The notes below the pieces were generated by a model that was not told where the DNA came from, did no database searches, and was given only the letters and a program-made list of their open reading frames with translations. Below, piece by piece: positions 1-64,000 of a stretch of DNA of 64,000 nucleotides. Made by a program: the position numbers and the translations under genes. The DNA lies in assembly GCA_047495785.1 (NCBI GenBank), contig JBLDXI010000015.1, positions 806,001 through 870,000 of the forward strand, written 5' to 3'. The DNA is from Lepidodermella squamata. Its lineage: Eukaryota > Animalia > Gastrotricha. How positions within the stretch are numbered: position 1 is the first letter of the stretch; every line of letters begins with the position of its first letter.

Positions 1-199
1 CTGTATACCTGTGGAGACACAAACGAAAGAGCCAAATGAAAACAGATGTTTATTGTTAGAAAAACGTTAAATCAATTGCGTCAGGTATAAAAAGCTTTTA
101 CAAAGAACCCACAAGAATATAAACCGCATCGTTACTTCAGCAGCCAACAATAACTACCATGAAGCGATTAGATCCAGGCGAAAGTTTCTTGTGGAAAAT

Positions 200-3014
200 T
201 CAAGCTACATGAGCTTTCTCACGTTCAACGAGACCTTCACAGTTTGTGCAAGATAGTGACGCCTCGTTGACCACAGATTGTAGATGCTGCGACTGCGACA
301 TGGCAGCAGCCGATAACGCTGACGTGATTGTGCTATTTGGCGAGAAAATGTCTTTATTCGTGCCACGCTCCAGCATTTGAACAAAATGAACGGTTTGCTG
401 GCTGTGATGATGCACCACACCGGGCTGGTTTTGCTGCTCTTCGAACTTGTCGTTTTGCTCATCACTCCAGCTGATCTCCTCATTCTGAGCCGTGAAATTC
501 GTCGCCAACAAATTTTTCGGCGGCTCTTGTTTGGTCTCGCGCAACATTTTGACGGCCAGCGCCATAATTGCTCCCAAAATGATCAAGTTGCCGATAATTG
601 AATAAATATCTAAAAACTGCGGTTATCACCAAAAAACTGTCTAGTAGCGCATCAAACCTGGGAAAATGCCGAAAAATGTGATTTGAAAGACCAAGGCAAA
701 GACAGGCATGGTAGATCTTGCAATGCTAACAACACCAGCTTTTTCGTTCTGACAGGCGTAGATTAGCAATGCTTGAGCTGGAAGCGCTGTAAAACCAATC
801 GCCAGAACTATGAGTTTTTGATCGAGACCACATGGCGGCCACCGAGCGACTCCGAGGATGAAAACAAATGGCCACGATATAATTGAGGATAGATAGCTAA
901 ACATGAGCTGCTGACTGGAAAAATGAACTCTGGAAATGGATAATTTTACATCAATTTTCCGTCAAATCAGTTGAAGACTAACGATTTCATTGTCCTCATG
1001 ATGACAGTAGTGAAAGCAGTGGCCAATGCTCCTCCTAGCGCGTAAGCCAGGCCAATCAACCGCTTTTGAAGGCCATCGGTTAGTAGGGAGAAGTCGAAAA
1101 GCCATGAAGGCTGTGCATTTAAAGTTACGCCACAAATGACGGCAAGAGCGCACAGAATTTCTATGAAAATATAATAAATAATCTACGGTTTGTTTCAAAA
1201 TTTCTTACCTGCCATTCCGAATTTTTCTTTTAGAATAATGCGAGCGAAAATACTGCAGAAAATTGGAGCCGCATTTGAAACAACTGTCGCATCACTCAGA
1301 GGAATGTAATCAATAGCCTGGAATGGAACGCTGCTACGAAAAATCGAATAAAAAAGCAAAAATTTACCTGGTAGATGAGTAAAATCGCGAAAGAACTTCC
1401 AATCGACCTCAGCAGCATCGGCCACCATAATCTGAAAAAGAATCGCACATCGTAAAGAGAATCCAACGAAACAGAAAGTTTTAAATTCAGAATTCAGAGG
1501 TCAGGATTCGGCAATTATTAATTTATTAATTTTTGCTAACTTTGTATGTATTTAATTTAGAAATGTGCACGGACATTTTCCCCATAATTTCAAGGTATTT
1601 ATTAATGAGCTTACCTCAATTCATGGCGCTTGAAATACATTGGTTTTTGATAGTAAGCAGCGACAGGAAGGCTGAAAAATTCGACAGGAAATTTCACATT
1701 TAATTCACGAAATTTCAGCGATTTACCAGTAAAAAATGAGCAATGTTTGCCGCCACGCAAATACTTCAACCGGATCGAAATTTTCCTCGAGATACTCCGA
1801 AATCGCGTAGTTAACCGCGGAGAAAAATGCGGAGAAAACCGCGGCTGTGATACCGGCAAGCCGAGCGAAACATGCCATGTTACTAGGCGAAAACAGCCAC
1901 CAATAAATTGCGCCAAGAAACCAGCACGGCTTGCACCCGGCCGCAACTTTGGGCGCTATTCCACCAACGGGTGACATAAGGCCCAAATCGACCAATGACG
2001 GCGGTGGTGGTGACACAACGCGGCTAGTTACCACGGCCATACTAGGATCATCAACGCTGGTTAGTTTGAATTTTGAGCCATTTACTGATGACGAGCCGTA
2101 GCCTGTTTCGTCGACGTAGTAAGTTTTGTGGTTGCTGTTGTTGGTAACATTTTGAGAAGCTGGATCGTCGGTAATAGGGCCGGAAGACGCTTTGAGCAGA
2201 GCGGCCTGTTCGTCATCTTGCAGCCGTCGGCAAGCTTTCAGAATTTCATCCTAGCAGGAGAATAAATTGAAAAATCAAGAAAAATAAACCAAATTTAGCG
2301 AATCAATCGATAATTTTATTAAATTTTTGGAAACTTCCGAAATTGTGGCGGGTCCCTCAGTGGTTTCCAAGCTTGGAAAAAGGTTCAGCTTAGGATTTCG
2401 AGCTTCGTAAAAGATTCAGGCGATATTCAGAAAGCTACTTGATAGTGAGATGAAGATTTAAATCCCGACCTCCAGCATTAATATCATTTTTGGGGAAAAT
2501 TTTCATTTTGCTGCCAAGTTATCATGTTCTTGTGGAATAAAAAAATAAATTCGTCACAGTTGACTGATTTTTTCTAAAGCAAACATTCGCTTTAACTGAA
2601 ATTACTTACCTGAAATTGGTTATGCAATCTCTGACAAGATCCGTTGCCATTGTGGCTCCGACACCCGCCGTTGCCATGGTTAACATCATGCAAGTGATCT
2701 GGGTCGTGGCTCCTCCTTTGCCTTAGCTCGGCCCGTTCCGATTTAACATGCTCAACGGCTAAATGCTTCGCGCATGGTAGAACTTCAGGCGCAGCAGCTT
2801 CACCGTTGATAGGCTTCATGAGCAAGCCTTCGAATCCCGAGGAAGATTCACTTGGGGTAACACCGTTGGTGTGATTTTCGGGATCAGCATGGCAATCGGT
2901 GTGGTCCAATGAGCCGTTACTCGCTAAGGAGTAGGAGGCGGGTAGGTGGAGCCGTTGCTGGGTGCTCAACTTGTACCATCCAGACGGAGGGCCATTAGCT
3001 GGTGATTCCTCCAT
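200..3014 (-). CDS. SLC35G/EamA (DMT superfamily) membrane transporter, 8 exons
   Basis: Exons 3014-2610, 2250-1727, 1671-1615, 1431-1368, 1317-1209, 1160-983, 929-658 and 609-200 have GT-AG boundaries and join in frame. EamA motifs: 'AIDYIPLSDATVVSNAAPIFCSIFARIILKEK' and 'ACQNEKAGVVSIARSTMPVFALVFQITFFG'. Confidence 0.85.
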
Positions 3015-4446
3015 GTTCCGTTATTATATTAATTTGTATATTTTACCTAATAAATGAGCGGAAATTCCATCAGATCAAACTAAACGCGATATACATTTAA
3101 AACAAATCGCAGTCGCAGAAAATGATTAATAAAATCAGCTGAAAAATGCAAACAATTTCTGAAAAACTTTCTAAAAAATGAGGAGGAAACCGGTTAAAAA
3201 AATGAGGAAAATTTCAAAATAATGGATAATTCAAAATTAAATACTTTTAATATTTTCATACTTTAAAAACTAAACGATTCATAGCATGACACAACAATTT
3301 TAAATTCCCGCTCGCTGAAAATGAGGTGAAATGTCCATAAATAGGATAGAAAATATAGAAGTGACCTGAAAATTCGGCATTTTATGTCTAATTTCAAGTA
3401 TCAGTCGGAAATAAATTGAGAAAATATAAAAAACTTGAATAATAATTGTCCAAAACTAGGTGTTTCCCAATTTTCGTACTTCGGTTGATTTGTAGCAATA
3501 GTGTTGTTAAGTTAGACGAAATTGTTCTAAAATTATGGCTCTATCTTTGACCTTCATAACAATATAATGCGCTGATATTTTCTCAAGAATTTAAGCAAAC
3601 AATGAGCTTGCAATTGAGACGCGTGGTGGGCCATCGCAATGCCTTCTGGTTCGCCTGTGCACATGAAGAAGTGTTTTTAGGTCAACGCAATGACGCATGT
3701 CAGTTACAGCGCCGCGCGGCGTAATACACGACTCATCTGCGTATCACCACATTATTTCACGTGTTGGCAGGTGATAAAGATTAAATGATGGCTGCATGAA
3801 AGCAATCATGGCTAATGCGAGAAGAAAGGACAGACTTGAAGACTTTTTAACAATTCGAATTGCCAAATTTTTCAATTTCAATCTGACTAGAATAAAATTC
3901 TAGCAAAAAATCATTGGAAATTACACCTCAATATTGTATTTTCATATAAATTTTTAGCTCGTGAACCTATTTTTTTATTTTTGTTTGTCGAATTATCTCA
4001 AATTAAGAATTTGCATTGTGACAAATTTTTTATACCCAATTTCCAGTGATCCTTAATATCTCCTAATGAACACACTTATTGCTATTGCCTTTGAGCGTAT
4101 TTTCGATTTTTTTTGAAGCGGTGTCAATCCATAAATTAAGAAAAAATGAAAGTGAATCGAATTGAAATGTTTGAAATATTGCTTTCCTGTATAAACATGC
4201 GCCGCAATACCGTATTCGGAAATCGAACCAGAAATAGGGATGTGGCATTTTTCTGAGCTTTTAGTCTTTTATGACTTTCTTGGAACTTTCTCCGCGCCAT
4301 TCTACTTGAGATTTTTTCAATTTTTTGAAGTCAAGGCAAAGGATTCCTAATTAGCTCTTCACTTTATTGTCATTAAACTAAAATTAGTCGATCACAAGTG
4401 TTTTGAGAAGTCATTGAGGAAATGTTTCTTTCATAGAGTTCTTGAT

Positions 4447-5727
4447 TTAGATGTCCTTCTTCTCGGTCTTGACCGGGGCAGAGAAGGCCGGCAGGCAGCG
4501 GTGGCTCTTGTTCAGGGTGATCATCTGCTCCGGGGTGAGGCGGGGCAGGGCAGCTTCGACGCAGAGAACGCCCTCAGGGGTGAAGTACGACTTCAGCTCG
4601 AGCTTGGCAATATCGGCAGCAGCCAGGCCGAGTTCGGTCGGGAAGAAGTACTTGCGCTCGTAGGTGCGCTTGACGGCGTGCTCCTTGGGCGACTCCTTGA
4701 CGTCATGGCTAGCCAGGACTTCGATGTAAGCCGGGTTGGCCTTCGAGTAGAGGCTGTAAAATAAAATTAAGAATTCAAATCAAAACCTCAAAAAGGTTCC
4801 TGGAGCTTTGGAAACAATGATTGCAGCGGAAAAAGCTGATTAAAGGTTCCAAAAAGGTCCAGAGAGCTTGGAAAATGGTTCAAGCGAACTTACGTAACAG
4901 TGACCTCCTCGGGCTTGAAGCTGGGCAGATCGAAGCACAAGTACAGGCTGCGGTTGCCCTGGGCGTCGAAGCGGATCGGGTTCTGGAAGGTGAAGTATTC
5001 GATCGACGAGGTCGGGCGGCTGGGCAGCTGCGACATGGTCGAGGTGAACGACTTGCCGGTGCCAGTCTTGTTCGACTCGTACTTGTTGGCGAGCTCGAAC
5101 ATCTTGCCAACGGTGTACAGGTCACGCTCGACTTCCTTGTCGAACAGCTTCTCGAGCTTGGCGAGCTCGCTGAACAGACCAGTCGGGGTGTTGAAGCTGG
5201 TCAGGCCACCTAAATAATCAGAGATCAACCAACTGAAGTTTTATCAACCAGGCACTTACCGAAGCCGGTCCAGGGCTTGGCATCGAATCCACCTGAAAAT
5301 ATAAAGCTTGAAAAAGGTTCCATACTAGCTTTTGCCTGATCTTACCGAAGGTGGTCGGGTAGCCGTAGGTCGAGGGGAATCCACCGAAGGTGGTCGGGAA
5401 ACCACCGAAGGTCGACGGAACAGCACCGAAGGTCGACGGGACACCACCGAAGGTCGACGGAACACCACCGAAGGTCGACGGAACACCGGACCAGGTTCCG
5501 AAGTTGCCGCCGAAGGTCGAGGGAAGAGCGTTGTAGCCGGCGAAGTTGGTCGGGAATCCACCGAAGTTGGCCGGGTAGCTGGTCGAGGTCGACGGGAAGC
5601 CACCGAAGGTCGAGGGGAAACCGCCGAAAGCGGCAACCTCAGCTGGGTTGAAAGAAGAGCCGAACTTCTCGAAACCAGTGAAGGTCGAGGCCGGGGCGTA
5701 GGCTGGCTTGAAAGAGCAGGACGACAT
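4447..5727 (-). CDS. Small heat-shock protein (alpha-crystallin domain) with N-terminal PSTFGG repeats, 4 exons
   Basis: Exons 5727-5346, 5292-5260, 5209-4894, 4753-4447. The spliced C-terminus 'FDLPSFKPEEVTVTL...IEVLASH...KRTYERKYFFP...LKSYFTPEGVLCVEAALP' matches the alpha-crystallin domain. Strong C/G third-position codon bias. Confidence 0.85.
5346..5630 (-). repeat. Coding 21-bp tandem repeat (PSTFGGV/F heptapeptide)
   Basis: Repeated ccgaaggtcgacggaacacca-like units on the + strand; about ten P[ST]TFGG-like units. Confidence 0.9.
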
Positions 5728-5852
5728 GTTTACTAGCAGGGAGGAATATTAAACGAGGAAAGAATTTGAATATCGAAAAAGTTGAATGATGAATGAAAGG
5801 AGTGAGAGAGGCTGTTTTAAAGCCGGTGTGGCAGGTGTTACGTAACCGGCGC

Positions 5853-5868
5853 TTTTCCAGAAAAATCG
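5853..5868 (-). promoter_or_regulatory. Possible imperfect heat-shock element upstream of the sHSP gene
   Basis: TTC-ca-GAA-aa-ATC (inverted nGAAn units, third unit imperfect), about 35 bp upstream of a TTTAAAA TATA-like sequence at ~5815-5821. Confidence 0.3.
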
Positions 5869-6023
5869 CTCGCGACCGCACGCGACTTGAGTCGCGTGTG
5901 TCACTTCACAATAGCCACTAATGAATCGTTTAAAAATAACTTTATTCAAAAAATATTGATTAGCTCAGCAAAAAATAAAGCAGAAGAATAAAATGAACTT
6001 TTTGCTCGGTTTTTTGGCCAACT

Positions 6024-7684
6024 TTAATATTGTTGAGTATAATTTCCATTTTGATCCTGATCGCTGGGTGAATTGCTGGCGTTTGAAGTGCTGTTCATAG
6101 CTTCGAGTCTTGCAAATGACGCAGCTGTTCGATAGGATTTGCTCTTGTTCGTCAAGCACAGATCTCGCAAGACATGCTTTCGAAGGCTTGATTTTGTCGT
6201 AAAATAAGAAAGACACACATTGCACTTGTGCGGAGACACCCCTGAAACACACACATTGTTCTGAATCTAATTCAGATGAATAGGGTTTTCTTAGTACCTG
6301 AGTGGCGTATGTTGTGACGTCTGAGGTCGTCCATTCGGCGAAACTTTTTGTCGCACTTGTCACAGCCGTATGGCAGAAGATTCTTGTGAATCATGATGTG
6401 AACATCGAGGCTGTAAAGAAATGACAAGATTATATATTAGCGCCATTGTCGAGGTGATTTCTGGAACATAGACCAGCTTTCCCTATCATCCCTTTGAACC
6501 TTTCTCGAAGTTCTAAGATATTATGGGCTTGTTTTTCCTGCCTTCGAAGGTTTAATTGAACCCTCTAACAGCTTTGCCAATCTCACAGGAACCTTTTTCC
6601 AAGTGGTATATATAAACCACAGATATTTTTGAGATTTCAGGCATCATGCCAAACAATTCTGACACATTTCCTGTGACAGGTAAAGGATGCAATTCGCAAT
6701 CAACGTACCTGTACTTTCTTGTGAATGTGCGGCCACAAATATCACATGCATACGGTCGGTACGACGGGTCGTGCGTTCGCATGTGTGAAATGCGATGCGT
6801 AGCCTGGCGAAAAGAAGCTGGGCATTGGTCGCACTTGTACGGCTTCTCGCCCGTATGAATTCGCATATGCACTTCGCATGTTTGGCGGTCGGCGAATTGC
6901 TTGAAACACTCGATGCATTCGTAGAAGCGGAAGCCAGTTGACGCGCTCATCAACGATGCAATATCCTCATTATCACGCTCATTATCGTCGTCTTGCTCTT
7001 CTTCAACTTCATTGTAGTCCATCGACGTTGAAGGCGTAATTGTAGGCGTTGGCGACGTGAGAATCCTTGCATGAGGTATCGTTTGAGAGTACGAAGGGGC
7101 GCTCAAGTCGAGGATTTGACACTCGGGTGGAATCGACCTTTGAAAATGGTAAATATGCTTGATTTATTTTCACAAAGCATCTACAAACCCATCCCCAAGA
7201 TACATAGTTTCAGAAAAAAGTTCTCCAAGTTGTGAAGTACTTGAGACCCCCCTAGATTTCGAATGTATTTGGCTTACGTTGAAAATTGTAGATTTTGGCT
7301 GTGGCTTTGGTTTGATTCATCCACCATTGGCATGGCAAGTCTAAACACCGGCGACATCATTTCATAAAACTGCTGCGACTCATCTTCATCAATATCTTGC
7401 TCATCTCCAAGCATTTTAGCTAATCCTTCACAGTTTTTCACGAAGAGAGGCCCGCTCGTTTTGCTGACTGCATCGAACAAGGTGTCATAGCTTTGCACAT
7501 TCGCTTCAGTATCAGGAGAAGGTGTTGTAGGGATGGAACTTGTCAGTATCGGAACTGTCGGCTTGTTCAATCGATGAGTTGCATTCTTATGCCGCATCAG
7601 CATGCTCCGATCCGCAAAGAACAGCCCGCAATCGCGGCATATCACAATTTCTTCATTATGAAGCTGCTCTTTGTAATAAGCCAT
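6024..7684 (-). CDS. C2H2 zinc-finger transcription factor (cluster member A), 4 exons
   Basis: Exons 7684-7278, 7137-6709, 6410-6298, 6241-6024. N-terminal single finger 'VICRDCGLFF...HKNATH', an ILDLS motif, then a finger array with an HTGEKPY linker. Confidence 0.85.
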
Positions 7685-9389
7685 ATTCAACAGGTCTATT
7701 AAACAATGTGAGATATAAACGCAGCTTAATAATGCAATAATGACAAAAATGATGAGAGCAACCGGGCTAAGTAGCTTGTTGAAGCGGAGAGCATGATAGT
7801 AGTGGTATTTAACTAATAGTTGAGATTCACGCAGCCACGTCTTAAATGGCTTGAGTGCGTTTGCGACAACATATGTACAACGCATCATTAGCGCGGAGCA
7901 TGTTTTCATGGCTTTGCATAGGCTCGAACACTCAGGAAAATGAGACTTGAAAATGTGCCGGAAAATATAACAAAGCAATCATATAGCTTGATGAGTCTCT
8001 TGAGTAACGCTAAGAAAAAAACTGTAACAGAGAGATAGATGGCGAGTAAAACTTCAAAAATTATCGAAAATTTATCCAGTCTCATTTGAAAAAAAGACTA
8101 AAAATTAATGCAACTTGCCGAGCGAAATGATGCTTCTGTTCTAACTGGGTAAAGCCTGATTAAAAATGAAAAACTAAGATTGTACTAGTTTCAAGACACT
8201 TCATGACAATATTCATATTCCTCAAACTGTCATCCTAGTGATTTCAGGACCCGTGTATAAAAAGCATCTTTCTGGTCTATGCTTTGACGGAAATGAAGGA
8301 TGATCTTCTCGCACAAGCGCAAAGTTACGACGAAAGCCATCCTACCGCGAGATTTTTTGATTGTCACTGAGATGATGAGATATCAATAACCCATGCAATG
8401 CTGGAGAAGGAATCCTTTTCGTAGTTTGGAATGTTTTTCAGGTTTTGATCAATTTTGATCTGCTTAAAAAGGAGGATGTGAAAATGCTATGCAGCTATGT
8501 GGAAGTTATTTTGGTGTTATTTGTAGTTAAAAAAAGCTCGTGTAAATTTTATCACTGTATATTCTTATATCGAGCTGCATGATGAGTTTTTTCCTTAGCT
8601 ACAACGCAACATAAGCCTTTTACACTAGAACGACTGGCATCGAGTTGCGCCGTGGCCTTCGTCATGAAAGTTTTAAGATATTATGCGGTGGCCGCGCGCA
8701 AGCAGGCGCAGCTGACGAGTGCAGGCCTCTCTGTTGTACACGAAACATGAAGCAACACAGGCATTTTTGATGCTACGATCTCAGCAGGCTATAAGCTAAA
8801 AAGTAGCAGTGACTCAAGTGAAAAGAATACTGACAGCTGCGTAGTATAGACCCAGGTAACGCTGGCAACGTAAGCAACGCAGGTAACAAGCGTTACGGTA
8901 TCATCTTAACATTGAGTTCCTAATTAACTTTTCATGATCAACTACAGTCAACTACAGGCTTAAAGCATGAGCCGTCGACAAAGATAATTGTTGTGTTACA
9001 CGCAACAATCAATGTAGAAGATAAATGGGCATGCCAAAACGCCGCACCGATCGCAAAATAATCTCCATTACTTTACGGCACTTCTTACTAACCTATGTTT
9101 GACAGGGCAGAGCGCCTCCTTGCCATGTTATGAGTCGTTGTAAAAACTACTTTGAGGATGCCTTAACGGGTGTCTAAAGATAAATCCTAGCCAATTTTGG
9201 TAATCTTTCGCGCTCTTGCTCTGAATAAATACATGCTATTAGAAGCAATTTTGGGGAATCTTGCTACCTTTCGATCATCCTAAGCTCGTTCAATCTCTGA
9301 GTACTCGCGTACAGTTTTCCCGCCACCCAGCGTTAATAGTGATTACTTTTGTATGCAAAGTTTAGGAGGATCGATGGGTTAACCGCAAG

Positions 9390-9548
9390 CAGGGGCGTAA
9401 CTAAGGCCGCCCCCCCTCCCAGCTGGGGAAAATGGAGATACCATAGAGGGACCCTTTGGTCCGAAAAATTCGGGGCCGAAAATACCTGAAAACAATGTGC
9501 TGGCCCCAAGGCTGGCCCTCCAGTTCAGTAGACCTAGTTACGCCACTG
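9390..9548. mobile_element. hAT-like MITE
   Basis: Ends caggggcgtaacta...tagttacgccactg form imperfect TIRs. Flanks accgcaag / cccgcaag are an 8-bp TSD with one mismatch. Confidence 0.7.
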
Positions 9549-10307
9549 CCCGCAAGATTCCCAACAGTTTTGTTGAGTTTTGGAGGCGGAACCCAGCATC
9601 GCAGCACAGCTTTCCCCAAAATTTGCTGTAATTATTCGTCGAAGTATTTGTATTTTCGCACGAAAAAACTTGGCTTTTTGATATTTTCCTCTTGATTGCA
9701 TACAAAACAAATTAAGCTTGAATTTTGAATCCGACACCTTTAATAGCTTCATCTACAGGCTACATAATCTGCGACTCGGTTAATAATGGTTGCGCTATGC
9801 TATAATTTGTTGTTAAGCGTGCTAAACCTTTCATTTTTTTGTGATGTTTATAAGGATTTCAAGCAGGTTAGCGACGCAGCGTAACGACCCAGTTTTCTAA
9901 TTTTTATTCTTTAAAGGGCTGTGATCGAGCTCAAATAATAAATTTCTTAACAGAATTATAGTCCGAAACAAATTGCGATCTATTTTGCTGATGCTAATTC
10001 TTCATTTTCATTTAATGTTATTTTATTTTGCTTTGATGGGTCATTGGTCGTTTGCGATATACTTCCATGGTTAAATAGATTATAAAACACAGGTAATATT
10101 CCAGCATCGCCAGATGCATCTTTATTTCCAACTATTTATTATTAACCAGCCTTTGTAACAGACAAGCTGCCCTCTCCTTGGCTTCACAGTCACAGCTTTT
10201 GAACAAATAAATGAATGTTGCGCCACCGGAATCCCCAGATGGCGAAAATATGACTAATCGGGCAAACTTCGAATTTACTCATCTAGCTGACGACCATAAA
10301 TGTTGCG

Positions 10308-11469
10308 ATGAAGGCCTTGCTTTGTCTCATCGTTTTTTCCCTTGGAATCTGGGCTCCTTCCAGAGCCGAAATCACTGGTGAGTAAAAAATAGTTGCTTGA
10401 TTCAGTATACTTCCCAATTTCATAGATTCAAAATCTTCTGTAAAGTGCGGCATTCCCGAGGAATTCGCTGAAATCAAAACAGGGGATCAACCCACACTCA
10501 ACAAGCAATGGCCATGGCAGGTAAAATCGCCAATTTTTGAAAGGCAGCGCACTATATTTCACACTTTTCAGGTGGCAATTCACAGCGAATATCGCGATCG
10601 GTATCCATGCGCTGGCGTTCTCATCAGCGATCGTCATGTGGTTACCGGTGCGAACTGTTTTGGTTTCCACGCTGAAAAGTGAGCCCTTGATCCTATAATG
10701 ATCATTTCCTAAAATTTGTGATTCTCCCTAGGCTTCCGATGAGTAACTTTCAAGTTGTCATTGGTCGTACAAATCAGAAAGACAATTCCACCGGTATAAT
10801 TCGATCAATCGCCAAGAATTCCATCCATTATAAATGTCAGTTTAGCTAGATCACTACATGATCATTTCATAAATATTCGCTTGTTTAACAGATGACGAAT
10901 TGGTAAACAAGCCGATTTACGACTCCGACATCGCTTTGATCACGCTCGTTATGCCAGTCCCGGCTAGCTACGCTCCTGTATGCCTTCCTAAAGCCGGAGA
11001 AGACCTGTCCATCGAAGACATCTTTGTTCTAACGGCTTATGATCACGTCAACTTTTCAGTTAACACTTTGCATTATCAGCAATTGCACGTGATTTCCAAC
11101 GCCGAATGTCAGGCACTCGATGTGAAATTGGAAGGCGCGATTTCCGAAAATATGGTGAGTACTTCTGGCTATTAGAATTACTTCGATATGTTCCCTGTCC
11201 AATTTCCCTTAGATTTGTGTTGCTCCAGAGCAAGAAATTTGCTATGGTGTCACAGGATCAGCTTTGGTTAGTCGCACCAGCGGAAGTCACTACACCCTAT
11301 ACGGCTTTGTTTCACATGGTGAGCAATTGAGGATTGAGGGTGAACCTTAATACGAGAGACAATATTTCATTTAATAGGGTATGGGAGATGCGCAAGCAAG
11401 TTCAGCCCTCTGATGTTTACGCGAATCAGCAGCTTTCTGGAATGGATTCACAATGAGATGGACCACTGA
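10308..11469 (+). CDS. Secreted trypsin-family (S1) serine protease homolog, probably non-catalytic, 7 exons
   Basis: Signal peptide MKALLCLIVFSLGIWAPSRA. Spliced motifs QWPWQV, CAGVLISDRHVVTGANC (TAAHC site), DIAL, PVCLP, ICYGVTGSALV (GDSGGP site) and FTRISSFLEWI. Stop TGA at 11467-11469. Confidence 0.8.
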
Positions 11470-12265
11470 CAGATATTCAGAACATTTTGAGTTATTTCCA
11501 TACACTTGAAATTTGCTAATAAAACTTGCCTAAGCTGTTATTGATTCGTGAGGAATTTCCTCTTGTGTCTTAGCTAATTTACCTTTCAGAATTTTTAATC
11601 GATTGAGAGTTATCTGTGGAAAGTTTCAACCGGTCATCGCAGATGAGAATATAATATAATAGCCGTAGAAAAATGAAGAGGATAAGTTTTTGAGAGCTTT
11701 TTTCCAGTCAATTGGCAGCAATTGGTGCCAACGAGCTCGAGAAAGATCCTGCTCTTCACCTAGCCGAAGCTCAATGTTTGGCATCAGTAAGCTGTGAACT
11801 TCGACCACTGGAAACCCTTGGACCCATGAAATCCATGCATGCTCTTTGATTCGCCTGTCTAAGAACAGCTTGATTTCAGAGTCGTATAGTTCTTCTCATA
11901 ACCTGATTTCCCACTCGCAGTTGTAGATGAGCATAACTTGTTTAAGCTCAGCAAAATATTTGAAATTTGACCTGTTTACATATTCCAGTCGTGACAACCA
12001 CATATGTAGTTGGGTTCTGAAGCTTTTCATGCTTCATTGATTACACCTTTCAAGGTCAAAACCGCTTTTGGCAACAAATAAAAAACAAACGAGATAAACT
12101 CGAAACTGTGGACTCAAACAAATGCGATAAATACAAATATACGAAATACAAAATACTTGTGAACTTGTTAAGAGGACGAATGAATCAGTACTTTTAGTGT
12201 GAAGGTTTCGAAAACATGAGTCTAAACTACCAAGAACCAAAATAACCGACAATATAGAATGCTTA

Positions 12266-12558
12266 CAGTGGCGTAACCAGATGGTTGTTTTGGTTGTTCA
12301 AACAACTATTACCAAAATGAAAACTCAAAAACCCCTCGTCGGCCTAATTTCTCTAAAAAATGGCTAAAATTGTTTAAAACGTGGAGGATATGTTTGCAAA
12401 ATCGCCACACATTTTCGCGCTTCGCTCAAAATCCCGATAATGTTGATATTTCCTATTGAAAATCTGCACTAGTCGACCTTGGATTATTCCGGGAAACATT
12501 CAATTTTCATCCTGAGATCTATAACAACTACCAAAAGAATTTCCTGGTTACGTCTCTG
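12266..12558. mobile_element. hAT-like MITE related to the 9390 element
   Basis: Ends cagtggcgtaaccag...ctggttacgtctctg; degenerate 8-bp flanks aatgctta / attggtta. Confidence 0.55.
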
Positions 12559-12746
12559 ATTGGTTATATCTGGAATCTGGAATTTGAACATTCGAAAAAT
12601 TGAAAACAAACTTTGGACGTAAAATGAATCACACTGCTAATACGATTTTATTTACAAATTATTTAATTTTTTTCTGTCAATAAATTTTCATGATGATTTA
12701 TTTACAAATGAATACTTGATATACTTGAATGACTATGAAACAACAA

Positions 12747-15178
12747 TCAACGGGCAGATTGAGCTGCGGCGTAATCCGCCGCTAGTTTTGCCTCGCGTTC
12801 GTGGTCCATTTCTTCGAGTTGTTCCAATCGAATTCGCGATTCCTCCAACAACGCCAATTGCCGGCGTTGAAGTTCCTCTAGTTTCGCTTTATTTTGTTTA
12901 CAATCTTCGGCGTGAGCCTGCAAAGATTTTTTGCCTTTGCAACCACGGCCGCATAGTTTGCACCTGAGCATCGCAGTAACTAAATGCTCCCTTTTGAAGT
13001 GAATATTGCGAAGTCGTATCCTTTCGAACCGCTCGTCACACTGCAAACACTTGTAAGGCTTATCCTCACTTTTGTGCTCAGCCTTGTGCGTTATATAATC
13101 AGCCTCGGAATCGAAGTTCTTCCAACACTGCCTGCAAGTCTTTTTTTGCTTAGCCAATTCGGATGGTTTGGCCGGTTCCTCTCCTTCAACTGAAGCTTTT
13201 GAGTCGCTTGGCTCAGGGTCCGAATCTGAGGAAAGACTTGTTACAGATGGCGAGATAGATGGCCGTTTCGGCAGGCTCAAATCTAAGATATTAGGACCTT
13301 CGTCGCCGCTTGGAAGGCGAATTCGCCGCTTTTTTAACGGCATTGGCGTCGGGGTATCTTCCGGTTTCCTTCCTTCTGGTTTCGTATCTCCAACTGTCTG
13401 TGAACATGATTCATGCTGTTTGAGAATCGGCGTTGGTTCTTCGTCTTTGAGATGAATTGGCTCGACTTCGTTTGGCTGTGAAAGCTCTGAAGGCTTGGTA
13501 TTAATCTCAGGCTGAGAAGGCGTGGGCGTGTCCTCATCGTTCTCGGCGGGTTTACTGTGTACAAAAGGACAGTTCTTATCGCGTGTCCGTGAAATGTTAT
13601 CGCTTTAACAATATTTTACCTCATTTCCCGCGTCACGATGTCCTGAAACGAGGGCATATTCACGGATTCTTTCGAAATTTCCATTGCGATTCGCTTAATC
13701 AGCTGGGCAAATACGGCGAGGGGAGGCATTGATTGCGCGGCTGTAGTTGCGGGATCGCTTGTGCTTGTTGCTGGGAAAGACGCAGCTTCGGTTGAAGTTA
13801 TCACGCTGGTTTTGTTGCTGACGTATTTTGTGAAAGCAGACGTTTCTGATTGCTTGAAAGGCTGTGGTGGAGGTGGCGGTTGCATTGGAAGATAATGAGG
13901 GCCACCCAGCCTCGCCATAATTGCACTAGCGGGAAAATTGCTAGTGGCGAGAGCTATTGGGTGAGAGAAAAAATAGTTAGATGATGAGCATCATTTCTAA
14001 ACGGGCCGGGATATTTCGATGCGATAATCGAAAATAATAATTGATAATTAAAAAAATCTGATTTATTTATTACTGATTTATTACTAGATCTTTCAAGTCA
14101 CTAACTGAATTTTGATGGAAATAGAAATATGAATGGGCCAAATATATTGGGAAACGTTTTGCAGCCCCAATATAGGTTCTATCCCAGCAAAAGTATACTT
14201 CTCAGAATCCCAATTCTTACAAAAATGTTCGCACTTGTAGAGCTATCAAATACCAAGAGCAACATTTTTAACGAAATCGCAGAGGAAGAACCTGAAGTAC
14301 CCGGAACAAACCAATGGTAGCCTGTTTGGTAATTACGGTTTCTTATGGATTATATCTTGAATTTGAATTAATTTATCTCAAATTGATTAATAATATATTG
14401 ATTTATTTGAAATCCCATCAGATAAATGCACTGGACTAATAACATCAGATAGAGTTTTTTGTCAATTTTTCAAGCGAATTCTGCGAGATTGGGACCCACT
14501 GCACATTTCTTAACCATTAAATCCATCGAGTCTCATAAGTGCTTACCAAATTTTAAAAGAGCGTCGTCGGAGCCACCATATATTAAGCTGTCAATATAAT
14601 TTCGCAGCATTTGCAGAAAACTCCACAGGGGTCAAAAAGCGAGTTCAGGAAAACATACGAAATGTGAGAACGATATTCGCCTCCTACCCCTCGAGTTAGG
14701 TGCCTTAAATACTATGACCACTACTGCAGTACGTAACCACGTTATACTACGCATTTAACTACGTGTATAGCAGCTTGATAGCTATTATATATTCACGCGC
14801 GCTACAAACAATAAAAGATTTGAAAAATGCACGTTAAATACCTTGGTTTCCTGCCTCGAGTAGAAACTGGTTTGTGAGAGGTGGTATAAAGCCTCGATTC
14901 AGATGAACCGACGCATTATCGGTTGGGTGTCGCGGGAAATTCAAGTGAGGCCCGGTGAAGCCATTCGGGCTCTTTGAAAAAGGGCCTTGTTCAGGCGGCG
15001 GCGTGACTGGAATGAGCACCCGTTGATGGAAAGTCATGTTGTGCTCAACGAAATCATCAGCGCCCATGCAGAACATGCCACAGTCACGGCACAGAATCTC
15101 CCCAATGACTGGCCCAGCTGCAGGCTGGCGGCGGGTCCTTGCGTCGGTTGGTCGCGCGAATTGTCTCATCCAATCCAT
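12747..15178 (-). CDS. C2H2 zinc-finger transcription factor (cluster member D), 3 exons
   Basis: Exons 15178-14842, 13953-13620 and 13554-12747 join in frame. N-terminal finger 'EILCRDCGMF...HNMTFH', PLKKRR and ILDLS motifs, three C-terminal fingers and a coiled-coil-like tail. Confidence 0.8.
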
Positions 15179-16762
15179 AAAAGCTCGTTATAAGCATAAC
15201 AACTGACTTCTAATAATTATTTATGACAAGTATTTTCGTCGTATCGGCATAAAGTTCCACGATTAACCGCGTGACAAACACGTGAAAAATTGTTAGCTGC
15301 CAACTGATCAAACAACTTGTTCATTTAAGATGAAGATGATGAGTAGTAAACTAAAGCCTTTTACTTCAAAATTACGCTCATAACACAGCGACCGGGTGCA
15401 CCAATGATGAATTTCATCGCAAAACTTTTGTCAACAAACTACCATTCTACGCAGGTAAAAAACAAGCTTTATGCCTTGACCTATATAAATTGCACGCTAC
15501 ATACTGCTAATGTTGGCTCAAGGCATAATACGCCTTTGTTCGGCCAACAATGACGTGGCACTTTATTCACGCTATAAATAACGACCATCAAAAAGCTGGG
15601 AATCGAAATTATCACACCGATTGATTTCGCGACACATTTCAGGGTATACAAGCTAGAAAACTTTGCCCGTAGAGATAACGTGTAAAATAGGTGAAATTGC
15701 AGAAAGTCAAGAGTTATAAAGAAATGCTTTCAGTATAAATATAATGCTGCGTTGGTTATCGTGCAGGTGATTCAACACGCATGCACATTTTTACTACGCC
15801 TCCTCGTCTAGTCGCGGAGATAACGACACTTACGTATATAACCAATGCCAGGCGGCCGAAAGCTCCACGCCTTGTTTGTCGATTTCAACCTAACCGCTAG
15901 AGAATACTTCTAAAATGGAGGATATGATATCTGAGATAAAACCTCTATTCGGAGAGTAATTCCGGTATTTCCGGTTGTTTTCTTATTCCAATTGCATGAA
16001 ATCAAATTTCGCGATCGTCAATGAATTCTGAATAGCCTTACAAAACTGAAAATATGTAGGTGAGATTGGTTTGAAACATGAAACAGGAAGGTAAAACAGG
16101 AAATTTAAGAACGGAAAAGACGGAAAGCGACCTAGAAGAGAAGCACGACAGCTCAGTTGAGGAAAAAAAACGGAACCAGGATTGAGCTGAGGTAACATTT
16201 AGAGGTTGGGAATGTCAGCTGACCTGCACTAGTCGAGCCCCGTCATACAGAAATGTCCCTTACGACAACAGACAAGACCTGGGGCTAGAGTCAGAAGAAT
16301 GGGCTTGTTGTTCTAAAGGCTCACATCCAAACAGAAGTTATGAACTATACAAATTACACAAGATCTATACACAGACAATCAGTAGTCCAGAGCTCAATAT
16401 CTCTCGCAAAGATCTCTCATCTCATGCGAGCTATATCAATCTAGTCACATTTCTACCAAATTATGTACGTATATGTTCGAACCCCTACGGTCTATCCCAA
16501 TATGATTGTCTACCTATCTAGTCAGGGTCCATTTATTATTAAGTTTATAAACCGGTTATGTCCAGTTCGGATTATTTATTTATTTATTTATTTAATGAGC
16601 ATGATATCCAGGAAGGAAGCTCGATAGTGAAAAAAGAAAGTGCAGCCGCAGTAGAGTAGTCAGAGTGCCATGGATAGGATCAGTTCCGTTTCGGGTTTCC
16701 GGTGAATTATTTAATGATTTTTGAATTATTAGAAAAAGCGAATGGTTTTTTCAGGAGTTCCA

Positions 16763-16792
16763 GGTTATAGGTTATAGGTTATAGGTTATAGG
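16763..16792. repeat. (GGTTATA)4 minisatellite
   Basis: Read directly from the sequence. Confidence 0.85.
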
Positions 16793-19027
16793 TATATCAC
16801 AAATTTTACATGTAAAATTCACTTATCAAACAATTTAAAATGGACCGATTTAGACCTGTGCGGCTTATACAACTTTTACTGTGTGTTTTTTTGTGAATTT
16901 AACGTTAAGAAGAAAAAGAAAGCGAGTGCCTGTTTTCAGTTATCAACTAAATGTATACAGCCGACTTTCGTCTGCCAAATATGAACTAATTCACGAAGCC
17001 TAATTCACAGCTATAATAGAATACGTACCCGTGCTTTTAGCGCTGAGGTCTATGTATAAGCCTTTATAGTAGTTGGCCGCTCTCCAATGGATAATTTGCA
17101 CCTGCTGAATCTTTATTCCATTTGACCATATACAGGCCGTGCATAAATTGGTCGTGCTTGTGGATTACGGAAAAACTAGGTCATAAATGCCAAATGGCAA
17201 CTGATAACTACTGATTCTGATAGCGAGCATATTAATCACCATTTTTCCATTTGCTTTTTCTGAATTCGCCGAGTCTAAATATCAAATAAACCAGGCGATG
17301 TTGAATGAGTGATGCTGGAAATTATGTGAAGCTGTATTATTGAGGATTTGGAATATGCTGGCGGTAACGCATTTCCGTTGATTGCAACAAATAAACGAAT
17401 AAAAAAGAGTGGAAATTGAAATGCGGGGTAAACATGGGCATTGTTGGAAAGATCCCCATTATTTGTCCATATTTTTCCATTCTGCATTGGTTTGTCTTGT
17501 ACGGCCTGCCAATAACTTGAATTCAGCTTAGAACTTATTTTGTTAACAAGACCGAGTTAGACTCGGATTTTTTCTGTCGGCTACATTCTGCATGTGCAGC
17601 TACCTTTGTAAAATGAGCGTTCATTATGGACTTCTCTTTTAATTGGTCTTTCAAGTAAATGAATATTGTCCCCCAGCAATGAGCTTACTAGCAAGCAATT
17701 AGTACGTTGAAGTATAGATCTAATAGCAGATTATTGAAAAAATCAAAGGTTCGGCCGCACAAGAATCCGGCATAAAATCAGTTTGATCGGGGAATTGTTT
17801 GAGTATGGACGGCGCCTCAACTAAAAGTTGGCAAGATCCTTTGCTTCACTGCTCGGCGGCTGTATTTTAACAAGCGTAGCTGAATTTTATATTGGTTCTA
17901 TCAAAGAACAAGATGGAAACATTTCTATGAAACATTATTTTGGTTTATTCAAGATGGAATCATACGCAAGCTGTAATAATCCATAACGTGGGGTCGAATC
18001 ACGTCAAGTCGGCTCGACACAGGCTATAGCTTCCTACTCGGAGAAGATGAACAAAGCGAAAAATTGATTCTCCTCGTTTCCAAATTAGTCAGGCGCGAAA
18101 GACAATTTCTCTGCCGAAATAGGCTCCCCTAAAAGTAGGAACCCCGTGAGTGTCCCATAGTTGGGCATCCGGTTATTTAACTCCAACATCTAATTTGATG
18201 CCTATGGCCCATAGCCTCATAGTTTCCTGTCTTCCAAGGCTTGAAAAGGCTGTTATATTAATGCGCTGAGAGTAATAATAAAAACTGAATAGCTTAAAAA
18301 GAAGATAATCCCGGAAATTAGAAATCGAGCTAACCGCCTCATTCCGCCTGAAGTAAAAAATGAAGTTGATTGGGATTTTTTGCTACTTCAAGCTACTGGG
18401 GACACTGTGATTTGTTCGCGATTCCGATGTCGATGCTGAAGAAAGGTTTGTTCCGATATAAAATATTATTTTATATTAAATATATTCGAATTCCACTTTC
18501 TAATTAGAGGTGGATTTCTGTGAAGATTTGCGTAAAATTCCACATTATTCATCGTCTGAACTGCGCGGGTCGTGCGTTATACCCACCTTCCTAAAGGGTT
18601 ACGCTTCGCTTTATTGCCGCGGTCAGTGAGCTACTGTAAGCGACGGCGGCGGTTCAACTCGTTCGTGTACAAAAACTAGTCGCAGACCATGGCTTGCATT
18701 TTTAGCTTTTTTCAACATCATTCACGTAAAAATATATGCGCATAGTGTTATATTAGACTTCGTATATGAATGCAAGAGCGTGAGCGTCGGCCAGGGTACA
18801 AACGTACACCGCCATCATTCTCCACATTGTCGCTCTGTTGGCTCCAATATTATACGCAAAAAAATAAGCATTGTGCAGATGTTCTAACAGCGAGAGCGTA
18901 GATCGAACCACCATATCATACCATTTACTTTTTTCATACCCATCATTTCTTGTTTCATGGTACCCTCTAAATTCTCATACCCATTATTTTTTGTTTGCAT
19001 TAGATACCATTATCCTTATTTTCCTGA

Positions 19028-20364
19028 ATGACTAATAAAGAAGTCATTTGCTGTCTATGCGGTTTGTTTCTTGAAAGTGACGTTCATCTTGCCAATCATA
19101 CGGCATCCATGCATCAAAATATGAAGCCAAGCACTACCACGGAACCAGAACCAGAACCTGAACCTGTACAACCGAGCGAATTTTCAATCGCGCAGTACGC
19201 TAAAATGATAGCATCCGCCGCTCTGATGATGCCTGTCGAGACACTTTCGTCCTATTTAATGAGCGACGAAACAAGCCGTCAATTTTTAATCGAGTCATTC
19301 AAGGCCATTGCTGTGAGGAACGTTGAAGTTGGCTCGGAATCTTCAGGGGTTGAATCTATAGCAAGCGCCAGCTCGCCAACGTCCACAAATGGGCCTGTGA
19401 CCCAAAATGAAGCTCCGTTATCACTAGTTCTGCCGCGGAAGGGTATCAACAAGGCTAATCCGGACGTTCCTAAGCCTCACAAATGTTCGCACTGTGGGAA
19501 AGGGTTCAGCTTGAAGCAGAACATGCAGGTTCATGAGCGAATTCACACGGGTGAGAAGCCTTATCAATGCCCGTTTTGCCCGGCCCGATTCAGCGATGCG
19601 AGAAATTGCAAGTCCCACCGAGCTACCCACACTAAGGAACGGCCGTTCAGTTGCGAAATTTGCGGCAATCGATTCACCCGAAAGTCAAGGTTAGTTTCGT
19701 TCTACTTTTACGTGGTGCAGGGACAATTTTCGTTTGAACTAATTTTCGCTCGGATAATAGAGCAACAGCGCGCAGTGCACGGCTTTGTATGCACGTAGTA
19801 GCTATTGTATTATATGTGGTGAAAAAAGTTGTTTACGTCTGGCGGCGTTACTTTTCGTGCGAACATTACAACGTATATATGTGCAACAACTTGTGAGGAC
19901 GATATTGCTCAACGATAAAGCGTTGTCTCGGAACATATGCACGATTTTTCCCACCCACTGTAGCGTTGACTCATTATGCACCAATGAGTGACTAATTTTG
20001 GAAATGCGAAAAAAAATATTTTGAAATTTTAAATATTCTGGGGATACCCTGAACAAGATTTGAACTATAACCTGAATTTAATATATATTTCTCTTTTTTC
20101 AGTTTGATCCAGCATCAAGTTCGCCACGTGGACACGTTTCCGCACCACTGCAAAGACTGTGACATGCGGTTCAAACGCTACGATGTGTTCCGGAAGCACA
20201 CCCACGGTCATATGCACGCTTTCCGGCACCAGTGTTCCTACTGCCCAATTCGCTTTTCGACGCGAAGGACCCTCGACTCTCACCAAGCAACCGAGCACAA
20301 TGTCACCGTCGATCCTGCCACTTATTCCTCCAACACGTTTGACGAAGATGTGGCTAAATGCTGA
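19028..20364 (+). CDS. C2H2 zinc-finger transcription factor (cluster member B), 2 exons
   Basis: Exons 19028-19689 and 20103-20364. N-terminal finger 'EVICCLCGLF', a PLSLV motif and five C-terminal fingers with an HTGEKPY linker. Confidence 0.88.
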
Positions 20365-23300
20365 TTTTACTCAAAAAATGATATTTCGTGACTCATTTTA
20401 TTCCATGAAGTACTCCGGCTATAGGGCGCTAATGTGATTTCGAACCCGAACAATTTATCAATTAAAATTGCGTTTTCAGTTGATACTGCCATGGTTTTAG
20501 AAATGGTACTATAGGAACATTTCATGTCCCGCGTTACACATACGTTATTGTTTTTCGCAACGTGACTCGGCTAAAAATAGCGTCACGTAATGTTTACTCA
20601 CATGCTGTTGTTAAACATGGTGGCATAATTTGAATGAAAAAGACGGGATAATGTGATGTTATTGACACCGCGAGTTGGTGAGTTGGCCCATGCGATGTCC
20701 TACTTCGCTCAAAATTAGCGCACGACCCGCGGAGCCGTTGGGTTGAATATTCCCGAATTGGACTTGTTTCAGTGGTTTTTCTGGTAAAAATGAGTTAGTT
20801 AGTGAATTCACCGAAGACGGGATGTAGTCTAGTTCTCCGTGTTTCACACATCTTGCGGACAAGAATAACGCTCATTGTTATTTTTATTTGCTTTGAAAAA
20901 TTGAGGTTCAACTTGATAGACGTTTTGCCAGCCATGTTGGAAAGCGTTTTCGCAATTTCGAAGAATCTACCGTTTCGGCTCATCTGTTTCAGAGTCTCCT
21001 CTACTCTCATCTAACCTAATATCTCCTGGGCAAAGTTTGAAAACGTGCGCGGCTGCTTACAAATTGCGACACGTTGCTTTCCCAATTGTTGGCCGTCCTA
21101 ATGTCCATTTGATGCCCGCCTAAACTCGCCCAGAGACTGTCAAGAGTATGACTTGGGACTCTGGCAAAGTTTGCTGTAGAATTATGAAAATGGCCAGAAT
21201 GAGCGAAATGATACAAGCTTAAACAGACCGAATAACGATGACGTACTGTATACGGCTGAATTTTCCTGTACCAAAATGTTCGTGGTCCACATTTTCGACA
21301 TTTTACCTCGAACAACGCAAATTAGAGCCATAATGAAAATTGGGTCGCATTGAAAAAATGTACAGTATCAACAATAACGCATTAATCAATTTAAGGCATA
21401 ACCATAGCAAATTACAGTAAACATAACAATGTTCCCGAGTTTCCTTACCTTGGAAATTCGTAAGGTTTCAACTTATGGAAACCTATTTTGCAACAGGCTC
21501 TGAAACCTCGTCAGATTCCAAGAATGTAAGAACGGGGCCTTACAAGCAGACCCATTTCTAAAGCACAGCGATGTCCTCTGTTTCATACTCAATCAAAATT
21601 AGATATCTGAACATCTCTCAGGACACCACACAGCTTTCAGCTCCTTCCCTCAATTATTTAGAAGTTGTTATCTTCGACGTTATGTGAATGAAACGAGCGC
21701 GAGGCTGTATTATTTTCTCATACCAAATCGGTATCTTAAGCTTAAAGCTTAAAGAACCATGACGTAAAATGCCGTTTTGAGAAATTGGGAAACTTAGTTG
21801 CTTTGCTATGATGTGAGCTATTCGCTTTACTTCTCGCCAACATAATATATTCTTCTTCATGAAGTAAAGCAATGGTGTCACTTAACTCAATTTAGTATGC
21901 ACTTGGCACAAAATTTATTTAAACAGCTTTCATCGCCCTCTAAAAGAGGAAGATTTCGAACAAGGTGGAACAACAGTATAGAAGTTTGATTAAAGTGGTC
22001 GCATCAAAGTGAAAAGCTCTGAAACTTCCAAATTTCTCCGTAAGTTCCGAATAGGGAATTTTAGCCGAGGAAAATGATAACATTTGCCCAGTTTTAGCAA
22101 AAGTAAGTATAGTTTAGTTTCCGTGCTAAGGGATTTCGGTGGGAAAAAACTAACATATTTAGCAAGATGAGAATGATAATCAAAGTGCGCTATGTATTTA
22201 ACTCAAATTAAAATGATGAAATTAATAAAAATAGCAGGATATTCTCCAACTTCAGGGTGAGTGATGATCATTTTTGCCTGCCTGTGCCCTCTTCAAAACC
22301 TGAGTCGATGAAGACACTGCAGTCGAGGAAGTGATTAAATATCTCGATTTTCTTATTACTTTTGTCACTGACTAGGTCGACTGACACGAAGCTTGGAGCT
22401 CAGCCAAGAATACCGCTACAACAAGCTTGCTAATCGGAGTATGCATTGCTCTATTCAGCTCCCCGTGTATGTTAACCCACGTGTCGAAACTTGCATGCCG
22501 TATATAAATATTATGACATCGCGATAATACAAAGTGGAGAAACCTTTTAATAAACAACAATAGGAATATTCAAACAAAGATTTGAGTTGAAAACTGCTCT
22601 TGTTAGCTGTGAATGGACAAAATTGATACTGTTTCAAGCTGCCAATTATCTAAGATTCTATGATAAAATTGGTAACAAAATCTTTCATTGCTGTCTTGAC
22701 ACCCAGTTATTAGTTGCCCCAACCTAAGTTCGGTCACATGCAAATCCCATGAATTATTTTTGGTGAGGTCATTGACAATTCCTCAAGAGATTGAAAAATA
22801 TCACTCAATGAGCGGGTTATACAAATTCTTATGCAGAAAGAAAATGATGCTTAGTATAAAACAATAAGAATATTCCTTGCTTGTTTGGACCACAATAGCG
22901 CAACAGTCATAATATGCTATGCCACACGTTATATACTCTACACTATACACGTAATATACACGTTATATACTCTACACACATTTATATTTTATAGGTTAAT
23001 CATTCTCAAGGAAATAGTTAAAACATCCTAATGTGTTGCACCATCGCCTGATTTCGAAATTTCTCAGGCGAAGACAGTGAGCCCCTTGACAACCGTAGCT
23101 ATGTTTCAGCGTGCATTCCAGTTTTACTGCGGTCTCAGCATTGGGTAATGGAAATTCCATCAGGGTAAATGCACTAACTTCTCAATATGCTATGCAATAT
23201 ATGTTATCACACTACAACCACTAACCACTAACTTCAAACGTGAAATTTGCGTAATAAACTATGGCTACATATATGGCTTTGACTATAATAGGATACATTG

Positions 23301-23761
23301 AATTTCTTATAGGCTGTTATGAAATATATTAAATTTTTAAATATGTTTTTCTGAGGTTAATATTTCAATCTTTAGGTGCTTTGTTCACTGCATTTTACAG
23401 CGTTCCGTTCACAACAAATCTTAAAGGCGCAAATAGTAGAGGCAAGGAGAGATGAATCTACCAACTAGCCCGTATGTGGTTATACATATGCTATTGTTGA
23501 ATGAGCCTAGCCGTGAAAAATGGATGTAGCGACAAATGTCAAAACCCAAACCTTAGGCGCTCGAAAAAGCGTGGTTGGTTTCGTGCTCACGCGCTTGAGT
23601 GAAAAAATTTCATTGCACTAGGTGACAATGCGCATTCCTCAGAAGCACTCGTATAAGCCGTAATAACAAAGAAACCTGGCGTTTGGGTGTGCGTGACTAT
23701 TACATCGTCGCATTTGGACTTAAACTTTCCTGTCAGTTTTAGGATATCTTCAACCCTAAAC

Positions 23762-25041
23762 ATGGCAACTTTCAACATTCCTCTGCCAAGGCCGGCGGAG
23801 TTGGAAGTTATTTGCAACCTATGCGGAATTTTTCTAGCTGATGAGAATAGGCTGAAGTGCCATTTGATGCTTGAACACCCGCCTGTAAGGCCAACGCTAA
23901 CAGTTGAGCCAAAATCGAACTTTCAGCCTGAAATGGTCCCTCAATTGTTACGAGGTGCCGTAGTAGCCGCGAGCAACTTGTCACCCGCTGATGGCTTCGT
24001 GAAAATCCTCGTCGAAAGAGCCAGTCGGCAGATTGTTACAGACCTCATGGAGACATTCAAAGCAGCAGCGTCCTTCAACTCTTTGATTAACAAAACACCG
24101 AAGCCTCAGGCTGAAAAGGTTACCATAGCCATTCAAACCGACCCTCTACCACCGAAAGCCGTAGCTAAACCAGTCGAGCTGTTCAGATGCTCGATTTGTC
24201 GTAAGGAGTTCACCGCGAAGCAGTCTCTGCAGGTGCATATGCGAAGCCATACGGGTGAGAAGCCGTACGGCTGCCCGGTTTGTCCGGCCAAATTCAGCCA
24301 TTCGACAAACCGCAAATCCCACCTTCGAACGCACAGCCAGCAACGGCCGTTCAAATGCGACCAATGCGATCGTGCTTTCACACGCAAATTCAGGTAGGCA
24401 GCTCCGGATTTCCTCTACTATTTCTCAATATAGTTTGGATCTTGGATGCTCTCAGATCAAAACACATTTTTCAAAACGACTCATCCTCAAAGAGACCCCT
24501 CCTCTCAGAAAATATGTACCATTCTCTCTAGTTAGATCTTATTGCCATAAATGTTTGGAAAATTTGACCTGGCCTTACACGTTGAGAAAGACAAAAAGTA
24601 ATGGGATTTCCATAGCCAGTTGAGGAAAAGCAAGCCACTGCCACAATAGGCTTATAGTGTAGCGTTCAACATGCACTTTAATTATGAAAGACTGTCAAAT
24701 AATGTATTAAACAGCTTGCCGCAAGCTTCTTATTTGCTTTTCGCCTCCCAGGGCAAAAATGAAGAATTTACGTGTAATTTTCTCACATGCATAGTTTGTC
24801 ACTACACCGGCTACGCCACGTTGAAGTCTACCCGTACAAATGCGACCTGTGCGACAAGCGGTTTCGCCGCGGTGACATTTACAAGCTGCACAGAATGGGC
24901 CATTCGGGCACGTTCCGCTTCCGGTGCAGCCACTGCTCGCTGCACTTCGCCACTCGAGTTTCGCTGAAATCGCACCTGTGGAAAGCGCACGACTGCCGTA
25001 AAATTGCTCACAGCTGCGATCTTCGGCCTGTATCAGCTTAA
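23762..25041 (+). CDS. C2H2 zinc-finger transcription factor (cluster member C), 2 exons
   Basis: Exons 23762-24393 and 24795-25041. N-terminal finger 'EVICNLCGIF' and five C-terminal fingers. The intron is at the same position as in members A and B. Confidence 0.88.
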
Positions 25042-25786
25042 TAATTCGCTATAATGATTTTTTATGACGAAAATAAATTATTTACATGAAGATGTCACTG
25101 AATTATTATTTGATGCAAAATGTAAAAGATGAATTTCCTCCAGAGTTCAAGTTAGTCCCACGAAATCCCTTGTTGCCATTGCTGCGCGACTATCTCGAAA
25201 TCGTTGAAGGCTAGGAAACTGTTTACGCACGGCGAGTTTATCTATTCAAATAGACGTACGGTTTAACCTTTATGAAAGGTTGTTGAATAATATCAGCGAT
25301 AAGTTTATTATCCTGGTAAAGATGACTAATTTCATCCCAAAACCGACACATCAAATTTAAAGTAAATCTCGGAGCAACGTTTACCTCGAGGCTTGAAAAC
25401 AGGAGTATAGCTGAGCACGGGTACTCATACGGTCTAGCCCTATACAGGGAATCGATTTCACCTAAATCCTTTGGGTTTCGGAGCAGCCTTTAGTACTTAT
25501 GCTACTAACCTGTGAAGAACCGTATCCGTTCAACTCAACCAGCGATAATGAGATTCCAAGAATTGGCTGCGATGTTTTTTGCTTGTAGGTAGTGTCCGTC
25601 TAACACATATAACACATCCAATTACTAGTTACATTCCAATTTGTGCAACTTCAATGGCGCAAATCCCAAGGTGGTTGGAGCAATACTTGATTTTTAAGGA
25701 ATGTTATAAGCAAGGTAACTAAAATGTTGCTTTGGGACCCCCTCTTATCTCCCAATCAAAGAATCATTTCAAGACAAATATTGGCC

Positions 25787-25920
25787 TGGGTATCTAGCCA
25801 CCCGCCACCCGCAACCCACCCCCAAAATTTGACTGTCCCTAAATTCCGAGCTTTTTAGGTCTATTTTTACCCCATTTCGCGACTACCCACCCCCAATTTC
25901 GAAGGCTAGGTAAACCCTTG
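25787..25920. mobile_element. Short MITE; second copy at ~39958-40088
   Basis: Shares ctagccaccc...catttcgcgacta.cca.cc.aaatttc.aa.ggc.ag.taaa.cctt with the 39958 copy; ends form an imperfect inverted repeat. Confidence 0.55.
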
Positions 25921-26275
25921 CTCTTAGTTGCTCTCGGAAGAAAAATGAGGATCCAACGATTGGCTTTTGCACCTGAAGTTCAGGTGAACATCGGCGGCTA
26001 ATTTTGCACCGTTTGTGCGGCTGCGCAAAAAAGAAATTTTCTTTATTTTTTCGGAAAACGGAAAACAGATGATGCGCCATCTGTTCATAATTTTTTCCCA
26101 AAATCGACCAGTCCAGAATTGCCAGTTAATTGTCAAGCCTTAAATCAGGTAAAAATCAGAGAAAAAAACACGACTCATTTGTTGCGTGAAATCGCTCTTT
26201 ACTTCGGCTTCAAATTGGCTTAAAAAATTACAAGTTGGTAACATCACGTAATTGTTAAAAATTCAGAAAAAAATG

Positions 26276-29200
26276 TCACATGATTTCGTTGTCGCCTACG
26301 ATCGAGTCGACAACCTCGACGACGCCGCCGTCGACGATCGTCATGCCCGGCGAGCCTGGGTCGTCGTACACCAAATCCTGGCTCGTCGAATGGCTCGACT
26401 TGCGGCCGCCTTTCTTGAGGTTGCTGCCACTACTACTACTCACGAGGCCATTGCTGTTGCTGCAATTTCGCTTCTGGTGCCGTTTCACACCGGAACTGGA
26501 CGAGAAGAGCCGGCCGCACGCGTCACACGTGAATGATTTTTTGCCGTGTGGATTAGACGAGGTGGATAGCAGTGACGAAGTAGCGGCATTTTGGTGGCTC
26601 AGTACAACATGATGCAGCGACGATGAGTTAGAGTTGCTCGTGCAGGCATTTGCGTTTTGGTGGAGGTGGCTGTGGTTGTGGTTGTGGCTGTTGTGGTGAT
26701 GACTCATCGGTTGATGCCCACGTTCATAGTGCTGCTGCTGGTGTTGTTTAGCGGCGTGGTCACGTAGTAGCTCAATGTCTAAGAACTGCTTGCCGCATGC
26801 TTGGCATTGGTATGCTGTCATATAAAAATTACAAAATTACACAAAGGGAATTTAAAAAATTTTAAATGTAAAAAAAATAATGAAATGATGAGGAATTTTC
26901 GAAAATCCTGTTCAAATTTTTGGCCTGAAAAAATAAAAACTTGAAGATCCAATCTAAAATCCGGGAAACTTCCATCATAAAATCTGCTCATCCTTTCGAC
27001 GATGCTATTTTTCTCACGGGAAAATGGCTTGAAAAAATATTTTTTTGAATTGCCAGTTCGGTAGTAGAGTCACGATTTTTAAAAGGGTCATTTGAAAAAC
27101 ACTTAAAACCACAGCGCAACACAAAACACCAATTTGCAGCAGGATAAAATTGCAACAAATAACTTATTTCTGTAACTTTTAAGTTCGATATAACAAGAAG
27201 AATAGGATAGGGGCAGTTTTTTACGCTCAATCCGAATATGAAAATCGAAAGGGACGATTTTCAATTTTTACCCGGATAGTACCCGGTTTTACCCGGTTTT
27301 TACCCGGTTTACCCGGTACCAACGTCCCTGACATTCAAACAATTACCACGGTCGTATTCCGCGCCCCCGATAACATCTATTGGTATGCCTGAATTTTACT
27401 TGTTTCACTAATGCCAAAAACAAGGTCGTGTGTTGCAAAAATGTGTGCTGCAAAATATTAAATTTTGTGTTGCACTTTGGTTATTTCTGTTACGCTGTGG
27501 TGGTGAGCCTTTGAAAAAATTAGTTTCCACGTTTATTTTCAGTGTATTTTTGTTTTCCGATTTTAAAAAAATTACAAAAAATCTAGTAATCTTATGGAAA
27601 TCCTATTGTCTAATTCCAGCCGCGTTATTTTGCGAAAAGGGATTCAATCTGATTTCCCGCGGAACCGTAAATAACGGGGAATCGAGGTTTTACTGAATCC
27701 TTTTGGGTCTTCCTGTTACCGGAACCAAATTTATGGTGAGCGGAACCTAATTTGGGGTTAGCGGAACCAATTTTGGAATTTTCTTGTGGCCTGAAATCCC
27801 TTTTCGGATATTTTTCGCGGGTCAACATTGACCGCAATAATTCTAAAAAAAAGTCACCAGTAAATTCAGCGTAAAGTCCTCTATAAGACAGGATGTTCGA
27901 TTCAGAACTCATTATGCGCCTAAAATTCGTAGAATTATTCAAAAAATGATTATTCAAAAAATGACGTAGAATTCGACTATGGTTCCGCAAAATGCAAATT
28001 TGGTTCCGCTCACCGTAAACTTGGTTCCGTTAAAAGATATTCTAAATCTTTTCCGTAATTTTCATCACAAAGTCTGATCATCTCTCTGTAAATATAGCCT
28101 AATTATGAATTTTAATTAAAAAACCAAAGACTAATAGAAAACATATATTTTCCTGAAAGTATTCCCCTTAGAGATTAGCGCTTGGTGTCAAGTTTTTGGT
28201 GCAAATACTGCCAAAATGTATCTTAATTTTTGATAATTTATCATAAAATTCCGAAAATTTGCTGTCGGATCAATTCTGCAACAAGCGACTATACGCTAAA
28301 ATTAGAACCTCCAATATTTTCCAACAATTTATCCAACACGCCATGCTAGAATAAATATAAATTTTCTCTGACGAAATTTGAAAAAAATGCCGCCAATTTG
28401 ACGTTTAATTTATATTTTTGGTATTCAAAGTGTAAATACCGTGTTGAGTGTTGTGCCGATCGACCATGCTCGGCTGCAGTTGCATCTGATGGCCGTGTTC
28501 CTGCTGTAAATATTGATGCTGCTGTTGATGTTGCTGCTGCTGCTGCAACATCAACTCTTCCTCGTCCTCGTGCTTCTTCGACTCGTGCTGCCGGTAGTGC
28601 CGGTAGAGATCATTCGACTGCGGGAAGGCACTGCCGCACAGCGGGCACTCGTACGCTCTCTGAACAAATTATTGAAAAAAATTAAAAAAATATATCAATT
28701 AATTTTGTTGTCGTAATTTTCGTACCTGGCCAGCATGTTGCACTCGCATGTGGGTATCAAGACCACCGGCTTGCAGAAACGTCTTCTGGCATATGTTACA
28801 CCGGTGACGAACGTTTGAATGTGCCTTAAATAAAATTCAGTTTATTCGTTTTTTTCGTTCAATTTTCGTTCAATTTAAATCCAAAATTTCGGTAATTTTT
28901 CAACATTTTCCAATCAGGTGAGAAACTTCAGGAAAAACTCGTAACGTAAGGATGGATGAACGGAGTGAGCACGCTACATTAAGGTTTCAGTGCTAGTTTT
29001 CCACCAATTACAGTTTTTCGACTATCTAAGCGTCCTTTGAATGTCAATTTTTTAAATAGATTAACAGAGCTCAGATCTCACTGTTACATTCAATTATTTT
29101 TTTCGTGTTCATGATTTCAATTATCGAAAATCTGAAAAAATTTTACAAATCAGTGAAAAGGATTGCACAATCCAGCTAAAATAAAAATCCATAATTTCAC

Positions 29201-29718
29201 CAAAAAATTCTCTTTCAAATTTTACGATCGATTAAAAATTCAAAATTACCTTTTAAAATTTTTCGAGTTAACTTCAGTTATTTTCAGTCCGGTCAATTTA
29301 AAAAAATGACTTTGGTGCCAACTTTTAACGCTAATAGATGTTCAACCTTGACAAACTGCCCCCTCACTTCAGCCCCTGGAAATATTGTTGTTGTTCTTCA
29401 CAACAATGAAAATTATTCTAACGGCTCAATACAAGCCAAAACACGTGACGAGCTGTGACGGCTGGCTGTTCAGTGTGAAAAAACTTAATGCTAAGTAAAT
29501 ATGTAGGCATGACCCACGCGTTCACCCAGTATTTTTAGAAAATGAGAAAAACTTGTGATGAATTTGAAAAGGCTTACTTTTCGCCGGTGCCAATACAAAG
29601 CTGACGGTTTATCGTATTCGAGGCCGCAAATTCGGCAGGTAAACGTTAGCGGGCCCGTGCGAATAGTGGCGCCGGCGCTTGGTTCATTCGTTATCTCATT
29701 CACTTTAACATCGTCCAT
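26276..29718 (-). CDS. C2H2 zinc-finger protein with dispersed fingers and Q/H-rich tracts, 4 exons
   Basis: Exons 29718-29578, 28824-28726, 28659-28440, 26814-26276. Fingers FTCRICG, HRCNICQ, YECPLCG, YQCQACG and FTCDACG. Confidence 0.8.
27717..28032. mobile_element. Intronic MITE-like element with repeated cggaacc termini
   Basis: Left cggaaccaaatttatggtgagcggaacc and right ggttccgctcaccgtaaacttggttccg are inverted repeats of each other. Confidence 0.55.
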
Positions 29719-30125
29719 TCACAAAAAATGGCGATATTACAATTAAATTAGCATAAATTCCCTAGATAAAAAAATTAGAAATAAAGTATTAAACTGCAGA
29801 GAAATGCATTGAAAAAAACATTAAATTCTAGGAAAAATTTAAAAAATGTCTCTTCATTCAAACTTTTTTTCAATTCCAACAAATATGATCTTGCCTTGTC
29901 GATTTTCGCACGCAATCCGTAAAAAATTGAGCCATCTATAAAAAATCCTAGAAAAGGGATTGATTTTCAAAATATTTTTGATTGAAAATCATGAACACAA
30001 AATTGCGTATTAAAAGCAATTTTGGAATTAAGTTCATTTATTGGAATTAAGCATCAAGAAAAAAATTGTAAATATATTATTTAAGTGCAAGGCATCGTCA
30101 TAGTAACCGTTTTATATCACCAATG

Positions 30126-31019
30126 TCACTGCCTTTTGTTTTTCCGATTCAAAAACGCACCAATTGCATTTGAAACTTCAACCGACTGCCAGCGGTTACC
30201 CATCGCCTCCATTTCCTCCGAAATCGCCCGCTTCAATTCGTCCTTATTGCGACCTCTGATCACTTGTTTGATCACTTTAACGGCATTTGGCGGGAATTTC
30301 GCGATTTCCCCCGCGATTTTCGCGCATTCCTCATCGAAATTAGCACCAGATTTGATAATTCGATTTACCAGCCCGAATTGCAGCGCTTCTTGCGCGGTTA
30401 ATTTCCGCCCGAATAGCAGCAAATCGTTAGCTATTTGCGGCCCGAAAAGCAGCGGAAATGTATAACTCGACCCGGCCTCAGCCACGAAACCAATCGAGCT
30501 GAACGGGGCCGTGAAAAACGCGTTTTCCACCGAAATCACGTGATCGCAATGGGCTAAAGCGGTCAGTCCTATGCCAATCCCTGGTCCGTTGATACAGGCA
30601 ACGATTGGGATAGGGCAGTCGATGAACGATTCGACAAGAAATCGAACATCGCTCGCAATTTTCGCGCAGCTTTTTTCACGAATTTTCGGGTCGGTTTCCG
30701 GTTTTAGGCAGTAGGATTTTTCGGCAAAGTCTTGCAGGTCGAGGCCAGAGCAGAAAACGTCGCCGGATTGCGACCAGAGAACGACCCGCGTTGACGAATC
30801 AGCCGCGGCTTGCCGGATTTTCTCGCCCAATTCGCGCATCATTGCGAACGTGACAGCGTTTTTTCGCTTCTCATTTTCGATTCTGACTCTCGTGACGCCC
30901 GGGTATTTTTCTAATTTTGTCAGCGAGATTGAACTCGGCGTTGCTTTAGACGAGGAGAAAGCACGCGATGATACAACTGCTAGGCGATTGAATCTCGTCG
31001 CCAATGATGAAATAATCAT
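30126..31019 (-). CDS. Enoyl-CoA delta isomerase 2-like crotonase, paralog 1, intronless, predicted mitochondrial
   Basis: Motifs FCSGLDL, IVACINGPGIGIG, FTAPFSSIG..AEAGSSYTFP and GRKLTAQEAL. N-terminus is Arg/Ser-rich, like a mitochondrial presequence. Confidence 0.9.
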   Translation of the reverse strand: MIISSLATRFNRLAVVSSRAFSSSKATPSSISLTKLEKYPGVTRVRIENEKRKNAVTFAMMRELGEKIRQAAADSSTRVVLWSQSGDVFCSGLDLQDFAEKSYCLKPETDPKIREKSCAKIASDVRFLVESFIDCPIPIVACINGPGIGIGLTALAHCDHVISVENAFFTAPFSSIGFVAEAGSSYTFPLLFGPQIANDLLLFGRKLTAQEALQFGLVNRIIKSGANFDEECAKIAGEIAKFPPNAVKVIKQVIRGRNKDELKRAISEEMEAMGNRWQSVEVSNAIGAFLNRKNKRQ

Positions 31020-32066
31020 GACTTAAAAACCTTGAAGGCGAGATGAAAATTTAATTCCTCTCCAAGTAAAAATGTTGAAATTTCTTGAATAAATTTTCTC
31101 GAATTAGGCTATTCCCAGCATCAAACTTTCAGTGGATTCCGAATTTCCAGATGTGCAAGTAAGATCGACTGAGAGTGAAGAAATTACCGTTGACAATTAG
31201 AAAGAGGGGTTTCGACATTTTTCACATCATGAGATTTTGTTGCTGCTTTCAAGATCAAAGAAAGATGAGTCGAACGACGTTAAAAAGAGGTCGATAGTCA
31301 TTAGGATTGCTGAGAATCTGGGCTTTAAAATCAACATCGGAAATGCACATTTCGGAAAAAGATTGCCAACAAATTTGAATTTTTTTCGCATCAATTAATA
31401 GCTCTTGAGTCTTTTAAGGAGGTTTACAGGTCGCTAGAGGTCGGAAATTTCAAAATTTTGAAATCCTCAAGGCTCAAGAACAACTGAATAGGTAAGTAAA
31501 TGTTGGAAGAATAGTCCTTGTTCAAGTCGAACACAATTTTCGCGATTGGTTTAAAAAATACAGAAAATTCGCGAAAACTCACTCTTCACTTGTTAACGGT
31601 AAAAAACATCAAGGTTTCAAATCGTTAGCTTTCACATCAATTTTTCGGAGCTTGAATGTTGGTAATTGAGACTTCCAATTCCAGGAACCATATTTCAGCT
31701 AAAATTGATTGCGATTTTTTTGCACCACGTTATCTCATTGTTATGAAAACTTCACTACTAAGAGGCTTAATACATTTTTACATACCTAAACGCGATGTTA
31801 AGCATGTAAGAATAGCAAGAAAAAATTATTAGTAAGAAAAGCTATTTAACAGCAGCTCACTTCAATCTAAGAAAAAATTCCCGCAAGAACTGAGCACCTT
31901 AATCAACGTTTTCAATCGAGAAGTGAAAGATATCGTTATACAGCCACAAACAGACATTAATCGAGCGAAAAAAAATTTGGAAAATTCAGAAAATCAAAAA
32001 GATTTATTTAATATTGAGATATTAATAACTATCAGAGTGAAAGACTATAGTTACTGTTAATAGATA

Positions 32067-32951
32067 CTATTTCGGCTTGTTTTTGCGATCGAAAAACGAG
32101 CCCATCGCCACGGAGACTTCACGCGAGTTCCACCGCTGCCTCATCGCCACCATTTCTTCAGCAATAACCCGCTTTATTTCCGCCTTATCCCGGCCGCGAA
32201 TAACTTGTTTAATCACTTTAACGGCATTTGGCGGGAATTTCGCAATTTCCCCAGCAATTTTCGCACATTCTTCATCGAAATTTGCGCCGGATTTGAAAAT
32301 TCGATTTACCAACCCGAATTTCAGCGCTTCATCCGCGGTTAATTTCCGCCCGAATAGCAACAAATCGTTGGCGAGTTGCGGCCCGAAAATTTGCGGGAAT
32401 AAATAACTCGACGCGGCTTCAACTACAAAAGCGTTGTAGCTGAACGGGGCGAGGAAAAACGCGTTTTCCACCGAAATCACGTGGTCACAGTGGGCCAGGG
32501 CGGTCAGGCCTACGCCTATCGCTGGTCCGTTTATGCAGGCCACAACTGGGACGGGGCAGTCGATGAACGATTCGATGAGATAGCCGAGACAGCGGATGCT
32601 TTCAACGCTGTTTTCGTCGCGAATTTTCGGGTCGATATCAGGCTGCAGGCAGTGGGATTTTTCGACGAAATCTTGCAGGTCGAGGCCGGAGCAGAACATT
32701 TGACCGGTTTGAGACCAGAGAATTACGCGCGTTGACGAATCAGCCGCGGCCGCGCGGATTTTGTCGCCCAATTCGCGCATCATTGCGAATGTTAGCGCGT
32801 TTTTTCGCTTCTCATTTTCGATTCGGACTCTCGTGACGCCGGGGTAGTTCTCCAATTTTGTCAAAGAAATCGAATTCGCGTTCAATTTTGAGGAGGATAA
32901 GGATCGCGACGCCACCAGGCGGCAGAATCTCACTCGATTCAAAGCAAACAT
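32067..32951 (-). CDS. Enoyl-CoA delta isomerase 2-like crotonase, paralog 2, intronless
   Basis: Tandem paralog of 30126-31019 with the same motifs and long identical stretches. Confidence 0.9.
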   Translation of the reverse strand: MFALNRVRFCRLVASRSLSSSKLNANSISLTKLENYPGVTRVRIENEKRKNALTFAMMRELGDKIRAAAADSSTRVILWSQTGQMFCSGLDLQDFVEKSHCLQPDIDPKIRDENSVESIRCLGYLIESFIDCPVPVVACINGPAIGVGLTALAHCDHVISVENAFFLAPFSYNAFVVEAASSYLFPQIFGPQLANDLLLFGRKLTADEALKFGLVNRIFKSGANFDEECAKIAGEIAKFPPNAVKVIKQVIRGRDKAEIKRVIAEEMVAMRQRWNSREVSVAMGSFFDRKNKPK

Positions 32952-33765
32952 TGAAATTAAAAATCTTTAAGAAATCAGAAAAAAATAATTAAATTTTTGA
33001 TGAATTCAAATTCGAATAAAGGTATTAAATATTGCGTAGAAGATCCAGTCAAATTTTAGACAGAATTCGACTATTTTTCACACAATTATGGGACATACTA
33101 TTCCTCCTTTTTGTGAAAAATTTATCTGAGAGAACAATCGAAAAGCACACCTAACCCTAACCCTGACGCTTAAAAATCGGCTTGTAGCATATTCATCAAA
33201 TGACCATTTTTGAGAAATACTTTTGCAGACCGAATCCCTTTTTTACGCCCGCTTTGACTGATGTGACAGCCATTTTTTCATTCAAGGTGGATTCAAGGCG
33301 TGGCCAATAATTTTCAAGTGTAATTGTCTGTATATTTTTCCATTTTCATTTCTCACAGCAACGACTCCTAGGTGATTTTTTAATAAGAATTTCTCTAGGT
33401 CAAATATCCAAAACTTGTCAAATATCTCAGCTGCCCCGTAATAAAATGGCTCGTTTAATTTTTAACTGATGATGGCAATAAAAATGCTAGCTTCGCCTAA
33501 TTTCTTAACACGTTAAATTCTCCTCAACGTTAGTACATAAAGAAACGCGCGAAATACCTATACATTAGCAAGAACAATTTAATATGAACTAATAATGTTT
33601 ACCAAAAAATCCTCCAACTCTAACAGCAAGTCGAGACATGCAAAAAAACAACCGGCTTTATTCAATCAATTTTGAGCTAATTTCAATTGATTTCAAAACC
33701 GAAATATTACAGCAACAACAATACAGCAGATTCATTCCAAATAAAATTGCACATATTTTTTCGTA

Positions 33766-36700
33766 TCACACTCTCGACGCAACCGAAGTATCGAGCAGCA
33801 ACAACGCACTGGCATTTTTCACGGCCGCAGCACTCTGCGCCGATTGCTCAACATTTCGCCTCGCAAAACACGAAAATTTCGACCTCAAATCGTATTTTTC
33901 GTAAATAAACGACAACAACGGAATCGATAAACAAGAAATTGAAACAACCAAAATTCGATGTGGGAAATTGTCAGGGTACGGCAGTAATTTCGGCAGATTA
34001 ACGCCCGGCTCGCCGGCGGAGAATCGTGCGAAAACCGCGAAAATAAACGTCGCAATTGAGCCGAAAAAATTCGCATATTTCGAAAATAACGCAACAGTCA
34101 ATTGGGGTAAAACTAGGCAAAACACTAAATCAGCAGCTAGGGCGAACATTGCGTAGACCGATGACGTTAGCACGGCGAGTAACGTCGCTAAAAATCCGAT
34201 AACAACAACAGAAATTCGCTGAACCCACAACAGCTCGCTTTCACTGGATTGCGGCCGGAATAGCGGTTTATAAATGTTGAAAGTAAACATGGAACTAGAG
34301 CCTAAAATCGCAGAATCCATCGATGAAAACACGCCGGCGGCTATTGCGGCCAGCCCGGCCACCGCTGCCCAGTTTGAATTTGTTAAATACCGGAATGAAA
34401 ACGGCAAAATGAGGCTAGAGTCATGAATTGGGTCTAAATTTCGGCCTAACTCTGTCGCGTTAAAATTGGCGTTTTTCGCCGCTAGGCCGACAATAGCTGG
34501 CGGGATGGCGACTATTAGCGCGGAAATTCCGCCGAAAAATGACAGTAATTGAGCGTGAAGTGGGGTTTTAGCGGATAAAACTCGTTGGAAATACGCCTGC
34601 CACGGGATTGAGCCTAACGACATAGCTACGGCTAAGTCAAGCCATGATAACCAATTTTGTGAATTTAAATCACCCATCCAGTTGATTTCCGTCGAGTTGC
34701 TCTGCGTGAATAGCGGCACGGCCGGGTCGGTGATCATCAGGCCGAATCCGAGCCATAGTCCGACGAGGATAGTGAACATTTGAAGGACGTCCGTGTACGC
34801 GACGGCTAGCATTTGTCCGAAAAATGTGTAGATCACAGTTAGCAGGGCGGAGCATGGAATGGCGATTTCGCGAGATACGTCCAGTAACACTTCCAGAGTC
34901 GTTCCTAAAATAAAATATAGAAAAATTGAATTTAGACGAAAATGCACAATTACATAAGTAGATTGAATTCTAGCACTTGAATGCTTCTCTATATATGCCT
35001 TAAAAAATTGAATTTTCCTCATAGTGTTTTTCAATTCTTTCATTAAATTATTTTTTACTTTCATAAGATATAAATCACAATTCTCGGAATCTATTGGAGA
35101 TTTTTCCAACTTTTGCTTTCAGTTTCTTATGGCCTCCCCGGCTCCTCTAAATTCCGAGACAAGGAATACGTCCAATAACGCGTCATCGAACCCTACGGCT
35201 GCCAACCGGAAAGGCTCGAATCCCGGAAGACCGAATAAGTCTTCCCGCGCCCGTGCCCCCAAACCAACATGGGGAGATCGAGTCGAAGCCTCTGATATTA
35301 ACAGTAGCAAGACCTGCAGCATATTCACCCGCGGACCCGGATTATCGGAGGTGTCAAAAACCTTCGTCCCCGGAGCCTATCCTGAGCTAACAAAGCTTGG
35401 CTTAGGTGAGCCTCTCATTGAAGAGTGGTTCTGTCCAGACATCATGACTCAGGTGAACACCTCGCTGCTGTGCATCACCCGGTCCTCGTCGTGGAATAAT
35501 GCTGTTTACTATAGTGAGCAGATACACGGCCAAGGTCAAGGTGAGTTCGTAGTACGAATCAATGCTATGATAGCATTGGCTCTTGCACAGCGCATCTCGC
35601 TATTCAGTTTCTCTATTCTTCCACATTCTCAAACATTACGTCACCACTTTTTAGGCGGTAATACGTTGGTTCGCTGATTGGTTCATTCGAATGCGACGCG
35701 GGCGATTCAAACGGGCGATTTTTCTGAGATTGTCAACGCTTTTACTCCATTTTGTGCTATTTTTCACCCAATCCCGCGCGACCTTGCCAGAAAAACTAGA
35801 TTTTCATGAAAAAAAAATGCTCGTTTGAATTGAACGCGCCGCACTCGAATGAACATTTTCAACAATCTCGCATTTGAGCCATCTTCAAGTGATTAAGCGA
35901 TTCGCCCGCAATCCTGAGCTTGTACTCTATAGACTCCCCTAATATTTTTTTCTCCCTGATAAATTATGCTGCCTTCGAATTTTGGGACATGCTCTGAGAT
36001 GACAAAGCTCAATTGAATAAATAACCGATTTATCACTTCGTTATTCTATAAAATTCTCCAAGTAAGAGTCACGAATTTGTCTCTACACGTTCATCTTTTT
36101 GCTTAAAATAATATTTTGTTAGGCCAAAATCGGACCTGGCGGAAATTATCGGGACAGTGGCGAAAATCCACGAGCGCTGAATTCTCAGGCCTCTTTTGGG
36201 TCTCTTCCTAGTCTACTACATTCTGCCCGCCTTGGCCTTCAGCGTTCAGAAGACGAACTGGACGGTGAGTTTTCGTTATTAGTCCCGAAGGTCAAATCAT
36301 CGAGCTAACAACGCTCGTCAAGGCCGTCCCGGAATCAAGTTCCCATACCTTTTTCTGTTCTTCATCTCGCACGTTATCTCTTCTCATTATTCAATTCACC
36401 GTAAATACCGAATTAAACACAAGACTTGCTTAAACCAACTGGGAACGTGCCAAAGGACACTTTGTTCATTGTATGAACAATAAAAAACGGCGCTTCCATC
36501 AACGTTGGCTAAAAAGACCTTGTGCGACTTCGAGGACTTCCGAAGAGAGGCCTCCGAGTTTGATCGGAAGACCCTGAACCAGGTTTTCTATCAGGCTAAA
36601 CAGGAAAAGGGTGCTGCTCAGTGGCCCTCACCGGGATCAGGTTCGCGGCGGACTCCTGGCCGACCTGCGCCATGCCGTGGGCCGAGGCTGACTTTTAATG

Positions 36701-39700
36701 AAATCGCCGGCTTGCATTTAGGCCTTCCATTCGCCCAGTTTATGGAAGCGCAGTCGCGACGACAAATCCTAGCAAACACGCCGCTAAATCTACGACAAAA
36801 ACCGGCAGCAGATCGACGCTTCGATCCTGCACAGTCGAGATACCGCCCCGCCAAAATCTAAGGCCCGCCTCATCACTTCGCTGCATTCATCTCTGAGGAA
36901 TAACTTACTTCAAGAAGCAGCACAGGAAAATTGCTCTAGCAAACTTTTATGATACGCTGCTGGTTCACCACCCCGTGCTCCCAGGCGTTGTCGATCGTCG
37001 CTGATCATCGCGGTAATCATGGGTGAGTAAAAATAATAACAATTTCGGAAACACTCATACGGGCGATTTGTTTTGGCAATTTTATTTGCATTTAATTTTT
37101 TTTTCAAGAACCTGTCGATTACAGCTCGAATGCGGAAGTCACACGGCTTTGGTGAGCGGCGATAGCAACTATCTGAAACCCCGACTCGGCAAGCTGTCGG
37201 CCCAGCTTAACCTCGAACAAACCCGGCCATGCCTCAGTCTCTCGAAATCGATGTTTGTCGCTCAAGTTTCGAGTCTCTCTGCAAGTGAGCCGGCGAAAAC
37301 TATCGCGATATATACTTTCAAGCGTAAGCAGTGAGACGGACTGTGGTAGAATGCTAGATGGTTATTGAATCTCGATTTTGACTAGTTTTGTCTCATTTCA
37401 ACTTCGGGTGATGAGTATGTTATATTAGAATCTCAATTTCGACTATATAAAGTCTATTGCGATCAACGCTGAATTTCATTTTTTCAAAATATAATATAAA
37501 AAATTCAAAATTAATCAAGAAAAATTGAAATTTCGAACCATTTTTAAATTAAAGCCCACTGTAGTCTAGATGGCTAGGCCAGTTACAATTTCGACCTGTG
37601 TGGGAAAACCGGAATAGGCCTAATTCTGGCCTCGACTCTCCCGCCTGGGCTCCCTCTTAGAAGCGATAGGGGAGATGAGCCAGTCAATGATGAATTTGCA
37701 TGGCGGTTCGGTAATCTGTTTGGTGAAAGGCTTCTTTCTTATGCTGCCCACCAGACCAAGCACTTTGGTATTTTCCTGCTGAGACACGGACTCATTTCCG
37801 GCTACGATGAATTCGGCCTAGAGAGCTATTATGGCCGCCTTGCTCTGGAACCAACCACCCACTGGACCAGCATTGATTGAGGAGAAGTTGCGATGTGGGA
37901 ACCACAGCTTTTCCGACCCAGATGTAGCGGCTCGCGTCTTCCAGTCGTTGGATGCTAGGCCACTCCACAGGTCTGGAGAATCGCAATATTTGTCGTCTGC
38001 TTTTAGCAAGGGTTTTTTAGTTAATAAGACGCTCCATATGAAGCGTGATGCCGGGCTAGTAGAACCTCCAGAGGACGTCTATCGAAAAATGTGTTGCCCT
38101 TATGGCCTTTGAACGCCACCTGGACCCCCATATTTTTCCTGATACAGATGCCAATGCCTCGAGTGTCCTTTATGAGGATGCGTTTTAAAGTTTTTCCCCG
38201 CAATTTTCTGAACTGAACGGTGGCGAGATGTAAGGGGCTTCAAATTGCTAATCAATAATCAACAAATCTTTCAAGAATCTTTCATATCCTCAAATGGGCC
38301 TACTGTGTATATGTTAGGCTATTATTGGAATATTGCACAACTGTAAGGTCACCCTGTCTGAAAACAATAATTGATCTTATTGAGAAAGTACAAGCGAATT
38401 TCACTCGCCGTGCTCTTGGATTCTCAACTATTAATTACTCTAGGCCGAATTATTTACAGCGCCTCAATATTCTGAATATTAAATCACTCGAAGAACGACG
38501 CCTTATCGCAGAATCCGTAAAATATCAGAGGCATCCAAGTATTACGACGTGACCCAACTGCAAAATAAGTTAGACTACTACTACAATTATTGCACATCCA
38601 TTTCAAAAAGCTTTGTCTCACTTCACCTACGGCTAATGAGTATGGTAAGTCAATTGTGTTCAACGCGAATTCGAAATTCTGTTTTTTAAGTATTGTTGTG
38701 ATTTCAGATTATTTTCAGAATTATTGAATTATTTTTTCAATTTTTATAGAATGAATTAATCGACGTAGTTAGAGCTTGAAACTAACCTAGAGCTGCTAGA
38801 ACGGAAGCTGACCATAAAACATCGCCGAAAAGACTGGCAAGAAACAGCAGGGCGACAGTTCTGGAGCCGTAACGCTCAGCCAACGGGTCCATCATCGTCA
38901 AATATTTGCGAGACCGCATCGCTTTCGCATAAATTATCCCACCTGAAATTCGAAAAATATTTAAAAAAAATGAGCGAAAATGCGAAAAATGCGAGAATTT
39001 TAGAACAAAAGTAAAAAATCATCAATGTTTTTCTCAAAACGCAACAACCCTAAATGACAAAACCTAAGGAACAAGAATTAATATAAATTTCTTCAATTTT
39101 CACAGATTATTGTTATTATGCGAAAAACGGACACAAAATCGTTTCAACGCATTTTATTTGGACCGAAAAAGCTTGAAGTCATCCCCCATAGTGAAAATTT
39201 CTTCTCCATCTGTGACTGCGACGACGGGGAGTGAAAGCAAACTCTGAAAATGCAAGCTTTTGGATTGGATCATCATCGTAAAATAGACAAATCTGCCTGT
39301 TAACTCAGTTAGTCCTAAATAATAACCATGTAATAACTCAGCATTCCAGCCGTCCCGTAAGAATTGGTGTTTACAATGGAATTTCGTATCAGGGTTGCAT
39401 TAATTTTCACTCCCCGTTAACTAGAAGATTTATGAGTAATCCCCTAGCTCGATGTCACTTGGTTCTTCAATTCCTCTTTATTTGCTTAGTCTTGCTCATT
39501 TCTCGAGCAGACAGCGGATCGTGTCCTTCTTCTCAAGCTCCTGGTGCCTACAAACATTATTTGCTCTGCTGACCGGATGTTATGGAAGAAATATCGGCAG
39601 GTAAAATATCTGTTAGTCTAAGGAGGATTGATCGGTTCCTTACTGTTGAAATGAAGCTATCAATCGGGTGAAGCCGCCGTTGTAGCTCCCTTCAAGCCGT

Positions 39701-42700
39701 GGCCCGAAAGTCACATTGCCGAAGTAGTAGAACAAGGTGATAGCGTTGCTGTTAAGGTTCAACAAATTCTAGTTCCTTGGGCAAGATTTTAGAGTGAAAC
39801 TTTATATCTCTCCCCGCTTCAAAACTGTATTGAATCGTGCCTACAGCCTGGTTGTAATTTTTGCTATTTTCTTCTAATAAACGTTATTAAAATTGTGATA
39901 CTCGCTACCAGGGTGAGAGGTAAACACGATTAATAACCGATTTGACACTTGGAGTTCCAAGGGTTTCTCTAGCCACCCTCAAACCACCCCCAAATTTCGA
40001 GGTTTTGGCTATTTTGAGCTTTTGAGGTCTTTTTTACCTCATTTCGCGACTAGCCATCCCAAATTTCAAAAGGCCAGATAAATCCTTACTCGGATCTGCT
40101 TATGGCCCGATGATTAAAATAATGGATTTCCACTAATACGACTTGGTTAAACATCAGTACGATCCAAGGATCAAAGAACCGTTTTAATTAATGCTATTGG
40201 CAGCCATAGAATTCGATGAAGAACCGGTGACAAATCAAGAATGCCGGTGTGCTTAAACAGAGGATTTTCGGTAATTGACGTTCTTCAAATCAGGTATTCA
40301 GACTTTGCTGGGCGTTAATTCCTGAAATTATGTATTACACCATTTTGGCTATAAGCTTTATTCACGATAGTAAACTGTTAATAATTTCATGAATTTGTCA
40401 TATTTTGTAGCTCCTCGCGAGAAGACCGCTGGCGCTGGGAAATTATACCAACTAAATGCGTCCTTATGGCGCCGTTTATTTTGGGCTAGCCCCTTATCAG
40501 CAAAATAATAATATCTCTCCTTTGAGCATTTTTGCTCAATTGCACAACTTGTGCTCAAAATGCTCAATTTGTGCTCAAAGAGTGCTCAATATCTGCACAA
40601 CTTGTGCTCAATGGCTGTCGGAACCTATCACGAGTGCTTATTTTGTGCCCAATTTGTGCTTAACAGCCCTAAGGCTCCCATTGAGCACTCCAAAGATGAC
40701 AAAAATGCGGCAAGAAAAAAATCAGAATGTGAATAAAACTTTTCAAAAGCAATGAATAAAGTTTGAAAAAATATTGTCAGTCATTTAGTTTTTTCACATT
40801 TTCCTTCTCCGCGCGGAGTGTTTTTTTCGAAAAGCGCAATCCGAGTCTCACGCTGCACTTGTCTTAGATTGCTGATGTATTGTAATATTTGTCGATAGGC
40901 AATGGGCGATTCAATTGTGTGCAAATTCATTGCATTCGAAGCCTGCCACTATGCTAAGATCGGGAAAACCTCCGATCTTGCCGACGTCAAATCATTAGTT
41001 CGTGATCTAGCGGGCCTCAGGGGCGAATTCGCTCTCTTTTGGACGGATGGCGATAGACCAGTGCATATCAAAGAGCAGTCATGCCTTCAAGTAGCCATCG
41101 AGATGTGTAAAACGCCGCCGTTAGTCATGGCAGCGGGTAAAGTTCCCGCCAAGGTGCTCAGTACCGAACACCTCCAGCCGTTGGATTATATGCTTAATCA
41201 GGTTCCTACTGACTCTGTTGATTACGAGGAAGAAGCGGAACCCAGAACTGTGGTAACCAAAGCCAGAAAACCTGCTGTTGCTATCACTCCTGCTGAAAAC
41301 AATACGAAAAAGCGAAAAGCGGAATTGGATTCATCGCTAGATAGTCTGGACTCCCCGCCAGAGCCGCCGCGGAAAAAAAGCGCAGCGAAAATGCTCACGT
41401 CGACTTCATCTCGCCCCGCGAATCCTTCTAGGTTGGCATTCGATACAACGAGCTTGTCAAGCTTATCGTTGGCATCCTGTACAAGTTCGAAGCCGGGCTC
41501 CAAGTGGACTAAGACCGAGGAGAGTGTCGCGATCGAAATAGCGAATTTCTTGAAGACCAACAAGGCCAAGGCAAGCGACTCCAATGTGAGGATCGCTCTC
41601 GTTAAACTTGGCCGCGTATTCGAAGATGAATTCGGCAGTAGGTCCGAATCAGCTGTTACCACGAAAGTTCTTGGCTTCATGTAAACAGTTCTTGCAATTG
41701 ATGGATTCAGCGGAGCAGTAAAGGCGTGGATGATAACTTGATATTTTTTATCGTTTAGGAAATTTATCTAAATCATGGACAAAATCAACTATGCGAATGA
41801 TGAATCGAAAAGAAGTATGGCCTTCTGTTGTATTCGAAAGCGCTTTCAACTCTTGTTCTGTGGCGACAGTTGTTTGAAAAATTGCCTCTCATCGAACAAT
41901 GCCAATTAGAAATCTGAAGTTCTCCAATATGTAATATGAATGAACCCTTAAGAAATCTATTTTTTCCATTTAGTGCTTTTAAATGGCCTCATTCGACCAC
42001 ATCGTCGACTTGCCGGAAGATTTGAAAGTTTCCGCTGAAGATGCTGAGTTTTTTCGTCGAACCCATCAACTAACGAAAGCAAGCGTTGTCAACGGTCGGC
42101 TTTACTACTCTGGTACGGAGATCGCTGTTAGGGACGCAACAAAATTGCTACCGGTTTTTCTCAGGTCGATGAAAAACCGAATGACCAGAACCAAGGTTGA
42201 AGTTGTTGACTATCCGAGACACTTGGTGAAAGTGATCCATTCAAGCGAAATCACCATTCATCTGAGCGACCTACAGGTTGGAACAAATTTCCTGAATCGG
42301 CGGGTCGAAATTTCAGGAGCCTATCACGAAGTCGAAGACGCTGTAAAAATCGTGAAACACTATTTCGCCAATTCGGAGAATGACTATGGCATCGATTCAG
42401 AAAGTACCGACAACGTCAAGGAGAAGAAACGAAAACCTGCCGCACTAAGAGAGAAGAAGTTGGTGAATCGCTCGAAATATGACTGCCCCTACTGCGACCG
42501 GAAATCTATTTCGTCGTCGTCCTTTTTACCTCATGTAACAGAGCACTGCACCACTGGAAAGCTTACCGAGCCTTCACCCACGAAACGTAAATTGGCCGGT
42601 AAATTGGCTCAGAGGAATCAAAAGCTTGCGCAATCGAAATCAAGTTCATCAGCCGAGGCGCCCATCACAATCAGTGACGATGATACTGATACTGATACTG

Positions 42701-45700
42701 ATACTGTTTTATTTTGCAATTTGTCTTTCGACATTTAGCAATTAGGAATTAACAAAACGTTAAGTTATGGCGCCTCACCACAGAAATTGTGAATTTTTCC
42801 AAGTCAGTGCATTTAAGATATTTCAAGAATGAAGAATACGAATTATTAACGACGGAAGATGGTAGCCGGTTCCAAGCTGGACGCACTCGCCTCACAAATG
42901 AAAACTGAGAGCTGGCATGACTGTAGCTTTCCATCGTAACAGAATGATGCGGTAAGCGCGGATTAGTGGAAATATTAAAGAAGTCAGAGAAATTTAAGTC
43001 CACAGCACGCCGGTACATTTTATGACATAACGCAAGATCGTGTTGGTAGCGTCTTAATTCGAGTGAACACAACCCAAGCTTTTTTAGTCGTTCTTCATAG
43101 GAGGAGCCTTCGATCGATGAGTAGTAGGTACTACGATATAGCAAACGTTTTGTGAAGCGGATTTGAATCGATTCGACCTTTTCAATATCTGTTATTAGGT
43201 AAGGCGAGTAAACAGACGGGCAAAAGTCAAGACGAGATAAAGTATACGTTTTATAGGCTTTGAGACGTAAGGATTTAGAGGCGAACGATTTACAAATAAC
43301 ACCGTTAATTCTGTGGCATTTAGTTGCCAATGCGTTACAGTGCTCAGAGAAGGTGAGATTTTTATCAATAATTATTCCGAGGTCTTTCACTGTGTCCACA
43401 ACATCAAGCTCGACATCTTTAATTTTGAATTTGAACATAAATTTGTTTTGCCCGAGTATAAGCACGACGCATTTTTTCGAATTCACAGACAGGCCGTTAG
43501 CGTCAAACCAGTTTATGATTTCATCCAAGTCTTTCTGCAGTTCGATGCAATCGCTTAAAGAACGGATCGCCCGGTATAGCTTCGTATCGTCGGCGAAGAA
43601 TTTCGCAATCGATCTCTCTACCAATACATTTACTTCTGTCGTGAAAATCAAGAACAGCAGCGGCCCTAGAACAGAGCCCTGAGGTACTCCAGAAGTGACC
43701 GCCGACCATGATGACACACTGTTATTCACTGCTACCCTGAAAAATCGGTCACTCAAGAAAGCCTTTATCCAGGCGTGCAGGTTTCCACAAATATTGATAT
43801 CTGAGAGCTTGGATAGTAACAAAGAGATCGGCACAACATCGAAGGCTTTTGACAGGTCCAGGTATATAACAATTATATCAATGAGTTGATCTAATAGTTT
43901 CAGCCAATCAGTAATACATGACAACAACTGCGTCTCACAATTTCTTCGAGATAGAAACCCAAATTGATTTTCAGAGATCAGGTTATTTCTATATAGGTAC
44001 AGTAGCACATGATTCTTCACAATGGTTTCTTGGATTTTGCAAATTATGCATGTGAGACTCACAGGCCGATAATTGCCAACATTGGAGGCATCACCGTTAC
44101 GTTTGAAGATAGGTGCGACATTTGCATATTTCCACACAACAGGAATCTCACCTTGCGCAAAAGAAATGTTGAAAATCATTGCTAGCGGTGTACACAGTGA
44201 GCGGGAGAGCTTTTTAATGAGCACAGCTGGAATGTTGTCTGCTCCTCCAATAGGCTTTTCCTTGATGATGCTGGACAATCAACTAAGTTGCTGCCTGATG
44301 GGGTAACAATGTCAGTGGCAGCTGACGCTTCAGCTTCGTTCGAAGGGTCTCAAGCAACTGTTGAGTTAATTACTGCGATATCACCCGCTATTTCGACTCC
44401 GACGTATTCGACGGAAACTGGAACTAATGTGGATCAGCCGGTCGTATCGCCGATTCGTGATTCGATCGATCGCTTTGAGTCTTTTCTCAATAAGCGGTGT
44501 AGCGGTAAAAGCGGTCTTAGAACGAAAACTAAACAAGCTAAGGTCGTCAATCTACTGAAGGTCGTTAGTCTTTGCGGCTTATCTTCAGTGTCGGAGTTAA
44601 TAGACGCCAAGTCTATCGACTTCGTCGACGAGAAAATCGGCAATCTCCCTATATTGGACTCCACTAAATACTATTACGTCCTACCGATCATCGAGTACTT
44701 GGAGTACTGTGAAATAGAAGAGCGATCCATGAGTTTGAATCAAGCCGACCAGGCCATTGCGATCAAGAAGTGGAAAAACGTGAAGAGTGCGATGACCAAA
44801 GGTATGCTCCTCGAGAGAGCTTCGAAAATCAAGTCGGAGATCGATGCCCTCTCGAGGGGGGAATTGATAACCCTTCGGGACTGCTTCAAGGTCGTTTCAA
44901 ATCTTCGTAAGCAAATAAAGTCTAAAATCAACTTCAACAAAGAGCCGACTGAAGATAGTATCTGCTTCCTCTTCGCATACATTAGCCTGTCTCTTTGCCT
45001 TAAAAGTATTATTCGCCCTTCGGCATTTTGCCGAATGACCAAGGCTGAGCTCGACGGCGCTATGCAAGGCAAGAACTCATCAAATGAGACGGTATACGTG
45101 GTTCGCGTATTAAGTGAGTCAGTGCGCAATTTAAACATTGAACTAATGATATTTTTTAGATTGCAAAGCAAAGCTGAGCAACAGCGGATTTGTTGTTTTC
45201 TCTGAAGAAGCCTTTAAATTAGCCGATGATTACGAGGCTCATTGGAGGCCTTCGACGGCGAAAAAAGAGCTATTCCTAACATTACGAGGTGAGTCGTTGG
45301 AAACGTCCGATCTCGACAAGATGACAAGCAAGATTTGGCCGAAGTCTGAGAAAAAATTCGGCTATACTGTGCTTCGAAAAACAGCGCATTCGATGTACGA
45401 GTCAATGCTTATGCACGTCGCAGCCCTGTTCTGTTCCGGTGCACAACATACGTAATTATTATTGATTAATTAGTGATTAACTGAAGTCGCTCCAATCTTT
45501 CAGGAAGGAAACCGCAAAAAGGCATTACATCTTGGCCTCTCCTGAAACTGCAGTCGTTTTTAGCGAGTGCTTGGAGAAAATTTTGACCGATAGCTTATCA
45601 TCATCTGATTCCGATAGTGTTACTGCCGATTCAAGCTTTGTTACTGCAGCCTCGGCTATCTCAGACTCAGCGGATGCGATCTCGATAGCCTCAACGGATG

Positions 45701-46748
45701 GTCAGTCTGATGCAAGCTCTGCCTCATCATCTGCCTCGAAACGCAAAGTTTCATATCACTTCTCCGCCGCTGAGAATGCAGAAGTAAAGCGTTTTATTGA
45801 TTTCGCGGCTAAGAAAAAAAAGGAAGTCGACGAGCCAGGTCTAATTGAATCTTTTCTTTCGAAGCAAATTAAGAATTACCTAGTCGCCAATTTCCCCGGC
45901 CGTGACGAAAAAGCTATCGTTCGGCGTGCTAAATACATTTTGAAAAACTAATGATTGAATGATTAATATATTCCCTGTGAGCGATGGTGATAAGTTTGAA
46001 GATTTGATTTTTGAAGAATAAAATTTGATGTCGGGTTTTTCGTTTGTTGTTAAGGCAGCGTTTGAGTATTCGCAGATTTCAAGTTCCAATCATTAAAAAC
46101 GGACTCTCAGAATACCTAGTTAGAAAATGACATTTCTGCAAAGAATGCGCAATCGAGTCTCGAAAAATGCTCAACAACTGCCTAATTTGGTGCTCAAATT
46201 ACGCTTGACTACTGCTTAACGATGCACAAGGAGCTCAACGAAGTCGCAAAATCTGTGCTTAATGTGCTCAACGTTGCTCAACGTTGTGCTCAACAGTGCT
46301 CAACGGAATGCTCAAAGATGCTTAACGAAATTGAGCACAAGGCCAGAGTGGTGCACAACGAATGCTCAAAGGAGAGATAATAAATCGAAAGGTCTAATTA
46401 CAACTCTACACATTTTCAATTTTTCGAAATTTTACAAAATTAAAGCATTTTAAAAATTAAAAATCGTTAATTCTTACCGAAAGAGAGGCCAATAGCGATT
46501 CCAGGTGGCGCCAAGGTCCAAATGAGGCCGTCACGGTAGACTGATTCCGCGGTTCCGTTGATGAAACCGCCGCAAACCGACGTCGCAGCCATCGAAGTTG
46601 CGGCGACGAAAAGCGATAGATTTCGCCCGGCCAAGACATAGGATTCGGGGCTTTGGTTCGAAATTAAACGGCCAGCAGCGATGCCGACGATGAAAATGAC
46701 AATGAATAACACGGCGACTAGGATTATGGCGAAAATGTTCAGATCCAT
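33766..46748 (-). CDS. Sodium:solute symporter, SLC5A7 (high-affinity choline transporter)-like, 3 exons, ~521 aa
   Basis: Exons 46748-46478, 38942-38787 and 34904-33766 total 1566 nt in frame. Motifs 'YVLAGR', 'GGFINGTAE', 'YLTMMDPLAERYG', 'AVAYTDVLQ', 'LGSIPWQAYFQRVLS' and 'SSMDSAILGSSSMF'. Confidence 0.9.
35681..35854. mobile_element. MITE with ~36-bp imperfect TIRs
   Basis: gttcattcgaatgcgacgcgggcgattcaaacg matches the reverse complement of cgtttgaattgaacgcgccgcactcgaatgaac with a few mismatches. Confidence 0.6.
38265..38515 (+). mobile_element. Degenerate CR1/L2-type LINE fragment (C-terminus of the RT ORF)
   Basis: 'AYCVYVRLLLEYCTTVRSP...DLIEKVQANFTRR...NYLQRLNILNIKSLEERR' parallels the end of the LINE ORF at 42749-44263. 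Confidence 0.75.
39958..40088. mobile_element. Short MITE (same family as 25787-25920)
   Basis: Ends caagggtttctctagcc...ggccagataaatcctt are inverted; the internal sequence resembles the 25787 copy. Confidence 0.55.
40531..40690 (+). repeat. Left subterminal TGCTCAA array
   Basis: About six perfect TGCTCAA copies (40533, 40552, 40561, 40572, 40583, 40605) plus variants TGCACAA, TGCTTAA and TGCCCAA. Confidence 0.9.
40902..41684 (+). CDS. Element ORF1, 260 aa: PB1-like N-terminus, S/K-rich linker, Myb/SANT-like C-terminus
   Basis: Intact ATG-initiated ORF. 'EFALFWTDGDRPVHIKEQSCLQVA' resembles a PB1 motif. 'KWTKTEESVAI...FGSRSESAVTTK' resembles a Myb-like helix-turn-helix. Domain calls are by eye. 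Confidence 0.6.
   Translation: MGDSIVCKFIAFEACHYAKIGKTSDLADVKSLVRDLAGLRGEFALFWTDGDRPVHIKEQSCLQVAIEMCKTPPLVMAAGKVPAKVLSTEHLQPLDYMLNQVPTDSVDYEEEAEPRTVVTKARKPAVAITPAENNTKKRKAELDSSLDSLDSPPEPPRKKSAAKMLTSTSSRPANPSRLAFDTTSLSSLSLASCTSSKPGSKWTKTEESVAIEIANFLKTNKAKASDSNVRIALVKLGRVFEDEFGSRSESAVTTKVLGFM
41983..45951 (+). pseudogene. Tyrosine recombinase gene of the element (~761 aa reconstructed), disrupted by LINE insertion
   Basis: Segments 41983-42684, 44270-45113, 45160-45451 and 45504-45951 total 2286 nt in one open frame. Motifs: IIRPSAFCRMT (R 45014), VRVLNCK (K 45165), YTVLRK (R 45375), QHTKETAKRHY (H 45447, Y 45526). C2H2 finger YDCPYC...HVTEH upstream; Myb-like C-terminus. Confidence 0.85.
42685..44263 (-). 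mobile_element. 5'-truncated CR1/L2-type non-LTR retrotransposon nested in the recombinase gene
   Basis: Uninterrupted RT frame ending at 42749 with NYRPVSL, QFGF, YLDLSKAFD, SGVPQGSVLGPLLF and FADD. The 3' end has AATAAA followed by a (CAGTAT)n tail. TSD GATGAT at 42679-42684 and 44264-44269. Confidence 0.92.
46165..46360 (+). repeat. Right subterminal TGCTCAA array
   Basis: Perfect TGCTCAA at 46168, 46191, 46265, 46275, 46287, 46297 and 46309, plus variants; same orientation as the left array. Confidence 0.9.
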
Positions 46749-47372
46749 TCTTCCAGCATTCAGCAAATAGGAATCAGCAGATTATTGATCACATTAAAAT
46801 CCTAAAAATAAAAATAATGTAGAAATTTGCGAAAGAAATGAAAGTTTTCGAGGTTACTTTAGAAGAGAGGTAATTCCTAAAATAATCAAAATTACACTAA
46901 AAAATCCCAGCTTTTTCGCAGTAAAAATTGAAATTTGCAAATAATCATCGAAATTTCATAATGTTTCAAAATTAATTCCAGGGAATCGGAAATTCATAAA
47001 AAATGGGAAAATTGCAAATAAATTAATAACTTGAACCAGAAAAAATAGCAAACAATAAACCTCTATTTTTTATTCCTTCAACTTCAACAATTACAGGTAG
47101 GTCTCCTCAAGCTAGCGAAAAAATAGCATAAAACCCCGAATAAAGCGCCTCAAATTTTTCCATTTTTCTCTCACATACCGGTCTATTATTGGTTCGCAAT
47201 TCAAAACAAGGACATAATATTGAAATACACATACTATACATATATTTTTATAAAATAATAATCTGGCACGCGGGCAGTTGATTCTCATCACCAATGCAGC
47301 CGTCGAACAAAAAAATTCGACAGCGAAAAATATGTTTTTTATTAAGGAGGTTATTTTAGATTTTATTCGTTC

Positions 47373-50210
47373 TCATTTCTTGTCCGGTTCTTGCGTCGCT
47401 TTGTTGCTTTGAGATGACTTTTCCGGCTCAGATTTTTGCGCCTCGCCGCGACTCACCTGGCGTTCAATTTCGACGAGCCGCCGCGCCTGCTTCAACAGCG
47501 GCATGTCGATCATTTGATTCTGGAAGACGAACGCGCCGGCGCCCTTCGCCTGGTGCTTCTCGAATTCGCTGATCAGCTCAACGGCCCATTTGAGCCTTTG
47601 CTTCGATGGCGAGAACGCGGCGTTGATTATGTCGATCTGCGTAGGGTGGATGCACTGCTTGCCGGCGAAACCGAACCGAAAGCCTTCCTCGGCTTGATTT
47701 CGCAAGCCCTCACGATCTGAAAATAGGAAAATTTCGAATATTTTAATAAAATTGAGACTCAAATTTTTTTGTTTTCACGTACTTATCTCAAAGTAAGGAA
47801 TTGCCCTCAAAAATGAGTGTGTAACAAATCTTATTCGTCTACATCGATGCAGATCAATTTTTGCCAAGCAGATTTCGTTAATTCACCAAAGTTAAAAATC
47901 AACTGGTGGTCTATTGGCAGCTTTCAAACACGGAAAAATCCTATTTTCCCACTTTTTCTGGCAACGGGCCTCAATTTCTCTCTTAAATTCGAACACGCTA
48001 AAGCGCTATCATGCCTCCTACCTTGATTACTTGCCAAATATGTGATAAATGTAGAGGTTTGGAGGTATTTTACACGACAATGCGAAGGTTGAAAATGCAT
48101 TTGATGAGATATTCTGATGTTCAAGGTTCAAGTTAACCTGATTGGAAAAGTGTTTGATGCAGAACTAATCTTGTCTGTACGTCTGCGAATAAGGAAACTG
48201 AGGAAACTCTAAGGCTGAATTGATTGAGCCGGCGACCCCGACTTGGATTCAGGAATAAGTTACCGCAAGTATTCGAATTTCACGGCTAGTTTCCGCAGTA
48301 TCCTTTGCTTTCAAGTCAATACGTGTACCATTCCCTCTATTTTCAGTAGGTGTATAGCTAATGTGCGCCTTAGAAAGCTACTGCGAGAGCGTTGCGGAAA
48401 GTCGAAAGTGGTCGTTCATTGGTCCATTGAAAACAGCCTCAAAGAAAACTTTCCTTCAATGGCCAAACCCCTGCGCCGTGCGTTTTCAAAACTGACTTGT
48501 TTTTTGGATGCAGCCCTTTACAAACACTTCGGACTTCGGAAAAACCAATCAGCCGAGGAAGCGGAACTTCCATCAAGTCAATAAATTTCGTTTCGATTGA
48601 TATATGAATGGCTCAAAAGACGAGAAATGACCTCGCAATGCTGGTATTTTTCGAATATAAATTATATTTTAGAGAAATCTAGTCCTGGAGGCTTCAATAT
48701 TATGCTAAAACGCTAAATTTCTTTGAGCTTACTTTTAATATCAATATACACCATGTCGATGGGTTGTAGGCCGAATGCCCTCGCCACAGAGACGACCTTT
48801 TGCCTCGCGTACATGACTTCATCGGAGCGTTCCGACCGCACGGCGCCAATATCGGCGCAGTAGTCGTCCGAGCCGAACACGACGCCCTGGTAGTCGAATA
48901 TGGTCGTCTGGCTGCTGAGGGCCTCGCAGATGCGCTCCAGGTTGCACAGGCCGTCGGCTGTCTCGGCGTATGTGATGAGGCCGAGCGGCGTGTTCCGCTT
49001 ATTCACCGGGCTAGTTGATATCCGTTTCATCATCTACAAATAACAAGAACAAAAATTGATTAGAAATTATAAAAACACAGAAATCAATATATTAAAATAA
49101 TGAAATTATTAAAAATCAATCAATAAAAATTTAGATAACATATACAGCAACTGAGGATAATGTTGGACCAAGGAAAAAGCCATATTTTTGAGGCTTAAAA
49201 ATTATTCTCAAAATCTGGAAATTTGTCTAGTTATTTCCTATTTATCTGGAAATTTTGCCGAATTTTAGGAATTTTACCTGATTTTTTACTATTCAAAACA
49301 TTTCCGCATAATGCTAGACGATTGGGGGTAATTTTCTTGAATTTCGAACCTTGGGCATAATTTGAAAAAATATTCGAAAAAATTGTGCTTCAAATTATGA
49401 ATCCCGCTCAGTCCCATTTTTTATACGAATTCGACTATTCGCACACGCAAGTAAAAAATTACCCGATTTTCACTTGAATTTTCAGGTGAATGCCCGGCAG
49501 AAACAAATTATTCGATGTTCATTTTTCATTCGATAACTGAGAGACCAATGCTTTGGGAACACCCAAGCAAAAATTCTTGCCAAAATAATCGTTCATAAAG
49601 GAAATATAAGGATTTCCAAATCGGCATCCCAGGTTGTACTAACTTCAATATTTTCTAAAAAAAATCAAATTTTGCTTCAATCACCTTGGGACTTGAGCAA
49701 AACCTCAGTGGAATCAAAATCACCCTTCTTTTAAATTTCCGATTTGAATTCGAATCAACATGAAATTGGGCAGAATTTAATCTTATTAAAAATTATGGGA
49801 AAATTACGATAAATTAGGAATATGAAACTCACAATTTTAACATCGGTAAGAGTAGTGACTTTGGGCACGAGAATCGTTTTGACAAGATCGCCAACACTTA
49901 ACACGGCATTTATGTCGTCCTCGAAAAATTCACTCTGCGGCGAGTTGACCCTCACCGCCACGACTTTCATCGCGTCTGGTTTAGTCACGAGTTCGGCATT
50001 TGCGGCGAAAAATCGTTTCATGCCCTCGCGAGCCGCCGCTTTGCGATTTACGGCCACGCCGTCTTCCAACTCGACTACGCACGTATCAGCCGAGGCTGTT
50101 AGGATTTTCGACAGTTTTTTCTCGTCATCGGCCGGCACGTAGAACAACGACCGGTGCAGGTGGTAGGCGCGTCTTGCGACGGCATTGCTGACCAGGGTCG
50201 ATAGGAACAT
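47373..50210 (-). CDS. CLYBL: Citrate lyase beta-like / citramalyl-CoA lyase, mitochondrial, 3 exons
   Basis: Exons 50210-49833, 49033-48733, 47716-47373. Motifs RSLFYVP, ELEDGVA, AVRVNS, VFGSDDYCADIG, GKQCIHPTQI and MIDMPLLKQA. Confidence 0.9.
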
Positions 50211-51021
50211 AAACCGCCGGCAGAACGAGCAACAATAAATTAGATAGTCAACATATAAACACTAAAAAAAACATTATAAAATCAATTCAAAAATAAAAAT
50301 AATTTTTTAAATTTGAAAAAATTAAGAATCAAGGTAAAATACAAAGTTAACGGCAGTTGAAAAAAGTCTTAAAAAATGAATTTATTGAAAAAAAAACCAA
50401 GAACTAAGATGTTCCAAGCTTACAAAATTTTCTTCGATTTTTACAAAAATAATTTCTTGAAGCTGAACTGATAAAACCTTGCTCTCAAATGTTAGTAATG
50501 GTTATAAATGAAAAAAAACACGAAGTTTTGCTTAGCTATGATGCCTCACTGTGGCAAAAGTAACGGCAATAATTGCATCATTGGACAATGAATCAGCGAG
50601 AAAAAAATCAATATTTAATCGATTCAATTCGATTCCATGTAAACCAATCCTGAATAGTTATTCCTCTAACTATGTTTTCTTAAGATAAAACAGCCGAACT
50701 TAGCAATAAATCACTGGCTATCTTATCAGTTCAGCAGAATAAAATGAGTGGAATTATACTTCTCTGGAACACAGCACAGAATTTTGAAATTGATTAAATA
50801 TTTCAGGTTGAAATTCCAAGTTTAAACTCATACATTCAACAATCAGAGTCTTCGAGAAATATCATTTATTAGCATTTGGAATTATACATTTTTTCGCATT
50901 CACATCAGCAGCAACGTCAAGTTCTAAAGCAGCAACAATCACGGTCATTTCATACCACATTTTCGTGATAAAATAGCACATATAGGACCGTAAACTTGTG
51001 AAATGTCCAGCCAGCAATTGC

Positions 51022-52227
51022 TCACTCTCCCCAGCCCATACCGTGCTGAGCACGGAACGTGTGCATAAGGCGATTGTTGTTCATGCCAAGGCGCAATTGA
51101 CGACTCAAGTACCGTTTCTGGCGGCAGCGCTGATCAGCTTTAATCATCGGAGTCAGGGCCATCAACGTACCAGCCCGGTTACTCATCAACAGCTGCTTAG
51201 ACTGCTGATATTGAGTGACAACAGACAAAATAGTTCGACGTTTTTCTTCGGCCGAGGCGAATCCGAGTCTGGCAATATTCGCAGGGCAGTGGAAGCCCTG
51301 AGGAACAGCTCGTAAATGCTGTTTGAAATACCGTTGTAAATCACGATGGCCTGCAGTTTGGCCAGAGGGTAACATCAAGGTCCAGCCGTCTTCATCAAAC
51401 ACCGGACCAGCTGGTTTGTGATCTTTAAAATCGTAGTACTTGAAATGGCGAGGGACATCAGGCTCATCGTCTTCATACTCAGAATCTTCCTCCTCGAATT
51501 CGTGGCGTAATTTCGTATGGCCCTTGTCAATCATGTGACTCTGAGCGGCTCGAGTTGAAGCGAATCGCATTTTGCAGAACAAACACTCGCAGCGAATTGT
51601 CACTCGGCAAGCTAAATGGCATAGCAAGCTTTTCAAATCACGAATTAATTCCGGTTGAGGCAGGAAAAAGCTGTGTTCTCTAGCCAAATGCGCAACTAAT
51701 GATTCGATGGTTTGTGTGTTTTTGAAAGTAGCAGCCGCTGCTAGATTAGTAGGACGCGGCCAGCGGCAGAAGAAACACTTCGGCGTCCAGTGCTCAAGTT
51801 CGTCGTCAGTTGGATCTTCTTCGCTCAGTGTTTCCCACGAGGCGTTACTTGCAACTTCATCTTCATCGCCACTATCTTGCATTTCGATCTTCTCAACAAC
51901 CGGTTTCGGCGCAGGAACGACTTGATCAGCATTTTGTGCATGCTTCAGTGACTTCAAATGGTTCTCATAGGCATTTTTCGTACCGAATTGTTTACTGCAT
52001 GTTGCGCAGTTGTAAGTTTCCTGCTTGGCGACAGCTGCTTGCTTAGCAGCTCCGCTTGCAGCGGCTAGTTTTTCTTCAAACGCTTCACGAGGCACGCAGG
52101 GTAGCCCATTAATTTTACGACGCAAGTTGTAACGATGCCATTCTGATTTGTAATGTTCCTTCTGTTGATCAGGATCAAATTCGTTCGTGACTCCACATGA
52201 CAAACAACCGTAAAGATGGGAACTCAT
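51022..52227 (-). CDS. ZNF622: Zinc finger protein 622 / REI1-like cytoplasmic 60S maturation factor, intronless
   Basis: Motifs CLSC...QKEHYKSEWHRYNLRRK, YENHLKSLKH, HSFFLP, HMIDKGH and LPSGQTAGHRDLQRYFKQ. Confidence 0.92.
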   Translation of the reverse strand: MSSHLYGCLSCGVTNEFDPDQQKEHYKSEWHRYNLRRKINGLPCVPREAFEEKLAAASGAAKQAAVAKQETYNCATCSKQFGTKNAYENHLKSLKHAQNADQVVPAPKPVVEKIEMQDSGDEDEVASNASWETLSEEDPTDDELEHWTPKCFFCRWPRPTNLAAAATFKNTQTIESLVAHLAREHSFFLPQPELIRDLKSLLCHLACRVTIRCECLFCKMRFASTRAAQSHMIDKGHTKLRHEFEEEDSEYEDDEPDVPRHFKYYDFKDHKPAGPVFDEDGWTLMLPSGQTAGHRDLQRYFKQHLRAVPQGFHCPANIARLGFASAEEKRRTILSVVTQYQQSKQLLMSNRAGTLMALTPMIKADQRCRQKRYLSRQLRLGMNNNRLMHTFRAQHGMGWGE

Positions 52228-54520
52228 TCAACAGTTTCTAAATAATCAGCTAAAAAACTAGCATAGTAAGGAATAAATATAAGGAATAAATATACAGTAT
52301 ACGACGTCATCTCATCAGCTGTCATCCCTTGCAGTATGGAGTATGAAGCCAACTGCAGTAATTGGAAGGCAAGAAACGAAGGTGGCAGGAGTGAGGAGTG
52401 ATGGGCGAGATATAACATTATACGTAATAGCTCAGCGCTCAGCGACACCGCCGCCCGCAGCTTTAAGTATAAGGAGTCAATGAGCTATTTATGACCGGAG
52501 ATTGGAGTAAATCGAAGACACTCAGGGTTCAGAGGTCAAGTTGGAAACTCCCGTCAGCCAAAACCTGTCCAAAGACAACCCGAGGAGCTCTAGGAATCGC
52601 TGCTGCCGAAACTATTTCATTACAAAAAGTCAATAAAACCTTATAATTATCAGAAAAATATTACCTTTAGGAATAATTGATAATTTTGAGATTAAATCAC
52701 ACATCTTGCAGCCGCATGTTTTTTAAGTCCGATTTTTTTTAGCCCCTTGCCATCTAACCTCTCTCGCGATATGTATGCCAGTTTCAATGCGGTATTTGCG
52801 AGCAATTTTTTAATGACTACAGCAATTTTTGTTCTATAGTTCGAACTTGCATAGCGGGACTTTGCGCTTTGAACAATCTGGACGAATTCTTATAATGCTT
52901 CGGGTGGCTCTCGCGAGCTTCGTTCGGATGGTGTGCCGAAATCGAGGACTTCATATGTAAAAAAATTGCATTATATGGACTCAAAAAATCGGACTTTTCA
53001 TAATTCGGAAAACTTTGGACAGGTTATAAGGTTCTAAGCACAAAAGTTGGGCAAACATAATGCAAAAGCGAGCATCTTGCGGTTAATAAACTGATGGATA
53101 ATCGATCTCATTGGTCGGGTAGGTTACACATCCCCTCTTATTCAGCTATCATCATCAGGTTAACAAAACTTGAAGAATTAGACACTAAATAATGAATAAA
53201 AATCACTAGCATACATAAGGGACCCCAAGCACAACTCAGGCCGGACCAGTCCGGTTTAACATGGCACTAAGATATGGGGTAAAAATAAAAGAAAGCAGCT
53301 GTATAACGCGCCCTCAAAAACCTCCATAGAATAATAGGGCGGTGAGCGTTATGAGTGTGGTGAGTTAGCAAAACTTCAATGATCGGTGACACACATATGT
53401 TATTCATCAATTCTGCCACCACAAGCTAAAAATTACATGCGTCTATCGAAGCGATTGAAAAGGTGCGCTGCTTCTCTATGCTGTCAAAATCACAATCAGG
53501 CTTTTAAAGAGTAGAAAAAGCAAGTCTGTAGAATGAATTATTTATTGCTTTAGGCTACCTGCAGAAACTTGACACTTGAATACTTCAGAAAAAAATATAC
53601 CGAGTGATGAATAAGGGCATCAAAAAACGGTAAATGATGATGATGAAAGAAATGAGCGCAGATGGACGATCTTTCTCAGAAACTTCGGATTCTCATTGGT
53701 CTTTCTCCTCAGTTTATCCCGGTACTTGACCCTTGACCCGGTTCTTAATATCTGAAGTTTACCCTTCATTATTGTGAAAGGACAGGGCGCGAGGCGGCGA
53801 CCTAATTACATATTTCAGCATAATTTAGTCTTGCATTTAAGAACACAACGCCGGTACTTTGAAGCCCATTAGGCTAGCAACTGCCGTGTCCGACTTTACA
53901 GTACAATATAGCTCCCATGGAGACATCGATGGTGGCAGACAAATTGATGGCGCACATAGTCAGTTACAAAACAAGACATAATCTAGGGACAGGTCCCTAT
54001 ATGAGAAGCGAGCTGTAGTTTCGCGCGCAGTATATTCCGCTTGTGTCTCGAGGGGTTCAATTCCAGAAATACCGTGGTTAAAAAATTGTGCTTTTGAGCT
54101 CTTTATATCGTCGACATTAGAGTAGTATATTGATTCGTAATTCATCCGTTTGTTTCACATATTTCTCCTCATTATTGAAGGCATAGGTCAACATTCTATT
54201 TCGACTGGTTCTATGTTGCGCCATCTATGTTACGTCATACATTAGCCGCATTTCCATTTCATTATTGCGATGCACCATGTTGCGGTGGTTTTCATTGCGA
54301 CTCTGTTACATTGCGACTATATTACACCTAGTTGCTCGAGAAGATCTTCACCGTAGTAAGATATTGGCTTATATCTAGCAAGAGCTTCTTAGAGCAAGAT
54401 GCCTGAGAGTAGAACAGCACTACCCAAAATCAGAGATCCCTCATTTGTGGCTCCAAGGCTTTCAGTCCAGTGTCTAGCCATGGTAGATACACATCTCTCC
54501 GACCGATTTCTACTCCTCCG

Positions 54521-55118
54521 CCGAGGGGGGTGAAAGGCGTGAGGGCCCGGGCGGGCCCCCACGCCTACCACTAATTTCACGAATCGCCTCTTTTATCTGC
54601 GGCTCGGCGCTTACTGATACGTTATAGTCAAGGTCCAACTTCAGCCAATCAAAAAAACCGTGCCAATATTTTTAGGAAGAAAGTGAATAGTGAATTCATC
54701 GGAAAATAAATCGATATCATCCACATTTTCAGGTGATAATATCTAAAAACAGACAATTCAAGGTTAATTCCTGACAAATAAAATCAACAGAACAGTGTAT
54801 AAATTCGTGCAGATTTTGAATTATTCCGGATATCTCTATCCATGGGGATTCCGGATGACGTCACTCACCAACCCGACCCAATTATTCATTCGTCATATCT
54901 TGCGACATCAATAATTTGTTCTTACTGGGGGGGCTGTGCCCCCCCAACCCCCCCTATTATCTTCTCTTCCGACACCTTTCCTTTCTTCTGACTGGGGGGG
55001 CTGTGCCCCCCCAACCCCCCCTTTTCTCATCTCTTGCGACCAATTTCTATTCCTCAGCCGAGGGGGGTGGAAGGCGTGGTGGAGTGGGCTGCGCCCCCTC
55101 CCCCACGCCTACCACTAA
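54521..55118. repeat. GC-rich hairpin repeats, possibly ends of a non-autonomous Helitron-like element
   Basis: Two copies of ccgagggggg..aggcgtg...cacgcctaccactaa (54521-54574, 55058-55118), each a hairpin followed by CTAA, and two copies of ctgggggggctgtgccccccaacccccc. Confidence 0.4.
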
Positions 55119-55686
55119 CTTATCTGCGTAACTTACATCATGCTTTATCTGCGGTTCCAATCATCCTAACAGTTCCTGCATGTGTTTTTCAAGGTGGCGT
55201 CGTGTAAGCTGCATTTTATGTAGCTTATTATGACCACACAGTGACCAGAAAATCGTGACGGAACAATTGGGTTCAAGGGCTAAATGTGCCTTGTCCGTGT
55301 GAATTCCTTGTCATCAATGATGTGATCCGTGATCAACTATTCCTTGGAGTAACAGTTTTCCTATATGACGTCGATCTTTGATCACCGCCTTAGCGCGTAA
55401 ATTCAAATTCAAAACGTGTTCTTCACATTAATAAAAAATTGTCTTCGTTTTAAATTTTAAATTTTAAATAGTTAATTATTTCAATAACATTTTTTTAGTT
55501 TGAAGATCGTTCTCAGACGCCCCCTACTCATCCTCTTCCCTCCTCCCCCCCCCCCCCCCCCCCCCCAGAGAGAAGAAAGAAGGAAGCTCGCTACGCTCGC
55601 TTCTCAATAAATGATTCTAACCACAGTACTTCCGCTATTCGATAATTTTATCCTAGATAAAGGTTGCAATTGCATTTGTCTTAGAA

Positions 55687-56942
55687 ATGAACGTAATATT
55701 TTACTTATGGCTCTTTATCTGCACCGCTGTGTTTCCAGAAACTAAGCAACATGAGGAAGATGGCTCTTGGTTCATTTCGAAGTCGGAACCTATAATGCGA
55801 ACTGATGACTTGGCGGATTATTTCGCTAAAAAATGCCCGATTTCCTTATCAAAAAACCTACCTATTGAGATTGCAATGCGAACGAACTTCACATCATCAG
55901 TAGATCTCGATTTTTCGTTTTCGCTTCTGAGATTCGACGGCATTGACGACATAGAGAAAAGCATGTCAGTCTTCGCTGAAGTAACTATCAACTGGTTGAT
56001 TCCATGTGAAACTGGAGCAATGAAGGGTTTTGCTAATGGGTCTTTCGAACACAACCCCGAAACCATATTTTACTGGAAAAGTTTGAGTGATATGTGGTAC
56101 CCACGAATGACGCATATCAACGCTCTACTCGATGCGCATCCCTTCGAAAAGTAAGCAAATGAGTACGCCAACTCCGGCTAAAAGGATAAACCGGATTTTT
56201 TTTCAGATTGATCGAACGAGTTATGGTTTTCCCTCTAGCGGAGGATCCTTCGGGTAGATTTGAGCTTAGAGGCCGATTCATTTCTTCCTGCGATGATTTC
56301 AGCTTCCGGAAATTTCCTTTCGATGTTCTCAATTGCTCATTAACTTTTGAACTTTTCAGCCAGCATTCCGTTCTAAAAATAGATGAAAATACAGTCAAGT
56401 TCATTGTTGACCCTTCATCAAAGTTCACTGACGAATCTGATGTCTGGGAGTTTTCGCCACCTCTTACATGGCAAATCCAGGTGAATTCACGATCAACCGG
56501 TGACCATGACGCCATAAGTTTGTCTATCAAATATCGGCGGAAATCGGCCTATTTTGCTGGGACGATTTTCCTTCCGATGATCACGCTTTTCGCACTACAA
56601 CTTGCAGCTTTGTTAATGGACCCGGCTGTTCCAGACCGGCCGATGTTCTGCATAACTGTTGTCCTTTCAATGGCTGTCATTCAATCTCTTGTCCAGTCAA
56701 ACCTGCCTCAAACAGCTGAAAATGTCTTGGTTGTGGATATAATTATGGCTAAATTAGCACTAAGCGCTATTATCACGATCTACACGCTTGTTGTTGGCTT
56801 CATTGCGGAGTCGAGTCTCAAAGAAAAACAAGTCGGTAAATTTAGCTTGGTAAGAGGTAAGAGCGATCTGGCAATGTTCGGTCTCGCTATGGCTGTGATA
56901 ATATTGATGTATATCATCTGCCTTTCAATGATGTTATCTTGA
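55687..56942 (+). CDS. Divergent Cys-loop pentameric ligand-gated ion channel subunit, paralog 1, 2 exons
   Basis: Exons 55687-56150 and 56207-56942. Signal peptide, 'MWYP', Cys-loop CDDFSFRKFPFDVLNC, pre-M1 'YRRKSAYF', four TM segments and M2-M3 'LPQTAE'. Confidence 0.85.
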
Positions 56943-57408
56943 AACCAGTTGTGAAACGATATCAGTAAAATATTTAACACAATTAACTCGTATTCCATCA
57001 ACTTGGTGCTTTTTGAAATATAAAAGCTGAACTGAATTCGACAAATTTATTAGAATCTGACATCTGTGCACGCCTCGTACAATATGAGACCAGATTCATT
57101 GGCTCTTCGATTCAGTGTAGTCCGTGCATTTTTACGTCGATTCTTCGAGGTGTTAATTCCGATGACGCATTTCGTCTCTAGGTCATCAAGAAACACCAAA
57201 CTAGTAAACACTCCGTCTATCATACGCATCGACAGGCTCCCAAGGTTACAGCGGTAATACGTGAGAGTGTGAATGCCTAAAAAGCATTAGAAAAAATCAA
57301 TGATCACAGACCGAAATACTTGCCCACGGCTACCACCGCTTATGCCAGAGTGATTTGACACAATGCATTTTTTGATCTCCATCAGGACGCTGTGAATTCG
57401 CAGGCACC

Positions 57409-58645
57409 ATGCAATTCATCCTATTTCTTGCGTTATCTCTATCAGCAGCCAATGGGCAGCACGAGGAAGGAGGCAATTGGCTCGTGTCTAAGTCAGATCC
57501 AGTTATGCAAACTGACGAATTGGCTAATTATTTCGCAAAGAAATGTCCCATGTCCCTATCGAAGAACCTACCAAATGAAATAGCTATGCGAACTAATTTC
57601 ACATCGGCTGTCGACCTTGATTTCTCATTTTCTCTGTTACGATTCGATGGAATCGACGACATAGAGAAGAGCATGTCTGTATTTGCAGAGGTAGCGATAA
57701 ATTGGTTGATACCCTGCGAAACAGGAGCTATGAAGGACTTCGTGAGCGGGATACCAAAAGATAAAAAAGATGGCATTTTTTTCTGGAAGAATCTAAGCGA
57801 AATGTGGTACCCAAGGATGACCCATGTCAATGCATTATTGGACGCGCATCCTTTTGAAAAGTTGGTACTTTGAATCCTTGAATTGTTAGAAAATGTTATT
57901 TTTTCTCCGCAGACTAATGGAGCGGGTTATGGTTTTTCCTCTCTTGGACGATCCATCAGGTAGATTCGAGCTGCGAGGTAGATTTGTGTCATCTTGCGAC
58001 GACTTCAGTTTCCGAAAATTCCCCTTCGACGTGTTAAACTGCTCTTTGATATTCGAGCTATTCAGTCTCCATTCTGTGCTTCGTATCGACACGGAAAACG
58101 CTCGATTCCTTATCGATCCATCATCGCAATTTACGGACGACTCGGATGTCTGGCAGTTCATACCACCCCTGGGGCAGCAAGTGTTGATAAATTCGCGGTC
58201 AACCGGTGATCACGATGCTATAAGCTTGTCGATTAAATATAAACGAAAATCGGGCTATTTTGCTGGAACAATTTTTCTGCCCATGATAACGCTTTTCGCT
58301 CTTCAATTGGCTGCCCTATTGATGGATCCTGGGGTTCCAGATCGGCCAATGTTTTGTATTACGGTTGTTCTATCCTTTGCCGTCATTCAATCACTCGTTC
58401 AATCGAGTCTCCCTGAAACGGCAGAGAATGTGCTTGTAGTCGACCTAATCCAGGCAAAGCTGGCAATAAGCGCACTGCTGACATTTTACGCCCTTGTTAC
58501 CGGTTTTATCGCCGAGTCTAGCTATGGGGAAAAGAAAATCGGAAAGTTCAGTTTAGTTCGGGCCATGGATCTGATTACCTTCGGTCTCGTGATGTTCGTC
58601 ATCATTTTGCTCTACATTATTTGCCTTTCAATGATGATGTCCTGA
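57409..58645 (+). CDS. Divergent Cys-loop pentameric ligand-gated ion channel subunit, paralog 2, 2 exons
   Basis: Exons 57409-57860 and 57913-58645. Tandem paralog with the same intron position and Cys-loop sequence. Confidence 0.85.
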
Positions 58646-59358
58646 ACGGCTGGCCCTTTTGAAGCTGCCGCTGAAAAAACAGTAGTCAAATCAACCATTT
58701 ACCTGTGATACCCAAAAGCTATTGTGGTACCCATAGAAACCCCGTTTGCTGAATAATGAATTGTAGAAAAGTAACTAAAGTAAAGAAATTTTTCAGTAGA
58801 AGGTGACTAATTTAAATATGATTCCATTGCCGGAAGTTGCAAGACTAATGCTGCAGTAATTTCAGGCGTCATAGATAAAGGTTAACCTCCATCTATGTCA
58901 GGCGTAGTCTTTGGGGACGACTGCACTAGAATTTTTTAGCGGTTAACCTCTTCAGAATCAAATGCACCAGATGTAATTTGCTTTCAAATCGAAACCTAAA
59001 CTTAGCCTCGCGGGTGACTTTTGCCCCGCTGACCAGCCATGAGAAAGCGAGAAGCTTAGTACATTCAAGGCGATTTCAGACGAAGTAACGATTACCAGGC
59101 TCATCTGCCAAATTGCCAAGCAAAAGAAAATGGCTGATATTGACGTAGAATGGAAATTTTGGCTACGTTTGACCTTGAAACAGGACGAGCAGATCTACAC
59201 TCCTAGATGACTGCTAACAAAATGAAACCCAAAATGCATTGCCGAGATTTATTGTCAAATTATAACAGCTGAAATCATGATGCAAAACTGGGTAAAAGTA
59301 GCAAAATTAGTAGAAAAAACATTGTCATATCAGTTTCTTGGAGAGTTGAGAACATTTT

Positions 59359-61077
59359 TCAGTCGACCTCTTCGATTTTCGGACCCTCGCCACGGCCTGG
59401 CATCGGACCACCTCTCGGCGACGAAGGTCCGCGAGCGCCACCCGCGCCTCCACCTCCATGCTGCTTCGTCATAAACGGACTGCAAGTGCGGTTCAACTCC
59501 TGCATTTTATAGTCCAACTCTTCCTTATCTGCCAAAGCATTACGGTCCAGCCAATCGATGATCTCCTGGCACTTGGAAACCACAATCTGCTTGTCGCCAG
59601 CCGATAGTTTATCCAGTGTTTTTTTTAAGGTGTGTAAGTGTGTAAATTTTACACACCAAAGCGGGCAAATTTACACACCAAAATTTTGGAAATTTTCAAT
59701 TTTTGCATTTACTCACCCCCCAAAATGGCTCAAAATTACACACCCATAGTACCTAACTTACACACCAAAGCCGTCCTTAAAAAAAACACTGGTTTATCAT
59801 CGCCAGCCTCTTGAGCCGCTTGCTTGTACGAGTAGACCAAGTTTTCCAGCTGATTCTTCGCCGAAACTCGTTCTCGCTGTTTCGCATCTTCAGACGAAAA
59901 CTTCTCCGCATCGGCAACCATCCGTTCGACTTCATCCTTCGACAAACGGCCTTTTTCGTTCGTAATCGTGATTTTGCTCGATTTCCCGGTCGATTTGTCG
60001 CTGGCGGCTACGTTGAGAATGCCGTTAGCGTCAATGTCGAAGGTAACTTCGATCTGGGGCACGCCACGCGGGGCTGGCGGAATGCTGCGCAGGTCGAAGG
60101 TTCCAAGCAAATGGTTGTCCTTTGTCATCGCTCTTCCCTTAAAATCAAATAACACTCTTTATATCTTCTCAGTCTTTTATTAATTTTGTAACAGTTGGTC
60201 TTTCAACTGCTGGTAAAACGGAAGGGAAAGGGAAACTACCAATAAACTCTCATTCGCTTAATAATCATGTAAAAGTTAGTCTTTCAAATGCTGGTGAAGG
60301 ATGGGAAAGGCAAATTACCAATAACCGTTGAGTGCGGCCTTGAAAATACCATCAAGGACAAAAAAATTGAAACGGCCATAACTCACCCAAAAAAATCAGA
60401 GATGAAAGATTTTTCGATTTTCGAGATATACCCTAAATCAGTACTTTCCATTGATATAATGTTTGGGCCGATCAGATTATTTTTATTTTTATCGATCGGA
60501 TATCTATAATCTATAATCCATAATCCATAATATTGCGATTTTTCGTTGATTTCAGTGAAAAAAGGTGATTTTTATGCGAACTCAAAAATCACCATGAAAT
60601 TGCACCAATCATCACCTGAATCAAAGAAATCAATCACCGATAATCGATTATCGATAAACATTCAAAGTGATATGACCGAGAGTGAACATTTCTGGGAAGT
60701 TAGGCCTTAGGTATAACTTAAAATCGTAAAATCGTATCGTAAAATGCCGATAATTGCTGAACACTTTCGGGTTTTTTTCGAGAAATGGCATTGTCAAATT
60801 TTTGGCAACAAATGGAACTGGAGAACATCAACATTGGGAAAATGCGAAAAAATAGAAACTTCAAAATATAGACGAGTGTAAAGAATAGGATAAGGCCTAT
60901 TTCAAGGCTACCTTCGTAAACGCTGATAGTGACCGCCGGCTGGTTGTCCGAGTATGTCGTGAAAGTCTGCGATGTTTTCGTCGGAATGCGGGTGTTGCGT
61001 TCGATCAGCTTCGTCATCACGCCGCCGGCTGTTTCAATGCCCATACTCAACGGCGCCACGCCGACTAGCAGCACATC
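59359..61077 (-). pseudogene. HSP70: Cytosolic HSP70, 3' half only, disrupted
   Basis: '[22 protein letters not shown]', '[25 protein letters not shown]' and C-terminal EEVD. The ATPase domain is missing and a MITE sits in the coding region. DVAPL reads GVAPL, and the 60912/60137 splice appears out of frame. Confidence 0.8.
59614..59791. mobile_element. 178-bp MITE inserted in HSP70 coding sequence
   Basis: Perfect 17-bp TIRs CAGTGTTTTTTTTAAGG / CCTTAAAAAAAACACTG. TSD GTTTATC at 59607-59613 and 59792-59798. Internal TTACACACC repeats. Confidence 0.9.
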
Positions 61078-61710
61078 GGGCATCGAAACAGCGGGTGGCG
61101 TGATGACGAAGCTGATCGAACGCAACACCCGCATTCCGACGAAAACATCGCAGACTTTCACGACATACTAACCAGCCATAACCAGCCAGCTGCCACTATT
61201 AGCGTTTACGAAGGTAACATTGAATTCGTTCTAACTTCCTAGCTAACCTAGAGACTAAACTTCCCAGCATTTTTTCCTCTCGCACTAAAATATCCCTAGA
61301 AACAGTCATAGACCATAGCATTTTGGAAGGTTATTGATTCTCGATTATCGATTTTCGATTATCGGTGATTGATTTCTTTTACTGGTGATGATTGGTCCGG
61401 TGACCTGGTCCTTCTTGAGTTCAACGCATAATAATCATTGAAATCAGCAAAAAATCGCAATCATTATCGATTATCGATTATCGATCGATATCCGATCGAT
61501 AAATATCAAAATCATCCGATTGGTACACAAATTATATCGATGAAAAGCACTATCGAGAATCAAAAAATCTGTTATCTCGGATATTTTTTGGAGTGAGTTT
61601 GGCCGTTTCAATTTGTTCGTCCGAGATGTCATTTTCGAGGCCGCACCCAAAGGTTATTGGTAATTTCCCTTTCCCCGTTACCAGCACTTTAAAGACCAAC
61701 TTTTACATAG
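61078..61710 (+). pseudogene. HSP70: Inverted partial HSP70 copy (one exon fragment plus intron)
   Basis: GIETAGG...TFTTY followed by TAA and a small insertion, then NQPAATISVYEG and a GT donor. 61330-61710 is a diverged inverted copy of intron sequence at ~60265-60660. Confidence 0.8.
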
Positions 61711-62344
61711 TTAGTAAAAGAATGACAAAAAAATTAACGCAACGCAACGCGTATTTGATGACTATCTAACTTTTCAATTTGAATCGAAAAACACCGGCTA
61801 CAAGCAGTTAAAATATTAATTTAAAAGAAATGATGCGATTGATTTTTCTCGAAAAACACGCTTTTTATGAAAAATTATTCAAAATTCAAAATTATTTTAA
61901 ACAACTAGAAATTGCGGCCTAAAATAGCCGCGCGTCGTCATGTTGAACAATTTTGGGACAATATTTCTGCCTAATTTTTAATTCAACTTGAAATACCACT
62001 GAAAAAGCGAAAAACGAAAATTTCGCCTTGGAGGAATGGAGGAATAGAGGAAGTTTATTTCACGCACTTAGAGCCCCGTTATTTTGAATTTGGACTTGTA
62101 CATTGAGATTTTACCGTGCGCGCGAGGAAGGCTGCAAGTATTTGTTGCGCAATAAATGCGAGTGAGGTGCATTTACGTGTAAAACGCGCCAACCAATAGG
62201 AGAGCGCGCGCGGAGGAAACACCGGCGGGCCCGAAAATGTGCGATTTTTTAATGGTTAAGCTAGTAAGCAGTTTCGTCTGAATTGAGCTGAAAACGCGGG
62301 CTGCACTCAATAATGGATAACATTTTTGCTAAAACTCATCGCTC

Positions 62345-62460
62345 ACTACTCTTCCCGAAGATGTGGACTGAAAAAACCGAGTTTCGGTATACACACGAAA
62401 GGCTTCGATGTCGTTAAACAAGTCCTATTCGACCCCATGCACTTGCTCTTCGAGGGCAAT
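62345..62460 (+). mobile_element. Probable CACTA/EnSpm (CMC)-like transposase fragment
   Basis: 'GFDVVKQVLFDPMHLLFEG' resembles the D-x-M-H-x-x-x-E-G motif of EnSpm-type transposases; no flanking ORF or TIR is visible. Confidence 0.45.
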
Positions 62461-63409
62461 TTGCAGACCGAGAGAATTCTTCTCTCGTTTCGACTTTTCC
62501 CCAGCAAATCACCAACCCGTATTTCTAAATCTTCGACACAAGAGCAATGATGTTATCTCGAGTTGAAACGAAGTACCGATCTAACTTGAACGAAGTACCG
62601 GGTATCTCGCTTGTAGCAAGCCTGGAATCTCGCCCTTCATGCCTAAACAGTCGATGCCTAATTTGTGAGTGGTAGCCGTAGCTAATGGCAGACAAAGTTC
62701 CAACTTCTGATTCTGAAAAGCAACAGTCTTTGTACCAGAGCGTCTTTTTCGGCGAAACAGGCTATATCGAAGTCGCAGTTTTCAACAATTCTTCGCGCTT
62801 CGATCAACTCAAGACCAAATTGTTCACATTCCCGTTTTCGAAAATACTCATGTTATTTTTCGAACTTCAGCCTGGCCAATCTATATTTTGCTAATTTTAC
62901 TGTACCGAGTTATCGGTTCCAAGTATCGATGTTACAAATCAGTGATTTTTCCTGATAACTAAAGTCTAAAACGCCGTTATTTAATCTATTTCTACCTATT
63001 TAATAGCACCAGGTAGCTAAAATACAAATTCCAGGTTCAAAATATCGATCCACAAGTTAGCATGTCGTAGTTTTATTTATATCGATTGCCGGCCGGCGCT
63101 ATAGGCACATATGAATGACATCGGAGCATGAAAATATATTGCCCCCATGCTATCTAGGGCTCGTAGCATTTATAAATTGAACATTATCATAGGCAGTTCA
63201 TAATTTCGAGTTTTATGTTATTATTTTATTTTTGTATTTTAGTTTTTGTCGATTTTTGTTGGCTTTTTGTGCGTTTTTGTAGAAAGGTAGAAAAGTCGAT
63301 CGAGGGTTCGGGCTCGTTGCGCAAATTGAGTAGGGCTGAAAATTATCGAAGGTGGTTAACGGCAATAATTAAGGGCTTACAGGCAGGGCTATTCCAGCTC
63401 ATCAGACAC

Positions 63410-63480
63410 GGCTCAGGTTCCGAAAGGCTCAAGGCTCAAGGTCAGGCTCATGACGACTCAGGCTCAGGCTCAGGGCTCTG
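63410..63480. repeat. Degenerate (GGCTCA)n repeat
   Basis: Multiple ggctca / ggctcaa units. Confidence 0.6.
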
Positions 63481-64000
63481 TAAGGCAAGGCAGAGATCAA
63501 TTCATTAAACGGTCAAGTTAGCGCTGGAACCTGCAAGCTCGAAGTGTTGGTGGTGCAAATACTTGCATCCATCTCTCAATAAATGTCTGCCTTCGTGTTG
63601 TACTACAAAAGGAACCACGCTGCGCTACCCGAAGATTAATTTGAAGTTCAAACCTTTCGTAAATACTTTGACATTTACGTAGAATTAGCTCTTTTTTCCC
63701 AGATTCGCGTCTTCACCTTCACTACTACCTCACCTCAAGCACTAACTAGGACAGATAATTGAAGGTATGAAAAGGCATATTATTTTTCATGTCACAAGAA
63801 GAAGTCCTAATCATTGTATTAGAATATTTCCCTTTTTCAAATTTTCTTCCGGGCTTGGGTAAGGACTCTTCTCTTACTGCGTGTCTCCTTCACGGATATG
63901 TAATTCGGTAACTCTGAACCGCGTTAGTTTATTGCTTCGATAAACTAGTTCCTGAATTCTTTTAATGAAGCCAATTTCCATTCAAAATAATCTTTTTGAA

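Follow-up and report, generated by a model that had tools for sequence, protein, structure and literature searches.

A putative tyrosine recombinase DNA transposon with terminal inverted repeats in a symporter gene intron of Lepidodermella squamata

We propose that a 5864-bp element in the genome of the gastrotrich Lepidodermella squamata is a DNA transposon that uses a tyrosine recombinase as its own transposase, by which its ends would be bound and the element excised as a circle, and that the copy described here is now non-autonomous; we put the probability of this reading at about two in three. The element was studied in a 64-kb stretch of contig sequence (the window), where it lies antisense within an intron of a sodium:solute symporter gene. 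Exons of this gene were found on both sides (46467-46766 and 33766-35109, minus strand), in keeping with the transporter intron assigned in an earlier note on this DNA, which was made from the sequence letters without database searches. The element is Crypton-like in mechanism class only (a recombinase, no reverse transcriptase, and a short direct repeat). Motif comparison with published alignments places it, in the best reading, outside CryptonA and CryptonI, and it probably represents an undescribed lineage, set apart from these two groups by their alignment motifs.

The element is delimited by a perfect pair of 17-bp terminal inverted repeats (TIRs), the left one at 40514-40530 on the plus strand (TCTCTCCTTTGAGCATT) and the right one at 46361-46377 on the minus strand. 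In the 64-kb window the TIR sequence was matched only at these two sites, even when up to three mismatches were allowed. The pentamer TAATA is located directly outside each TIR (40509-40513 and 46378-46382), and the two identical copies could be either a crossover-region direct repeat or a target-site duplication. Longer TIRs (18 or 19 bp) combined with a shorter duplication were rejected since they leave no matching direct repeat, and a PIF/Harbinger-type 3-bp duplication was rejected since the flanks do not fit. When the sequence inside the ends was analyzed, we observed clusters of the motif TGCTCAA, which occurs 25 times in the 64-kb window versus 13 expected; 17 of the 25 copies are no more than about 220 bp away from one of the ends. 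The looser form GCTYAA has seven plus-strand copies at the left end and 12 at the right, mostly spaced 9-12 or 19-24 bp apart; arrays with a spacing of about 11 bp lie inside both ends. The left array (40533-40664, all copies on the plus strand) has a core spacing of 9-22 bp and an outlying last copy at 40658, 52 bp further, while in the right array (46168-46337, nearly all copies on the plus strand) the copies at 46257-46320 are 9-12 bp apart. Both subterminal arrays are co-oriented. The TIRs and the TAATA flanks were recovered at the positions given in the earlier note, which also mentioned subterminal arrays.

A 5'-truncated LINE fragment with a reverse transcriptase domain (42679-44263, minus strand; RVT_1, E 4e-30) is nested in the element and interrupts the recombinase exon. 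It carries a (GATACT)n-type tail, and a GATGAT(A/G)CTG duplication is present on either side of it. In a contig of public run X1, position 42678 is joined directly to 44264 and the LINE is absent; the element without the LINE is therefore 5864 - 1585 = 4279 bp long, which bears out the earlier estimate of about 4.28 kb. This LINE-free copy is about 0.5% diverged from the window copy. Other copies of the element exist: the X1 contigs have differing flanks, and the sequence depth in X1 is 10-15 times higher in the end bins than in the body. One X1 contig of 175 nt stops precisely at 46377, the last base of the right TIR, which suggests that the copies differ from the first flanking base. Such variation is no less compatible with a variable target duplication than with a fixed crossover sequence. 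No intact master copy was seen. The X1 copy has gained 1 bp in the recombinase exon and lost 8 bp within the accessory ORF, and the window copy can no longer move by itself because the LINE disrupts its recombinase exon. In the contig-level data from public runs we saw neither an empty site nor a circle junction.

Joining 41983-42688, 44274-45113, 45160-45451 and 45504-45951 gives a frame of 2286 nt encoding 761 aa with zero internal stops. The sequences IIRPSAFCRMT, VLNCK, YTVLRK and QHTKETAKRHY are all found within it, as predicted from the letters alone, and the last two junction motifs arise only across GT..AG introns. All exons are on the plus strand. The first part of exon 1 (41983-42678) encodes two KH-like domains, a CCHC zinc finger and a linker, and its start and domains agree with those of the relatives P0002, P0010 and P0014. 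The second part (44264-45113) continues through a linker and the core-binding (SAM-like) domain into the catalytic domain, the beginning of which bears Arg I (IIRPS). The joining of these two parts across the LINE, also suggested earlier, is confirmed by the LINE-free X1 copy and by the relatives, which carry the same N-terminal domains contiguously. Intron 1 (45114-45159, GTGAGT..TTTTAG, phase 1) is followed by exon 2 (45160-45451), with the hairpin Lys (NCKAK), Arg II (TVLRK) and His II (GAQHT). Intron 2 (45452-45503, GTAATT..TTTCAG, phase 2) is followed by exon 3 (45504-45951), which encodes the nucleophile Tyr (KETAKRHY), a tail rich in Ser and Asp, and some 60 aa of C-terminal sequence. 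Both predicted intron sites are confirmed by the gene models of relatives, which stop or read through at these positions. At the site of intron 1, P0001 reads VRVMEVKAKLNNTGF uninterrupted and many other models end there; at the site of intron 2, models end at GAQHT, GIGHK or VMAHT, and the relative L001 has an intron at the identical site and in the same phase. The tyrosine exon is confirmed as well, being kept in six divergent relatives. The sole run labeled as possible RNA gave no spliced joint and covered intron 2 at a depth of 2-6; it thus looks like low-coverage DNA.

The recombinase reading, for which the earlier note had offered four short motifs, was upheld when the fold of a modeled relative was examined independently. 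The structure is an AlphaFold2 model of residues 105-455 of P0001 (pLDDT 87.2), a protein with 37% identity to the window protein over the second part of exon 1 and 32% over 516 residues. The model has the two-domain fold of tyrosine recombinases (helical core-binding plus catalytic domain), and in a structural alignment (VIA-align) the best 12 matches were all tyrosine recombinases, aligned over both domains. The Z-scores were 13.4 for XerH (over 273 residues), 12.4 for IntI, 12.3 for XerA, 11.7 for Tn1549 Int, 11.3 for Cre and 11.1 for lambda Int. With Foldseek, the best 39 matches and nearly all of the best 50 were tyrosine recombinases. The N-terminus folds as two KH-like domains and a CCHC finger. 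In the window protein IIRPS, NCKAK, TVLRK, GAQHT and KRHY supply Arg I, Lys, Arg II, His II and Tyr, respectively. Arg and Pro of these motifs are at least 90% conserved in the family alignment, and H-x8-Y is kept in the window protein and six divergent relatives. In the P0001 model Arg I precedes a helix, Lys sits in a beta-hairpin turn and Arg II at the start of a helix, as in known enzymes. The His of HxxR (part of the R-H-R-Y tetrad) is absent, with Thr or Asn in its place across the family (variants TVLR, NYLR, TKLR, TRVR, TAFR, NDLR and TDLR). Type IB topoisomerases and telomere resolvases also have no His at that position, yet are active. Pfam searches with the separate exon pieces and ten full-length relatives detected no recombinase family; PF12012 (DUF3504, at an E cutoff of 0.1), Phage_integrase and DUF3435 (PF11917) had no match in the ten family proteins, and a profile of the family alignment found nothing among PDB sequences. 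Apart from the nested LINE, no other catalytic domain was detected in any ORF of the element or of the relatives L001, L003 and L005. The assignment of the protein as a tyrosine recombinase is thereby supported by the modeled fold and by residue conservation, and its activity is predicted.

An accessory ORF of 260 aa (40902-41684, plus strand) precedes the recombinase gene. It matches no Pfam family, its N-terminal part looks PB1-like by eye only, and a feature search of the Atlas returned nothing for it. The accessory ORF of L001 gave a weak PB1 match in Pfam. Since BLASTP among the accessory ORFs of the window, L001 and L005 detected no significant similarity, a shared PB1-like gene would rest only on that match and the resemblance by eye.

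Relatives of the recombinase are rare: a search of 1.84 billion representative proteins gave 30 matches, and none of the ten clusters checked has a name, all of them deriving from metagenome assemblies. Megablast against phages gave no match, and profile scans of metagenome contigs found no relative. The end architecture is conserved, as judged from its sequence, in the distant relative L005 (28% aa identity). Its ends, TCTACATCCAGCATT and TCTCCCTCCAGCATT, are matching inverted ends that have the outer TCTC and inner AGCATT in common with the left TIR of the window element, and its 14 TGCTGGA motifs are confined to the two end regions. L003, L008 and L001 have end arrays as well. The arrays of L005 are partly mirrored, versus the co-oriented arrays of the window element, and co-orientation was thus rejected as a trait of the family. 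L005 shares only the recombinase, yet has homologous ends and the same array layout; the ends therefore co-evolve with the recombinase.

These observations can be combined into a putative transposition pathway. Recombinase subunits would bind the two 17-bp inverted ends, and the phased GCTYAA repeats would recruit more protein into a synaptic complex, perhaps via the N-terminal domains. Strands would then be exchanged in the flanking pentamer, releasing the element as a circle with a junction of 17-bp arm, TAATA and 17-bp arm, similar to lox or FRT and palindromic except for the central base. Recombination of the circle with an AT-rich target would leave TAATA on both sides. The LINE fragment landed in the recombinase exon later, and this copy could move only with enzyme from an intact relative. 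The crossover region of well-studied tyrosine recombinases is typically 6-8 bp, and the 5 bp here are shorter. We count this 5-bp crossover against the best reading, together with the missing HxxR His, the difference in array orientation and the damaged copies.

Three other explanations were weighed. The element might belong to a Crypton family already present in Repbase or Dfam, in which case the biology would be unchanged and the element merely not new. Cryptons have been recorded from several insects, mosquitoes included, but the listed insect Cryptons are 1.5-2.0 kb long and have no terminal repeats, and papers of 2025-2026 still state that Cryptons lack TIRs. The motifs of the published CryptonI and CryptonA alignments (for example GACRREEL, YTGHSFRR and HGGW-KSSTVAEG-Y, or YTNHSLR and SGH) also differ from those of the present family, and all of them retain the HxxR His. 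Given in addition the Pfam results for the ten family proteins and the unnamed clusters described above, we regard a known Crypton family as unlikely. The term Crypton-like in the earlier note is therefore kept for the mechanism class and dropped as a sequence affiliation with the CryptonA and CryptonI alignments or DUF3504; the proposal of an undescribed group agrees with this lack of affiliation, and no description of such an element was found in the literature. Secondly, an unlinked transposase of the DDE type, producing 5-bp target duplications, may have moved the element as a cut-and-paste TIR transposon, with the recombinase as cargo or resolvase, as in the ciliate Tec elements. TIRs with a 5-bp direct repeat and subterminal repeats are classic DDE transposon anatomy, and the X1 contig that ends at the TIR suggests flanks varying from the first base. 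Against this, none of the ORFs of the element, L001, L003 and L005 encodes a DDE-like domain, the ends of L005 are homologous although only the recombinase is shared, and the element ends are unlike the Transib end consensus, CACNNTG; such an origin appears quite improbable. The last explanation, a chance inverted repeat around a host gene nested in the intron, draws on the perfect 17-mer inverted pairs found in 8 of 300 shuffles (about 3%) of the AT-rich 8-kb region, and is already contradicted by the second, LINE-free copy with different flanks, the much greater depth of the ends than of the body, the restriction of the motif arrays to the ends, and the recurrence of this architecture in a distant relative that comes from different samples.

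The preferred reading, a transposon moved by its own tyrosine recombinase, can be compared with known systems. Cryptons have been described as without TIRs, and animal CryptonA and CryptonI as without any terminal repeats (Goodwin, 2003; Kojima and Jurka, 2011, PMC3212892). Like them, the window element is a eukaryotic DNA element with a tyrosine recombinase as sole enzyme (the only reverse transcriptase is in the nested antisense LINE, absent from the X1 copy), introns in the recombinase gene, a direct repeat in the 4-6 bp range at both ends, a putative second gene (optional in Cryptons) and a proposed circular intermediate. It differs from Cryptons by its 17-bp TIRs and phased subterminal arrays, and its protein by the KH-like and CCHC N-terminal domains, the absence of a DUF3504 signal and Thr/Asn for the HxxR His. 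DIRS, Ngaro, VIPER and PAT elements do not provide a match, as the element carries no reverse transcriptase other than that of the nested LINE, and neither long terminal nor split repeats. Starships are likewise eukaryotic DNA elements mobilized by tyrosine recombinases, with short direct repeats and in some cases TIRs; however, they are tens to hundreds of kb in size, cargo-bearing, restricted to Pezizomycotina and encode a DUF3435 captain at one end, whereas the window element is 4.3 kb long. Tec1 and Tec2 of Euplotes also encode a DDE transposase, thought to carry out transposition, and DDE TIR superfamilies such as Transib have an RNase-H-fold transposase; neither was found in the element, L001, L003 or L005.

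Cre/loxP, Flp/FRT, Xer and the integron integrases have the two-domain fold of the modeled protein (Z 11-13) and its catalytic residues R, K, R, H/W and Y, at an identity of only 9-14%; the window protein differs in its extra N-terminal domains, and the element in its accessory-site arrays. The putative circle junction resembles lox and FRT in that inverted arms enclose a short asymmetric spacer, with arms of 17 bp and a spacer of 5 bp versus 13 and 8. Lambda Int and the Tn916/Tn1549-type integrases are comparable in their repeated accessory sites inside each end and their extra N-terminal DNA-binding module, which suggests an intasome-like assembly that tells left from right. In contrast to these, the accessory motif here is identical to the inner half of the TIR, KH-like domains and a zinc finger make up the extra domains, and the host is an animal. 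We suggest only tentatively, with odds somewhat below even, that the element is the first to be described from a superfamily of its own among animal tyrosine-recombinase DNA transposons, characterized by a KH-KH-CCHC N-terminus, a lox-like 17-5-17 junction and phased arm-type repeats that would build an intasome.

In reviews and classification schemes, eukaryotic tyrosine-recombinase DNA transposons are still said to lack TIRs and to be hard to delimit. Where sharply bounded inverted ends are combined with a short flanking repeat and phased sites further in, as in this lineage, the substrate can be defined exactly, and the proposed circle-and-recombine mechanism thus becomes directly testable. 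Animal genomes probably contain more members of the lineage than have been counted, as gene callers truncate the proteins at the conserved introns and Pfam misses them. The KH-like N-terminal domains raise the question of a role for single-stranded DNA or RNA. If active, the element would provide a system for site-specific recombination that is self-contained, native to eukaryotes and directed at a defined substrate, and an active member would be a candidate for a new recombinase tool that comes with a recognition site of its own.

The left terminal inverted repeat (TIR) of the element (40514-40530, plus strand) reads TCTCTCCTTTGAGCATT and is the exact complement of the right TIR (46361-46377, minus strand), with TAATA directly outside the left and the right end. 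No third match to the 17-bp TIR was found in the 64-kb window, even at up to 3 mismatches. Since a perfect 17-mer inverted pair also occurred in 8 out of 300 shuffles of an 8-kb region, the TIR alone is modest evidence only, and the weight comes from the arrays that accompany it. TGCTCAA, expected 13 times in the 64-kb window, was observed 25 times, and 17 of the copies are no more than about 220 bp away from either end. The looser form GCTYAA is found on the plus strand 7 times at the left and 12 times at the right, mostly spaced by 9-12 or 19-24 bp (approximately one or two helical turns), and one motif copy forms the inner half of each TIR itself. The TIRs, TAATA flanks and subterminal arrays are thus present as described in the earlier note.

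A 5'-truncated LINE is nested in the element on the minus strand (42679-44263; RVT_1 ORF, E 4e-30), and a GATGAT(A/G)CTG duplication flanks it in the same codon phase on either side. When the LINE is removed together with two predicted GT..AG introns (45114-45159 and 45452-45503), the segments 41983-42688, 44274-45113, 45160-45451 and 45504-45951 join into 2286 nt encoding 761 aa with no internal stop, which reproduces the single frame of about 761 aa proposed earlier. On its own strand the LINE fragment ends in a short (AGTATC)n tail (42679-42745, 44264-44273); read on the plus strand, this tail is an extended Asp-Thr repeat that continues the host ORF and then reaches a stop. The recombinase continues for about 140 residues past the catalytic tyrosine (45505-45948), with a Ser/Asp-rich stretch and then a C-terminal region that is basic, spans about 60 aa and has no match in Pfam. 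A second open frame, the accessory ORF of 260 aa, is located upstream of the recombinase (40902-41684), and its C-terminal part resembles the C-terminal region of the recombinase, by eye only. The accessory ORFs of the window element and of its relatives show no similarity by BLASTP, and the one on the relative's contig L001 (L001:2939-3697) has a weak PB1 match (E 0.015). The element is antisense within an intron of a sodium:solute symporter gene, whose minus-strand exons lie on either side (46467-46766 and the larger 33766-35109; SSF, E 1e-21), in agreement with the transporter intron described previously.

A phmmer search with the exon-1 piece against 1.84 billion representative proteins returned only 30 matches, the best at 37% identity. 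The 10 clusters examined among them are all unnamed and derive from ENA metagenome assemblies only, and the relatives' fetched contigs come from just three of these (ERZ27332993, ERZ27333047 and ERZ23486787). Pfam recognised no recombinase family in ten family proteins, and the family profile had no match among PDB sequences. In several relatives the N-terminal domains are contiguous with the recombinase region, which confirms the join across the LINE. At the intron 1 site many relatives' gene models stop just after VRV, and one relative reads through uninterrupted as VRVMEVKAKLNNTGF; at the intron 2 site other models end at GAQHT, GIGHK, GIGHQ or VMAHT. The contig of the best relative has an intron that corresponds in site and phase to intron 2 of the window, followed by VETANRHYKL versus KETAKRHYIL in the window, and the tyrosine and the following helix are kept in another four independent lineages (L003, L005, L006 and L007; L002 and L004 are same-locus contigs as L005 and were counted with it as one lineage). 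Sequence comparison with the relatives settles the predicted gene model, including both intron positions of the earlier note, at which the relatives' models stop or read through. All family proteins read among the database relatives P0001-P0047 are truncated at, or in-frame through, one of the two conserved intron sites, and the tyrosine exon is absent from every one of them. L002 differs from L005 by an insertion of 4.37 kb immediately ahead of the recombinase gene (L002:285-4657; same in L004). A 26-nt inverted repeat starting TACAGGGGGGGCCAG bounds this insertion, which is another transposon, unrelated to the relative's element in which it is nested.

The structural comparison proposed earlier was run on the database relative P0001. 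An AlphaFold2 model of P0001:105-455, made with the family alignment (pLDDT 87.2, pTM 0.79), was compared by VIA-align with 48,161 PDB representatives and matched XerH (273 residues aligned, Z 13.4), IntI (Z 12.4), XerA (Z 12.3), Tn1549 integrase (Z 11.7), Cre (Z 11.3) and Lambda Int (Z 11.1), the matches extending over the core-binding as well as the catalytic domain. In Foldseek, 39 out of 39 top matches, and nearly all of the top 50, are tyrosine recombinases, and a shape search of the ESM Atlas gave bacterial integrases and unnamed eukaryotic clusters. The top row of the latter search, a chordate cluster of 197 members (613 aa), bears the name 'SET domain-containing protein' and aligns with the model over 279 residues (TM 0.65); it may represent a host protein in which one domain derives from a recombinase. 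In the P0001 model Arg I (IRPS) lies just ahead of a helix, Lys in the turn of a beta hairpin and Arg II (LRK) at a helix start, the same placements as in known tyrosine recombinases. Fold and residue conservation agree with the tyrosine recombinase reading of the earlier note. Where HxxR classically has its His, this family has Thr or Asn throughout. The His is likewise missing from type IB topoisomerases and telomere resolvases, which are nevertheless active; Thr/Asn is therefore treated as a difference and not as evidence of inactivity. The N-terminal 235 residues of the window protein were modelled (pLDDT 86.6) as two KH-like domains, residues 1-69 matching the KH0 domain of FMRP (Z 11.0, rmsd 1.6) and residues 70-140 the KH domains of MEX-3C, Nova and vigilin (Z 7.5-8.5, borderline on the tool's scale), and are followed by an invariant C-x2-C-x12-H-x4-C finger.

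A LINE-free copy was found in the public sequencing run X1, where a contig of 4066 nt covers 40539-42678 and then directly 44264-46166, and six letters are shared where the two parts meet, in line with a target duplication. Relative to the window, this copy has about 19 substitutions and a handful of indels. Of the insertions, that of 9 bp in exon 2 leaves the reading frame unchanged, but one of 1 bp shifts it in exon 1; the accessory ORF is shifted by an 8-bp deletion. This copy is therefore not intact either. Summed contig depth in X1, a rough guide only, is 1288 and 858 in the end bins versus 84 in the body (10-15 times deeper), which suggests that ends far outnumber bodies, as they would with non-autonomous derivatives. 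X1 contigs enter different flanks left of 40503-40505, and no empty site was seen in the public-run contigs. A second run, labelled with a different organism, contains portions of both genes at low depth; since intron 2 is included and no spliced joint was seen, this run looks like DNA.

Similar ends are found in relatives. The recombinase of L005 is just 28% identical to that of the window, and its contig starts with TCTACATCCAGCATT and carries the complement of TCTCCCTCCAGCATT at 4590-4604; the outer TCTC and inner AGCATT of these ends are those of the window TIR. Its 14 TGCTGGA/TCCAGCA motifs are restricted to 8-95 and 4380-4598, and four are spaced by exactly 20 bp. L003 has a right-hand TGCTTGA array, the start of L008 falls inside a TGTGCYNA array, and both ends of L001 carry AGCT-type motifs. 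The orientation of the arrays varies: they are co-oriented in the window and partly mirrored in L005. The recombinase is the only obvious gene common to these elements, and no DDE-type domain was found in any ORF examined of the window element or its relatives, which is the main reason to think that the recombinase, and not an unlinked transposase, would act on these ends.

Joined around one pentamer, the two ends give AATGCTCAAAGGAGAGA-TAATA-TCTCTCCTTTGAGCATT, a site of two 17-bp arms and a 5-bp spacer that is palindromic but for the central base. Lox and FRT sites are laid out in this way, and so are the recombination sites described for Cryptons (Kojima and Jurka, PMC3212892). Strand exchange in the pentamer would excise the element as a circle, which would then integrate into an AT-rich site, with the phased repeats possibly serving as accessory sites; the short 5-bp spacer counts against this detail. 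Two further points bear against it: one X1 contig ends exactly at the TIR (46377), which suggests that the flanks differ from the first base, and other X1 contigs have an AATAATA-type left flank in common. The pentamer may thus be either a crossover sequence that is always the same or a duplication that varies.

The element's family may already be deposited in Repbase or Dfam. Among known classes Cryptons are closest, and the Crypton-like assignment made earlier holds for recombinase-only content, introns, the short direct repeat and the optional second gene; the TIRs and the CryptonA/CryptonI motifs speak against membership of the described groups. Cryptons are reported to have no TIRs, animal CryptonA and CryptonI no terminal repeats whatever, and the insect Crypton families of that study are 1.5-2.0 kb (Kojima and Jurka, PMC3212892); papers of 2025 and 2026 still describe Cryptons as without TIRs. 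The alignment motifs of CryptonI (GACRREEL, YTGHSFRR, HGGW-KSSTVAEG-Y) and CryptonA (YTNHSLR, SGH) in that study are unlike those of this family, and all of them keep the HxxR His, as opposed to Thr/Asn here. Starships, Tec elements and DIRS-type retroelements each have a defining feature that the window element does not share. We concluded that the element is a tyrosine-recombinase DNA transposon, in a copy that a LINE has disrupted; fold and conservation support the recombinase reading. The lineage to which the element belongs is rare and unrecognised by Pfam, and has TIRs and arm-like arrays.
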